DNA of 64,000 bases from assembly GCA_964019335.1 (NCBI GenBank), contig OZ025657.1:767852-831851 (forward strand). The letters are read 5' to 3'. The translations under genes were made by a program, and so were the position numbers. Below, piece by piece: positions 1-64,000 of this stretch; the first letter of the stretch is position 1; the number at the start of each line of letters is the position of its first letter. Below the pieces are notes generated by a model. The model was not told where the DNA came from, searched no databases, and saw only the letters and a list, made by a program, of their open reading frames with translations. This DNA comes from Diplonema japonicum. Its lineage: Eukaryota > Protista > Euglenozoa: Diplonemea.

Positions 1-2
1 AC

Positions 3-3000
3 TGCGACCTGACAGGTGTATTGTCGCACCAGTGGGACGCTGTGAAGTGTATGAGTACCGCAATGACAGAAAGCGCTTGTGAATCACGATGTACAAGTGC
101 GGGTGCTGTGTCTGGATCCAGCCCATGCATCGGTTATCAGTACTCCGCTCTGTCGAAGGAGGAGAAAGGCAGGAGTTTAGAGAGAGAGTTGACGGTGAAC
201 GCGCAGCGCATCGGTTGTACGAACCCTGGAGTGAACTGGGATACGACAGTGCTGAGCACAGTGTCCCAAGCGACAAGGATAGCGCTGCTGTTCGAGGCGT
301 GCAAGGCGGTGCGAGACAACAGCGGAGCGACAGCACAACAGACGGAAATGTGTTGTGGGAAAGATGCTTCAGGGGCACCGCTCCCGTGCACAGTGACACA
401 ATGTCAACCGCTGACACAGTGGGCGAAGACGTCATGCCCGGCAACACACCCCTTCGCCTATGTTGACGGGTCAACGGGAGATCACCAGTGCTGCTCTGAT
501 TCAACGTTGACAGGCACAAACGTGCAGGGGAGGAGCTGCACGCCTGGAAACTCCGTGAAATGCCCTGCCCTGCAAGCAGAAGACGCAGGGGGTAGCTACA
601 CAGTGAGCGTGACCTCAGCGATCCCGGGGAAGGCCGCAATCACAGCTATCTTCTGGGGAACGAAGGGAAGGGTTCCAGGAACTCACTGGGTGGCTCTCGC
701 AAGCGCCTCGGCGTCGGACTGTCCCACTGAACAAGCATGGGTACTAAGTGATCCACAGGGAGACGGGGATATCGTGGCTTGGCTGGCGTGCACGGTATCC
801 GGTGGGGCAGCCGATCAGGTGCAAGTAACTGGGCAGCAGTTCCGTTCGCAGTCTGTGCGTCCAGAGAGGATGTTCTTGGGGTGCTACGCGAGCGGGTCCT
901 CAGTGGCGTGGACGAGCCCAGTGATCCGTGCGACAGTTGATGCATGTGCTGAGTCATGCCTCGGGTTCGACTTCTGGTCCATGGGGTGTGCAAAGGCTGC
1001 AGGAACGTTTGAGTGCCGTTGTGGATCAGGGTCACTTTCAAACCCCCTGGAGCCGTACCTGTGCTGGGGGGGGAACTCCTCCGCAACATGCGACGGAGGC
1101 ACAGAGCAAGGGTCGCACGGAGACGTTACCTACGGGACAGGGGGAGACGCGACGATCGCAGTGTACGGAGCAAACACAAACACCACCCTCCAGGGACAGG
1201 TTCCGTGCACAGACTTCTACTCCTTCGATGAGAGGCGCTGCGAGTTGTTCATGGAGGGGCGAGACGTGGCGGATCAGATCCTGTATGCATCTGGCTACGA
1301 GGACTTCCAGCGCGGGCAGCGCGGGAATGACAACGGGCTGACGAATCAGTTGCTCACGGCAACAGCTGCAGTTGCGGGGTCCGGAACCACAATCTGTAAG
1401 AAAAGGGGTGCTACTTACAGGATGGGGAAGAAAGGTGATTACAGTATGCAGGTGTTTGGGCCTGTGCAGACACAAGCGGAGCTAAAATCGCCATGGCTGT
1501 TCCTCTCGAGCCTCTGGACATGTGCACCATTCAACGTAGCCCCAGTAAACCGCACAGCCGCGCAGCAGTGGAGTGGTAACGTGGAGGTTGGGCAGTGGTA
1601 CGTTGCGAAGGTGAACGCTCTGGAGAAGCGCTCGTCGTGGCCGTCTGCACCCCCGATGTTCACGGTGATTCAGAGGTACTCGGGGATGAACGGTGCCATC
1701 GCTCCGACGGACGCTCTGCTCGGATGCGGGGCGTCGTCTCCCGACGATGGTGAGGACTCGGATGCGGAGTGCACACCTGGGAAACCGTGCAACCCTACAT
1801 GCGGTGTGGTAGAGTTCAACGGAGCACTCCTGGAAGGTGAAGCAGGCCAGTGCTCGAGTCAAACGCTGCAGCTCTCAGCTACGTCACCAACGATCGCAGA
1901 ACCCGGGGTGTGCAGAGTTGCCATGGGATGCGTTGAGTTCCAGCTCACGGTACCTGCGGAGATCACCTCAGGAGATATTGTCCCTGCTGGGGCAGTTTTC
2001 TTTAAAGTAGTGTCGTCGGGGATCCCAAGTGGCTCAGGGACAGACCCATTGGACCAGATGACGACGCAAGGGGAGGAGGTGGAGTGGATGTTAACGGTAA
2101 GGGACTGCAACGGGATGGTGGTGAGAATCTGGTCCTCATCATCAGGTTCTGGTTCGGGGGCCCTCACGGGCACGTTGATGCCTGTGTGGAGCTCGAATGG
2201 GCTGTCATCACAACCCGAGTGGGCACCGAAGGGGTACCTTGGTGTATGTGATGAGTTGCAGTTCACGCTCTCGTCGCCGTCGCACCCTGTGAAGACGGTG
2301 CGTGCCCGCACAACTGTGATCCCAGCGAACCCTCACGAAGTGTCGATCGTACAGAACATCCCTGCATGCTTTGAGGCGTGCGATCCGGCGGTGGTGTTCG
2401 GCTGCTCGCGCCTCACCTGGTCGGTAGAGCTTCTCACGCAGGCGGGGACACGGGCGACGACAGCCGCCGGAGACAACGTACGCTGCATGGCATCCGTAGC
2501 GAGGCAGGACCCTGGTACTGGTGTGTGGAGTCCATCGCAGTTTGCTGTCGGGGCATCGATCGAAGCGACAACCACGAACGGATTTGCTTCATTCGAAGCT
2601 GCGTACACTGTACCAGGAAACATCAAGATCACAACTGTGTGTGAATGCTCGACATGTGCGATGGACGGGCGGTCAGTAGTGCTGGCTGGGGGAGCAGCAG
2701 GATCGACTGAAGTGCTTCCTGCGGCCCCATCTCAGCTTGCATGCACGCGGAGCCCGGATGCAGAAGCCGGTGTACTGGCAACAGCACCATTTCCAGTAGC
2801 AGTTGCTGTTCGCGATGCTTACGGAAACTCTGTCGGAGAACGAGTGGAAGGAATGAACCTCATGGTGACGGCATCAGGCCCTTCTGGTATACTTTCTGGG
2901 ACCGCTCGTTCTTATGCAGGGAGCTCGGGCGAGGCGCTGTGGCATGGATTGAGTTACAACAAAGCGGTGTCAATCTCGCTTCGCGTATCTGTGATGCGCC

Positions 3001-6000
3001 CTTTCCTCGGGGGGTCAAACGAGTGGAAATATGACGGGTGCTTCAACGATATGGATACAAACCCTCTCATCGGAGGGGCCTCGTGCGATAAGAGAGTGGT
3101 GCTCCCTGGGATGACACCGGAGATCTGTGCGAAGGAGTGCAGCATGTACCCCACCATGGCGATGACGTCCGCGAACCCGGGGGCTCCTGCCACGATTTGC
3201 ATGTGCTCGCGAGCGAAAACCCTCGTAGCATCGTATGGACGTGCGTCGCGATCGTACTGCGCGAACCCAGGGTGCGCAGGAGACACAAGCAAGCCATGCG
3301 GGGCAAAAGTGAACACCGATGGACGCTACGTTGCGGTGTACTACAGGGACACTCTGTACCCGCATCCGATCCCCCCCGTGCAGTGTCCAGGGTTCGATGT
3401 GCACCCAAATCGCCCTCACTCACTGCGCCTGGTAGGGCAACCTTGCTCAGACAGCGGGGAAGAAACCTATGAAGGGAGGTGCGGTCAATCGGACATGCCC
3501 GGGGCGTGCAAACAGGCGGCAGTTGGTCAGTCTCTAATTTTCAATGTAGATGTGCTAGACGCAGGAGGCAACCTTGCGGACACAGCAGGGCAGTACCAGC
3601 ACCTTGCAGCGAGTGACGGCAAGTGCCACTCCGTAGTGAGTGTGACTGAGGGCACAAAGGGCGGACTCACACCGACAGAGACGGCATGCAACGCAGCAAA
3701 CCCTCGGGATCCTCGCGTATCGCTGACGATTGCAGCAGCCGGAGACCCTGGGAGCTTCTCAAATGGGGGTCCGCGTTCCTACCGCTCGCTTGGATCTCAC
3801 CTGAGGTTTGTGGCAGCGTATACCAAGGCAGACTGCTTGGTAGTGAAAGCTGTGGCGGATGGGCTGCTGAGCACGAAAGTGTCGAACGAGTTGTGCTTCC
3901 ACGCAGGGCCCGTGACTACGATCGAGGTGACCGGAACACCAACAGAAGTGGCAGCGTTCGCACCGTTCCCCCCTTCACGGGCGACAGTGACAGACGCACT
4001 CGGGAACGTGGTGCGCTGGAGTAACGAAAGGGTACACATTTCGCCTCATGACGACGGGACGGAAGCCGGGGCGGACTCAGAGTGCTTGGATGCCGGACTT
4101 ACTCGATCGCTAAACAGTTTAAGCCTTCCAGGGAGAGTTGCACCCGACGGGTCGCAGTCGACAGAACCGTACCAGCCAACCGCTTTCCTCACAGCAGGGG
4201 AAACTACCTTTGGAGGGTTCACTTACCACGCACTGGAGGACGGGTTTTCGACGGAGTGCTTCCGTCTCATGGTGAGGTTGAAGAGGGACTCAGCGGTACC
4301 ACAAGTATACGGATGCTCACCTAGCGACTCGCTAGATCTGATCTCGAAGCTCTCTATCACTGAAGATGAATACAGCACGGTCGAAGGGTTGTCTGATAGG
4401 ATTGTGATCACAGGACCCAAGCTGGTACTACTGCAGCCGCAGTCAAACCCGCTAAAGGTGCGAGCTGGAGAGTTCTTCAACGTGCGGGTGTCAGTGACAC
4501 TTGGAGACGGGCGAAAATGTTGGGAAGGAGGAGTCGTGTGTGACATCAACTTCTCAGTGCGACTGGAGCAACTGAGCGGCCCAAGCAGAGTGTGCCAGAA
4601 GTGCAACAAGGACGTGGCAGCGAGCAGCGGTGACGTTGCTTCAATCAACTACTTAGACCGTAAAGTAGCGGGGACATACACTTATGCAATCTGGGCAAAG
4701 GCGGCAAGTGGGGGGAGCTTTGCCCCGATCTACCTCACGGTGATCGTGGTGCCAGACCAGCCGTACGCGCTGGAGTTCCTGTCCTGTCCAAAGAACAGCT
4801 TTCAGATGGAGACGCATATCGCAGGGAAGACCTTCGAGAGGAAGGTACAGGTGCAAGACAAGTATCGAAACCCGACAACTGGGTGGGAAAACCCAATTGT
4901 GCTCGCTGCAGAGTACCGCAGGGGGTCACTGAAGCTGCGGGAGTGGCAGTCGGCACCACCGACGGCAACAGCAACAACGTCTCCGACCGCGCTTTTCCAG
5001 GTTTCCATCACGCAGGCGCTGTTGGGAGACATGTATACAGTCGTTGCAACGTCGAGAGGGCTGTATACCCCGAAAGCAATCCAGCAGAGCGGGTCGCAGA
5101 TTGCACAGCTGGGTGGAAACACTGGGTCATCAGCGGTAGCTGCACCAGCGCCGAAACAGCTGGAACTCGCGCTCGCGCTGTGCCCGTACATCGCGGTGAA
5201 GCCAGACCGACCGGTGAAATGCAGGGCACGCATCGATGTTGGTAGCAAGGACCGCTCGATGCTGAAGGCAGGGTCAGACTTCATTGTGAAGGTGCAGTTT
5301 TTTGACCAGTATGACAATCTTATAACGCAGCAGCTGTCGCAGGCGGGGAGGGAGGCAACAGTTTCGCTACACGCACCTCCTAGCGGTGTGCAACCTAAGG
5401 GAAGGCTGCAAGGAATAACGAGGAGAGTCGTGACAGGGGCACAACTGGTGTTCCCGGGACTGTCTTACGAGAAGGCACCGGACACGATCACAGTTGCAGT
5501 TGCGGTTCCTGGAGTAGAAGAGATCGCTGCGTGCATGACCGAGCCCCTGCGCATCATCCCTGACGACCCAAGTGAGCTGAAGATTGTGGAAATCAAGGAG
5601 AAGACCGGGGGGAACGTAGCCAAACCAGCACTCGCAGCAATTGTTGGGCCCTCTGGTGGGGTAAGCGGCTCTCCGCTCTTTGCAGGGGAAAAGTTCTGCG
5701 TGGGGGTCGAGGTGCGTGATCGCTTTGGAAATGTGGTAGACGAAACGGACCCTGAGGTGAGGAAGCGCTACAGGGCAGCGACTTCGCAGGGACCTACGGG
5801 GATGATCCCGCCGTTTGTGCCGCGCCCTTTCGGCGGACTTGGGGGACCACCGGGATCCTTCAGTCCGGGAGTGGTCGAGCCGACCCCACCTGGAATACCG
5901 TCGCCTCCCGGCCTCAGTCTGCTGCAACTGTTGGGTGGGGGTCCACCTCCGAACCTTGTGCCGCCAGGTGGGCCTCCTGGGATTGGTGGTATCAGACCAC

Positions 6001-9000
6001 CACTTCCGCTTGGAGGAAGTGGCCCCCCGACGCCGCAACTGGTGCCGTCGAAACCCGCTATGCGTATAGTGAGACTGACGAGGAAGCAGTGCACACCAGA
6101 CGCTTGCAAGAGCGGGTCTGAAACGCTTAAGGGAACGACGAGCCTGTCGAGGCGGGACGGGAGATACAAGTTCTGTGAGATGTGGTACGAGCACTCTGAG
6201 TGTATCATTGTGAAAGCGTCGTCAGAAGGGCTGCGTCCGGACACAACACAAAAGATCTGTGTAGACCATGCAATCTGGGCCTCGCTGCAGTGCGATTCAG
6301 AAGTGAGAAGGGTACCGCAGTACCGTCCGATGGGCCAGTTCCTGGGTACGCTGAGGGACAGATATGGGAACTTAGTGACGAACTGCGCACGTGACTTTGC
6401 CGGGGGGTGCTCAATAAAAATACAAGAGATGGAGGAGGGTGACGGGTACACCCCGGGTGGCGCACTGACAAACCCCGGACTGCCATCGGGCCAGCTTGTT
6501 GCAACAACAACACCTCAGGGGAACCTCGAGGCGACAGCAGCGTCCGGAAGTCCATATGTCACTTTCAATAACCTCTACTACACAAGAGGACGTCCTCAGT
6601 CAGACCCACTCCGTCTAGAGCTAGCAGGGTCAGCCTCTGTGAGGGCAGCTTGTAGCGGTCCGGAAGCTTACCCGATTGTAGTTGTGGGACTGCGCATCTT
6701 GTGCGTTGACTCACCTGCGGAGGTGACAGCGGGAGAGGAGTTCATGGTGTCAGGAGAGGTAAGCTATTGGAATGCGACAACGGACTCATTTAAAAAGGTG
6801 ACATGTCCCGGAAACAGACAATGCGAAACGAAATCGTTCCTCTCGGCAACGGGATCATCGAGCCCAAAAGAAGAGCAGCGCTTCAACCTGCGCAACGGGG
6901 CGAGCGGTGTGCCAACGGCAGTTCCGGGCTGCTCTGCGTTCGGAACGGAGGCAACGTGCACGGCATCAGGCTTCCCTGAGTGCAGCTGGGCGACGCGCAT
7001 GAAGTACCCGTTTGACATGAACACGGGAGCGGCATGTCAAAGCTCAAGTTTGACAGGTGTGATGGCATCGGCTGGTGAAGTGGAATTCCTGAACTTGCGC
7101 TTCCACCGCACAGGGACTGTGACGCCTGTTATCACACCGCGCTCACCGACGGTGAGCACGCAAGCGTGGATCGCAGGGCTGCCAGTCCCTACTTCAGACG
7201 AAGAGGATGAAGCTCCGCCAGGAGAGTGCCCACCGCTGAAAGTGGTGGCTGATACGGCCTATGAGCTCTGCATGGGATCGACGATTGGGGTAGGGAATGC
7301 TCCAGCTCCCGCGGCAGGAACAGGGTTGCTGCTCGCAGTAGGGTTCCAGAGTGCTCCGTTCTCCATTGTACAAGGGCTTCTGTCGAGGCAACTGTGTTCT
7401 GCGGAGTGTAAGACGCGCGTGAGGTGCAGGCGATGGACGTACACTCAAGACGAAAATTGCGAACTCAGGGATGCAACATCTGATACTGCAACGGTGGCAC
7501 CAGGAGCGGTTAGCGGCTGCAGTGTTAACTACGTGGCAGATGCAGTGTGTGCAAGCGCAGTCCCCGCTGGTGGGTGTGAGAAATGCGTTGCGAACCCAGT
7601 TGGGTCGTGCGGAACTTGCCCTCCGTCAACGGTGCTGGCAGGGCAGCCACTCACTTTCGCAGCACGCGTGCACGATATGTTTGGGAACCTCCTGGACGAG
7701 CGACACACAAAGAAGGTTGAAGTAACGTGTCGCGCAACGTCAGGGCCGAGGCGCAACCCCATGTACGAGGCGCGGCTGTATCCATGGGGCACAATGAAGT
7801 TGCTCTCAGCACAGTTCGAGGATGGGACCCTTGGGATTGCTTCAACTGTGACACCAAAGATCAAGGTAACGGGGACCTACGGAATTACTTGTTGGGCAGA
7901 TGTGTGGGAAACAGATGGGACGATCCGCTCCGGGTTGCCTGCAGAGACAAACCCTGAAGAGGAAGGTGGAGTGGTGTGGACACCCGTTCTGAACAGGCAG
8001 TCGTACGATGTGGGGGAGAGCACCTTTGATCGTCTCTTGGAGTCAGCCCCGAACAACATTCTGAAGAGGGCATGCCCAGGGTGCCCTGGGCGCTTGCATC
8101 GTGAGATCTACATGCGCCGCTACACGGCACCCGCGGAGGGGACTACCTCCGTCTACGAGATGGTGAAGAGCCGCTGGACCGGGGGTGCAGACCCAGTCCC
8201 CAGAAATGTACTTGGGGTAGACTTCAAGCTCTACTCCACCTACGAGGACGCCCTAGCGGGGACAAACGATTGGACCTACTGCACGTCGGGGGAAGAGGCG
8301 ATTTGCCAGGCTTTCAGCGGGAGCGAGACTGCGTGCAACGGTGCGCGCTTCTGCTCGTACAACACAACGACAACGGAATGCAGTTCTATCGAAGTAGGGT
8401 TCCCCGGGTGGTGTGACGTGTTCCAGTCGGACAATGACGGGAACTGGAATTCATGGGAGTCGGAGGCTTCCGATGCCACGGTTGCAGGGGATGTGACTTT
8501 CTACATAGAGACGGCACCCGGGTGCTCCGAGGTAGACGGGAAACCGCTGGGAACAAGAAGGGAAACCGTGGGTCCCGCAGGCTCGCTCATGGAGTGTGTC
8601 GCGATGGTGAAGCAAATGTACCACGGGTTAAGCCAAGAGGAAGCGGCTGGGGCGTCGTGGGTAGACAACAAATGCTTTGCAGAGTTCATTGTGTCGTCAG
8701 GCTCGAGGACGGCAGGGTGGGCCACGGATACGGCAACCCCGTCGGCATGGAGGTCGTGCCAGTTCATCCAGGTGGAAGAGGCAACGTACTACCCAGGGAC
8801 AGGAAACTGCCATTGTGAAGACGAGCGCTTGCAGACAAGGTTAAGGTGCCCGTGCTTTGCACCGCCGCCCAGCGACCCGAGGCTGCGCAAAGAATGCGGA
8901 GTGGAAGTGCTGCCGGCAGCAGCGGACCACCTAGAGTGCTTGGTGCGCTCGCCCGACGTATTCGCAGGAGAAGATATGTCTGTCGTGGTGTCGGTGAGGG

Positions 9001-12000
9001 ACCGCTTCTCGAATAGGAAGACTGGTCTCTTCGGAAACTCAGTGTGGGTCACCACAGAGGGGCCAGCGGAGAATGGTGGTTTAGTGCCGATTATGCCGAA
9101 TGCACCTTTGGAAGCCGGTGTTGCGGACATTACACTGCAGTACCACACTGCCGGAACCGTGACTATCCGGGTGGCAACAGACTTGACAGGTTTGGCAGGG
9201 AGGCCGTTTTCTTGCCCCGCAAAAGTGTTAAACATCGGGATATGTCCGCCGTGGAAGGTGTCGTGTGGGGGCATCCGTCCGCTGTGCTGCGCAGAAAAGC
9301 GACCTTGCCCTGGTGCGAACATGATGGCTACTTGTCCCGGAGACATGACACGCCTTGCGTTCCTATCGGAGCCGAAAGAAGTGCCTTGCGAAGATGATGG
9401 ACACATCACGTCGGAGAGGCGCTTCCCAACGATCAAAATCGGAGTGTTTGACGGCCACAACAACCTGAAGAAGCTGACGGCAGTGAATGTGACGCTGGCA
9501 GTCGCAACTGACGGGCCTGAGGGTGTTCTCCCGACAGGAAAACTGAGTGGGACACTTTCAAAGCTGACAGTGGGTGGTGTCGCAACTTTCGACGACATTT
9601 CATATGATGTAGCAGAGGTGATCCGATTGAAGGCCGGAGCGATCGAGAAGGATGCGGTGGTGTCAGGAGCCACACTGCGTCTGCAGATGAGGTCCGCGAA
9701 CATCGTGCGAGTGTGTCCTGGTGATATTTGCCGCCTTGTAGTGGAGCAGGCCCCCGCAACGTGCACGTTTGATGTTGTCAGCGCAGACCCCGTCGTAGTG
9801 AGGGCAGAGGACCGCGCAGGAAATTCCCTCCTTCCTTTCCAAACAGAGGACTGTCAGATCACCCTGTCGGTTGCTAGGTCAAACAAGGTCACGCAGTCGT
9901 CTCAGGTGAACGACCCATCGAGCATCCAGGACGACCCGCTTCAATGGCAGCGCCTAGCAGATGCTGTACCCACGGCGCAAAATGACGAACAGTTACTCCA
10001 AGAAGAGCTTTTAGAGAGGGCTCTGTACATGCACTCCGTTTCTCGCGAATCGGACGAGTCATTCGTGGTGTACGGGGGTGCTACGGTGCTTCCTGGCCTG
10101 GGGAAGACAGTAACGACAGAAGTGCTCGCAGCAAGGCCATCGTTCCTCCCGAACGGTGCACCCAGTCTGCGTGGGACTGCGTGGAGATTCAACATGCGCG
10201 AGCGGAAGTGGATGAAACTATGGAGCCCACCAACGGATTCGAGCGGCGCAGGCACGGAATACCCTGCAGCGAGGTTCGCACATGTTTCCGTGGCAGTGAG
10301 CTCAAGCACTGGGTCCAGGGAAACCTATTTGTTTGTATTCGGGGGAAGGACTGAGTCGGCTACATGCTGCAGCAACGAGCTCTGGAGGTTCGGCCCTCTC
10401 TACAACGGGAGCAGCGAGATGCTGTCCGACTCGCCGATGTGGGAGAAGCTGGACGTGTCTGGAGGGCCAGTTGGAGCAATCCATATGGCCCACTCCACGG
10501 GGGTTGCGCATGGGCAGAAGTTGTACGTATTCAGCGGGATTGGTGGGGACAACACAGTTGACATGGCGAACGCGCCGGTCGCAGGCGGTGGTCTCGGGAG
10601 CAACCAGCTATTCTCAGTAGACCTGCAAGCAGCGCTCGGGACGAGCGTGGCGGGGGTAAAGCTTAACTGGCAGAGAGTGAAGCTTTCGACATCGTCGCCT
10701 CTTCCGCGTGGTCGTGTACAGGCCTCATCGGTCCTCCACGAAGGGAAATGGTACGTGGTGGGCGGGGCGTTCTGGCCTAGCTCAACATCGAGGGCAACAC
10801 CGACTGGTGAGGTGTGGTCGCTCGACCTGGAGGAGATTACGTCGTCCGGAATTGGGATGTGGAGACTGGAGAACGGAGTCGGGCCTGCGATGGCAGGCGG
10901 GGCAGTCGCGCTTGATCCTCTCCGTGGTCAGATCCTGGTCTTCGGGGGCTCAAGCTCAGTGACCGGCCAGTTTGGGGCAAAGGTAGCAGCGAAGTCGTCG
11001 GCGGATGTGCAACGCTTCGATCTGGAGAAGCAACGCTGGTTGACAGCACCTGACAACGGACTAACAGTTGGGATGGCGGGGTGCACATCACGCGCAGGAC
11101 TTGTGTGGAGTGGTTGGAATGTAACGACAACCGGCGAGTCGGACGATGGCACACCAAACTTCCTGACCCGGTGCGGCATGAAGGATGAAACGGGCTGCAA
11201 GGTAGGAGCAGCAACATGCTCAGCGCAGTCCACTCAGGTGGCATGCCTAGCTGCGGCAAATGCCACAGATGGGTGGCTGTGCGGCTGGGACGCGATGCTG
11301 GAAACGTGCGTTGAGGGGTGCGTTTGGAAAGTAGGTGGAGACACGGACACAGGCGTGGTCCCTGCAAAGCGCACCTTTGCAGCTCAGGCTACCGGTCAAG
11401 TGTACATGGATCCTGCTGATGGACAGACCAAAGTCTACTTCTTCGGTGGAGCAGCTGCCCCCTCACCTGAGTCGTCGATTCTGTGCCGAGACTACACGGT
11501 GACGAACATCCGAACAAACACCGAGGTGGCGATCTACTGTGCTGGAGACTCGGAAGTGTGGACGCTTGGTCCGCTGGCACGTGCGAACAGCGACCCTTAC
11601 AAGAGACACGCTTGGGATACGTTGCCGTTTGGCCAAGCCTGCAAAGACCCGGATGCAATGGCAACCGGAAGCAACTGCGGAAAGGTCGGTTGGAGATCCA
11701 GAAGGAAATGCGAACGAACGACGGCTGCGGATGGAATCGCTGTATGTGTGTGGACGGGTCAGACCGGGTTCGCCGAGGAGCAGTGTGATGCCGTAGACGG
11801 GGCTGGGTGTGCAACTCTCAGTGGGGCAAGGTCGAGGATCGAAGACTCGACGGCAGAGTTTGACCAGGTGGCGGTGAGTTCTGTACGAGCCCTCCCTGGG
11901 GATTACCAGTACTGTGCTGGAAAGGACGCTGCCAACACAGACAAGTGCGACGCGCTGGCAACGGAGGCGCAATGCATCGCTGACGCTGACTGCCACTGGC

Positions 12001-15000
12001 AGGTGAGTTCGTTAACGAGGCAAATGGCAGTGCAGCTGCAAGCGACAGTGAAGTGCTCGAGGCCTCGCCCTCGAAGCCCATGCCCGACTGTGCAGCCCGT
12101 GTTGCTTCCGCTGGTTAGGTGTGCAAGGTGCCAACTTACAGTGATGCCTGGAGCGACTCCGCGGACAGGTCCAAGGTCTGCTCTTGCAGGGAAGCATTTC
12201 ATCGGAGGCACCGGCAACGATGCATCACCATTTGGTAACTTACACGGAACTGGTCCGGTCGAGGTGGGGGTGACCGGTCCGCTTGGAAGGAAACTGAATG
12301 CGGACGACTTGACGGAGGTCATTGGGGGCACAGGGATCAGGTTGAGGATGGTGCGATTCTCGCCACCGACTGCATCTGTATCGGCAGATCCGCTGCCACC
12401 CCTGGACGTGGTTGACGACAGTGTGACTCTCGGGGACGGTGTTACGAAGGTGCCTGGAGCAATCTTCAACTCGGTGAACTGGAGCATTAGCAATGCGCCG
12501 TCAGCTGCGTGGATCCTCGCAGAACACGACAATGGGGTGTGCCAGGACAGTCAACCGTGGCCGTTGAATGTGGTTCCTGACGAAGCGTGCGACTGGATAA
12601 TCTCACAGAGAAGGACAGTGAGGGCGGGAGAAGCATTTTCTGTGAACGTACTGCTGCAGGACACTCTTGGAAACATTGCCTACTGTGGCGTGCAACAGGA
12701 TGCATGGAGGAAGCCGGTGAAAGGCGGGCGCGTTCTAAGGTCGTCTTCGCTGGTCCCAGACTGGGAAGGGTGCAAAAAGCTCTGTGATGACAACGCTAGG
12801 TGCATAATGTGGAACTACGCGGCAGATGACGTAGAGGTGTCCGTTGCAGCAGGGAAAGAGCTTGTACCCGCAAAGACATGCAAGCTATACCGCGGGGTCG
12901 GGAAGATCGAGCTGAACGGATGGATGCGCGTCGAAGGAGCGGTGACTGGTGTCCCCGGAACTATCCCGTGCCCGGAGGGGGCTTACCTGAAGATGGAAGC
13001 AGCAGCTTCATCGTCGATAAAAACAGGAGAAGTGACGCCACCACAGGGCCAGCTCTTCTCGGAGAAGCATGGGCTAGGGGAGTCTGTGTGTTACTTGTCA
13101 GAAACCTTGGAGGGGCTGGAGGCAAATACCAAGGAACAGTGCCTGCAGTGCTGCCGAAAGAATGGGCAGCCGTACCTCGTGGAACACTGGAACCCAGCGG
13201 ACGAGACGTACGTGTGCGGGTGCTCAGGGGCAGGTACAAGTGGAGACTGGACAGAAGCAACAAAGTGCTTCGGCGAAGCAGCTGAGGGACTTGGACGCTA
13301 CATCACCGTGTCAGAAGTAATCAAAGAATTCCGAGAGAAGATAGACAACCACGCACTAACTTACGACACGTTGTGGCACAACCGAGCCGAGTCAATAGTA
13401 CTGCTGTTCGAACACACTGTGAGAATTGACTGTCCTGTGCGTTTCTCGCAGGAGATCGTGGTTACGCCGGGAGATCCGCACCACCTGAACCGTGTGGAGG
13501 CTCCAACAAAAGTGTACGCTAGCCTTTGCGGGCCCGACGAGGCATTTGAAATATCATTTGAGATCGTGGACTTCTGGAACAACCGCGTGAAGGTTGGCCA
13601 CAACATGGTGCTCCAGCTGCACGAAGGAACGGGCTACCTGGATGGCGAGGTGGTACAGTCCGTTGCGGGGCTAGTGAAGTTCACAGTAGAGTACTCTGTG
13701 GCAGAGAGCATTGTGCTGCAAGCGGTAGATCTGGATATCTCAGGGGGTGGGGAGGAAGAAGAAGAACAGGAAGAAGCGGCGGAGGCGCTGGAGCTCAGTG
13801 CAAATGCACCGAAGTGTTTGGAGAATTGCTATGGAAACAGCTGCAAGAATCCAACCCCAAGCAGGTGCTGCAAACTAAGCGCACGGATTGAAGTGCTCTC
13901 CGGGCCAGCCTCGAAATTGGTGACGACAAAGCAGCCGCCACCTAAAGCCAGGAGTTACGCAGGCGGTGAATGCTCTTCGTTCTGGTATGAAGTGGAGCTG
14001 CAGGACATGTGCGGGAACCCGGTGACGGCAAAGACAAGCGGAAAATACGCACCAGCCTACGCAGATGCTGAGCTGGAGATCTCGGTCGGAACGCAGAATC
14101 CAGAGCTGTACGACGTGGAGGAGGGAGAGGGACCACGTGACGTGCACGGCATATTGAGTGATCTCGTTCTTAGGGATGGTAAAGCAAAGATCGAGGCGAC
14201 GCACTCGCGTGCAGATTGCGGGGTCTCGATGACGGTGTCCGTGGGTGGTGCCGCAGGGGCAACTATTCAGCCTGCTATGCCAAACGAGGTGTGTGTAAGA
14301 CACTGCGTACCAGACCGTCTGCGCATCGTGGAGCCAGCATCGTGCCACGATACGACACTTGAAGCGCTGGCAGTGACTGGGGCAGCTTACACCATGTCGC
14401 CTATCGAGGTGGTGGTGTTGGATGGTGATGACAACTTGTGTGACACAGAGAACCCCATACTAAGTCGCAGGATCGGATGTTACAAGGACCAAGCTGGGAC
14501 GGCGATGCCGAACCCCATGCTGATCCCAGAGGCGGACTTCTCGATTGAGGCGTGCATGAAGGCATGCTCGAGTGGCGGCTTTGACCACTTTGGTTTGCAA
14601 CAGGGGAGCCTTTGCTACTGCGGGAGCGGTACCGAGTACGCAAAGTATGGAGAAAACGAGGAAACTGATTGTGGGACACCGTGTTCAGGTGGGATGGACC
14701 ACAACTGCGGGGGAGAGAACGCAAACGCGGTGTACCAGATCATGACTTCATACGCTGTAGTGCAACTGAACGCCCGTGATTACCGTCTGTACGGTGGTGG
14801 GGTACTGGACCCACGTGCAACAGAAGACTCGACGGCAGGGAACGGTGGCGAGCTCGTTGGGGAGCTTACATCGCCGACAGTGGCAGGAGAGGCGGTTCTG
14901 GATAACGCAGTGTGGGTTCCGGATGCTGGAGCGACGAGGCGCGCATGCAAGCAGAACCCGCTTGGAAACGAGAACTGCACAGGTCAGATCACGATTCAGG

Positions 15001-18000
15001 CGGTAGACGCAAGCGGGCAGGTAACGGGAGACTCGTGTAACATGGAAGTGAAGGCGGACCAGGTTACATGCAAGGCAGGAGTACTGGAGACTAGGGTCGG
15101 AGAGCGCTTTGACCTGTGGTCGTGGATTAACCCCGTGTCAGGGCAGACGTTGCAGAGCGATATCAACATCACAGTGTTTGATGAGAGTGGCGACCTAGTT
15201 GCAGATCCGCAGGATGGGGTGAACGGCGTGATGCGCGGAAACTTCACGCGTTTCGTGATGCCGATCGATAAAATGGCGGTCCCGAACACGCGGGATGAGG
15301 CTGTGTGGTTCAACGGTCTCTACTACCAGAGCAACATCCCGCGGACAAAGGGGTCTGTGACGCGTAGGATCAAGATCCAGTCGACCTACGCGCAAGAGTG
15401 CACGGTGACGGTGAAGGTGTGGCCAGGAAGGTCAAAGACCTGCGCTCTGACACCTCCGCAGAGGTCATGCTTCTCAGCAGGCGAGCCTTTCAACGCAAAG
15501 ATAGAGGTGCGGGACGAGGTTGGGAACCCAGTGGCGAAAGACCGCGTGAGGTGCCTGGTGCGCCATGCTGGAGCGTCATGCCCTGCACCGTTGAAGCTTG
15601 TAGGAGCGGTTCCCCAGAGCGCGGGCGAACTGGCGTCGTTGAAGAGGCTGTTCAACGAAAATGAACGCTCCGAGATGCTGCGTCTTGGGGTGATGACAAG
15701 AAGGAGGAGCGGTGTGCTGGAGCTGTTTGCCGAAGACACGCTGCAATACATCGGCGACCTGAGCCCGTTTGGAGCCGGCGGGATTGCCTGGTCTGGTGGA
15801 GTGCCACCTGCAGATATGGCGGTGCTGGCACAGCAGGTGCAGAACGGAGAGATGTGTATCGCATTGAGCAAATCGGTGCAGTTTACGCCGAGCCCGTCAG
15901 CGGCAGTGACTTTCAAATACGAATGGAAGGTTGTGGATTGCGGCACTCTCACAGAGAGCGTCTGCTCGGACGTTGCGGCGGGTGCTGATTGCAATGGAGC
16001 GGCCTCCACAATGTCTGTGGCGAGAATGTCGCTTGTCGGCTCTGTGATCGGAGAAGGCGGGGAGGACGAGATCGATGGAGAGACGATGATCCCTGCTGAC
16101 TCCGGTCTCATGGAGTTTGTTGGGCTGTCGTACACTCGCGCAGCCAGGAGCAGACAGTTCTCCGTGACGGTGGCAGGGCCAACCGGGGAAGATTTGCCAG
16201 AGTGTTCAGACGTGCAGTTCATCTTAGACGTGTCACCGGCACTGCCACGCGAGCTCTCGTCAGAGATCTGGGCAGATGAGGAAGTTGCCCCAGGGGTAGT
16301 ATGCATGAGCTGCAGCCCGCACGATGAGTTCACCATCAGAGTACGAGCTCTCGATGAGTACGGGAACCATGCTGGTAGCTGGGAGTGTCCGGCACCACAC
16401 AATCTGGATGTGAGGCGGAAGGTCGGGAGGCTGAACCTGCAGGTTGTGGAAGGGACTGGCAGGTTGGTAACGAGGAACGGGAGGAGGCACCGTGGAGCGT
16501 GGCCCGGGTACAAGTTGCACCAGGGAACTGTCGAATTCCGTGGGTTGCGCTACACGAGGGCCGAGGTGGCGACCTTCCACGTAAATCCGAGGCAATGGGC
16601 CTCTAGTTTGGGAGATGCCCCGAGCGGACCAACGGAAAGCTTGCGCTTCCACGCATGCTATCCTTGGAGGGTAGAGTATACCCAGGTTCCAGACCTTGTG
16701 GTTGCTGGGAAGCCTTTCCGTGTAGACCTTGAGATCAAAGACAGGTACGGAAACGTGCTGACGTTTGACCCTTATGGGCTGGTGTCGAGCCGCAACCCGG
16801 TGTTCGACTTCACGTACTTACACACGATGCATAAGAACTCGCCAAGCCGCGAGGAGCTCGAGCTGGTGGATGCGTACCCCGGGGATCCAGGGCGCCACGC
16901 ATATTTGATCACACAGACGAGAATTCTGTGGGTGGTGCGTAAGGTCTTCATGGACGGCTTCGGCGACTCAGTATTGGTACTGGTACGCGTCGACCCGCGA
17001 ATGTATGCGGTCTTCAACCTGAAGCGCTCCACGATTAGGGAGAGTGGGCTGATGTGCCGCCGTTCGCGATTCAGGAACCTGCGTGACAGGGTGACCCTGA
17101 ACCTTTACCACAACGAACCGACTCAGTTGCTGCCGCCCGAGCACGACCTGCAGGTGCAATTCGACCAGCCATTTGACTTTGGGGTGCGCACTATCCAACT
17201 TGACCGATTCGACAATTTCGCCTGGGATAAGGGGTCGAGATACGGGGTCATAGGCTGCAAGATCGAAAGAAACTACATGCGTTTCGGAGACCTGACGGAC
17301 ACATTGTACGACGCACCGACCGACGACAACGCCGCGCAAGTGGAGCTACGTGTGGCAGGGACCTTGGCTACTTTCGATCCAACTTCTTTCATTGACGATT
17401 TTGCTGCTGTTGCTGGGATCGACCCTTCGGTTGTCACCATAGTCAGTGTGCAAGAAGTGACTGGTGACCCGAACGCCGTAGCATCGACGTCGTCGGGAAG
17501 GAAGCTTCAAGCAAGCCTGACGTTCCTGATCATCATTGTTGAGTGTCGTGTTCCTGGAGCGTCCAAGGTCATTTCGAACTATGTTGCCTTCACGATTGCT
17601 GTACTGGCGAAATGCGATGTGGTTACTGGGTCAGCAGAGGACTGCTGTACTCTCGGAAGAAACGGGAGGCGAGTGTGCATGGGTGGAGTGGCATGCGTAC
17701 GCAACTGTATCGTTGCAGCGCCGAAGGTGAAGCAAATTCCAGGGGTCCCAATCAACTTCCCTCCCGAGGCAACACCTGTGACTCCCCCTGTGGAACCTAA
17801 AGTTCCTTTGGACCCGCCAAGTGTGGTCCCTGAAGGGAAAGCGAACCCTCCAGTTGGTAGTCCTCCCGTCGGCGGCCCTCCAGTTGGTGGTCCCCCAGTT
17901 GGTGAACCCCCAGTTGGTGGTCCCCCAGTTGGTAGTCCCCCAGTTGGTGGTCCACCAGTTGGTGGTCCGCCAGTTGGTAGTCCCCCGGTCGGCAGTCCCC

Positions 18001-21000
18001 CAGTTGGTAGTCCCCCGGTTAGTCCACCAGTTAACCCCCCTGTGACTGCCCCCCAGAGTCCCCCTGTGAGTCCTCCAATAAGTCCTCCTGCAGATGCACC
18101 TTTCAGCCCCCCCGTGGAGTCGCCTCTCGATGCCGTAGTGGGTAATCCGGTGGACAACAGTTCGGTGCCAGAAGGTCCCGAAAGTGTACCTGTGATGACA
18201 CCAGAGGCGACGCCTGTTACAGCACCGGTGGAAAATAACGATACAACACCTTACACCCCTCCTGTGGAACCACCAACACCGCAGGAGTCTCCTGCAGACC
18301 AAGCCATCGGTGCACCTGATGAAAATGCAACGTCACCCGACGCGTCACCGCTGATGGACAACGCAACGTCACCTGATGATAATACCACTGCATCCAGCTC
18401 GGCAGCGAGGAAGCTGATGCAGTTCCAGTCACCGGCAGACATCTACTTCGCAGAGCATGAGCTTGAGCGGGGGCTGACGAACGCACTGCTGTCACCTGAC
18501 CCGGTATCCGGGGAGTACCCTGAGAAGCAGTACTTTGTGCCGCAGCTGCTCATGGGTACAAGAACTGATTTGTCAACTGCAACAGGTGCTTCACCCTATT
18601 ATGGTGGTCACGTGTGGTTCCGTGAATCCTTCACGAGAATGATGCGCGGGACATTCACATTGATGTTGACGTGCGAACGTTTGACGCCGTCGAAAGTGCG
18701 TGTGGACGACCCCGCAGCGCCAGACACGTACCGTGTGGAGACGGGGCTAATCGAAGTGGCACAGAACAAGATGGACGTGGTGAAGGCACCAGTGGAAAAT
18801 CTGTGTCGCAGGGCTGGGGATGAGTTTTCTCATACTGTCAGGCTGTTGCTCCCTTCTGGAGAGACTCCTACATCGGCACCGTTCAACGTGCATCTCATGA
18901 TTTTCTTGAGCAGCCAGTCTACGAAGATTGGGCCGTTTATGTGCGACGGGATCGTGGCGCCTGTACGTGGCGAGTTTGAGGGGACGTGCAGCATGAACAC
19001 GGCTGCAGTTCCGAACCAGCCGAGAATTGATGGTATCGCAGCAAACTACACCCCTTCAGGAGGTGGGACCGGGATGGAGCGTGCGGAAAGGTGGACCATT
19101 CCGGAAACAATCACGGAAGTAGTGATCCAGCAAGACTCAGACCCTGCCTCGGAAGGGTACACTGCCGCGACAAGCACAGTGTCGGTTACATTCATCCCTG
19201 CATGTGCCTCAGAGCTCGTAGTGTTCGACCCGCCGCCCGAAGAGATTGTGGTGCACCAGCCGTTCACGGTAGGTGTAGATCTGTACGACAAGTACGGAAA
19301 TCTGGGTGGTGACTTCACGGTGAGGATCCTTGCGTACGACGCAAGCCCCGTCGACCCCACAACCGGTCAGCTGAACACGGCAGCGAAATCCGTTCTGTTG
19401 CGTTCATCGCTCTTGGATGGCGGAAACACGTACAATGAAGCACCAACGTCTCAAGGAGTGCTGCAGTTCACAGACTTGTTTGTGGATGCAAGCTTCCTTC
19501 AGGAGTTACTCAGCAAGAGCCCCACGTCGCAAGGATACGTATGGCTTGTGGCACACGTTGTGCGCAACTCCGGCCGCGGCTGTGATGGTGCTTGCGACCC
19601 CTTCGACGGTGCTGGGGTGGCTTGCACTGCAGGAAGTGCTGTACTGTCGCAGGAGTTTGGATGCTTGTACAACGTAATGGAGCCGGTTCTAGTGACACCT
19701 GATGTGCCAGCGAACTGCGAGTTCTTAGAATTCCCAACTTTTATCGACGGAGGAATGGTGGCGGGCCCGCTGTTCGGCGAGAAGTTACGTGCACGAATCG
19801 TTGACAAGTATGGGCTGCCGATTCACGAGTCGAGCCCGCCTTTGACAGCGAACTTGGTACTCTTGCAGGGGAACTCGTTCCTAAGGAAGGGCTACAACTT
19901 TGAAGACTATGATGAGTCGAGGCAGATCACCTCATTCGAGACAGATGATGAACTCGTGCTAGAAGGCCCTTCGTCCGTGAACATACAGGGACCTGGGATG
20001 TCAGTGTTGATCTGGGCCAGGCTCACAGCGCAAGGTCGGGTAGATCAGCCGCTCTTGGTACTGGAGGGGGACGTCTCCCTGTCAGTATCGTTAGAATGGC
20101 TGACAGTGAGTGCGACAGGTTCACAGAAGTTGCAGCAGACACTGGTGGTGAGGGCAGCAGGGGTTGATGTGGTGAATGTGCCTCTGGATGCTGACAGCAT
20201 CCCAGACGATTGGGGCTTGTGGTCCACTTCGCTGACAAGGACAGGTAACTTCGGACTGGAAATTGAGATCCTTTTGAACGACTTCCCTATCTTAAAGACT
20301 ACAGTACAGTGCGGGTTTACAGACTGCTCTGGCGTTGCGGATCCGAAGCCACTGGCTTCTCTGACGAGGGTGAGGGTTGGAGCGGGCATTCGAGTCTTCG
20401 CGCTCCTGGTGACAGATCTACCAGCATTCAACCTAGTCTTTTTCGCACTCGGTGAGCACCTGCCCTTCGGAAGTGAAGGCAAGATCATGACTACTCCTAC
20501 CGGGTGGTATTCAGGGATGCCGATGGAGCTGAGTTTCGACAACCCGATCAATGCTGCAAACCGATTCACTAAGAAGTACGGCGTGGCGGAAGAATGTGAC
20601 CCCTCGTCTGAAGATGTTGTTGGCAGCACACTTGAGACAGAGCCTGTTAACTGCATCCGACAGGGGCTTGCATACGAGCTGGTATGGGAGAACGTGTGGT
20701 ATGGATTAGCGGAGACGATCGTGATTGGGATGGAAGTGCCCGGGCTTCCGACATGCATGACCCCGCCTATCATAGTGCGAGCTGGGCCACCGTACCAGCT
20801 CGCATGTAAGGATGTCGCCGAAGAAGCCACGTCTGGTGGCCCGTGGCCAAGCAGCGTGACAGTGCAGGACAGGATGGGGAACCAAGCCATGTGCTTCGGA
20901 GAGTTCACGGAATCGGATGGAACCGTGCGCGTGGTGGATTGCACACAAGGGGATGTGAAAGTGAAGGTGGCCGGATGGAACGAGTCGAAAGTACCACTGC

Positions 21001-24000
21001 TGCAACCACGATCGAAGACAACGGAAACCTTTGGGACAGACTCGGTGGCGTCGTTCGTAGTGAGGTACAACCAACCGCCACTGAACGCATTCCCATTGGG
21101 TGGTGCAAACGAGCTGACCGGAGCAGATGATGTCCCGCTGAACGGTGACGCGGGTTTCGGTGAAGACTTCTCGAGTGCAAGTGCAGACGTTGAGGGATGG
21201 GACAAAACACCAGAGACGCCCTTGGCGCCTGCGAGCTACCGAGGAGATTGGATAGCCGTGGCTGGCGGCGGGGCGACTGGTGGGCGCTATTTCACCGTGT
21301 CTGCAGCGACGGCAGATGAACCGAACCCGTTGTTCATGCGCTACCTCACAGATGGGAGAACAGACGCCAGCACGCAGTGTGCCCAAGGAGTACCCGAGTG
21401 CACACCGAAACAGGATCCAGAAACGGACGGCTGTTGTCAACTGAACGTTCCAGGGAGAGTCGTTGGCTCTGCACCGTACTCGTTGCAGTTCCGAGTGAGA
21501 GCAGAGGTAGCGGCCGACGGGGGCACTACGTCCGACAGCGCACGCGTGGAAGTAACGTACTGGAAGGGAGGATTGAGCCCCAGAGCGCTCCACACGGTCC
21601 GGCAGGTGTTGCAGGGGCCGAAATTGAGCGCGACATGGAAACAGTTCTCTGTCCCGCACACCTCGCCTGCGGGTGCTGTGTATGCATCTGTGCGGCTGTT
21701 GTGCTGGAAGAGAGACCCAAAGACAAACAAGGCAGGCAGTTTCGATGGAAAGTGTCGCATCGACTTCGACGAGGTAAACCTTGTGCGCTTGGAAGGAGAG
21801 GCTGTTTTCTTGAAGTACTCTAGCGACTTACCGAGGGACGCAGCGGGGACAGAGCAGGTGAACTCTGTGGTGTGTGGTGCAACGATGGTGGTACCGGCAG
21901 TGATACCTGTGCCTCCCCCTGGTACTCCGTGTGATCCGTCGACATGCAACAACCACGGGAGGTGCGACTCATCGTGGGTGTGTCCGCCAGACCTGACAGA
22001 CAAGTTCCCGCCATACTGCTGCTCGCGAGCGCTATCGTTCTGTTGTGGCGGTCTGATGCGCGACACAGCCGACACAGAGTTTAGAACAAAGTGTGGGAAC
22101 TTCTTCTGTAGCGGGATGGACGGCGAGGTTGAGGTTCCAAGAGCCTGCACAGACTGCCACGATGACGAGGAACGTGGCCACTGGACTGGACCGAACTGTG
22201 AGAAATGCAAAGAGGACTTCTACGGCACTCAGTGCACTGAAAGGATCTGCCCGACAAACCCGAAGAATGGGAGGGAGTGTTCAGGACACGGTCTGTGCAG
22301 AAGCGATGGGCAATGTGTGTGCTTCGGTGAGTCTGCGACAGTACCTGGGGCAGTACCCGCTCTTAGTGTGAGGGACGACTACCTTGAGCTGTCCAAGATC
22401 AGCGAAGGTCCAACAATCATTGAGCGTAACTTCGACTCGTGCGGTGCTGTGTTGGAGTACTACAGAGACCCGGTGAGGAGCTGGGGGCTTCCTGGCGACG
22501 GTGTCTTTAACTTGCTGAAGCAAGGGAGCATGTCAGCAGAGCCTTACTTCTGCCGCTTTGTGCAGGACAAAAAGTTTAATTACCACGGGGTGGCGCTGGT
22601 GGGGGGTGTCTGGAAGGGCAAAGGTAAGCTTGCTGGAAACGTTGCAGGTGCCTTAGGGTCGACGACAAGCCCTTACTCACCGCTGACTTTCTTGGGTCAA
22701 GCGTCTGGTGCTGGCTCGCGAATGTTCGAGTTCCCGGGAGTAGCCCAGGAGGGTGACGAGGTGGGCAGGAAATGGCTGCACTTCACGTTACAGGACGGAA
22801 GTGAGGCCGGTGGGGCGTTCGCTAGATTCCCACCTGGCGACTGGAACACAGTGGTGATCTCAACGAACCCGACTTTCCTCCCAGCATCCGAATGGGTCAT
22901 GCTGGACAAGAGCGAATTGACTTCAGCACTGGCTCAAGTGCTTAGTTTTGGAAACTCGATGTTGGAGGCCCGTATGATATTGAAGACTAAGGCAGGTAAT
23001 GGGCACCGCACTAATTTGAAGAGTATATGTGTGTATGCACACAGAACCTGTGCAACGTGCTCTGCAGATTTCGTTGGATTGTTCTCCAAATGTGGGCAAG
23101 GTGACTTCAGATTCTGGAAGTTGTGGTTCGGTGAGGGCGTGACACGTGTAGGACAGAAGCTCGTCGGGTCGTCCGTCCGCGTTTTCATGGGGGATAACCA
23201 ACTGGGTACGGAATTCCCGACGGACCAACAGGACTGGTCGCGCGCGGCTGCTGGAGTGCTTCCGTTGCAGGTGGGGGCTCGAGCCGGAGCAAGCATATTG
23301 ACGACAACGTCTGGGAGCTTGTCTGCACCGCGTGTCTTGGACTGGAAGGCGTGGAGCGGGAGATCCATCCTCCTTGCCGATGAGACGAGCACAGGGCCGG
23401 CCTTAGGACAAGTGGTGTTCAACACAGAAGCGACCTTCCAGGCTCTCCCGTCACCGCTTGTTGAGATCCAGGGGGTGAGAGTGCGGTTCTTTGTGGAGAA
23501 CCGTGGTGGAGTCGGCAATGATGTCCCGTTTGAGGTATCATTAAAGACAGCAGCAGGGCGTGTTATACGAGCAACGAATAATCAGAAGGGTACTGTTCTA
23601 GGTCAAGATCCGGCTACAGCATCTGTGATGACGCACGAGGTGCGGTGGGATGTAGGGTCCTCGGGGGTAACAGTAGCGGATCTGGCGGGGCTCACTGCAA
23701 AAGTTCTCTTCAGGCAGACAGCGTTCCGTGGGGGATTGGACTTCAACGGGGCAATCTTGGAAACGGAATACCAGCGCATCCCGCCGCTCGAAGTCTTCGG
23801 GTTCTCTGCTTACATGAAGATTCGGCGAGCAGATGAAACGTCGCAAATGAATGTCTTCCGAGCAAGGCACTCGACGGGCGGAGAGGTTCGCGTAGACCTG
23901 AACACCGGGGCAGACGGTGGCCCGCTCGCGTCATCCGTGCGCGTGAGGCTGGTTGACTCTACCGGGAACCAGCTGGTTGGAGTTGCATCCGGTCTCCAGA

Positions 24001-27000
24001 ACCTGTTCTCGAACAGATGGGTACGCCTCTCCGTGAACGCATCGCTTACAGATGCAACAGTGCAAGTCTTCCTTGGGAAGTCGAAACTGGAGAATGGAAA
24101 GCCAGGTCTGTCAGAACTGCCTGTGACAATGTCGCAGCAGCAGAGCCTCTTGTTGAGATCCTTCGCATGGATGGACAAGCCAATTACGTTCGGTTCCGAA
24201 AAGGAGAGGTTCACAGGGTTCTTCCGTGATCTCGTGTTGACAGTTGGGCGCGAGGAAGAGAAGCAAGTGGAGGTGAAACTCCCTCTCAACGAGGCGAACA
24301 CCTGGTCTACTCCTGAGAACTCTGTGACAAGGCAGGCAGGGGAATGGACTCTTGTATCAGTCCCACCAGAAGGAACGAGTTACGACGGAGTATCCGTGAA
24401 GGTTGTTCCTACGAACCTCGGGTTCTGGGCGGGCGACCTGTGTGAATCATGTTCACCGGGGTACCACGGTGGCTCGTGTATGGATCCTGACTGCCAGAGC
24501 AACGACGACTGCGGGATGGGATACTGCGAGCTTACAAACTCGTCGCTCTTCTACGGTCAGTGCCGCTGCCACACGAACTACGATGGTGAGTACTGCGACA
24601 GGTGCGAACCACCCCCTGTGAAGCCCGCAAGATTCGAAAACGGAACGCTCGCATGCGTCACAACAAACGGGACATGCCCCACGGTGGATCTTGTAGGGAT
24701 GACAAATGTAGGGACGCTGGACGGTGCGTGGTGCGCCCCAGGTGGAAAGTTCGAGACGGGGACATACTTCGACCCTGAGGCAGCACCGCAGGAAGTGGAT
24801 TGCACTGTGAACGGGGTGAGGATGTGCGTTCCTCCGTCAACCGTGAAGTACGACGAGTGTGGTTGCCCGACTAGCATGGCGACTGTGTGCCGAACAGGCA
24901 CTGAAGCGGAGACTTGCTGCGATCCCACACAGAAGGCGTTTGACCCTGCGGTGTCGTATGACTGCAAGGGGTACTCGAACCTGTACGTGACCTGCCCGAA
25001 GAGGAACTGCTCGGCAATGAGCGGTGCCGGACAGGAAGGGGCACCGAGGCCTACCTGCCTGCCAGCAACAGAGGGAGCACGTCAGTACCCGAAATTCTGT
25101 TTGGATCGTGCGAGTGATGGGTGTGATGGGTCTAGGATGCGCGGACACGACGAGCTGAGTGGTGCGCTATTGTTTTCCCCGGAAGCGAAGCTGATGCGCT
25201 TCTACGCAGACTGTTCCGGGGTGTGCGTAGCGACGCTAGGCGGGACGGAGATCCCGTCATCCGGTGGGAAATGCGGGCCGTGTCCCACTGTTACTCCACG
25301 AACCGGTGAGCAGGTGATGATTGACTGTAACATGACAGTACTGTCCATCCACACCCCCACGCAGCTAGTGAAGGAAGACTTCTGTGGTTGCATGTCCCCT
25401 GTTGTGCCAGTGTGCGATCCTAGGACAACTGTTGCCTGGAACACGACGAGGGACGGAACGGTGCAGTGCTTAGAACCGAATGGTCCCGATGGAGACAACT
25501 GTCCTGACTGGGTGAAGTTGTACAGACAATCGGGATACGTGGTCGATGTCGAGGCACAGGAGATCGAGATCAACTGCGGGAATTGGCCCGCGCCAGAGTT
25601 TATGGAACTCCCGTGCTCTGAAGAGGGCTATGACCCATGCCAGTGCCAACTCCCTAAATTCAAGTGTGCACCAGATACCGAGGGGTCGTGTCAAGGACTG
25701 GTGTGCCCATCGTGGGGAACGCTTCAAGAGATTGACTGCAAGGGAGGCCTCCCGCCTGTAGTGAACAAGGTTGCACCACACGTGTGCGGGTGCGAATGGC
25801 CGCCTGACGCAGTCTGCAAACCGGGCACATCGGCGAAAGAGAAGAGTCTGTGCCCAGAAGACAGTGAAATTGGTGGTGTGGATGTTGTGGACTGCATGGG
25901 CAAGCCATTAGTGGATTCTGCACAGTGGAAACCGGGGATGAGCAGGTGGTCTCTTACAAGAGGATGCAAAACTTGTGACACAGATGCGAGGCCCTCAAAG
26001 CAGTGCATGGAGGGGACGCAGTGCCCGCTTGTGAGGTCCTGTCCGCCTGGGACAGACAAGGCCCCTGGCAGCGAGATCACTTGTGCACCTGTGCAGTGGG
26101 AGGACATCGAGTGTGGGGACCAAGGGCTACCTCCGATGCAGAAACCAGACCGCGAGGAGTGCTGGTGCGAGCCGACTCCGCAGTATCGCTGCATCGGATT
26201 AACCGGCTGCTACGGAAACGCTACGAGATGTCACCCCTATGTTTGCGGGCGGGCGCGTCTTGTTTCTCCCGTCCCTACGGATGAGTGCAGAACATCGTGC
26301 TTCTCCGACAGCCACTGCTCTGAAGGGTATGTGTGTTTGGACAAGGTCTGCAAGCCGGAAGGGACATCAGCACCTCCTCTTGGAGGGTGCAAGGCTGACC
26401 CAACAATCTGCGAACCATACGCGTGCGACTTGGTAACCTCAACGTGCGTCACAGAGTGCTGGACGGACAAACATTGTCTTGGAGGAGACCAGAGCAAGAA
26501 GCAGAGCGCCTACCGCTGCTCGTTCCCGACTCTGAGCGGGCTTCCACAGATCCCGAAGTACCAGCTCCTCGGTGGCGGTGAGGCTGTAGGTAGAGAAATG
26601 CCTGGGAACCTATGTGGTTCGACAGGAACCGGGAGCGGAGGTGGTCAAGCAGAGCCCGGGAGGTGCGTGTGGGTAGAGTACGATCCCTCGCAGTGCTACG
26701 ACCAGCAATCCTGTTTCCCCTATGCATGCGGGAAAAACAACACACAAGTACTGTTTTCACATGCAGTATGCAGGATTTCTTGCGGGAATGACGCACACTG
26801 CCATCACAAAGCGCACTGTGACAAGACGGGGCAATGTGTGGCCGGTGCTCCTAGCGCCCCTGTCAGTTGCAGTACAAAGGACTACGACTACTGCAACCCA
26901 TACGTGTGCGGGAAGCACATTGCGTTGGCGCCCCTGCCAACGGCGACCTGCCGTAAGGACTGCGAGTCAGATGGTCACTGTCAGCACTTCCACACGTGCC

Positions 27001-29575
27001 AAGACTACAAGTGTGTCCCAGGGCAAGTAGTGCAGCAGTCTTTCCAGCCCGAGGTAGCGATCCCAGCGGAGTGTTACGCGGGCAACAAGCGCTTCATTGG
27101 CGAGCCTTTTAAGTGTCTGCGTGTGCCTGTTGCAGTGAGGGGAAATCCACTTGGTAGAATTGCCTATGCACCAGCTCCAGAGGCACCACGCCCGTCCACG
27201 CCGTCTGACAAGAATTGCTCGTTGCACTCAGACTGCAGCCCTTACCGCTGTGGTAAGAAGCGTGGTGTGCCCTCGAAAGACATTGACACGGGGTCGAAGT
27301 GCCAGGTGACATGCGAGGTGTTCGACGACTGTGCGGAGGGGTTCTCGTGTGTGAAGAAAGCATGTGTACAGTTCCGAGCCACCGCTGCAGCCTGCTCGGC
27401 TGACAAGCAGTGCGCCAGTGGTCACTGTGTGGACGGAGTGTGCTGCAACTCTGCGTGCAATCTCCCGTGCCAGAAGTGCACCAGCATGGGGATCTGTGAC
27501 TGGGTTGGTGTCGGCACCGACTTCAGGAATGATTGCGGCAGCTGCATGACGTGCAGGGAGGCGGACGATCCGGCAGTTCCGAGGTCCTGCGGACCTGAGG
27601 ATGAAGACAAGGATCCGAAGCGGAACTGCGGCGACCACGGGAAGTGCAACGGCGGTGGTGGGTGCGTGTGCCACACCTCGAACGAAGCCGGAAACTGGGG
27701 TGGTGACCTTTGCGACCGTTGTGCTGCAGGCTTCACTGGTGACATGTGCACCGTGGCGACAACTGTTCCTGTCCCACCCGAAGTTTCAGAAGTTGCAGGT
27801 GGCCCGCCTGGCCCTGTTCCTAGATCAGCGTACCAGCTTGAACCAATGCCGATCCAGTTCGCGACCAAGGTTCTGGACTTCACGACGCAGTCGCTACCAA
27901 AGAATGTTCACAACATCCTTGGGAGACCCGACGCCGTTGAGAGATACTATGAAGCTGACGCACCGAACAGAGGAGCCGCTTGGGAGCCTGTTCAGGTATA
28001 GCAACATCATAGAACAAACAACAACCTAAACCTAAACAACAGTATTTCTGCGACAGAAGGATGCACAAAACAAACTGCCCAAGCAGATTAAGAAAAAGGC
28101 AAGAATGGCAAGGTGAACTGCAGTACATCACTCTAGAGTTCTCAGAGGCAGTCTATTTGTCAAAGGTATAGATATAACCACTCGCAAAACATGACCGCAG
28201 GTATTCGTCTATGAAAACTCGAACCCCGGTTCTGTGATTGGGATCTGGGCGCAACCAGCACCCTCGGGTGCCGATGCATCGCCAGGAGGTGGCGCCCCAC
28301 CAAACCAAGTGTCCGGTAGTGGTGCCATCACGTCAAGCGCCGTTGTCAAGAAGCCAACAACGGTTCCCGACCAGTCAAGGGAGAACGTGTTGCCTGAGGA
28401 CTCGACAATCCTTGCTTTGAGCAACGGCACCGGCACAAGAGTAAACATCAACACCAACCCGGAACCCTTCTTCCAAGTGTGGAACAGATCAGAACCGGTA
28501 TGGCACACCGCACGAAAGCAGCACCACAGATCTTCTACTCAAAACCCACGTCACGTATCTATGCCCCGAAGAATTTCATCCACCACACGAGGCCCGTGTC
28601 CCTGCAGGCAGGTGGGCTCGACGTGGTTGAGGTGGAATGGAAAACGAAGGTTATCAGGCTTGTGATCGCACCGGACAACGACAGGCTGACGCAGGTATGG
28701 CTATGAGCTGCATCCACGCTCACTCACAACAGATCGACGCAGTGGGTGTCCTCGGCTTCTCAGTGTCGAGCCTGAATCGCACAGGGACGTGCCCTGGGTC
28801 GATGATGATTCCTGCTGATCCTGTGGGTACGCTCGTACCCTCTGGCAGGATGAGAGAAGTGTCGTGCAGCGGGAACGGCGAGTGTGAGCCGAAGGGGTGC
28901 AAGTGCCTTGGGAACTGGGACGGTGCAGAATGCGCGAACTGCAAGTTCGGGTGGACTGGGGAGTTCTGTGACGAGCTGGCAGTGACTGAGGTCGATGGGC
29001 CGGAGCTGTGCGCTGTTGCGATGTTCGAGGACCTCATGGATTTCGAGGGGACTGCGCTGGAGCTGAGGTGGAGCATCCAGGACTACACGTTTAGAACGAC
29101 TAGAGTGTTCCTGGCGAGGCACTTCGGTACGAAGTTCGTGTCGCCGCTCATCACACTCGGGTCACACACGCACGTCAGGGTGCAGGCAGGGTTCTTCATC
29201 ATGGACATGCCGAAGCATGACGACTCTGGTGTGCTGGTGAAGGCTGCACACACGAGGGCAGTGAACCCATCGACGGACAGGTCCGCTCAGGACCGCATCT
29301 CCGACGGCGAGAGGATCATCTTCATTAAGAACGTTCCGTATACTACAGGAGTGAACATCATCGGGACAGGCAAGGGTGACTCCTCCGATCAGATGGACGT
29401 CACTACGTCATGGAAGCCGGCAACCATCAGTGTGGAGTTTGAGATCTGGTCTCCCGACATCAAGTCCAAGGCTAACAAGGGCGACCACAGGATGACCCTT
29501 ACGTACTTCGTGATCCACTCCTGCGCTTACCCGTCCCAAGCAGGTGCCGACTCCCCCGACAGGAATGTGAACTAA
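3..29575 (+). CDS. Giant Cys-rich extracellular multidomain protein, 5' end outside window (WSC, PAN/apple, Kelch, many Ig/invasin-like repeats, LamG, CBM-like, EGF, C-terminal FBXL4/pappalysin-like domain)
   Basis: Frame is open from base 3 (CDLTGVLSHQW...). Exons 3-27995, 28043-28165, 28201-28497, 28530-28694, 28733-29575. Four phase-0 GTAT..CAG introns (47, 35, 32, 38 nt) join four ORF pieces in frame and rebuild one domain (QFATKVLDF..NILGRPD..YITLEFSEAVYLSKVFVYENSNPGSVIGI..SRIYAP..TKVIRLVI..TQIDAVGVLG). WSC motifs ~870, ~3020, ~14465; PAN-like ~7390, ~12760; Kelch ~10010-11570; recurring AGExFxVxV..DxYGN units; EGF ~21925-22330, ~24420-24610, ~28860-28975. Confidence 0.9.
17844..18020 (+). 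repeat. Coding 15-nt tandem repeat, 12 x (N/G/S/E)PPVG, Pro-rich linker
   Basis: Repeated ccagttggt(g/a)gtcc units translate to xPPVG in the giant ORF. Confidence 0.95.
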
Positions 29576-30088
29576 AGTTACACTGATTTTTTAAACTGAT
29601 TTGCAAATATGTAGCGTGTTTGTCAGATCTTACGGGTTAAAAAATTCTCCAGGTTTTTACCCGGCGTACAAAACAAGCAGCCAGTTCTTCCCCCCCCCCC
29701 CCCCCTTCTTTTTTCGCCAACGGTTTGGCTTAATTCCTCGGCTTCTGCTTTTGGCATTTTATTTTTCTTTTCCCCCTCTTCTAAATTTGTTGAGCAATGT
29801 CATTTGCTCTCGTCTTCTCCTCACTTCTCCAACCCTCTACTCCAACCCTGTTCTAGCCGAGAACTCATGTTTGCTTCACCCAAACAGCTAACGTATCTAT
29901 TGTCTATCACAGGGGATCCACATGTGCAAGCACCGGGGGACACAGTTAGTAGCGTGGATTCGTAGCCATGCGAACTAGCAGTATGTTCACTGGAAACAAA
30001 TGCTTGCTCAAGCCATGTTGGGATTCGTAGCCCCATGCCTCCCTCTTCAATTTTTCATGGTGAAAGTTAACTTTGAGAATCGGCAACA

Positions 30089-30089
<1 letters not shown>

Positions 30090-30129
<40 letters not shown>
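30090..30129 (+). repeat. Poly(A) tract, 40 nt, intergenic
   Basis: Directly visible homopolymer. Confidence 0.9.
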
Positions 30130-30131
<2 letters not shown>

Positions 30132-30536
30132 ACACATTCAATATATTTTCCTTTTCCTTTTTTCTTTTTTGTAGCACTCCTCCTAATCTCTTCTATTGCT
30201 GCCACGGTGTACCCCTTTGCGATATCTCGAGGGTAATAATGACCCTCGTCATGCTGTCTAAGGCCACCGTTTGGCTGACACTTCTTCCTCTCTCAAAATT
30301 TGTTGTTCTGTCTCCTTTTTTCTTTCTTTGTAATTACACAAATCCTACAGCCCCACCCCTTTACAATTCTGGGATTTACTTATCCCTACTTAACCCTATT
30401 GGTTCCTTTCTATTTTACACTTCCTCTCCTTCTTATTATTTCCCCTTTTTTTCTTTTCCCTTTCTTAACACCCCTTCGACCCTTCCCCAGCTTTACTATT
30501 TCTCATCATATCTTGAACGCCTCTAACTCACCAGGA

Positions 30537-31505
30537 ATGTTGACTCTCGGGAATCCTATGGTGGACTTCATGGTCGATGTCACAGAGGAGGAGATGACAC
30601 GGGATGGTCTTGATGGTGGCACAGAGTGCATAGCAAGATTCAGGCAGGATGTCAGTCTTGTTGAGGAGATGATAAAGAAGTACGAGCAGAGGTGTGTAAG
30701 GACCGGTGGGGGTGCAGCATTGAATACAGCAAGGACGGCAGGAAAGATTTTGCAAGGGCTGGACATCTCTGTAGGGAGCATAGGGGGTGTTGGTGTCGAT
30801 GCAGATGCAGAGTACTTGAAACAGCTTTGTGGTGAGGCGGACGTGGTGCCCTTGTTCATTGAAACGCCTAAGGTAACAGGCAGGTCATTGGTCATGATTC
30901 CCCCCAACAAGAACCGCACTATCCTGGGACACCCGTCTGCAGGAAGAGAGCTTCGTGCTGAAGGAGTTCTTCGAGTAGCCGGTGAACGGCTCCGAACAGC
31001 AAAACTCCTATACGTGACCACATTCTGCATGACCACAGCACCACGATGGAGTGCTGTCAAGGAAGCCTTTGCTGTGTGCGGTGAAGAGTGCAGGCTAGCC
31101 GTCAACCTGTCGTCGTGTGGTCTGCAGACAAACGAATCTGTTCGAGAAGCTCATTCGTATTTGCTGCCAAAAGCTCACTACATTTTCGGTACAAGTGAAG
31201 AGTGGCAGGCACACCTTGCAGCCCACGGCCAACTACCTATAGCCAACCCTTACCCCTCGGCATCAATCTTCATTACTGACGGGCCCAATCCCATCACCTT
31301 TATGAATGCTGCCAGTACAACAACGCACCCTGTCACCCAAGTGCAGGACATCGTAGACACGAACGGTTGTGGCGATGCCTTTGCCGGTGGTGTCCTGGCT
31401 GCAACCCTTCTGGGTGCATCTGTCAAGGATTCCATTAGAAAAGGTGTGGCGTGCTCCACAGCAGTTATCAGAGAGAGAGGGTTTGTTGTGCCCGATCGTT
31501 TGTAG
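30537..31505 (+). CDS. PfkB-family carbohydrate kinase, adenosine kinase-like
   Basis: LGNPMVDF start, GGGAALNTAR, and the C-terminal PfkB signature IVDTNGCGDAFAGG. The ATG follows a CAG acceptor at 30534. The upstream part of the 30300 ORF is T-rich intergenic DNA. Confidence 0.85.
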   Translation: MLTLGNPMVDFMVDVTEEEMTRDGLDGGTECIARFRQDVSLVEEMIKKYEQRCVRTGGGAALNTARTAGKILQGLDISVGSIGGVGVDADAEYLKQLCGEADVVPLFIETPKVTGRSLVMIPPNKNRTILGHPSAGRELRAEGVLRVAGERLRTAKLLYVTTFCMTTAPRWSAVKEAFAVCGEECRLAVNLSSCGLQTNESVREAHSYLLPKAHYIFGTSEEWQAHLAAHGQLPIANPYPSASIFITDGPNPITFMNAASTTTHPVTQVQDIVDTNGCGDAFAGGVLAATLLGASVKDSIRKGVACSTAVIRERGFVVPDRL

Positions 31506-31576
31506 TCAAACAACAGGATAGTTCTTATTTTGCTATCCAGGGTAGTATTTACTAGCAAAGGCCCACACGCCACAAA

Positions 31577-32314
31577 ATGTATTCCGGCGACCCATGGAAG
31601 TCAGGCCTAACGAGAGACGAGTACGCAGCCATAGGGGATGAGTACTTGAGACGGAAGATGGCTGAGTACTACCTCGATCTGGACCGTCCGCGGGATGGGG
31701 GAACTCTTTACACCGACAGCATGTATGCAGAGGATGAGAGGGCGTACCCAGGAGGTGATATTCTGCACGGAGGAAGGGGCTACGATCATAACCGAGAGGG
31801 CTGGCGTACTGCCACTCCAAGTTATAGCGGAGATTTGAACAGGGAAAGTGCTGAGGTACATGAGAGTAAAGCATACAACCAGCAGTACTATGAGAGCATT
31901 AAACGACGCTTTGAGGAGCCAGTGGACAAAGTGGCCCTTGGAGATGATGGCATCGACTGGTTCCAGCAGGAGTTCTGGGATGCTTATAATGCAACTATCA
32001 AGGAAACTGTAGACCGTCGCGTGGGCCCTCCGGCCGTTCCACGGCACTTAACCCGTCCGTGGCCTGATCCTTGGGCCCATCCTGTTCCTGAACACATCCG
32101 TCGCACAGAGAGGCTCAAAGCAGAAGGAAGGCGGCGTGCCCAAGCGAACCCAATCGCCCACCCTGACGCACCCTTGCCGCCGCCTACAGCTACTTTTTAC
32201 AAAGCCTTCGAAGACAGCAACAACCACAACATGCAAGGTAGGTCCGATCACACCGACAGGCATTACAGCAAGCAAGGTAGATCCGAGGACCCTCAGCGCT
32301 ATTCTTTACTTTAG
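31577..32314 (+). CDS. Hypothetical protein, 245 aa
   Basis: ATG-initiated ORF with coding-like composition, in cluster orientation, 71 nt after the previous stop. No domain recognised. Confidence 0.65.
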   Translation: MYSGDPWKSGLTRDEYAAIGDEYLRRKMAEYYLDLDRPRDGGTLYTDSMYAEDERAYPGGDILHGGRGYDHNREGWRTATPSYSGDLNRESAEVHESKAYNQQYYESIKRRFEEPVDKVALGDDGIDWFQQEFWDAYNATIKETVDRRVGPPAVPRHLTRPWPDPWAHPVPEHIRRTERLKAEGRRRAQANPIAHPDAPLPPPTATFYKAFEDSNNHNMQGRSDHTDRHYSKQGRSEDPQRYSLL

Positions 32315-32381
32315 ATGTTCTAATTTTTGTTCTGGAACGTAAATAGCCTCCTTATTCAACACAGGACACAAAATACGCATT

Positions 32382-33032
32382 ATGAAGGTTGTGCTTCTTC
32401 TCGCATTGCTGTGGGGTGTGGCGAGTGCCGAGGAAGGGACCGGGAAGCCCGAGACAACGTGGCTCAAAGCAGACCTGCTTGAAAAGTGGGTCAGAGAGTT
32501 CGGTTACAAAGTGGAGAACTCTGATGAGAACAGAATCCTGATGAGGCTGCAGGTGGAGTCAGGGAACTTAGTGTTTGTTGAGTTCAGCGACAATGACTCT
32601 CTGAAGATGATGACGTCGTGGGACTCTGACCAGACGGGGCTGGGCGACGGACCCATTGTCAACGGGTATGAAAAATTATGCAACACACAATGCCTAGGTG
32701 GAACAACGAGCGTCGCTTCTGCAAAGTTTCGATCTCTGACAAGCCCGAGGAGCAGAAGGGAACCCTAATGGTGATGCATCTTGACCAGGTATGCAGCAGC
32801 GCCAGTTATACAAAACCACACCAGCTGCTCCCCACGAAAGCAGGTGCCGAGTCTACGCGCCTCATGACGAAGAAAACCCTTGAGCTCTTTGAGGTATGTA
32901 CACATCAGCACCACAATACGAACACAGACCGGCGTCGTTGAGTTTGACCAGTTCTCGAAGGACACATACAAGCAGTGGCAGCGCCAGCAGAAGCCTGCAG
33001 ATGACAAGGAGGTCGAGTCGTCGCAGTACTAG
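32382..33032 (+). CDS. Signal-peptide protein with YbjN-like (T3SS-chaperone-like fold) domain, 3 introns
   Basis: Exons 32382-32665, 32698-32788, 32825-32893, 32928-33032; introns 32, 36, 34 nt (GTATG..AG). Splicing creates VNGWNNERRFCKV, like the YbjN NxWN..RFxK motif. The N-terminus MKVVLLLALLWGVASA is a signal peptide. Confidence 0.6.
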
Positions 33033-33286
33033 GATGTGATAAATATCTTCTAATTCTTTTTTAAGTTTTTAAAACACATATTTTATGTCTTTTGTACCAA
33101 ACTGGTTGTACACACAGAAGGCACTTTGATTAATTTTTATTTTGTTGATTTTTTTAATTTTTTAACTCTTATTACCATAGTATCCAGAGCGAGCCGGGGT
33201 CGGAGTTCAAACTGAGTGATGGGTCCACTCTGTATACTATGCATTATTGTTTACCCTTCGTAATCGACTACTCACTCAGCTTGTAA

Positions 33287-33898
33287 ATGGAGCGCAGAAG
33301 TGGCGTGTTGGCGTTGTACCGGGCGACTTTGAAGCAAGCGTCTCTGCTGCCCGTCGAGACTCGGAAAGATACTCTGCAGAAGATAAGAGAAACATATAAG
33401 GCAAATGTGAACGAGCAAGCAGACGACAAGGTGAAGGAGCTGATTAAGGACGGGTTCGGGCGGCTGGGGTATCTCCGCACAGTAACACCCAGGATCGACA
33501 AGCGGGGAAGGGATAAGCAGATGCGGAGCCAAAAATATATTGTGAAAGGAAAGGAAGGGTCATTTGTGAGGGGTAAGGGTGATAAGAGGAAGTCGCAGCA
33601 GAACGTGAAGTACGAAGGAGCCTCAAGTGACCCAGAGGTGAACTCGAGGCTGAAGTACGAAATGGACAAGCATCACATGACAGGGCACTATTGGAAAGAC
33701 GAGAAGGCATTTGTGCCTTCTTATGCAAGGAATTTTGAAAATGTTATTATGGAAGCGGCGGCAGTGCACAAAGGTCACAGCGACACGGCAGACGAGCACA
33801 AGTTGGCAAGGAACAGCTACAGCGAGAGGGGTGTTCTTTACGAACGTGTGCGATACCCGCATGCCCCGTGGGACACACCGGTCAAAGGTGGACATTGA
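33287..33898 (+). CDS. LYR-motif (Complex1_LYR-like) protein
   Basis: VLALYRATLKQA...IRETYKANVNE..VKELIKDG matches the LYR family pattern. Confidence 0.75.
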   Translation: MERRSGVLALYRATLKQASLLPVETRKDTLQKIRETYKANVNEQADDKVKELIKDGFGRLGYLRTVTPRIDKRGRDKQMRSQKYIVKGKEGSFVRGKGDKRKSQQNVKYEGASSDPEVNSRLKYEMDKHHMTGHYWKDEKAFVPSYARNFENVIMEAAAVHKGHSDTADEHKLARNSYSERGVLYERVRYPHAPWDTPVKGGH

Positions 33899-33965
33899 GT
33901 TTTCCTACCCCCCCCCCCCCCATTCTTGTTCCGCTTTCAATACAAATAATTTAAAGGAAAGTAAA

Positions 33966-35167
33966 ATGGGGATGCACATCATGCTCAGCACCCTTGAAGG
34001 GAACAGTCACTGCTTGGAGGTAGAAGATTCGTGGTGCGTTTCCGACCTAAAACGCAGAGTGGAAAAGCTAATGAATGTTGAGAAGGGAGAAGTGTCGCTG
34101 TCGCTGGAAGGTGAGGTACTGACCAACGACGCAGAAGAGATATCTGAAATAGGGCTGCTGTCGGACGATGTCATCGAAGTAGGCAAGTCGCACGAGGCAG
34201 TGGCAAAGAGGGATCTGTTCAGGAGGGGCATTGAGTGCACCGAGAAGTCATTAGTTCTGTCTGCAAAGTACGGGTCTCTGGAAGTTGTGCAGCTGTTGCT
34301 CTCCTCAGGAATCGATGTGGACTGCGGCTCCGCTGTGGATGAGTCATCCTTGCAGCGCACAGCGCTGATGACAGCCGCTCACGAATGCAGATACGACATT
34401 GTTGAGGCATTACTCAAGTCAGGCGCTGATATCACTCTGCGTGATGCAGCAGGGGAGACAGCTCTCACCCTGGGCGTAGAGTCCCCCGATATCACCCGCT
34501 TGTTGTTGAAGCACGGCATCGACGTGAACTGCAAGGACTGGTACGGGATGACGGCCCTCATGTACGCCATTGTAAATAGCAACCTCGAGACGACACAGAT
34601 CCTGCTCGACTACGGCGCCCACATTAATGACAAGGACAACGATGGCATCACACCGCTGATGCACGCTGTCGAGTCGGGGCGCGTTGAGGACGTGGCCTTT
34701 GCTTTGTCTAAAGGTGCCCTCCCAGACGAGGAAGACAACAACGGCGTCACTGCTTTGATGCGCGCAGCAAAAGCGAGCAGCTTAGCGATCACGAGGTTGT
34801 TACTAAAGCAGAATGTGGATGTGAACGCTACCAGCGTCACGGGCAAGACAGCACTCACGCATGCTGTAAGCGAGAACACCTGCAACATTAAAGTGGTGCA
34901 ACTCCTCCTTGATCAGGGGTGTGGTCCTAATACCAAAGAGTGCTTCACTGGCACTACTCCGTTAATGCACGCTGTCCAGCGTGGGCACATAGAAACTGTA
35001 GAATGTCTCGCGAAAGCCGGTTCAGATGTAACTGCGAGAGACATCGTGTGCAGTATGTCACTCAAAGATAACAAACAAACAAACGAACAGGGAAGACGCC
35101 ACTGATGTTCGCGTCTCCTTTTTACTACGATGCAATGCGGTGTGCACTCGGACTGGCAGAATCATAA
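33966..35167 (+). CDS. Ubiquitin-like domain plus ankyrin repeat protein, 1 intron
   Basis: N-terminal Ubl (IMLSTLEG..LEVEDSWCVSDLKRRV..LSLEGEVL), then multiple GxTALMxA ankyrin repeats. Intron 35053-35090 (38 nt, GTATGT..CAG) restores the last repeat KTPLMFA. Confidence 0.85.
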
Positions 35168-35824
35168 GGGCTTCAGTTAGATCATCACCTGTAGGAGTGC
35201 TTCACTCCTGTACAGTTCGTTATCCGTTTTGTTATGTTCTGTTTGGTTAAGCGATAGCCGCTTATCTATTTAAATCTATTTTATGGGTGTTGAACTTGAG
35301 AAGACCTCCTCAATTGGCCTGGTCTGCTGGAAGGTCAACTTCTAGTTCAAGTAGTCATTGTAGCATAGTTGGTGCCTTGATGGCGCTGCTTGTTGCTTCG
35401 GCGGCTCAGCTGGTTCCAACCAAGGTTCACCAGCATGTGATGCCTTGCATCGCATCGGCAGAACCTGTTAAGTGTCGTGATCCTCCGTTGGGCACTAAAT
35501 GTATCAATCAAGGCTGAACGTGTTTTACACAGGGGGTTCATCCACCTAAATCTGCACGGGGCTTGCCTGACACAGCACCTATCCAATCTAGACTATATAT
35601 ACGCCCCCCTCCCTCCCCTCGACCCCTCTAGCTAGTTCTAGGCATGTGCCAAAATGGACCGCAACGTTTCCCTCGTATCTTTACTCCTTTCCACTTGTCT
35701 TTTTAGTTCTGTCTACCTCCCAAGTGATCAAGAACGAAATGAAGCAAAAGCTTAGCATCACTTCTACCTTCATTGCTACTCGTCTTCTCGTATATTTACT
35801 TTTCATTCAGTGCAACACTGCAAG

Positions 35825-37042
35825 ATGAAGAAGCTGACCGTAGCGTTGGGCCTCATCGTCACTATGGCAGTTGCAATGACGAGCACTATGTGGTGGGAGG
35901 TAAGGGGTGAGGTGGTACCTGAAGAAAAATCTGTGCTAAAAGTAGCGCCGGTCTTAGAGCATACAACCGTTCCAGTTCCAATGACACAGCCGGAGCGCTC
36001 GAAAGATCCCTGCGGGATAGTTGTAGGAGATGTTGCGAAGTTTAAATCCTTGCACCATGGCATATACCTTGTCAAGATCGCTGGCGGTGCAAAGTACGTA
36101 ATAAAACCCGAATGCCGACCGGCAGCCAAGTGGCATGGACAACAGGGTTGGTCTGAGATTGCAGTGCACCAGTTGTCAAAGCTCATTTTTGGTGAGAACA
36201 ACACGGTGCCTTGCGCAAAAGGCATTACATTAGACCTCCCCGAGAGGTTCCGGTCAGAGGTGCACTCCGATCGCTGCGGCATGGTCGAAGAAGGAAGAAT
36301 CGAAGGAGTTGCCATGTCGTTTACGCCGCACGAGGAGAAAGCGCTGGACGCCATTAAAGCAATGAAGAAGTCGTTTCTGAAGTACCTAGAACCCCATAAC
36401 ACAGTCCCTGCCCGGGATCTCGTCTTTGTGCGAGACATAAGCAACGTCCTTGTTCTCGACTACGTTGTGCTCAACCCGGACCGGGAAGATAAGAACTGGT
36501 TCTTTAGCCCTTCACGGAGAGTTATTTCTATGGATAACGGCTGGGCTTTTGTGGGAAATGGCTATGGTGAGTCTGTGTGCGGAAGCTACGATGGTTACTT
36601 GACCTGCCCCCCTCTTTTGCGGCATCTGACAAATAAGGATTGCAATAAAAAAACCCTGAAGTTCTGTTTGTTCAGTTCTAAAACACGCGATGCGTTACAG
36701 GCCTTGCTCTCTTCATGGCACACCTCGGGGCCTGCATGGTCAGAGCATCTGCTTGCCGATCCTGTCGTTTCACATCTCTTCCGAGACCATGCTGGCTGGG
36801 CAGCGAAGGCCCCGAAACACAAGCAACAGCCCAATGCCCTGTACAACACAGCCTTGGCAAGGTTCTTTCAAAATTGTGACGGTGTGGGAAACGGTGAAGG
36901 TGCAACACCGAGAGATATAGTTAAGTGGATGCAGGATGGTGTAGAGCACAGAGTACGAGAGTTGCTACAACACATCGACAGGTGTGTTGTGGACTACGGT
37001 GCAGACTACGTGTTCCAGGTGAGCAATGCTGAGAGTAAGTAG
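35825..37042 (+). CDS. Signal-anchored atypical kinase, FAM20C/Four-jointed-like
   Basis: N-terminal hydrophobic anchor; VIKP, SEIAVHQLSKLI..VP, DYVVLNPDR, MDNG motifs. Confidence 0.55.
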   Translation: MKKLTVALGLIVTMAVAMTSTMWWEVRGEVVPEEKSVLKVAPVLEHTTVPVPMTQPERSKDPCGIVVGDVAKFKSLHHGIYLVKIAGGAKYVIKPECRPAAKWHGQQGWSEIAVHQLSKLIFGENNTVPCAKGITLDLPERFRSEVHSDRCGMVEEGRIEGVAMSFTPHEEKALDAIKAMKKSFLKYLEPHNTVPARDLVFVRDISNVLVLDYVVLNPDREDKNWFFSPSRRVISMDNGWAFVGNGYGESVCGSYDGYLTCPPLLRHLTNKDCNKKTLKFCLFSSKTRDALQALLSSWHTSGPAWSEHLLADPVVSHLFRDHAGWAAKAPKHKQQPNALYNTALARFFQNCDGVGNGEGATPRDIVKWMQDGVEHRVRELLQHIDRCVVDYGADYVFQVSNAESK

Positions 37043-37108
37043 TAACAAATGAGAATAATAAAAACCAATTTCATTTTCAAAACGCCAACAAGCACCACAG
37101 GTGGCGAC

Positions 37109-37921
37109 ATGGAAACGCCGACTACTAGTTGCGGCGCTTGCGGGAGTGTGATCCCCGCGGTGTCTTTATATTGTTTAGTGTGCGGTGCTGAGCAGACCCA
37201 GGCACGAGGGACATCGCACGATCCTCGTGCATTGCTGTACTGGGCTGCTAAAGAGCTGAAGCTACCGGGCGAAGTATTAAGAGAGATTACAGAGTGGGCA
37301 CCAAGAGGGCTGAAGGGAAAGAGTTCTAGGTGGTCGCCGCACCATATCAAACTGCTAGCAACGAAAGAGCACACCAAGCTTCTGTTCCCAGAAACGCATC
37401 AGGGGGAGGACGACGACGACGATGCTTGTGAGGAATTTGGGGGCTACGCTGCTATGTGGAACAGGAGCGTGCCCCCTATGTGGGGGATGTCGATATTTTC
37501 TGTTCTTTTGAAAACCTCTTGTGCGTCTCTCTTGGAGAACATTTATCTATTCGGGATCTGTAAACCTACCGATTTCAGCCACAGCCGGCATCGTGCCCAT
37601 GATGAGTCGCACGGCCCTCTGCGTTCGTACCCCACCTCGTGCTATGCGCTGCTGATAGGAGGAGGAAAGGGTGGTGTCCACCTCACACACGACGGCCTTG
37701 GGATGAACACTGCCCGTCTCAACGACACTTTCCTCAAGGAGTCCGACCGCGTACTCATCACGCTGGCTGTGGACACCTTACAGGGGACGGCCCTGTTCTC
37801 ACTGAATGGTGTTTCCATCACTTCGTCACCTCTTGTCTTGCCTGAAGAGTACGTCACCACAGCATCTTACCCCTTTGTTGTTCTCAACACGGCAGGTGAC
37901 AGCGTTGAATGGATACAGTGA
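37109..37921 (+). CDS. Zinc-ribbon plus SPRY/B30.2-like domain protein
   Basis: CGACG..YCLVCG ribbon; C-terminal DRVLITLAVDTLQGTALFSLNG..YPFVVL..GDSVE. The ATG follows a CACCACAG acceptor at 37100. Confidence 0.55.
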   Translation: METPTTSCGACGSVIPAVSLYCLVCGAEQTQARGTSHDPRALLYWAAKELKLPGEVLREITEWAPRGLKGKSSRWSPHHIKLLATKEHTKLLFPETHQGEDDDDDACEEFGGYAAMWNRSVPPMWGMSIFSVLLKTSCASLLENIYLFGICKPTDFSHSRHRAHDESHGPLRSYPTSCYALLIGGGKGGVHLTHDGLGMNTARLNDTFLKESDRVLITLAVDTLQGTALFSLNGVSITSSPLVLPEEYVTTASYPFVVLNTAGDSVEWIQ

Positions 37922-37992
37922 GGAGGTTGTTTATTATGTGAATACATTACACAGTACCATGTAACACCACACCACAGGAGTCTATCAATAGT

Positions 37993-40900
37993 ATGGAGGC
38001 GGAAAAGATAACAGCCCTTGAGGCGGAGCTCCGAACATGGAAAGAGAAGGCCGGTGAGCTGGAGTCACAAAAAGCTGAGCTGGAGAGCAGAGAGATACGA
38101 TTGGGAAAGAGGGTGATGAAGGAAATCGAGGAAAAGGAAGGAATGTCCAAGAGCGTGATAGAAGCCGAAAGAAGAGAGCATGCCAGCGAGGTGCTGAAAT
38201 TCAAGAGTCAGATAGAAAGTTTGAAAGCAGCGGAAGTATCCGCTAAAGCGAAGTTGAGCCACGTGGAGACTGTTGAGGTGAAGAGGTTGGAGGCGAAAAT
38301 CGAGTCTATCGACACAGAACTCAAGCTGGCGAAGAACGGCTACACAGACTTACAGGAGAGGCTTCAGCAGGATACAGCTGAAAAGAATACGGAATTGGCG
38401 AAAGCGCTGGAGGAGAAGCGTTTTGCAAACACGGAGAAAATCACAGCTATCTCGTCGAAGGAGGTGATGGAAAAGCGCCTGCAGCACCTAATGGAATCCG
38501 TCACATCGCATGAAGGGAGCCTGCAAGAGATGAAGGAGATGTCAAAAAAGCTCAAAAAAGAAACAAGTGAACGCGAGAGCTCGCTGCGAAGGGAAGTCAG
38601 ACAACTGAAGTCGGCAACACGCTCTTTCGAAAACGAAATTGCCACTCTTAAGAAACAGCACGAAGTGTCAAAAGAAGAGGCAACGCAAGCCGAGGACAAA
38701 GTGCAACGTCTCAAGATCAAGCTGCAAGAGATGGGCATTGCTCACGCCAAGGATACAGAGGCAATGGAAAAGGAGAGGAGGTTTGCTGAGAATGAGGTTG
38801 AGAGAATGCGCCTCTTCGCTCAGAGGTTGGAGGAAGGCAAGACGGATACCGAAATAGTTAAGAGACTCCTCGGTGACTCATGCCACCTTGATGAGACAGC
38901 CTTGCAAAAGTTAGCCACAGCACAGCGTCTTGTTGCAGACGAGCTTGACTTAAACATGACGAACGCCTACAGCAAGTGGCTGGAGATGCGGCAGAGGCTT
39001 CAGGCGACCGAGAGCGAGAACAGCAGGCTGATTGACAACCACGCGGCCACAGTCGAAGCGTGCGAGACCATGGCACCCGCTATCTTTAACCAACACCGTG
39101 AATGCCAGCAACTGATTAAGCAGCAGTACAAGCTCCAATCAAGCAACACCCAGTTGTCGAAATCCTACTATGAGGCGCAGAGCGCTCTGTGTGCAGAGAG
39201 GAAGAAGTCAACTGAGAGCGAAAAACAAGTGAAAATACTCGAAGAGCAGTTGAAGGAAATTCAAGGCCAGTTGCGGAAGTGGGTGCAAGAGCCGATCGAA
39301 ACCGAAAATAAAACCAAGGAAGCAACTTCGAGAGCTGACCTGGTTCACAAGCGGAACGTGGAGCTCGAGGAGAAGAATGCCACGTTGAGGGCAAGAATTA
39401 AACACGACACAGACAGGGGCACCAGGGAGAGGGAGATTGAAGAGAGGGCTCGGGAGAAGGTTGAAGCAATCAAACAGGAGTTTGACTATGTGTGCAACGA
39501 AAAGGCTCTGTTTTCTGAGCAGCTGGAAGACGTTAGGCAGCAGCGTGACAAGGTGTTCAAGCTGCTTAGCGACTACGCCAGCGTGTCTTCTGATGTAGAT
39601 CTGCAGACGAAGCTCGGCGATGCACAGAAGGAGGGCGGCTTCTCGGTGGGAGACGTGTCTAGCGAGGTAGGCACCACACTAGGTGCCTTGCAATCCGCGC
39701 TTAATGCGGAAGCACTCCAGTGCAAGCCGATCCAGGTGGGTGAGCTGAAGACGAAGGTAACCGACCTGGAGCTTAAGCTGCAGAACGCCACCGAAAAATT
39801 AGAAGATGTGACATCGAGGTACACCGAAGCTGAGGCAGCGCTGCTGAGGGAGAACGACTACAAAGAGGAACTGCACTGTAAGCTGCAGGAATGCATCGAA
39901 GTCTCGACAAAGAGAGCAGAGGACGAAGTCAAAAAGCAGGAAGAAGTTACAGAGCTGCACAGAGAGAGGGAGACAGCTCTCTTGGAACTCAGGAGTCTTA
40001 AATCTTCTGTCGTGCAGGAGCAGGAAATAGTATGTCTATAGTCATAATACAAGTTTTCACAGCGCGGGCTTGCCGAACAGGATATGGCACACTTGAAGGC
40101 AGTTAACCAGAATCTCGAAAAGCTTTACAGTCAAGCCGTCGAGGACAACAAAATGTATGCTGATATTGCACATGTGCATTCCCTACAGAATGAACGGGTT
40201 TGCGGTTGAGGTGCAGCAGATGGTCGACCAGGTCAGAGATGTGCAGTCCGGAGAAGTGGAGTCGAAGAATAAACTCATGGAAGAACAGCTGAAGAAGATC
40301 AACCAGTTAGAAGAGCTCCGCAGAGAAGAGCGCCAGGACTGGCTTGGTGCCGAGAATCGTCTGAAGCTGCGATTGAGGGAAGCGAAGACACAGCAGTACG
40401 CTGCCGAAGACGAATGCAGACGGAACGAGTCTGTTGCCATTAAGCTAAAACACGAATTGGAAACAGCGAAGAAGGTGACCGAGCATTTGGAGAGCAGGAC
40501 TGAATTCTTGCAAAACCACTTGAAAAAGGTGCTCACACTAGGGGCAGAGCGAGCGGATGAGTCTGTCATGCAGGCAAACACTATTGAAACATTGAACAAG
40601 GAAGTAGCTATGCTGAAGGACATCAAGGCTGCCTTGGAGAGCAAGTACGAAGCAGGCACCGCAGAATGGGAAGAAGCCAAGTCAGAAAGGGAGACGCTCC
40701 GTTCTTACAACAAGGAGCTTGCAAACCGTGTAGAAGAGCTGGAGAACGTGCAAAAGAATGCACGGGAGATAGCATCCACAAACCAGAAGCAACTGCAAGA
40801 TAAGCTTGATAAGGTATGACAGATCACAAACATCAACACCCACAGACCGTCGAAGATCTCTCAGAGACAACCCAGCAACTCAAAAATGCAAAGGCTGAAG

Positions 40901-43683
40901 TGGAGAAGCAGGCGAAGCTTGTATGCGACAATAACAACAACAACAACGATACCCAATATCAATAACTAGGTCGTGATTTGCGAGAGCGAGAAAGTAGCCT
41001 TGATTCAAGAGATCGAAAGCCTGAACCATAAGGTCACTTCTACGAAGCAGACACTTGACGCGGCATACACGGAAAGGAATAAGGGCCACATTGAGTTGGG
41101 CAGCGTGATGGAAGATGCGAAGCGTTGGAAAGAAGAAAACATAGAGCTCAAAAAGAAGGTCGCAGAGGCAGCTGCGCAGATCAGCACGAACCAAGCAGTT
41201 GACAAGACAGCAGTGACTGCAGCGCAGAGAGAAATAGAAGAGTACAAGAAGGAGGTAGCACTGCTTCGTGAAGATGCTGCCACCAAGGAGCAGATCTTCG
41301 AGAAGCTCTCAGAGGTGATCATCTCCGCAGGGGAAGCCGCAGTGCCAAAGGGTGACGCGCAAGTTGCAACACTGAAGCAGCTGCTAAGCAACAAGAAGCT
41401 TGAATTGCAGCGTTTGACAAACGAGGTGCGCTCACTGCAGCAAAACGTCCGCCCCATATGCACAGTAATGGACAACGAGAAGGTGAACCTGATGGAAATC
41501 AGAAGGCTGTTTAATGAGAAAATCGAACTCTTGAACAAGACGAACACAGCATTGCGCACTGAGCTGTCACGTTCCGAAGAGAAAGAAAAGCTCCTCCAGG
41601 ACGAGATCAAGGAATTGAAGGAGCACATGGCTGAAATCACAAAAGAAAAATCGCGTGCTGAAACTGACAAACGCAAATCCGACCTGAAGGTGAGTGAAGT
41701 GGCACGTGACATTGGTCTCATTGAGGATGCGAGGGTATGAACAAAAACACAACATAGTAACTCATGCAGATCCAACTGAGGGAGAGAACTAAGGTTGAAA
41801 AGCAGATGACAAAGCTGCAAGAGCAATCAAGGGAGAACCAGGTGGTGGTACAAGCTCTGCAATTAGAATTGAGTGAGAAAGATAAGGAGATTGATGAGCG
41901 GACCAAGAAAGAAGAGGAGCTTGTGCAACAGCTGGACAAACTTGCTGCCGACCAACAAAAAGTGACCAAGTTAGAGACCATTGTGCTTTCTCAGCAAAAA
42001 GCCATTGAAGATCAAACTAAGGCTCAAGCAGAAGCAAAAGCAGCAGCTGAGGAGCAGACCAGGGCAGCAGCAGAAGCACAAGCAAGGGCGGCAGCAGCTG
42101 AAGCACAGGCAGCAGAAATACAGGCACAAGCTGACGCGAGGGCTGCAGTGGAAGCACATGCACAAGCTGAGGCGAGGGTAGCAGCAGAGGCACAGGCACA
42201 AGCTGAGGCGAGAGCCGCAGCAGAGGCACAGGCACAGGCACAAGCTGAGGCTAAAGCACTAAATGCAGCGAAGGCAGAAGAGCAAGCACAGGCTGAGGCA
42301 GCTAAAGCCCAAGACGCTGCGAAGGCAAAAGCGGAAGAACAGGCAAAGGCAGTGAAAGCACAAGCTGAGACAGTAACCAAGGCACAAGCCGAGGAAACGC
42401 AGGCAAAACAGGAGCAGGACAAGGCAACTGCAGTGGCTGCTGCAGAGGCAAAACAAGAACAGGTGCAACAAGGGAAGCGTATGAGAGATGAACAGGAGAC
42501 GAACGAGGACGCAAAAAAACGTAAATTGGAGGGCGGTGAGATTGAGGAGGAGGCAGAGGAGCTACCTGTAACCGCAACCATGGAGGTTGAAGCACCTTGC
42601 GAAGAAGCGGAAGAGATTGATGCGTACGCGCAAGAAATGTCTGCTGATCCCGAAGCGTGCGAATTGGAGGCGGAGGCAGTTGAGGAGGCGGAGCAAGTCG
42701 AGGTTACTGATGCCCCCGAAGAAGGTGAGGATGCTGAAGTGCAGGTACGTGGTTTTCAATCTATAACAACATGGCAGGACATCGTGCCGCAGGATACACA
42801 AGCCACGATCTCTACCACTCTGGACGCATCGCAAGAGTCGATGGAGCCCTTTGCTTCTGAGGAAAACTTACAGAAGCCCGGCCTCGACGAAGCAGATGTA
42901 CCTGTGCTTTCAGAGTCGCAAGAGGCCATGGAAGAGCCAGTGCAGGAGGGCGAAGCAGCTAAAGCAACGGAAGCAGAGACCGAGCCTGTTATCGAAGCAG
43001 TGGAGACCGAGCCTCCTGCCGAAGATGAGGCTGAGACAGAAGTGCAGCCCGAGCAGATAGCGACCGACGCTGGCACTGAGGCGTTGCCAACAGAGCAAGA
43101 AGCTGTTCCCGAACCTGCAGCCACTGAAAAGCAAGAAACAGGCACAAGTGGCATATCCCCTCTTGCAACTCCTTTTGCACCAAAACCGGCTCCCAAAACT
43201 GCGTTCACAGCTGTGGCAAACCCGTTCAGTCAAGCACGCGCGAATCCTTTTGGGGCTGGTATGGTACACTGTCAAAACAAAGCATCTACAGCACCCCCAT
43301 CGGCCGCGTCAACCTCGTCAGCTCCGAGCAATCTTAAACGCTCCTTGGGTGAGAGCAAAGAGGAGAAGAAGAAGCCGCGTTGGGCGGAAGGCTGGAGCGA
43401 CACAAAGTATGTTAGTGCCACAACTACGCATTGCGACAGGACTTCGGCCGAAGGCGTACCATCGCACAACCGTGCTGCGGTGGGACCACCAGGGAGCAGG
43501 GGAATGCCCAATGTTGCCACAGAAACAACTGAGCAGGTTGTTTTCCAGTCTCCGACAGATAGCACCCCAGCCTCGCCTACACCTTCCCCAGTGCCCACGA
43601 AGGATAAGAATGAAGAGCTCGTGCAACTGCGAGCTCAACTCGCAGCCTTGCAAGCTAAGCAAACCCAGCCGGCGAGCGAATAG
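37993..43683 (+). CDS. Long coiled-coil protein, TPR/Mlp/NUA-like nuclear basket nucleoporin candidate (~1,802 aa, 8 introns)
   Basis: Introns 40030-40062, 40155-40188, 40814-40845, 40921-40969 and 41735-41769 fuse four track ORFs in frame. Further in-frame introns are likely at 42745-42777, 43259-43291 and 43407-43439. MTNAYSKWLEMRQRLQATESENSRL..VEACETMAPAIFNQHRE resembles the conserved TPR segment. Acidic disordered tail with a bipartite NLS-like KRMRD..KKRK. Confidence 0.6.
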
Positions 43684-43774
43684 CTAATGCAAACACCAAT
43701 AAGCTTTTCACGTATCATAACATTAGAAGTGTATTAACAGTGAGGCTTGTACTGTGTCCAACACCACAGGTAAG

Positions 43775-45883
43775 ATGTACTTAACATGGCTACCCATCTT
43801 TGCCGTATTCGGCACAACGAACACGACTATCACAACAGTGCACGTTGTGCAGTCGTGCCACTTGGACGTTGGGTTCGCAGGAACTGCAGCTGAGATCATT
43901 AATGAGTATTTCACTACTTACATACCAAGAGCTATCGAGACGGCAAACGAGTTGGAAAAAAATGAGTCGCAATGGGGGCTGAGGTTTATGGCACAGGCAT
44001 ACTATCTCTCGCTGTATCTGGACTGCCCCAGCGGGATGGGGCTTGAGTGTCCATCAGAACAGAACAAGAGCGCTTTGGTACAGGCTCTGAAGAAAGAAAC
44101 TATTACATATCATGCATTCCCTCATAATGCTGAGTTGGAAGTAGGGACGACAAGGGTTCTTGCGGAAGGCATAGCACAGGTCCACGCCTTAGACGACTAC
44201 TTGGGACTGCAGAGGAAGACAATTCTTAGCCAGCGGGATGTGCCTGGCATCACAAGGTCAATCATACCGCTTCTCGTGGAGAACAATGTGACTGCCATCT
44301 CCGTGGGTGTGAACGGTGCTTCTATGTATCCGAAAGTGCCAAAGATAATGAGGTGGACAGACCCCCTGTCACAAAAGATGGTGGTCGCAATGTGGCACCC
44401 GAAAGGTTACGGAGGGTATACTCTTGAGGAGGCGGTGATTGTCCCAGGTCTCAGTCACGCGCTTGTGACAGATTGGAACGATGACAATGCGGGTCCGAAG
44501 AGCGCTGACCAGATCGAAAAGGACATGCAGGCCATCCAAAAGGAGTTCCCCAACGCACAGATCGTGGCTTCCACATTTGAAAACTTTACGCAGCATTTGC
44601 CCCCTGTCATGGATGCGATTCCCGTATGGAAGCAAGAGATTGGCGATACATGGATTTACGGTGTCCCTTCTGATCCAAAAAAAGTTACGGAAACTCGTGC
44701 CCTGCACCGAGCATGGGATACTTACCTCACCAACGGTGGGCAGCGCGATGCAACGTATCTCAATGCCACTAGGTTGATGTTGAAAGGCATTGAGCATACG
44801 TGGGGTAGAGATGTGAAGTCGAACCTGAAGGATAATGCTGACTGGAGCAATCCCGATTTTGAGCAAGCGAGGACTAGTGGCGTGAATAGGTCACAGTTCC
44901 AGGTGCTTGAAGCCTCGTGGTGGGAGCAACGCGAATGGGGTGTTGATATCCCCATCCAGACTTTGAAATCCGCAAACCACAGTCTGTACACCATCGTTGC
45001 AAACGAGCTGAAGGGCACTGTTCCACGGAGGCCGGTGCTGCAGGGTTTTGAGAAGCTGACGAATGCAAGCGAAGTGATTACCTTCGGCGATGTCTCGATG
45101 GGCTTCGATGCAACAACTGGCGGCCTCACTGCATTGGACATTGGGGGAGTTCATTATGCCAGTGCGGCACAACCGATGTTCTTGCTGAACTACACTACTT
45201 ACTCGCAGGCGGACTACAACACTTTCATCAACGAGTATTGCAGCCTGCAAAAGCCGCCATCATGGTTCATGCACGACTTCGGGAAACCGAACGACACCGT
45301 GTCAAACCACACGTATTGGTTGGGCGCGCTGCAGGGCGTGTATGTCAACCGGCAGACAGAGACGGTGGTGCTGAACCTAACAGTTGGGGACGGGACCCCA
45401 CACGTCTCATGCGGGGCACCAGGTGAGATCTATGTGCAGTACCAAGCTGTGGACAGCGGTCTTGACGTTACGTTCAACATGTTCAACAAGACATCGACCC
45501 GCCTACCTGAGAGCATGTTCATTGTTATGAACTCGGTAGGCAGCAACAACACATGGGCAATGAAGAAACTTGGTGAATGGATACCAATCACCCCTTCTCT
45601 GGTTGTCCCTGGGGGGTCCACTCATCTACACGCACTGTCCGAAGGGTTTCGTCATGGGGACCTCACCATCACTCAGATGGACTCTGCAGTGGTGTCGCTT
45701 GGCACCCCCTTCGGATTCCCCACTCCTGGTTCCACCCCACCTGATCTTACGCGAGGCATTTCCTCTCTGTTATGGAACAATCTATGGGGCACGAATTACG
45801 TGATGTGGTACCCTTTCAACAAGAATGGCATCCCTGTCCAAGGCGAGGCTGACCTTGTATACAGATACTCGCTGAGGCTGTGA
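43775..45883 (+). CDS. Secreted glycoside hydrolase, GH38-N-like / DUF5054 family
   Basis: Signal-like N-terminus, VHVVQSCHLDVGF metal motif, SQRDVPG, EIGDTWIYGVPSDPKK, EHTWG, WNNLWGTNYVMWYP; many NxS/T sites; intronless. Confidence 0.7.
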   Translation: MYLTWLPIFAVFGTTNTTITTVHVVQSCHLDVGFAGTAAEIINEYFTTYIPRAIETANELEKNESQWGLRFMAQAYYLSLYLDCPSGMGLECPSEQNKSALVQALKKETITYHAFPHNAELEVGTTRVLAEGIAQVHALDDYLGLQRKTILSQRDVPGITRSIIPLLVENNVTAISVGVNGASMYPKVPKIMRWTDPLSQKMVVAMWHPKGYGGYTLEEAVIVPGLSHALVTDWNDDNAGPKSADQIEKDMQAIQKEFPNAQIVASTFENFTQHLPPVMDAIPVWKQEIGDTWIYGVPSDPKKVTETRALHRAWDTYLTNGGQRDATYLNATRLMLKGIEHTWGRDVKSNLKDNADWSNPDFEQARTSGVNRSQFQVLEASWWEQREWGVDIPIQTLKSANHSLYTIVANELKGTVPRRPVLQGFEKLTNASEVITFGDVSMGFDATTGGLTALDIGGVHYASAAQPMFLLNYTTYSQADYNTFINEYCSLQKPPSWFMHDFGKPNDTVSNHTYWLGALQGVYVNRQTETVVLNLTVGDGTPHVSCGAPGEIYVQYQAVDSGLDVTFNMFNKTSTRLPESMFIVMNSVGSNNTWAMKKLGEWIPITPSLVVPGGSTHLHALSEGFRHGDLTITQMDSAVVSLGTPFGFPTPGSTPPDLTRGISSLLWNNLWGTNYVMWYPFNKNGIPVQGEADLVYRYSLRL

Positions 45884-46262
45884 TCATAGTTCTCCTTTAC
45901 CCTTTACATGAACGTTTAAACCGTCTGATTGAATAATGTTTGGACCCTCTGGCAGTTCTACTTTTTGGGCGCTGCAACCTCTTTGCCCTAATGTCCCACG
46001 TCTTGAGTGACAAAACATATATGCACAATTTATCTTTTTTTTTTTTTAATTGGGATCGCAGCTTGAAACCGTAATATTACTGAAGTAACACATAGAGCAA
46101 GCCGATTTGCAAGGTTTTTTTTCTCTTTCTTGAAGCCCAAATGAAAAAAAAAAGAAAAAAAAATGAGACCGGAATGCCTTACTGTTTAATTAAGGTTGTG
46201 TTTACAATTTGTCCTATTTTTTATTTTGAAAAGGGTTTTTCCATTTTAAACTTACCACAGGC

Positions 46263-47249
46263 ATGCGGGAAGAAGTCACACTTTGGTGGTCCATCGCACT
46301 AATAAGAGATGTCGTCCTAGACCACTTATGTCTCACTGATGTTATAAAGCTCCTTCATACGTCTGCTGCCATCAGACAATTATGTGAAGCTTACGTACCG
46401 ACCATCCTGAAGGGAAAGGTCGTGAGGAACAAACGCCTTGCGATGGTCGATGACAGTGAGGGGATTGAGAGCTTGCTAGTCGCTGCTGGCGAATTGCACT
46501 TGAGGGAAAAAGGGAGCGTTCTTACTGACTACATCCCGCGGCCACACGATTTCAGCCAAGACAAGCCCTTCGAAGTTGGGGAGCAACTCGACATTGTGGA
46601 CACGGTGTATCTGTGGTACGACACGACAGTTGTCGATACTAAAATAGAAAACGGAACGGAACGCTTTAAAATCCACTACCATCACTGGTCGAATAAATGG
46701 GACGAGTGGATCACCCCGTCCGAGTCGCCTGATAGAATGGCGCCATTGGGAACACGAGTGTGCGGTGTTCGTGGGGACAAGTCGTGGTCCAAGCACAGGG
46801 ACAACAACACATTCTTGGTATGGTATCCACCTGAGGTGTTTGCGGGGAAGGTGCCCGACAACGCCATGCTGCGCCCCTTGATGGCTGAAGCACTAGCGTT
46901 GTTGCTTCCTGACCTCCCTGTGGGAATACTTGATATTAACTGGTCATTACATGGCCCTTTTATACACTTGTACCAAGCGTTCGAGTCTCGTCTTGTTAGC
47001 CCCTACGTCCTTGCTGACCACTACACTGTTGTTGGTAACTCTGGTACCTTCATCAGCCGTGTTGTTCACTACACCGAGATGTGTGATGGCGAAGAGGTGC
47101 AGCTCTCGCATCGCTTCCTTGTACAATGGTGTAAGAACATGTTAGTTATTGTGAGAAGGATAGGGCCACGAGGTATGCGCCCACATCCGCGCAATAACAC
47201 ACTCAGGTTGTCTCGGCTACCCCACACAGCACCTTTGGAACCGATGTAG
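46263..47249 (+). CDS. F-box-like plus Tudor/Agenet/chromo-barrel-like domain protein
   Basis: IRDVVLDHLCLTDVIKLLHTS (F-box-like); FEVGEQLDIVDTVYLWY..IHYHHWSNKWDEWI..RMAPLGT (Royal-family barrel). Confidence 0.55.
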   Translation: MREEVTLWWSIALIRDVVLDHLCLTDVIKLLHTSAAIRQLCEAYVPTILKGKVVRNKRLAMVDDSEGIESLLVAAGELHLREKGSVLTDYIPRPHDFSQDKPFEVGEQLDIVDTVYLWYDTTVVDTKIENGTERFKIHYHHWSNKWDEWITPSESPDRMAPLGTRVCGVRGDKSWSKHRDNNTFLVWYPPEVFAGKVPDNAMLRPLMAEALALLLPDLPVGILDINWSLHGPFIHLYQAFESRLVSPYVLADHYTVVGNSGTFISRVVHYTEMCDGEEVQLSHRFLVQWCKNMLVIVRRIGPRGMRPHPRNNTLRLSRLPHTAPLEPM

Positions 47250-47381
47250 TGGCGGTGCTTGGGACTATGATGCAGCAGTTCCCGAGAGGCACATGCCTTA
47301 CGACTAGCCTGTGATCGTTTTTTTAAAGTAATTGCTATTGCAGCCAGACAGCAATGAAGTAGACAGGAGACCTGTATCAAC

Positions 47382-48488
47382 ATGGCGAAAGGTAAAGCAA
47401 AGGGTGGTGCAAAAGCACAGTCTGCTGCATCTGATACAGCAAGAGCGTGCACAACCTGTAGCGAGGAAAAACCAAAAGCGGAATTCACAGGAGGGCAATG
47501 GAAAAAAGCGGAAGGGAGACAATGCAAGTCTTGCACAGAGGCAGAAGAGGCTTTGCTCAAACCTGCGGAGGAATCGAAGAAGTTGAAGGAAGAGGAACAG
47601 CGAAAAATGAAGGAAGCTGACTTAGCAGAAAGGCAGGAAAAGAACAAAGAAATGCCCGCCGACGGAGAGAAGGCAAAGCAAAAAAGGCGCGAGATTGCTA
47701 TGACCAAGGTGCTCCAAGACGAGGGTGAGCTGCAAGACAAGGTAACATTCGCCTCGTACCTCGAAATCGACGTCGAAGACATCAAGGAGGATGCTGCCGC
47801 CATCCAGGGGAGGCTCTTCGTGGCTGTGAGGAGCACGCTAATGAACCGTTCTGCCTCCGAGAGGGGGGCCTACAATGCTTACACTAAAACTCTTACCGAC
47901 GATGAGCTGCTTGGACTTGCGTGTGAGCTGGACCTTCTCATGAGTGAGCTTGAAGGGAAAGAGAGAGAGATCATCATTTCACAGGTGAGGGAGGCTGCGA
48001 AGCAGAAGGCTAACAAGCGGATGTGCGAAACATGCTCAGAGTGGAAGCCCAGGAACGACTTTGGCCAAAATCAGTGGAAGAGGACCAACGGCTCGCGTTG
48101 CAAAGAGTGCATGAAGCGTGAGGAAGAAGAGAGAAAGTACCTTGAAGATCACAAGCGCATGTACGGGCAGCTGCCCGAGGAGATGGAAGATGACGTCTAC
48201 ACCTCCCAGGCCAATCTTTACGAGACCTTGCAACTGACGGATGACGCTTCACAGGAGGATATTAAAAAGTCATACAGGAAACTTGCAATTAAGCACCACC
48301 CTGACAGGTTCGCCTCAAAACCCGAGGAAGAGCGCCTGCAAGCTGAAGAAGTTTTTAAGCTGATCACTGAGGCCTATGAGACACTCAGCAACTCTGCCAA
48401 AAAATCGCAGTATGATAAAGAACTGCAGCGCAAAGCAAGAAAGGCAAAGAAGAAGGCTGCCGCAGCTGCTGCCAAGGAAGATTCGTAG
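47382..48488 (+). CDS. DnaJ-domain protein with two Stc1-like zinc motifs
   Basis: C-terminal J domain with HPD (IKKSYRKLAIKHHPDR); two copies of CxxCxxxKPxxxFxxxQWKxxxxxxCKxC. Confidence 0.8.
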   Translation: MAKGKAKGGAKAQSAASDTARACTTCSEEKPKAEFTGGQWKKAEGRQCKSCTEAEEALLKPAEESKKLKEEEQRKMKEADLAERQEKNKEMPADGEKAKQKRREIAMTKVLQDEGELQDKVTFASYLEIDVEDIKEDAAAIQGRLFVAVRSTLMNRSASERGAYNAYTKTLTDDELLGLACELDLLMSELEGKEREIIISQVREAAKQKANKRMCETCSEWKPRNDFGQNQWKRTNGSRCKECMKREEEERKYLEDHKRMYGQLPEEMEDDVYTSQANLYETLQLTDDASQEDIKKSYRKLAIKHHPDRFASKPEEERLQAEEVFKLITEAYETLSNSAKKSQYDKELQRKARKAKKKAAAAAAKEDS

Positions 48489-48746
48489 ATGCTTTTCTTT
48501 TTCGTTTATATCTGTTTTTCGCTTCATATTCTAAGGTATCCGTAGTTGCCTAAGGTTTTGCGTGAAGAATTTGTACCTGAAACCCGTGCATGGCATGAGA
48601 GATATGAAGCGCCACTTCCTATTTATTTCCATCACTTCTCATTATACACCATCAAATGTCTGTGTTTTTGCTTAGTTTCCTTTAAATCACTCTGCCATCT
48701 ATCTATTGCAGTGCTCTTCTTCTTTACATGAACTTCGTTCCGTTGA

Positions 48747-50364
48747 ATGACAAGTAGCACGCCACCTAGGCGACAGGTAGCCGTTGCCACTGTTGCTGTG
48801 TTACTTATGTACGGGGGTGCGGCCACTCGGCACATGCTCCTAAGAGACTCTCTTCTCGCTGCGATACTATGGGAGATGGTGTTATGTTGCATTTGCAGCT
48901 TAATTTCACTTACTGCCCTGAAGAGTGTGACTGAACAGAATGTGAAATTGAAACAGGTCGCCAAGCTACCTGAGAAATCCGATATCGTGAAGTCACCAAA
49001 GACGAGGAAGTTCTCGGTTAATGATGCTTCCTACAAGCGTGTTAGCAAACGACACAGGTCCCCTGTAAGCTCGCAGAGGACGTCTGCCTTGCACACGGCG
49101 AGGGGTTACGTCCCGCAACAGTGGTCCGTTGGGAAGGCTCTTGGGGCAACAACTATGAGAGGCGGCGGGGTCCATCGGTGTTTGGACCACGCGACGGGTA
49201 AGATCTTTGCTGTCAAACTGCAAGAAGAGAGTGTGCCGACCACTGAGGTGTCGATGTTCGCATCCAAACTGCAGTCAGAGATCGAGATATTGCAGACTAT
49301 TGGGATCCACGAGAATGTTGTCAGGATGTTCGGCCACAGAATCGAGTACTTCGAGGAAGGGAAGTCCACCATAGTACGTACCTGTATGATGCAGGAGCTG
49401 GGCGACCAGGGTAGTTTGAGGTCTATTATCAATAACTTTGGAAAACTCCCCCCGCCACTCGTGAGGTTTTTTACAATTCAACTGCTGAAGGGCCTCACCT
49501 ACATCCATGCCAGAGACATCGTGCACCGCGATATTAAAGCGGATAACATAATAATCCACACGCGAGGCAAGCTTCAGTTTTGTGATTTTGGCGAAGCAAC
49601 TAGGCTACCTATAACCGACATCCCGACGAACTTCATAGGGTCAGCTCTCTGGATGGCACCAGAAGTCCTTGTTGGTGGTCGGCACACGAAATGTGCGGAT
49701 ATGTGGTCGCTTGGGTGCACAGTTTTTGAGATGCTGACAGGCAGCCCTCCGGAATGTCGTTCCTTTTGTGCAAAAGGGAACGATCTTGCCATGCTGTTTA
49801 AGTTGACGCAGAAGGTGAGACAACCTCCCGAGATACCAGAGGTGTGCACACGACACTTGTCACTCGACAAAACAACAGAGCACGCCGCAAGAACTGAAAT
49901 CTTTGTTCAAAAAGGTATTTGCGCCAATGTCGGAGCGCCCGTCTGCATCCGAACTGTTAGGACATGCTTGGTTTGAAGGTGAAGAAAACCAAGGGAATGT
50001 ATGTCACAAAACACACAGCATGTCACTTTACCAGCTTTTCAGCGCAGCTCCGTCTCCGATGGAGGCCAGTATAAAATCATTAGATTCATCCTCACGCAGC
50101 TCATCAGGAACTGTCCTGATTCTGAAGCAAAACCGTACTAAGAAAGTGCCTCGTCGACCAAAGCAGATATCTGACCGACTGGTTCTCAACGGGTCGATCG
50201 TGGCAAGGACTACATCGAACAGCTCCTTAACAAACAGCCAGTACTCCGAAGTCATTGAATGCTCCATGTCCACCCTCGCAGTTGCTTTAAGATGGCTCGG
50301 CAAATTGAGGGGCGACAGATTATCCCCGTTAGAACACTACTTAAGTGGTGCAATACAGGAGTAA
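48747..50364 (+). CDS. Membrane-anchored STE/MAP3K-like Ser/Thr kinase, paralog 1, 2 introns
   Basis: Two N-terminal hydrophobic segments; FAVK, HRDIKADN, DFG, WMAPE, DMWSLG. Intron 49842-49878 (GTGTGC..CAG) restores subdomain XI ERPSASELLGHAWF. A second in-frame intron is likely at 49999-50034. Confidence 0.85.
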
Positions 50365-50480
50365 GTCTCTTACCAGAAACTAACAGTTCTTGTCTCCAAT
50401 TCTCCTTTGCTTTGATGACCACTTTTTCTTCTTGATGACCGCAACCAAAACAGGACTGAGAGGAGTACAATGCCACAACG

Positions 50481-52103
50481 ATGAGTTTAACCAGATTGCA
50501 TACATGGGTCTTTCAAGACAAGGCTCTCGGCTTTAGCCTGTTTGTTGCGGTGCTTGGTGGTGTTGGAGGTAGTGTGGGAAGGTACATTGCAGAGGGTGGG
50601 TATGCGGGGTTAGTGTGGGAGGTGTTTTTATGCTTGTTGTGTGGTGCGTTTGCTTGGATGTGGTTGTCTGAGAATGTGCAGAGGAGACAAGATGCTGTGA
50701 TCCAGTGTGAAATCAAGGAAGACAAGAGAAATATCAGCTTCATCGGTATCGGGGGCGAGCACGCGCAACCAGTTACCGATGCACAGGAGTCCTTGCTGCA
50801 CGACCTGTCACTGGCGAGGCAGGAATCGGTCGGAGTTACTGCTTCGCAAACAACAGGCATGAAAGTAACACCTCTGCATGTCCAGTATAAGAAGCTGCAC
50901 CCTATCGGGACGTCGTCTACACCCGGAGTCACGCTGCATGCGGTGATGTCATCAGCAGGGGAAATACTTGCCATGAAAACCCTCGAGGCTAAAAATAAAA
51001 AAATGTTCGATAAACTTCAGAAAGAAATAGAAATTCTCCAAAACCTCAGCCACCCCCACGTCGTGACCCTACTCGACGTCCGCACTGACCAGTCCCATAC
51101 ATGCATGTACGAGGAGCTTGGTGATCAGGGCACCTTGCGCGATCTTATCAATAACATCGGCTCCGTACCTGTTTGGGGCTTGAAACTTTTTGGGAAGCAG
51201 ATCGCGGAAGGCGTTGCTTACCTGCACTCTCAAGACATCCTCCACCGCGATCTGAAGGCTGACAACATACTTCTGTTCGCGAGGGGCTGCATCAAAATAG
51301 CTGATTTCGGCGAGGCCTGCTCTGTCGAAGAGCTGGCCATCCCACAGCTTGTTGACGACAAACCCGCGTCGCGCAACCAGGACAAACTGCATGGCTCAGC
51401 CTTTTGGATGGCGCCGGAGGTACTGCAGGACGGGAGATATGACAAAAGCAGTGATGTATGGTCCCTTGCTGCTACATTGCATGAGATGGCAACCGGAAAG
51501 CCGCCGTACGCGGAAACACAGAAAAAGGTCGAAGGAAGTCTAGAGGTCCTTTTTGCTCTCTCGAAAAAAGCAGAAATGAAAGAAGTACCAGTTACAGAGC
51601 AGACAGAGTTTGGTGATTTGTTGAAGAAGATGTTCGTCTTCGAGCAGGATGAAAGAATCACAGCAGACGAGGTAGCGAAAGATGGCTGGTTTGTGCCCGA
51701 CGACTTGGAGGGCGACTACCTGATAGACGATGGCCTGTCGGACAAGCCCTCGCACGTCTCCATGTCGACGTCCGCGTCAATCTCATTCACGAGGAAGTCG
51801 CCCGACGATCGTAGAAGGCTTCTTATGTACCACTCGCGCAAGATCTCCGAGCCCAGCAGCCTTCGTTCCTCACTAAGAGAGCGAAATGTTGTGCAGGCCT
51901 CGCTGTTAGCAAGAGGCGCTAACGTTGCTCACTCTGTAGCGTCGACAGCAGGGGTCGAGACGTCGACGACCTTCACGGAAGATGAAGTCGTTGATGTGTC
52001 GCATACCACACTTCTAATTGCTCTCCGACTCCTGAAACGCACTCGTGGCGGCACTGGGGTCACACTGTCTACTGTGGTAGCAAGAGGAACGCTCCACCCG
52101 TAG
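50481..52103 (+). CDS. Membrane-anchored STE/MAP3K-like Ser/Thr kinase, paralog 2
   Basis: Two N-terminal TM segments; LAMK, HRDLKADN, DFG, WMAPE, DVWSL. Shares ELGDQGxLR and C-terminal motifs with the upstream paralog. Confidence 0.88.
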   Translation: MSLTRLHTWVFQDKALGFSLFVAVLGGVGGSVGRYIAEGGYAGLVWEVFLCLLCGAFAWMWLSENVQRRQDAVIQCEIKEDKRNISFIGIGGEHAQPVTDAQESLLHDLSLARQESVGVTASQTTGMKVTPLHVQYKKLHPIGTSSTPGVTLHAVMSSAGEILAMKTLEAKNKKMFDKLQKEIEILQNLSHPHVVTLLDVRTDQSHTCMYEELGDQGTLRDLINNIGSVPVWGLKLFGKQIAEGVAYLHSQDILHRDLKADNILLFARGCIKIADFGEACSVEELAIPQLVDDKPASRNQDKLHGSAFWMAPEVLQDGRYDKSSDVWSLAATLHEMATGKPPYAETQKKVEGSLEVLFALSKKAEMKEVPVTEQTEFGDLLKKMFVFEQDERITADEVAKDGWFVPDDLEGDYLIDDGLSDKPSHVSMSTSASISFTRKSPDDRRRLLMYHSRKISEPSSLRSSLRERNVVQASLLARGANVAHSVASTAGVETSTTFTEDEVVDVSHTTLLIALRLLKRTRGGTGVTLSTVVARGTLHP

Positions 52104-52599
52104 CCCTACCCTTTCTTGCGAAATGAAAAAATAAATTCAATACGCAAGGTAATCAAACAAGGTGTTCGGGTCCCTTTTCTCCCACTCCCCTTTACTTTCT
52201 TTATTCTTTGTTTTCGTTTCCCTTCACTTTCTTAGCGTGTGTGAACTCTTGAGTGACAGGTCATGCATTTCCTGCTTACCTACTAGTGCCTTCCCTTAAG
52301 CTGGAGAGCACGTTTTGCTTACCACTCCCTGCCTTCCTGTCCACAGCGCACATGGTATGGAACCGGCAGTCTAGGATGACCGTCATCGTGCGCATTGTTG
52401 TACCGACAGTGCTCCACCGTTGATGTACATGTCTGCTCAACGGACTGCGCAGGACCACAAGGCTCGAGTGCCCGGTTCCTGTAGAGTCCCAGTTTGAACA
52501 CCTAACCAATATCTATTTTGTCTACGTTATTCTGGTATTTTTTTTTTTTTTTTGATTTAGTTATCTGTTTAACCATTTCAGGAATGTTAACACGTGACA

Positions 52600-53247
52600 A
52601 TGAAGAAAATAAAAGCTTCCTGGGAAGGTAAGGGTGTTGTGCTGGAGAAGTTAAAGGGCGGGCTGGTAGACAAGGCGGCGAAGAAGGGAAACATGGTTAG
52701 CCACGCAGAAGGTGTGTATTTAGCGGGCGAGGGTGTTGTAGAAGTGCAGAAGAATGAGACGGTTCTTGGTGTTGCTGAGATGTTGGAAGAAAAGCCAGAG
52801 ATGAGCGATTACTTTGCAGTCTACAGCGCCTACAGAGACAAGGGGTGCAGGGTTGTTGTTCTTGATTCTTGTTCGTCGGTACCCGGTGCTGTCGAGCTTG
52901 AAGTCACCACCCCCATGCGAAACACATTGAAGGTTTATGCTTTCCCGTCTTCTTCTCGCGTACCTTTGCAGTTTATGGCACACCTATCTGAAGACATTCC
53001 TGGGTTTGCAGTGGAAGAGCTCCTTTGTGAAGGGAAAAAAGTAAGAGTGCAACACAGTGGAACTACAGACACGGTGCTGGCAGTTGCGTCACCAAGTGGT
53101 GATATTGTATATTTCAATGTTGCCCGTCGGGTGCCCATCGCAGAAAGCACAACGTTCTCAAAGGGGTTAAAACAGGAAAATGCTCCGCAGGAGCACAACG
53201 CTTCATGTGGTAAAGGTCCCACAAATGATGCAGGGGTTGCTCAGTGA
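52600..53247 (+). CDS. tRNA-splicing endonuclease non-catalytic subunit-like (Sen54-like)
   Basis: AEGVYLAGEGVVEV, YFAVYSAYRDKGCRV and VLAVASPSGDIVYF resemble Sen54/EndA-family blocks. No catalytic GxKYG motif seen. Confidence 0.45.
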   Translation: MKKIKASWEGKGVVLEKLKGGLVDKAAKKGNMVSHAEGVYLAGEGVVEVQKNETVLGVAEMLEEKPEMSDYFAVYSAYRDKGCRVVVLDSCSSVPGAVELEVTTPMRNTLKVYAFPSSSRVPLQFMAHLSEDIPGFAVEELLCEGKKVRVQHSGTTDTVLAVASPSGDIVYFNVARRVPIAESTTFSKGLKQENAPQEHNASCGKGPTNDAGVAQ

Positions 53248-54382
53248 AAATGTTGCTGGTGGCTTGTCAGAAGCGATTAAAAGGCCTGTTGAATCAAGAC
53301 GAGATCAGAAATTTAAGACATGGGATTTCGAGGAGAGTATGTTCGTGAAAAAAAACGATAAATCGGCTTCCGCGCAACTGAAACAAAGAATGTTGTTTGA
53401 TCGGAATGTAGATCCTGTGCTGGAAGCGGACAAGCTGCATGAAGAGGGGTATGCAGTAGGACAGAGGACGCTTACTGTGGTGCTAGCCACGCTTAAGAAG
53501 CAAGGGAGAACCATCGAGGCGGTTGAGCTAGCGAGGAGACTGAGCGAGTTGCCCGACTTCGACCCTAAGCTGTCTACGAACGAAATCATCGCCATGGTGT
53601 ACGCACAGGCAGGCAACATGGGACCGCTCCTTCAGCATCTTGATCGCGTGAAGCCTCCTCTCAATGTTGTTAACGAAATGGCACTCCATCTCGCGGACGC
53701 GGGACGACCGTGCCGCCCGTTGATAGAAAAAATGTCTTCTTTCTCGCTGCGCCCTGACGAGATCATGTACAGGACTGTGATATCAAGGCATCCCGATGCT
53801 GACGAGCGTGAAGTGCTTCGTGCGCACATGAAGCATACAAAAATAGAAATCACATCAACGAAAATGCATAGCATGCTGTTGGCTGCGGGAAGCAAGCGTG
53901 GCGACCCTGTTGCGGCACGTGAAGGGTTCACTTTGCTGACGCGAATGATCTATCCAGAGAAGCCCACAGAAAAACATTGGACAATGTTGCTTCAGGCTTA
54001 CGCCAAGGCAGGTGATTTGGCAGACTTCAAGAAGGCTATGACGGAATTTAAAGAAAGTGGACGACCCATCTCAAAAGTTACAGAGAGGTATATGTTGCAA
54101 GTGGCCCTCAATTGCTACAAGAACTACATCGCGACATGCAGTGCCCACGAGTACCAGTCGCTGGTGAAAGACGCTGAAACCATCTTTGCGACGGCAGCAA
54201 AAATTGAGGGGTTTGTAGAACATGCAAAATATTTCGTTTCGCAACTGATGGAGATCTACGCTACAGCAAGGCAAAAGAACAAGATTGACGTGCTGGTCCG
54301 GGTGTGTGCAAAGGAGTATGGTCTGACGAGCGACCGAGAACTTAACATAAAAAAAGTACGTCAATTGCTTGGCAAGTACTAG
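53180..54382 (+). CDS. Mitochondrion-targeted PPR-like protein
   Basis: MLRRS presequence-like start; PPR-like units LRPDEIMYRTVISR and KPTEKHWTMLLQAYAKAGDLADFKKAMTEFKESGRPIS; AACAG acceptor at 53175. Confidence 0.7.
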   Translation: MLRRSTTLHVVKVPQMMQGLLSENVAGGLSEAIKRPVESRRDQKFKTWDFEESMFVKKNDKSASAQLKQRMLFDRNVDPVLEADKLHEEGYAVGQRTLTVVLATLKKQGRTIEAVELARRLSELPDFDPKLSTNEIIAMVYAQAGNMGPLLQHLDRVKPPLNVVNEMALHLADAGRPCRPLIEKMSSFSLRPDEIMYRTVISRHPDADEREVLRAHMKHTKIEITSTKMHSMLLAAGSKRGDPVAAREGFTLLTRMIYPEKPTEKHWTMLLQAYAKAGDLADFKKAMTEFKESGRPISKVTERYMLQVALNCYKNYIATCSAHEYQSLVKDAETIFATAAKIEGFVEHAKYFVSQLMEIYATARQKNKIDVLVRVCAKEYGLTSDRELNIKKVRQLLGKY

Positions 54383-54423
54383 TGTGTCGCTATTACAGAG
54401 TTAAAATTCATACAGGTCTACAC

Positions 54424-54804
54424 ATGGGGGTACTGGAAGGCATGGTGAGTGGCGTGCTGGGGAGTAGAGCAGGAGGGCAGATATCACAAGTGACACATTC
54501 GGAAGTGGTAAACAGTGCAACAAAACATGTATCCCCAATGGAAAAGGTGCTTGTGCCATTGCTCGGGAGAGATAACGGAGCACGTGCGGCTGCTGCGACT
54601 TTATCTGAAACGCAAACAGATTCAGCAAGAAAGCACCTGCTTATAAAGCAACAGCAATTCGGTCAGAAAGTGCACCCGGGTATGTTTGGTGGTCATATGC
54701 ACCACAGAAGTGGTGCGTTCTGGGACTCCAGCCACCTACCTTGGAAAGCAAAATTGTGGAATAAAGCAGCCATCCGTTCCATACCAGTTAGTCGTGTCAG
54801 TTAG
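54424..54804 (+). CDS. Small hypothetical protein (3' end uncertain)
   Basis: ATG after a CATACAG acceptor at 54415. A possible 28-nt intron at 54680-54707 (GTATGT..CACCACAG) would change the C-terminus. Confidence 0.4.
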   Translation: MGVLEGMVSGVLGSRAGGQISQVTHSEVVNSATKHVSPMEKVLVPLLGRDNGARAAAATLSETQTDSARKHLLIKQQQFGQKVHPGMFGGHMHHRSGAFWDSSHLPWKAKLWNKAAIRSIPVSRVS

Positions 54805-54882
54805 TGTGTTGATTACACTGTTGTGTTTTTTTTTCTCTTTGCATATTTTGTACTGTTTGATTGCATCACAGGGGGGGTTGAA

Positions 54883-55680
54883 ATGTGCTTGGAGCTAGTG
54901 CTGCTAGTGTGCCTGGGGAATTCCGTGACGGTCAGCTTTTCAAGTGACGCGGCATGCAGCAGAATAAGCAGTGCTGTGACGCTACCCAACGCTGATGGTG
55001 TATGTAGGAGTGTCACTGTAGTCCCATCGTCCACAAGTTTCGGGGTTGCTTACTGTGACACAACTGCGGGCATCATCTATGTGCGGGCACCGTTCACTCT
55101 GTTAAACGACTGCGTCAGTGAGGCAGGTTCCCTTGGGCAGCTGACCCTCAACCCCTCCACAATCCAGTTTGTTCTTGCGACTGGTGTGGGCAGCTGTGTC
55201 TCTTACGTGTCCAACGGTGTCACATCATATGTGATGCTGACAAGCAGCACTTGCGCTGGTGCTGGGAGTGGTGCGACGCCTGGCACCCCGAATAACCCTC
55301 CCCCGCAAAACCCCAATGCAGTGCTCGCCACGCCCATCCCTACCGCCACCCCGGCGCCGACCACAATAGTAACTGACGATGACGAGTCTGTTCAGCCCTG
55401 GATGATCGCTGCTCTTGTGATCCTTCTAATCGCGTTGATTGCTGCCTGTATCTACCTGCTCGTGGAACGTGCCCGGCATGCTGCATACGTAGGCACGCAG
55501 GATGGCGTTGTCCCAACGGAGGAATACCACGGGACGGACATGCACCCTAGCCGTGCCCGCCCCAATGGCCCCCCTGAGCATTCCATTCATGAACTCGCGC
55601 GCAACCCCGCCGTATCCACAAATCCCATTGGGGGCGCCTTCAGTACCATACAGGCACCCTCGACATATGGACCCAGGTAG
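54883..55680 (+). CDS. Type I membrane protein: signal peptide, small Cys ectodomain, Pro/Thr stalk, one TM helix, cytoplasmic tail
   Basis: MCLELVLLVCLG signal; PTATPAPTT stalk; WMIAALVILLIALIAACIYLLV TM helix. Confidence 0.75.
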   Translation: MCLELVLLVCLGNSVTVSFSSDAACSRISSAVTLPNADGVCRSVTVVPSSTSFGVAYCDTTAGIIYVRAPFTLLNDCVSEAGSLGQLTLNPSTIQFVLATGVGSCVSYVSNGVTSYVMLTSSTCAGAGSGATPGTPNNPPPQNPNAVLATPIPTATPAPTTIVTDDDESVQPWMIAALVILLIALIAACIYLLVERARHAAYVGTQDGVVPTEEYHGTDMHPSRARPNGPPEHSIHELARNPAVSTNPIGGAFSTIQAPSTYGPR

Positions 55681-56315
55681 CTGGTTAGGGCCATTCATGT
55701 TGGTAGTTTGTAGATTATTGTTAGCTGCTAGAATGTTATTCTTGTTTGGGAAGAGTTATGTCTAATTACTATATAGGCAACTGGGCAAAATATCGTGATA
55801 CAAAAAAAAGAAAAAAAAAAAAATACTACGAAGATGGCCCTCATTCTTAGCGCGCTCGCTACAGGGGTGTGCAGGGGTGCTGACCTCAAGTCGATCGACT
55901 CTCCTGGGAGGGGGAACAGCCACCGGAATGGTCGGGAGGTAGGCGAAGCGGTGTCTCTGTTCTTCCAAGTGGAGTTGCCTCGGGGGAGGGGACGGAAGAT
56001 GGTATCCTGTAGTTGGAAGTGATCGCAAGTGACAGGGAGTGCGAGGGACTGCTTCTTCGTTCTGCCTGTTTAAGCTGCACGGTGGAGGGGACGATGAACT
56101 TCATCGGGGCGATGGGAGAACGGTGGCGGAAGTGCCGTACGCGGGAGCATCGTGCTCTGCCACAAACAACAAAAAGGCGGATATATGGGTGGCGCAGTCC
56201 TTCGAGGCGGCAGGGTCGGGGACAAACAGAATGTCGTGCAGCTACATGCTAAAATCCCCACCCCTCCCCCCACTCCCCTTTAGAAAAAAATAAAATTAAA
56301 AACTTACAAGTAGAG

Positions 56316-56353
56316 ACCAACGATTCTAAAGCTACAGTTTCTGTACTTTATTG
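56316..56353 (+). other. Spliced-leader exon copy 1 (nt 2-39 of a diplonemid-type SL)
   Basis: ACCAACGATTCTAAAGCTACAGTTTCTGTACTTTATTG, with the euglenozoan SL 3' half CAGTTTCTGTACT(T/A)TATTG. Followed by GTCGTT rather than an SL-RNA GTATG donor. Confidence 0.9.
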
Positions 56354-56870
56354 GTCGTTCGTGTTCTGCTGGTGCCTGCCTGCCGCCTCTGCCTGGGTTT
56401 GCCGCTGCGTCCGTCGTCGCCGTCGTCCGGGGTTGTTTTGCCTGTCGGCCTGCCCGCCGCTTACCGAAAGGATCCCCTCCCCCCAACACACACTTTAAAA
56501 AAAAAATAAAAAAAATAAAAAATGGATCCAAGACGGAACGCAAGAGGAGGTGACTGCGCAAACCGCAGGGAGAAGGAACCCCGACAGGCCGCCAGGCTGC
56601 ACACGACGCCAGGGCCGACCCAACCAGACTATCTGGTTGGGCAGTATGAATCCCCACCCCCCTTTAGAAAAAAAAAATAATAAAATAAAAAAACCACAAG
56701 CAGAGACCGCGGTTTTGACCGCCGCAACCAAGGGAGCAGCAGCCGCCCCTGCTACAGCCACGGCCGCCCCAGCCGCTGAACGCCGCAGCCGACCCTGCCG
56801 CCCCAAACGCCGCAGCCGCCCCTGCCGCAACCGAGACCGCTGCAGCCGCCCCTGCCGCAGCCACGACCGA
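56316..56870 (+). mobile_element. Truncated copy of the SL-headed element (5' UTR and start of ORF only)
   Basis: Near-identical to 60486-~61024; similarity starts exactly at the SL and ends near gccacgaccg. Upstream flanks differ. Confidence 0.75.
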
Positions 56871-56992
56871 CACGAGGCAGCCAGTCGGGGCCTGACACAC
56901 CTAGGGGTGGGATCCAGACGCCAGAGGGAGATCTAAGTAAAAAAGACAAAAATCTTTTTCTAAGAAAGAAAAAAAATTTATAAGTACAAAAA

Positions 56993-57270
56993 TTTCCCTT
57001 AAGGGGGCCCTTAAGGCGAGCAGGGTGGAAAAAAAAATTTTTTTTTTCCCAAGTACAAAAATTTTGGTAACATTTCGCCTAACCCCTATGATCCCCAAAA
57101 TCCCCCTCATAAAAATTTTCCCCAAAGTGGAAAACCCACGGTGGTATACAGGCGTTTTCGGTTTGAAAAGGGAAAAAGTTGAAACACCCGAAGTCGAACC
57201 GGGGTCCAAAATTCCCTTAGGGAAAATCCCTTAAGGAATTCCCTTAGGAAACCCCTTAGGGAAAAACCCC
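56993..57270. repeat. Degenerate palindromic CCCTTA(A)GG / TTAGGG-related repeats
   Basis: tttcccttaagggggcccttaagg at ~56993 and attcccttagggaaaatcccttaaggaattcccttaggaaaccccttaggg at 57211-57261. Confidence 0.6.
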
Positions 57271-57698
57271 TGTGTACTTACTTACTAAGGCAGCATAGGC
57301 TTCTCCAGGAGGCCCATTTTTGCTACCCAGTCCACGCACGACAAGCTGATGGATTTGAAGGCCGCCTACAAGCGGGACCGCATCACTCGACTTCGCAAGA
57401 CGCTCACAGCCTCGATCGGGATGAAAGCAATGCTCCAGAAGGGGAGTATTAACAGATAGACCCCCCCCCCCCCCCCCCCCCCCCTCCCATAGGGCGGCCC
57501 TCTAGCGGGGGCTTGTCCTGTACTTTGAGTTTAATAAATAGTTATTCGTCACCTTTTTCTTGAAGATGTTCGTTTCACAGTAGGTTTTTTTATTTTCTAG
57601 AGGTTCTTCTTCTTCATTTGACTCCTGCAGCCTTCGAGACAAAGCACACAGGGAAAATACATTAGAAAAAAAAGAATAAAAAACGAACCCAAAAGAAC

Positions 57699-59055
57699 AT
57701 GAATGGAAAGAGAGAGGGATCAGGTGAAGAGGTGAACGATATGACAGTGTTCGTGAAGACGGGAGGCGGGGTTCACGATGTGGAAGTGTCGGGGAAGGAG
57801 ACGGTGGGGATCCTGTACAAGAAGGCGGGGTGTGCTGCTGGTTTACTCGAAGGCAAGTTCAAACTGGTTTGGGAGGGAGAGGTCCTGGACAGGAACGGGG
57901 GTGAAGATATCCAGGAACTCGGGCTCGTGGAGGGCAGCGTGGTACATGTGGAGGCGAAGATGAGAACCGTTCAGCTGGAGGAGCTTGAGAGCTCAGAAGT
58001 GGTTTCAGAGCTTGAGGAGCTTGTGACAGCTGACCCTGAGCTGGTTCTGGTGGTGGAGGTGGGGAACTCGCCAGCTGTCGAAGTCTTGTCCATGAAGACG
58101 ACGGTCCTTCCTTCTGGACTTCGGTTCCTCGTTGTCACCGACTCCACAGGCTGTGTTACAAGGATAGGCTCTGGGTTTCTTGAAGAGTGCGACCACCTGA
58201 CGTCTGTTGATCTCATCCTCCCCCAATGTTTCCACCATTGATAAAAAATTTTTATATGAGTGCAAAAATCTAGAAACCATCGACTTGAATGCGATGACCA
58301 ATCTTTCTTCTATTGGTGATAGCTTCTTGTCTGGGTGCGTAAAACTAGAAACCATCAACTTGAATGCGATGACCAATCTTTCTTCCATTGGTCATGGCTT
58401 CTTGAAAGGGTGTGTACTAGAAACCATCAACTTGAATGCGATGACCAATCTTTCTTCTATTGGTGATTACTTCTTGTATGAGTGCGTACTAGAAACCATC
58501 AACTTGAATACGTTGACCAATCTTTCTTCCATTGGTCATAGCTTCTTGTCTGGGTGTAAAAAACTAGAAACCATCGACTTGAATGCGATGACCAATCTTT
58601 CTTCCATTGGCAATAGCTTCTTGGGTGGGTGTGAAAAACTAGAAACCATCGACTTGAATGCGTTGACCAATCTTTCTTCCATTGGCGATAACTTCTTGTC
58701 TGGGTGTAAAAAACTAGAAACCATCGACTTGAATGTGATGACCAATCTTTCTTCCATTGGTGATGACTTCTTGTCTGAGTGCGAAAAACTGGAAACCATC
58801 GACTTGAATGCGTTGACCAATCTTTCTTCCATTGGTCATGGCTTCTTGATTGAGTGCGTAAAACTAGAAACCATCGACTTGAATGCGTTGACCAATCTTT
58901 CTTCCATTGGTGATGGCTTCGTGGCTTGGTGCGAAAAACTAGAAACCATCGACTTGAATGCGTTGACCAATCTTTCTTCCATTGGTCATAGCTTCTTGAA
59001 GGGGTGCGTAAAAGTAGAAACTGTCGACTTGAATTTAAGAAAAGTCGGTGTTTAG
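57699..59055 (+). pseudogene. Ubiquitin-like plus BspA-type LRR gene with a frameshift near 58210-58225
   Basis: ORF 57699-58241 holds the Ubl and the first LRR (VTRIGSGFLEECDHLTSVDL). The LRR array continues in another frame (58207-59055). No GT-AG intron at the junction, so pseudogene or sequence error. Confidence 0.65.
58276..59035 (+). repeat. Coding tandem repeat, ~10 near-identical 75-nt (25-aa) LRR units, two of them 72 nt
   Basis: The unit gaaaccatcgacttgaatgcg(a/t)tgaccaatctttcttccattggt recurs; protein TNLSSIGxxFLxxCxKLETIDLNAx. Confidence 0.95.
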
Positions 59056-60074
59056 AAGAAGAAGAAAAAAAGAGGGGAAAAAAAGAAGAAAAAAGAACAC
59101 CCTGGCGCTGAGAAACATCTTTGTGGAAAAACCAACGGAAAGCAATACAATACCTCGAAGACACCGGGGACCTGCCCCCCTCCGCAACAACTCCACAACA
59201 ACTAACCTGCTGAAGTAGCATGCCGATCAGAAGGCGGCTGAGGCACTTGTCATTTAATCAGAATCCCGAGATCCCATCCCTGATCCCCAAATAGAGAGTG
59301 TACCATCCTGTTTCTCGCGGAAACAGAGAACCTACCCCCTCCCCACCACAGCACCCGACCAATCAGATGCAACAGTGTGAAAAAAAAAAAAGCCCCCCTC
59401 TCCCCAAACAAAACAAACAAACAAACAAACATTTCCCCACCCCCGATAACGTATAATTAAGAAAAAATATGGGGGGGAAAGGATACTGAGGTCCGGCACC
59501 CTTAGTAGCCAAAAAAAAAAGGGAAGGGAAGGGAAGGGACCCTCCCCCTGACCTACAGCAACCCGCCCCCTAAAAGAAAAAAATAGGCGGCAGGCAGTCG
59601 AACGCTGCGTGTGTGGTGTTGCTGTGTGGGTTGTCGGTGCTGTGCTGTTGCTGTGCGCGCTGTCTGGTGTTTTCCTCCCTCCTCCCGCCCCCAAGTCCCG
59701 GCGCTCAGCTCCACCAGCGTCTCACATCAGACGCCAGCTGAGCAGCCTCACCCCCGGCCCCCTACTCCAGGCCGCGAAAAGCCCGACACAACTGTGTTGA
59801 CCCCTGACAACTTCGGTCAAGTCAAAGTCGGCAAACTCCCTTAGAAAAAAAAAAAAAAAAAAAGTAGACTTGTTATCTTCCCTTTCTTTCCTTTCTTTCT
59901 TTTGTTGTCTGTGTTCATCTGTAAAAAAAAAAAAAAAGTCACCTAGAAATCCCTGTATTTTCCTTTCTCTTTTTTTTGTTTTTGTTTTTTGTTTTTGTTT
60001 GTTTTTACATAGAAATCCACTAGAAATCCTCTTTCCTTTCTTCTTTCTTCTCTTTTCTCTCTTTTCCTTTCTTT

Positions 60075-60075
<1 letters not shown>

Positions 60076-60109
<34 letters not shown>
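60076..60109 (+). repeat. Poly(T) tract in a low-complexity region
   Basis: Directly visible homopolymer. Confidence 0.85.
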
Positions 60110-60111
<2 letters not shown>

Positions 60112-60485
60112 AAATAACAATGGACCCACCCGTGCGAAACTAGGGGGAAGAAACTAAAGGGAGGAGGATATCGGGGTGCACGGCGGAGTGAACAAGGGAC
60201 GGGAAAGGCTTTTTTTATTTACAGTGAGCACCCCCATGCACACTGAAATTTTATCGAGTTTACTTTCGTTCTTTCTCGTTCACTGGGAACCAAGGAGAGG
60301 TAGGGGGGGAAAAAGGTGAAAAGAAGTTCAAGAAAGTTGGGGGGGTGGGAGGGCTATCGAAACTTGAGAGGAAGAGATGGAGGAGGGAAAAAGAATTAAT
60401 TAATTTCTTTTTTTTTTTTTTTTTTTAAACCTAGAACCCATATCAAACAATCTTTTTCATTTTCTTTCTTTTAAACTTTTAAACT

Positions 60486-60523
60486 ACCAACGATTCTAAA
60501 GCTACAGTTTCTGTACTTTATTG
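60486..60523 (+). other. Spliced-leader exon copy 2 (nt 2-39)
   Basis: Identical 38-mer to 56316-56353, followed by the same GTCGTTCGTGTTCTGCTGG. Confidence 0.9.
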
Positions 60524-60694
60524 GTCGTTCGTGTTCTGCTGGTGCCTGCCGCCTCTGCCTGGGTTTGCTGCTGCGTCCGTCGTCCGTCGTCGCCGTCGTC
60601 CGGGGGGGTTGTTTTGCCTGTCGGCCTGCCCGCCGCTTACCGAAAGGATCCCCTCCCCCAACACACACTTTAAAAAAAATAAAAAAAATAAAAA

Positions 60695-61752
60695 ATGGAT
60701 CCAAGACGGAACGCAAGAGGAGGTGACCGCGCAAACCGCAGGGAGAAGGAACCCCGACAGGCCGCCAGGCTGCACACGACGCCAGGGCCGACCCAACCAG
60801 ACTATCTGGTTGGGCAGTATGAATCCCCACCCCCACCCCCTAGATCCCCCCACCCCCCTTTAGAAAAAAAAATAAAATAAAAAAATCACTAGCAGAGACC
60901 GCGGTTTTGACCGCCGCTGCTACAGCCACGGCCGCCCCAGCCGCCCTGAACGCCGCAGCCGACCCTGCCGCCCTGATCGCCGCAACTGAGACCGCCGCAG
61001 CCGCCCCTGCCGCAGCCACGACCGCCGCGACCACGACCCCTGCAGCCGACCCTGCTATTGTTGAAGAGGGAAGAAAAGAGGGAGAAAAAAAGGGGTGGGT
61101 ACTGGTGTATGGTGAACACCCTCCCGGGTTGAGGACGGGCCCGGCCCCTGCCTTCCCGAAAGCCCTGCTTTCAGGAAAGTGGGAGGCCCTGTCTGGGAAC
61201 TCAGGGAGGGAGACCCTCCAATACGGGTACCGGTGGGAGGGGACGAACGCCAAGGTGCGCCCCACCACGGGGATCCCAGCAGGGGGGGCGGAGGGGTGGG
61301 TGAGGGAGGTGGCCGCCGCCGCAGGGCTCGAGGTGGTCCCCAACCAGGTACTTGTCAACAAGTACAAGTCTGGTTGTGGGATTGCCGCCCACAAGGACGA
61401 CGCGAGGCTGGGACCGATTGTCCTAGTCCTCTCGTACGGAGCCGAGACCACAATGGTCATGAGGAGGGGGGACAGGGTGGCGAAATACCTGGTGCCCCCC
61501 TTCTCATGGGCATTGTTGGAAGGTGAAGCGAGACACCAGTGGACGCACCACATCCCGTCCGGGATGTCCACTGGTGTCAGGGTGTCGATCACCCTGCGTG
61601 CGGTAGGCCCCAAGCTCACCCGCACACCCCAGAAAGACCCATCCCCTGGGTTAACAGACGAACCCCCTTTTTTAGATCCCCTTTTTGTGGGCAAGGGGGG
61701 GTGGCACTCCCAAGAGAGGATAGTGCCCCACCCGCCCCCCTTTTTTTTTTAG
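60695..61752 (+). pseudogene. Element polyprotein part 1: Ala-rich N-terminus plus AlkB-family 2OG-Fe(II) dioxygenase domain
   Basis: ATG 60695 (MDPRRNARGG) with a 1-nt break in the A-run at ~60863-60885. PNQVLVNKY, GIAAHKD (HxD at 61390-61398), LSYGA, GEARHQWTHHIP (distal His) and RVSITLR (R-x5-R) form a complete AlkB catalytic set. Confidence 0.85.
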
Positions 61753-62162
61753 AACCCTCTTCGGAGGAAAACAGACCCTCTTCGGAGGAAAATAGAGAGA
61801 AAGGGGAAGAGGTGGCACTCCCGAGAGAGGGTGGTGCTCCTCCCCCCCATTTGTCCCCCCCTTTTTCATTTTTAGAGCCCTCTCCAGAGGAACCCTCCAC
61901 GGAGGTAAAAAACAGACCCTCTTCGGAGGAAAACAGAGAGAGAGGGGAAGAGGTGGCACTCCCGAGAGAGGGTAGTGTTCCTCCCCCCCATTCGTCCCCC
62001 CCTTTTTCTTTTATAGAGCCCTCTCCAGAGGGACCCTCCACGGAGGTGAAAAACAGACCCTCTTCGGAGGAAAAAAAGGCAGAGGGAGAGACAGCACGCC
62101 CGAGAGAAGGTAGTGCCCCTCCCTCTCTGCCCCCCATTTTTTCTGGACCCTCTACGGAGGTG
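61701..62162 (+). repeat. ~3 tandem 141-nt (47-aa) units inside the element ORF
   Basis: agaccctcttcggaggaaaa recurs at 61773, 61914 and 62055 (period 141); protein RPSSEENREKGEEVALPREG..PPFSFLEP. Confidence 0.9.
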
Positions 62163-63048
62163 TACACCCTGGTCCCCAAGGGCCGGGGGCTTTTTTTGAG
62201 GGTGGAAGGGAAAGAAAAAAAAAAAACAAACAAGGAGGAACCTTTTTTCTTTTCAAACAACCAGGGGGACCCAGCACCCACCCCCACCGCCCGCCAAGGT
62301 GTGGTTGGGGCGGAGGCTGCGAGCGACGTGAGAGCACCACTGCACACCCTTGTGAGAAGACAGAAAAGAGCCCCCTGGATTGCCATGGGTGGCAGGGAAC
62401 CTAAGCCAGCGCCCAAGCGGAAGAAGAACAGGAGGAGGCACAGGAGCGAAGCGGCCCTTCAGAGGCGTCGGGAGAAGAGGACCAAGGCGAGGGAGGGGGC
62501 GAGGGAGGCTGCCAGACAGGAGAAGAAAAGGCACCGTCGTGCGAGGAAAGAAGGGAGGAGGAGGGCCCGCAGAGAGGAACACGAGGCCGCCCTGGAACAG
62601 AAGCCAGATGACCCTGCAATGGGGCTGAAGCGGACCGAGGTGGGAACGCCTGGAGCCCAACCCCTGGCACCCAGAATCCCGGCACCTGGGGCTGCAACCG
62701 GCACAAGGAGGCACCGCAGACGGACGGGACACAGCAAGGAAGGGGTGAGATGGGAGCACCTGGGGGCGTGGGCCTGGGTCGCCCTGTTCTCCCTCTTGCT
62801 GATCCCAGGGGTGAGGCAGGTGCTGGGGGCGGGCATCGGGATGGCCCCCTCCTTCCTGCATGCGGCAGTGTTGTGGAAGAGGCCGGGGAGCGACAGGAGG
62901 ACCACCCGCAGGTCAAGGGTACAGGTGGGGCCCCGAGGGGATGAATGGTCCGCCGGGGAGCTCGCTTGGCTAGCGGTAGGGGGCACTCTGGTGGGAAGCA
63001 CTTCAGTTTGGATAGGGGGGCTGATGTCGCTCTGGGCCATGGTGGAAG

Positions 63049-64000
63049 CTCTGGGCCATGGTGGAAGTGATGGTGGGGAAAGCTGGTGCTGGCCCGACCC
63101 AGAGATTCGGACCGGTAAAGCTGAAGAAGACAAGACGCGGATCGAGAGGTCACTACCGGCCGGTGTACTTGGGCCCGCCTAGAAGCTCAAGACGCAGAAA
63201 AAAGAAGGAGGACGCCAAGCAAGCGGCGAAGGAACGAGCTGAGACGGAGGATAAGCTCTTTCAGGCCGAACACCTGGGCCCCTTTGCGGACTTGACGCTG
63301 GCAGGGGACGCGTTGCAAGGAGGTGGTGACCCTCCCCCCATGGATTTGGATGATGAGCACATGGAGGCGCAGAAGGAGGGGGAAAAAGAAGGATCAGACA
63401 AACATCAATGCCGGATGGAAGACTGCTCTTTCCGCACCAGTGTGGCAAGCTGTCTAGTTAAACACCTCAATGCGGTCCACCATCATTTTGTGAAACAAGA
63501 GCAGGCGAGGAGCATGAAGGTGAACCTCTGTGGAACGTGTGCTGCGGCGTGCTCGTCGAACCAGACGCACTGTGCACTACACAGGCAGCGGAATCTGTGG
63601 AACCCCGACAAACAACCCAGGGCCGGCAAGTCAGTGGACGAGATCATGAAGAGCTTCAAGCTGACGAGGAGATCGACGGAGAAGGACGGGAACTGCATGT
63701 TCCACGCCCTGGCCGGTTCGCTCGGGGAAGCCTACGGCGACCACACCCACATCAGGAGCGAGGTTGTAGAATGGATGAAACACCGGGAGGAGCACTATGC
63801 CCCGTTTTGCAGTGAGGGTTGGGGCCGGTACTTGGAAGGGATGGGCACAGCAGCGACGTGGGGAGACCACTTGTGCCTGGCAGCCGCAGCACAAGCGTTT
63901 GGCCGCACGATACTCGTGGTTGCTGGGGGGAACAACCCAGTCCTGATGATAGGGGAGTACAACTCCGACCACGAGAAGGTGGTGGTGCTGGCGTACAACG
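63049..64000 (+). CDS. Element polyprotein part 3 (not in ORF track): C2H2 zinc finger, Cys/His cluster and OTU cysteine protease, open to window end
   Basis: Manual translation in the frame of 63061: CRMEDCSFRTSVASCLVKHLNAVH (63409-63480), CGTCAAACSSNQTHCALH, then DGNCMFHALA..IRSEVVEWM..YLEGM...WGDHLCLAAAAQAFGRTILV..VVLAYN (OTU; the catalytic His is expected just past base 64000). Confidence 0.85.

Follow-up and report, generated by a model that had tools for sequence, protein, structure and literature searches.

How a spliced leader (SL) exon came to stand at the head of a coding element, at two places outside the SL RNA genes, is the question raised by this locus of Diplonema japonicum. 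The window, meaning the whole stretch of 64,000 nt that was analysed, contains two SL-like matches (56316-56353 and 60486-60523) that are identical over 38 nt. Both lack the first A of the 39-nt SL, are preceded by different letters (G in copy 1, T in copy 2) and are followed by GTCGTT..., with about 550 nt of element common to the two copies (9 mismatches in 504 aligned nt). The earlier note had reported that the copies begin ACCAACG after G and T, without the first A, and run into a common element instead of an SL RNA intron, and both statements are borne out by these matches. The ACCAACG 7-mer alone occurs at chance level (10 found, 9.1 expected), unlike the 38-nt match with its common element, which is beyond chance. 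The features at the two SL junctions are:

56256..56318, + strand: DNA upstream of copy 1, a divergent stretch of element interior (60831-60900), ending ACC
56316..56353, + strand: remnant of the SL exon in copy 1, no more than SL +2 to +39, with the actual start between +2 and +5
60446..60486, + strand: target flank of copy 2, pyrimidine-rich (72.5% C+T), ending CTA
60486..60523, + strand: remnant of the SL exon in copy 2, beginning at +2 or +3, with GT immediately after

Neither copy has the traits of an SL RNA gene, namely a full exon from +1 and a short GTA... intron with an Sm site. The reference SL, taken from related SL RNA gene loci, is 39 nt long, and 27 of 28 reference matches begin at +1 (counting this exon variant where 20 nt or more of DNA precedes it and the intron starts GTA(T/C); some loci are duplicates). 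A U-rich Sm-like site lies within 100 nt in 14 of the 26 distinct loci with full exon and GT, and a similar pattern is absent from the 150 nt behind either window copy. GTC follows the exon in none of these 26 loci. Given the 39-nt exon and the different intron of related SL RNA genes, the window copies are not SL RNA genes. The flanks of the two copies differ and only two matches occur in 64 kb, so that neither a common upstream promoter nor a tandem SL array is seen. The claim that the copies are neither SL RNA genes nor insertions in an SL array thus stands, and the two findings that the earlier note had listed as fatal to its reading, a 38-nt SL whose true intron is GTCGTT... with an Sm site and flanks that prove to be conserved promoter, did not materialize; a 38-nt SL is ruled out by the 39-nt reference loci that begin at +1. 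An Rfam scan returned chance matches only, with no SL RNA match of note, SL plus GTC had no match in prokaryote genomes, and an 18-nt piece of the SL was not found in the literature searched.

The junctions themselves are less sharp than the earlier note supposed, in that both show microhomology of 1-3 nt and neither start can be placed at exactly +2. The upstream DNA of copy 1 (56256-56318) aligns to the element-internal stretch 60831-60900 with a score of 76, against 36 for the best of 1,683 control stretches, and because this flank ends in ACC, overlapping SL +2 to +4, copy 1 starts anywhere from +2 to +5. The description of the upstream flanks as unrelated is therefore not confirmed: the flanks of the two copies differ, but that of copy 1 is element DNA. 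For copy 2, an empty-site-like contig of run X11, which may be a paralogous flank and not an allele, follows the upstream flank through 60486 before continuing into other DNA (GGAAG...). Since this contig keeps 60486, the first A of copy 2 may be target DNA, placing the start at +2 or +3. In the same contig CTA is followed by G, giving an acceptor-like pyrimidine tract and AG at the insertion point. A contig of run X1 carries the same flank with another upstream part. In a further X1 contig, a single rearranged record, a copy-1-type unit ends and is followed by the SL beginning at +1. Three junctions (two in the window and this one) accordingly fall within SL +1 to +5, as expected if, as had been proposed, reverse transcription of an RNA with the SL at its head ran to the 5' end and the product was joined to unrelated DNA.

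Downstream of the SL, copy 2 extends to the end of the window, while copy 1 comprises a 5' part only:

56354..56869, + strand: body of copy 1, with 5' UTR, ORF1 start at 56522 and GCC-rich linker
60524..60694, + strand: element 5' UTR, 171 nt, not an SL RNA intron
60695..61752, + strand: ORF1, with basic N-terminus from ATG 60695, Ala/Thr/Pro linker and AlkB domain
61195..61599, + strand: AlkB-type 2OG-Fe(II) oxygenase domain (PF13532, 52.5 bits, cut-off 31.2)
61768..62123, + strand: internal tandem repeat, 141 bp x 2.5
62207..62208, + strand: candidate internal acceptor AG, entry point of SL-joined contigs (X1, X5, X2), 176 nt before ORF2
62385..63182, + strand: first part of ORF2, with basic/coiled N-terminus and hydrophobic stretches
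63029..63067, + strand: 19-bp tandem duplication, site of the ORF2 frame change in copy 2
63409..63582, + strand: C2H2-type zinc finger and second Cys/His cluster, by pattern match only
63685..63957, + strand: OTU-like cysteine protease domain (PF02338, 49.8 bits, cut-off 23.3), its frame leaving the window

Homology between the copies stops at 56869/61024. This lies inside ORF1, and copy 1 was rejected as a solo LTR for that reason. Neither a target duplication nor poly(A) was found at copy 1, and the end of copy 2 lies beyond the window. ORF1 of copy 2 is interrupted by a stop at 60878 and changes frame at an A-run; a 47-nt GT-AG stretch (60817-60863) would likewise join its frames. The genes of the window are intron-poor, unlike those of D. 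papillatum, and three of its host proteins also occur in a eukaryote protein set. The AlkB domain retains its HxD, H and RxxxxxR motifs intact, and its nearest solved structure is human ALKBH8 (E 1e-8); ALKBH3 and ALKBH2 are much weaker matches (E 0.01-0.04), and ALKBH5 and FTO are absent among its 21 structure matches. In ORF2, the C2H2 pattern occupies 63409-63480 and the second cluster 63529-63582, a region with no Pfam match. At least 150 matches to the OTU part came from a HMMER search; they are OTU proteins of a generic kind apart from a single close relative from a diplonemid, a Diplonema ambulator protein with 48% identity, the closest among the matches listed. This relative and the SL are what mark the stretch as diplonemid-type.

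The element is multi-copy. Variant contigs are many across all of copy 2 in runs X1, X5 and X2, where many different continuations behind the SL and loose poly(A)/poly(T) ends also occur. In run X11, an element contig has its start at 60496, the first position whose 31-letter word extends beyond SL plus GT, as would result from another SL+GT sequence in the run. One X11 contig extends 2.18 kb beyond the window end. No reverse transcriptase (RT) or endonuclease lies within the window, and an RT domain was found in none of the 18 OTU relatives scanned (the longest and top of at least 150 matches). Word-based protein searches returned no relatives of the AlkB and ZnF-OTU parts, and protein, viral-contig and OTU-relative searches no full-length relative of the element. 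Viral contigs held no relative of ORF1 or ORF2 (a single 16-residue match was taken as chance), and tblastn of the element proteins against the reference SL loci gave no match.

The explanation that best fits these observations, with about an even chance of being right, is that each SL remnant marks the 5' end of a copy of one repeated AlkB/OTU-encoding element, likely a CRE/SLACS-like retrotransposon, whose SL-starting RNA was integrated at non-SL DNA. A master copy would occupy an SL RNA gene directly after its exon (plus GT), with transcription starting at +1 from the promoter of that gene. Reverse transcription would proceed to within a few bases of the cap, with the cDNA probably ending at or near a methylated +1 base before being joined to non-SL DNA via the 1-3 nt of microhomology. 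Copy 1 may represent a shortened, non-autonomous version of the element, inserted into an older member of the family or added to it by a template jump; as a 5' part only, it would not have been made by target-primed copying from the 3' end without later deletion or a shortened RNA. The putative reverse transcriptase and endonuclease would lie downstream of the window end. In favour of this explanation are the SL itself, identical and cut at the 5' end in both copies while their flanks differ, the GT straight after the exon, as in SL genes (two letters only, expected once in 16 by chance), and the combination of zinc fingers with an internal repeat, as described for CRE elements (PMC12278014). 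Against it stand the lack of RT and endonuclease in the window and of a full-length relative in the searches, together with the partial extent of copy 1 and its want of a target duplication or poly(A). For SLACS, the transcript reportedly begins at +1 of the SL gene that the element interrupts (PMC3447711). Dispersed SLACS-like copies would be expected in diplonemids, given that D. papillatum has 745 SLACS-type RT proteins, according to the supplement of its genome paper, against 110 SL genes; the wording 'SL RNA' is absent from the seven supplement files that were text-searched.

The element resembles the CRE clade (SLACS, CZAR, CRE1 and CRE2) in having its body directly behind SL exon sequence, in its zinc fingers and internal repeat region (the latter in some species), and in the SL-starting transcript reported for SLACS (PMC3447711, PMC12278014). 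As these sources describe them, however, known CRE elements sit only in SL genes (PMC12278014, PMC3447711). Unlike the trypanosomatid elements, the two copies here do not sit at a fixed site inside SL genes: both have non-SL flanks, and the empty-site-like sequence is not an SL gene. It further departs from the clade in carrying a 5'-cut SL as its own head, in its separate AlkB ORF and OTU domain, and in that RT and the restriction-like endonuclease (RLE) are not seen within the window; the available text of the CRE paper mentions neither 'AlkB' nor 'OTU' (PMC12278014). Like NeSL and Utopia, RLE elements linked to SL or snRNA genes, it may have a cysteine protease ahead of RT, though theirs is Ulp1-like and the one found here is of OTU type (PMC4640811). 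The Gypsy elements of Phalaenopsis (PMC9289625) are also mobile, pass through RNA and encode a 2OG-Fe(II) domain in an ORF of their own, but they are of LTR type with an ALKBH5-like m6A demethylase, whereas the domain here is nearest to ALKBH8 and its AlkB activity is putative. The AlkB proteins of plant RNA viruses form a further close known system, grouped with the Phalaenopsis elements. A literature search for the combination of AlkB ORF and OTU protease in a probable non-LTR element gave no instance among the 20 of 37 papers listed. A choanoflagellate CRE element has an OTU domain.

A master copy in an SL gene and trans-splicing are the two live origins of the SL head. Trans-splicing, the main rival, would add the SL at an AG before the GTCGTT... 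of an SL-less master copy that was then retro-copied, the element being handled as an mRNA. It is a possible but tentative alternative. All mRNAs of diplonemids carry the SL, and the element seems to hold internal acceptors, as SL-joined contigs enter at 62208/62209 in three runs (weak evidence, of 19-21 nt with an A-rich side). Relict SLs also mark the retrogenes of dinoflagellates, whose 5' leader sequence in the DNA likewise betrays passage through RNA (PMC5585692, PMC6050394, PMC12014239), although those are host genes, whereas the leader here is euglenozoan, 39 nt long, and heads a mobile cassette present in repeated copies. Trans-splicing sits less well with the first two letters of the element, GT as in SL genes, and with the other 5'-cut SL remnants in the reference loci, which start at +5 to +8 in 13 of 13 cases (3 genomic-like and 10 cDNA-concatemer, the latter perhaps primer artefacts), whereas copy 2 reaches +2 or +3.

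The same remnants bear on the suggestion of the earlier note that the AlkB enzyme was needed for copying up to +2. By stripping cap methyls that block RT (e.g. m3C at +4), AlkB would allow cDNA to reach +2, and the ends at +5 to +8 do hint that RT is blocked around +4/+5 on ordinary mRNAs; the AlkB motifs are intact, and an orchid Gypsy AlkB with RNA demethylase activity exists (PMC9289625). This is nevertheless unlikely. The base methyls of trypanosome cap 4 lie at +1 (m6,2A) and +4 (m3U; PMC11417388), and since SL position +4 is C, m3U is impossible there. A stall at a methylated +1 base would by itself yield a +2 end, the outcome to be expected of an unremoved +1 methyl, and AlkB is not needed for an end at +2 or +3. 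In trypanosomes, Sm assembly and the +4 modification are coupled (PMC2879531); an element RNA that has no Sm site would be expected to lack the modification, so that RT could pass +4 without help. Moreover, passage beyond +4 is known for copy 2 only, and the closest solved relative is ALKBH8 instead of ALKBH2, ALKBH3, ALKBH5 or FTO. The most probable role of the AlkB protein would be to maintain or unmask element RNA in general, not cap read-through.

It is similarly improbable that the element is no retrotransposon, being instead an amplified, retro-copied bicistronic host cassette or a member of another class (tyrosine-recombinase type or viral relic) moved with a helper RT. The want of an RT in the window and in the OTU relatives scanned agrees with this, but the copies are highly diverse, an empty-site-like contig is present, the layout combines zinc finger, protease and internal repeat, and RT could simply lie in the X11 sequence past the window end. 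That SL-headed copies moved as DNA, by recombination or segmental duplication from an insertion in an SL array with ends near +1 by coincidence, would suit the microhomology at both junctions, the missing target duplication of copy 1 and its adjoining element-internal DNA, but is scarcely credible, because such a move would bring upstream promoter DNA or break anywhere, whereas three junctions lie within five bases of the transcription start.

If they derive from a retrotransposon RNA, SL-headed copies preserve in their 5' junctions, like fossils, the points at which reverse transcription came to a halt on the SL cap. No description of diplonemid cap chemistry was found in the literature, and a genome-wide tabulation of these junctions would test cap structure, as well as the spread of SL-gene-specific retrotransposons to other sites. 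With its AlkB ORF and OTU protease, a likely non-LTR element would join the few mobile elements that carry their own nucleic-acid oxygenase. It is very unlikely, though far-reaching, that a CRE-derived lineage left the SL array, took the leader as its own 5' end, targets acceptor-like sites and demethylates its own SL cap through a separate-cistron AlkB to obtain full-length copies; if true, this would be a transposon that edits the euglenozoan cap.

The spliced leader (SL) matches the window at two places, 56316 and 60486, with 38 identical nucleotides that continue in both cases as GTCGTT and head two copies of a repeated element. The seven-letter string cited in the earlier note occurs by itself at chance level; the full SL match exceeds chance. 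Sequence common to both copies ends at 56869 (copy 1) and 61024 (copy 2), with mismatches at 9 of 504 aligned bases.

Features of the element.
56316-56353: SL remnant of copy 1, then the 5' part of the element
60486-60523: SL remnant of copy 2, then the element to the window end
5' UTR, + strand: 171 nt directly behind the SL (sequence)
ORF1, + strand: AlkB domain scoring above the PF13532 cut-off, with its catalytic motifs; ALKBH8 is the nearest structure (Pfam, structure match)
Tandem repeat, + strand: 141 bp between ORF1 and ORF2 (repeat scan)
ORF2, + strand: basic N-terminus, two zinc-binding clusters (pattern match) and OTU domain (Pfam), running off the window

In copy 2, ORF1 changes frame at an A-run; the two frames would also be joined across a 47-nt GT-AG stretch. 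Within ORF1, the distance from a strong GT donor to a TTTAG acceptor is 47 nt in copy 2 (60817-60863) and 24 nt in copy 1 (56644-56667), and only the 47-nt form joins the ATG and AlkB in frame. ORF2 of copy 2 changes frame at a 19-bp duplication, and its OTU domain is related to a Diplonema ambulator protein (48% identity). Together with the SL type, this relative suggests a host of diplonemid type. Many variant contigs from sequencing runs X1, X5 and X2 span the whole of copy 2, while those of run X11 are near-identical, one extending 2.18 kb past the window end. No reverse transcriptase (RT) was seen in the element within the window, where ORF2 runs off the end, and sequence searches found no full-length relative. 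In three runs the SL is joined to 62210, equivalent to SL splicing at AG 62207-62208 with GT..AG ends; with only 19-21 A-rich letters on its short side, the joint hints weakly at a second cistron.

Outside the element, the window is a eukaryotic gene array, intron-poor, tightly packed and with all genes on one strand. One open frame runs uninterrupted through 9,332 codons or more (3-28001), and there is a ubiquitin-ankyrin gene (33681-35105). Between the copies lie a short array of palindromic CCCTTAGGG-like units resembling telomere repeats (57209-57269, downstream of copy 1) and a gene fusing a ubiquitin-like domain to BspA-type leucine-rich repeats (57699-59055; 75 bp x 10.4), whose reading frame changes near 58230.

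Metagenome contigs were scanned for the 3' part of the SL exon plus GT, yielding 81 stretches. Among exon-variant matches with at least 20 nt upstream and GTA(T/C), 27/28 (duplicates included) start at +1, the first SL base, with a second A before. Of 26 distinct full-exon+GT loci, 14 carry an Sm-like, U-rich site no more than 100 nt away and none continues GTC; no such site was seen in either window copy. Judged from these sequences, the exon is therefore 39 nt, in agreement with D. papillatum (PMC10161547), and the view that the window copies are not SL RNA genes stands. Elsewhere, four loci (L025, L036, L055, L058) have a full SL exon, none to a few intron bases, then unrelated DNA, and are candidate insertions into SL RNA genes.

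The earlier note had both SLs starting exactly at +2 behind unrelated flanks. The flanks do differ, but that of copy 1 (56256-56318) consists of diverged element interior (60831-60900), with a score of 76 against a best of 36 among 1,683 control stretches. Since this flank ends in ACC, the letters of SL +2 to +4, the SL may start anywhere from +2 to +5. An X11 contig tracks the copy 2 flank through 60486 and then enters other DNA beginning GGAAG; it is an empty-site-like sequence, allele or paralogue, which leaves the first A of copy 2 ambiguous and its start at +2 or +3. The insertion point on this contig, a single case, is splice-acceptor-like, a pyrimidine tract followed by AG. In a single, rearranged X1 contig, a copy-1-type unit ends and is followed by the SL starting at +1. 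All three junctions (3/3) are no more than five bases from the start of the SL, as would fit an RNA 5' end and not a fixed +2.

CRE-clade elements are described as inserting in SL genes and carrying zinc fingers and internal repeats (PMC12278014), and transcripts of SLACS reportedly begin at +1 of the SL gene it interrupts (PMC3447711). A master copy behind the SL+GT of an SL gene, transcribed as for SLACS, would give RNA starting with the SL; copied into another site, this would leave an SL-headed copy as in the window. The GT directly after the SL exon in both copies and an X11 contig boundary at 60496 fit such a master copy. Dispersal is plausible in diplonemids given the 745 SLACS-type RT proteins (supplement of the D. 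papillatum paper) against 110 SL genes (PMC10161547) in D. papillatum. We give an even chance to SL-starting RNA from a CRE/SLACS-like master copy having integrated at non-SL sites. Trans-splicing of the SL onto element RNA, followed by the same copying, would yield the same product and is a strong, if less likely, rival. Neither copy lies in an SL gene, the CRE target site, and any RT and restriction-like endonuclease (RLE) would lie past the window end, making the element a candidate member of that clade.

Base methyls of cap 4 stall RT, and the earlier note speculated that copying up to +2 might therefore need the element's AlkB, a link that we consider improbable. In trypanosomes, the base methyls of cap 4 are at +1 and on the U at +4 (PMC11417388), whereas +4 is C in the window copies; modification at +4 is coupled to Sm assembly there (PMC2879531), and an element RNA that lacks an Sm site would escape it. 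A stall at +1 alone gives a +2 end with no need of a demethylase. In favour, a retrotransposon-borne RNA demethylase is known in orchid Gypsy elements (PMC9289625), and copy 2 starts further toward the SL 5' end than the other 5'-cut remnants in fetched loci (+5 to +8 in 13/13), although primer artefacts may account for 10 of these 13, which are cDNA concatemers drawn from a small number of libraries. Three genomic-looking contigs (L012, L034, L040) carry SLs cut at +6, +5 and +7 before gene-like sequence and are candidate SL-marked retrogenes in diplonemid-type genomes. A 38-nt SL with GTCGTT as its true intron is ruled out by the starts and continuations of the reference exons.

Full 39-nt SL exons from +1 also occur in three viral contigs (L082, L083, L085, L087, L089 and L081:7676 in IMGVR_UViG_3300046534_001516; L084; L088), in each case with a T directly in front and, in place of an intron, a short UTR leading to an ATG. 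An AAA(A/T)TGAA motif, similar to the early promoter of mimivirus, lies 25-26 nt upstream in 6/7 checked. The 238-kb contig among these encodes VLTF3 and a cap methyltransferase of VP39 type, which mark it as a giant virus whose host is likely diplonemid-type; no published report of such SL exons in viral genomes was found in the literature searched.

Relict SLs on retrogenes are a precedent for SL-headed DNA copies. Trypanosomatid SLACS has SL-starting RNA, as proposed here (PMC3447711), RLE elements bearing a protease anticipate the OTU protease (PMC4640811), and orchid Gypsy AlkB anticipates AlkB on a retroelement (PMC9289625). The literature searched contained no AlkB ORF, OTU and dispersed SL head together in a diplonemid-type genome; each ingredient has precedent, and their combination appears to be new.

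Follow-up and report, generated by a model that had tools for sequence, protein, structure and literature searches.

AlkB and OTU domains co-occur in Betaflexiviridae replicases, both domain types lying in one polyprotein. Each domain also has precedent in transposons (PMC9289625, PMC11417382, PMC2836005). HLE2 Helitrons (PMC11417382) and Ginger1 (PMC2836005) are DNA transposons without an SL head that are described with captured PF13532 and/or OTU domains, and most captured domains of HLE elements lie in separate ORFs. A Ty3/Gypsy LTR retrotransposon of Phalaenopsis carries, in a separate ORF, an ALKBH5-like enzyme with demonstrated m6A activity (PMC9289625). In published descriptions, CRE elements insert into the SL and have a single ORF with one or two internal repeat regions and one or two zinc fingers (PMC12278014). 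AlkB and OTU go unmentioned in the accounts of CRE elements drawn on here (PMC12278014, PMC5814959, PMC3636483). Among the NeSL/Utopia RLE elements, NeSL targets the SL and has a ubiquitin-like-protein protease, Ulp1, in the N-terminal part of its ORF (PMC4640811). In D. papillatum, 745 SLACS-type RT proteins are placed in one orthogroup (PMC10161547). No non-LTR retrotransposon with both AlkB and OTU was found in searches of the open-access literature.

The window, the whole 64,000-nt stretch of Diplonema japonicum DNA that was analyzed, ends within an SL-headed unit that encodes both domains. We lean toward a CRE/SLACS-like non-LTR retrotransposon with captured enzymes, of which this unit would be the 5' half. 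The features of the unit and of a second copy are as follows.

56316..56875, plus strand: second copy, which has the SL+GT head, the UTR and the start of the ORF and stops within the Ala-rich linker (83.9% identity over 595 columns)
60486..60525, plus strand: SL exon nucleotides 2-39 plus GT
60526..60694, plus strand: 5' UTR, A-free from 60524 to 60638 and A-rich before the ATG
60695..60816, plus strand: ORF start, ATG at 60695 and about 40 codons, aligned with the second copy, which has it too
60817..60872, plus strand: frame break 1, due either to a missing base in the A-run at 60864-60872 or to a 47-nt GT-AG intron at 60817-60863
60891..61060, plus strand: Ala/Thr/Pro-rich repetitive linker
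61090..61620, plus strand: predicted AlkB-family Fe(II)/2OG oxygenase of the ALKBH8/bacterial group 2A type (Pfam, PDB, plasmid tblastn, pairwise comparison, motifs)
61682..61686, plus strand: frame break 2, a T-run lacking one base that other copies have
61768..62123, plus strand: Pro/Glu/Ser tandem repeat, 2.5 copies of an in-frame 141-bp (47-aa) unit
62418..62585, plus strand: Arg/Lys-rich tract
62751..63070, plus strand: two moderately hydrophobic segments with a basic stretch between them
63029..63067, plus strand: frame break 3, a 19-nt tandem duplication
63409..63582, plus strand: C2H2 finger, then a Cys3-His cluster
63631..64000, plus strand: OTU cysteine protease (Asp 63685, Cys 63694), ending with the window just before the catalytic His

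The SL head proposed in the earlier note is genuine. Its 40 nt are 100% identical to an SL RNA gene in locus L018, which has 5S, U6 and tRNA genes as neighbors. Exact 36-nt matches to the SL exon occur in the window at 56318 and 60488, and none occurred in 100 shuffles. Both SL-headed copies (56316 and 60486) start at SL nucleotide 2 and keep the GT seen after the exon in the SL gene, so the CRE-type 5' junction is present in 2/2 copies. The L018 gene reads on as GTATGG, and the GT in the copies either represents the opening dinucleotide of the SL-gene intron or stands there by chance. The 40-nt heads are the only matches of both copies to L018, and they come without SL nucleotide 1 or sequence from upstream of the SL gene. 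These two copies lie outside any SL gene array, and neither is inserted in an SL RNA gene repeat. The 171-nt UTR and the ATG at 60695 agree with the earlier description. The 5' UTR fold was not unusual (z -0.45), and Rfam gave no credible match to a ribozyme or structured RNA for the 5' UTR. Pairing-back of the post-SL bases to hide the splice donor was matched by 172-453 of 5000 random controls that fold equally well.

Sequencing runs show that the unit is repeated. Half or more of the element words were present in 12 of the 23 runs listed, and some part of the element was found in at least 18 rows from at least 11 studies among the matches listed. No RNA data set was among these listed matches, which has no bearing on expression. 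Several different sequences follow SL+GT, with loose ends behind 60525 in runs X1, X3 and X5 and a sister form that diverges behind 60535 in X3, X4 and X5, as expected for several SL-headed families. Depth was also high just upstream of the SL in 2/4 runs, so the actual 5' boundary of the element may lie elsewhere. An SL-to-62210 joint in 3/4 runs has a short side of only 21 letters and was left out of the reasoning. Variant forms at ~91-92% identity span the AlkB and OTU parts in run contigs. Main-form depth was ~2500-2700 in X3 and 700-880 in X4, compared to 43-87 and 10-23, respectively, for minor contigs; the runs are not on record as DNA or RNA. These uncalibrated depths give no more than a hint of a copy number in the tens. 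The second copy, with its ATG at 56522, sits 4.2 kb upstream of the main unit and is absent from the earlier note. It retains the 5' part and lacks the 3' part, the reverse of the usual retrotransposon truncation.

Three frame breaks are present, as the earlier note states, and the first can also be read as an intron. Reading through with X at each break gives 1081 positions with no stop. Break 2 is closed by an extra T in 4/4 runs, at full local depth in three of them. The break 3 duplication is absent at full depth from X5, which closes the frame in 1/4 runs; X1, X3 and X4 did not resolve it. The break 1 region was masked in the comparison with the runs. The ATG-to-anchor distance is 197 nt, and the A-run has 9 bases in the main unit compared to 10 in the second copy. 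One more A would close the frame, and an intron is an alternative taken up below. The breaks look local to the copy at 60486, and a single ORF most likely encoded both AlkB and OTU.

The internal repeats and the zinc fingers fit a CRE-type layout. The 47-aa repeats and the Arg/Lys tract (16 R/K in 30 residues) were found as described earlier, and the tract is predicted to function in nucleic-acid binding or nuclear localization. The hydrophobic segments are also present at only moderate strength (Kyte-Doolittle 1.68 and 1.53 over 19 aa), and a membrane role for them is uncertain. The C2H2 finger at 63409 and the Cys/His cluster at 63529 are pattern matches, as claimed; Pfam gave no match in 63409..63582. 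With break 1 closed by inference and break 3 closed in one run, the internal repeats and N-terminal zinc fingers of the unit lie within one continuous ORF. The SL exon at the 5' junction, the single long ORF, the internal repeats, the zinc fingers and the euglenozoan host are shared with the CRE clade (SLACS, CZAR, CRE1/2; PMC12278014, PMC5814959, PMC3636483). The present copies differ in lying outside SL arrays. The window ends inside OTU and contains no reverse transcriptase, endonuclease (RLE included), poly(A) tail or target-site duplication. The best RT signal in the window was a tblastn match at E 3.7 with the L019 protein as query. The repeated SL-headed unit and the CRE-like layout stand from the claim of a mobile element, and any mobility domains would lie beyond the window. 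L019 is an independent SL-headed ORF that encodes a hydrophobic segment, a basic stretch, Cys/His clusters and then RT (RVT_1 E 1.9e-18). Its protein has no detectable sequence similarity to the AlkB-OTU protein, and TG rather than GT comes after the SL in L019. The similar layout of L019, taken with the SL head, repeats and zinc fingers, leads us to infer a retroelement. A 2A-like motif occurs in L019, and no 2A peptide was found within the window.

The AlkB domain matches PF13532 at E 9.4e-14. The metal and 2OG ligands reported as intact are all present in the main copy: HxD (61390), His (61546) and RxxxxxR (61579-61599). The last conserved Arg is altered in an X5 contig. The best PDB match is ALKBH8 (E 1.3e-8, 37.9 bits), compared to only 16-18 bits for ALKBH2/3. 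The domain is 29% identical to a Roseobacter plasmid enzyme, and both have the ALKBH8-type lid motif. Judged by best hits and the lid motif rather than a tree, the predicted enzyme is of the ALKBH8/group 2A type (PMC4051686, PMC2790896). It differs from that group in its lack of an RRM and a methyltransferase, its place inside a mobile-element ORF and its identity of only ~30%. It also differs from the ALKBH5-like Phalaenopsis enzyme in type and in being fused to the rest of the ORF (PMC9289625). A single-sequence AlphaFold model (pLDDT 34.7) was not relied on, and an AlkB homolog search returned 0/935 candidates. GGA-codon enrichment, considered because of the ALKBH8 tRNA target, was rejected (19/102 compared to 247/1031 in host genes, p 0.27).

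Two claims of the earlier note are left without support. Plant-virus AlkBs are described as group 1B/ALKBH2-3-like (PMC2553587), and the present domain does not group with that Flexiviridae type when judged by ALKBH2/3 scores rather than viral sequences. The OTU is closest to cellular OTUD5/3/1, and no methyltransferase, helicase or RdRp was seen. The AlkB-OTU pairing shared with Betaflexiviridae is at most convergence, and the virus-like label is not supported. The proposed RNA demethylation/repair role is likewise unsupported. No ALKBH8-type enzyme tested in one study reactivated methylated RNA phage, and the same source regards the natural substrate of the stand-alone enzymes as an open question (PMC4051686).

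The OTU domain claimed earlier is supported by PF02338 at E 6.2e-13, the DGNC and WG motifs and the catalytic Asp and Cys. Its triad is incomplete because the His would fall past 64000, outside the window. The His is found in the sister protein P0001 of Diplonema ambulator, and it is hinted at by the letters after 63998 in one divergent X3 contig. Contigs of X3, X4 and X5 extend 160-378 nt past 64000. P0001 bears on the first alternative, that the unit is an RT-less, SL-headed retroposed chimeric gene or non-autonomous cargo, amplified in trans by host SLACS/LINE enzymes, whose ORF ends soon past OTU. We consider this unlikely. P0001 is a 328-aa ORF that stops ~100 aa past OTU without RT or AlkB, but its ends look like frameshifted fragments, so this stop is weak evidence. 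RT-linked OTU relatives were absent from the protein, Pfam-scanned and metagenome sets: there were 0 matches among 460-2000 aa proteins, and RT or AlkB occurred in 0/25 Pfam-scanned OTU matches picked as top-scoring or long from the 150 listed and in 0/8 ORFs scanned from 17 metagenome loci. An exact 26-mer from the OTU end had no match in metagenome or genome contigs. A single low-complexity stretch and the SL are the only matches to the element in the two MAGs behind L018 and L019, which contain no OTU. The SL head demonstrates passage through RNA, not autonomy. The zinc fingers, internal repeats and SL+GT junction fit the CRE layout and argue against an RT-less unit.

A different autonomous class that gained its SL head once and may keep the intron at 60817-60863 is improbable. 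The candidates are an HLE2-like Helitron, a DDE element such as Ginger1, a TATE-like recombinase element, a Penelope-like element and an endogenous virus. HLE2 Helitrons are reported to bear both PF13532 and OTU domains (PMC11417382), and Ginger1 bears OTU and introns (PMC2836005). The 47-nt GTATG..YAG segment suits predicted short host introns and its removal restores the frame, but the intron filter lacks specificity, giving 19 candidate rows on the plus strand and 10 on the minus strand, and break 1 is accounted for just as well by one extra A. Viral small oxygenases make up most of the nearest Atlas clusters to AlkB (score 0.95), but no relatives were found in PHROGs or IMG/VR, and phage tblastn gave no match. 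Pfam found no RepHel or DDE transposase in the window, and the 25 longest pairs out of 352 included no terminal inverted repeat at the SL end. In both copies the 5' end is the same and is set by the SL. It is very improbable that the assembly joined unrelated repeats into a chimera where a repeat-rich region ends: the region is homopolymer-rich (8.8 runs per kb compared to 0.5-1.7 in host genes) and no contig spans AlkB to OTU or the whole unit, but in X3 and X5 the depth changes little between AlkB and OTU, most of the unit is covered by contigs that overlap, and breaks 2 and 3 are bridged in frame-restoring form by single contigs.

The CRE/SLACS-like reading suggests the following mechanism. 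The element RNA would bear a capped SL, acquired through co-transcription from the SL gene it inserted into (exon plus GT retained), which has about an even chance, or through trans-splicing. Full-length reverse transcription would copy the leader down to nucleotide 2, and the copies would have landed outside the SL array. One long polyprotein would contain AlkB, the repeats, the basic tract, the hydrophobic segments, the zinc fingers and OTU, then RT and a restriction-like endonuclease encoded past base 64000. The OTU would deubiquitinate the element protein or host factors, a role also proposed for the Ulp1/OTU cargo of other transposons. NeSL has Ulp1, whereas the present element has OTU plus AlkB and belongs to another host and clade (PMC4640811). 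The ALKBH8-type oxygenase would most likely hydroxylate or dealkylate a bulky base adduct or modified uridine, not m6A, in nucleic acid handled by the element. Our tentative hypothesis is an active, autonomous SL-headed CRE-type element of Diplonema-like protists that combines ALKBH8-type oxygenase, OTU, RT and endonuclease in one polyprotein, brings its own base-modifying and anti-ubiquitin tools, is expressed via the capped leader and arose independently of plant RNA viruses. If true, it would be the first non-LTR element with both an ALKBH8-type oxygenase and OTU.

Without RT, the locus would be a multi-copy SL-headed chimeric gene of modest significance. If RT is confirmed, an early-branching SL-associated retrotransposon would have recruited, from different sources, the same accessory pair as plant RNA viruses and Helitrons. 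It would offer a compact ALKBH8-type enzyme that is amenable to assay and belongs to a selfish element, and the pairing would suggest that diplonemid hosts control mobile elements through ubiquitin and base modification.

The window content is eukaryotic. Every gene between 1 and 55,700, including those for kinases, DnaJ, ankyrin, and PfkB, is encoded on the + strand; beyond about 55,700 the sequence is rich in repeats and homopolymers up to the window end. Homopolymer runs of at least 6 bases number 8.6-8.8 per kb in this end compared to 0.5-1.7 in the gene region. The features are as follows.

3-27998 (+), open frame of 9,332 codons that contains kelch repeats
37942-43680, coiled-coil gene cut by predicted GTATG..YAG introns of 32-49 nt, well below the D. 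papillatum median length
56316-56875, copy 1, a 5'-only second copy of the spliced leader (SL)-headed element
56940-57460, homopolymer-rich stretch downstream of copy 1 with short CCCTTAGGG-type repeats
57295-57456, small protein-like frame within that stretch, no Pfam match
57700-59055, between the two SL-headed copies, ubiquitin-like domain (PF00240), then BspA-type LRRs from a 75-bp x10 array; frame break near 58240
59603-59692, 90 nt without A, resembling the element UTR, no SL; possible 5' end of a further element
60486-64000 (+), the element, ATG at 60695, AlkB then OTU
~60817-60872, break 1 in the element frame
61682-61686, break 2, a T-run
63029-63067, break 3, a 19-nt tandem duplication

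A 36-nt SL pattern matches the window twice (56318 and 60488) and 100 shuffles not at all, which bears out the earlier note's view that an SL exon heads the unit. Both copies share a 40-nt match with the SL RNA gene on L018, a contig filed in a bacterial MAG; the match comprises exon nucleotides 2-39 plus GT, after which the gene reads ATGG and the element reads CG. SL nucleotide 1 and the sequence upstream of the SL gene are absent from the element and copy 1 alike. The element SL exon is identical to that of the L018 gene, which is linked with 5S rRNA, a linkage described in D. papillatum (PMC10161547). Together with the Diplonema ambulator protein closest to the element OTU, this points to a probable diplonemid host. 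L018 (1-2578) packs SL RNA, 5S, U6, U5, SRP, and many tRNAs into 2.6 kb and is a eukaryotic ncRNA cluster contaminating the MAG.

A leader joined to foreign sequence outside an SL array would most simply come from reverse transcription of a capped RNA. Trans-splicing could have added the leader, or the element could have been co-transcribed with an SL gene that it had targeted. Co-transcription is favored by the GT that follows the SL (chance odds 1 in 16) and by the several different continuations behind SL+GT among those listed in sequencing runs X1, X3, and X5. CRE elements insert between SL nucleotides 11 and 12 (PMC5814959) and make target-site duplications, and their co-transcription with the target has been proposed (PMC3636483). 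The dispersed sites favor trans-splicing, as does L019, a contig with an SL-headed RT element in which TG follows the SL. The UTR lacks A between the GT that follows the SL and the earliest AG, at 60645-60646 (window 60524-60646), and this stretch could be a candidate trans-splice acceptor or a cis intron whose excision would recreate an SL-headed mRNA. The upstream flank of copy 1 (56253-56318) resembles element-internal 60848-60900 (75%) with ACC common at the SL join, suggesting that copy 1 may have joined an older fragment through microhomology.

Placing an X at each of the three breaks between the ATG and the window end gives 1,081 positions without a stop. The extra T behind 61681 at break 2 is found in 4/4 runs compared, where it reaches the full local depth in X3, X4, and X5 and about one-third of it in X1; the four runs stem from three studies, and one may be the window's own source. 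The break 3 duplication is missing from X5 at full depth, and the site is unresolved in X1, X3, and X4. The run comparison covered breaks 2 and 3; at break 1, one added base would close the frame (distance 197 nt; the A-run is 9 in the element and 10 in copy 1), and a one-base lesion is the probable cause. Removal of a 47-nt GTATG..TTTAG intron would also close the frame, and this segment resembles the predicted 32-49 nt host introns. The filter behind this intron candidate has low specificity, with 19 candidate rows on the plus strand and 10 on the minus strand, and an X4 variant 6 nt shorter at break 1 keeps the frame. The proposal of three local lesions in one ORF stands at break 2 in all runs and at break 3 in X5, but break 1 may be an intron. 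AlkB-OTU continuity derives from the window and its tiling because none of the listed run contigs covers the span between these domains.

The AlkB domain (PF13532, E 9.4e-14) retains the full set of metal and 2OG ligands, in agreement with the intact catalytic residues reported earlier. Among solved structures, ALKBH8 scores highest (37.9 bits), followed by a fission-yeast protein (26.3) and ALKBH2/3 (16-18). All 19 plasmid matches are 27-36% identical and mostly alphaproteobacterial; one of them, an enzyme from a plasmid of Roseobacter denitrificans, has a lid motif in common with the element AlkB, and the group 2A AlkBs of this species are plasmid-borne (PMC2790896). The nearest Atlas clusters consist of small, mostly viral oxygenases (score 0.95), a lead only; plant-virus AlkBs are similar to group 1B and ALKBH2/3 (PMC2553587). 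ALKBH8-type enzymes of bacteria, protozoa, and mimivirus preferred etheno adducts; those tested failed to reactivate methylated RNA phage, while the tRNA wobble uridine was hydroxylated by two of the enzymes (PMC4051686). Action on m6A or in RNA repair is therefore less likely, against the RNA-demethylation/repair role first assigned to this domain. Among the changes listed in a divergent X5 contig, many cluster in the linker preceding the AlkB core and one replaces the last conserved AlkB Arg.

The predicted OTU domain is present (PF02338, E 6.2e-13) and is cut by the window edge, with the catalytic His position falling just beyond. The closest structures are OTUD5, OTUD3, and OTUD1, compared to E ~0.09 for viral OTUs. 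The closest relative is the Diplonema ambulator transcriptome protein P0001 (48% identity over 138 aa), and FastTree places the two as sisters (support 0.996) among the top 40 of 154 scoring proteins. P0001 has neither AlkB nor RT, and neither was found in the 25 OTU relatives scanned from at least 150 matches listed.

AlkB occurs together with OTU in Betaflexiviridae. Among mobile elements, an orchid Gypsy retrotransposon has an AlkB, but as an m6A demethylase in a separate ORF (PMC9289625). HLE2 Helitrons carry PF13532 and OTU (PMC11417382, including a supplement row), Ginger1 carries OTU (PMC2836005), and the SL-targeting NeSL carries Ulp1 (PMC4640811). The sections of PMC12857005 on CRE-clade architecture contain nothing on OTU. 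In line with the earlier note, the literature search found no non-LTR retrotransposon with AlkB plus OTU; Repbase and subscription journals were outside this search.

The retroelement reading holds in part. The SL junction, single ORF, internal repeats, and zinc fingers make an anatomical case for a CRE-like element (layout from PMC12278014), but the 64-kb window contains no RT or other mobility domain. D. papillatum has 745 SLACS-type RT proteins (PMC10161547 supplement). L019 carries a related, euglenozoan-type SL, followed by a short UTR, hydrophobic segment, basic stretch, Cys/His clusters, and RT; its protein has no sequence similarity to that of the element and is an analogue only. This RT element (L019 1-2186) is filed in a Planctomycetota MAG and has a 2A-like motif ahead of the Cys/His clusters. 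Against a CRE-like element, copy 1 is 5'-only, P0001 stops early, and the sequence immediately preceding the SL is deeply covered in X1 and X3, unlike in X4 and X5. Neither the element nor copy 1 resides in an SL array, which holds for these two copies only. The element is not filed as a CRE member because both copies lie outside SL arrays and the RT and restriction-like endonuclease would lie beyond the window span. An RT in the same ORF as AlkB and OTU is conceivable, if somewhat doubtful. By its anatomy, the element, with its captured enzymes, would work as SL-associated retroelements of the CRE/NeSL type do.
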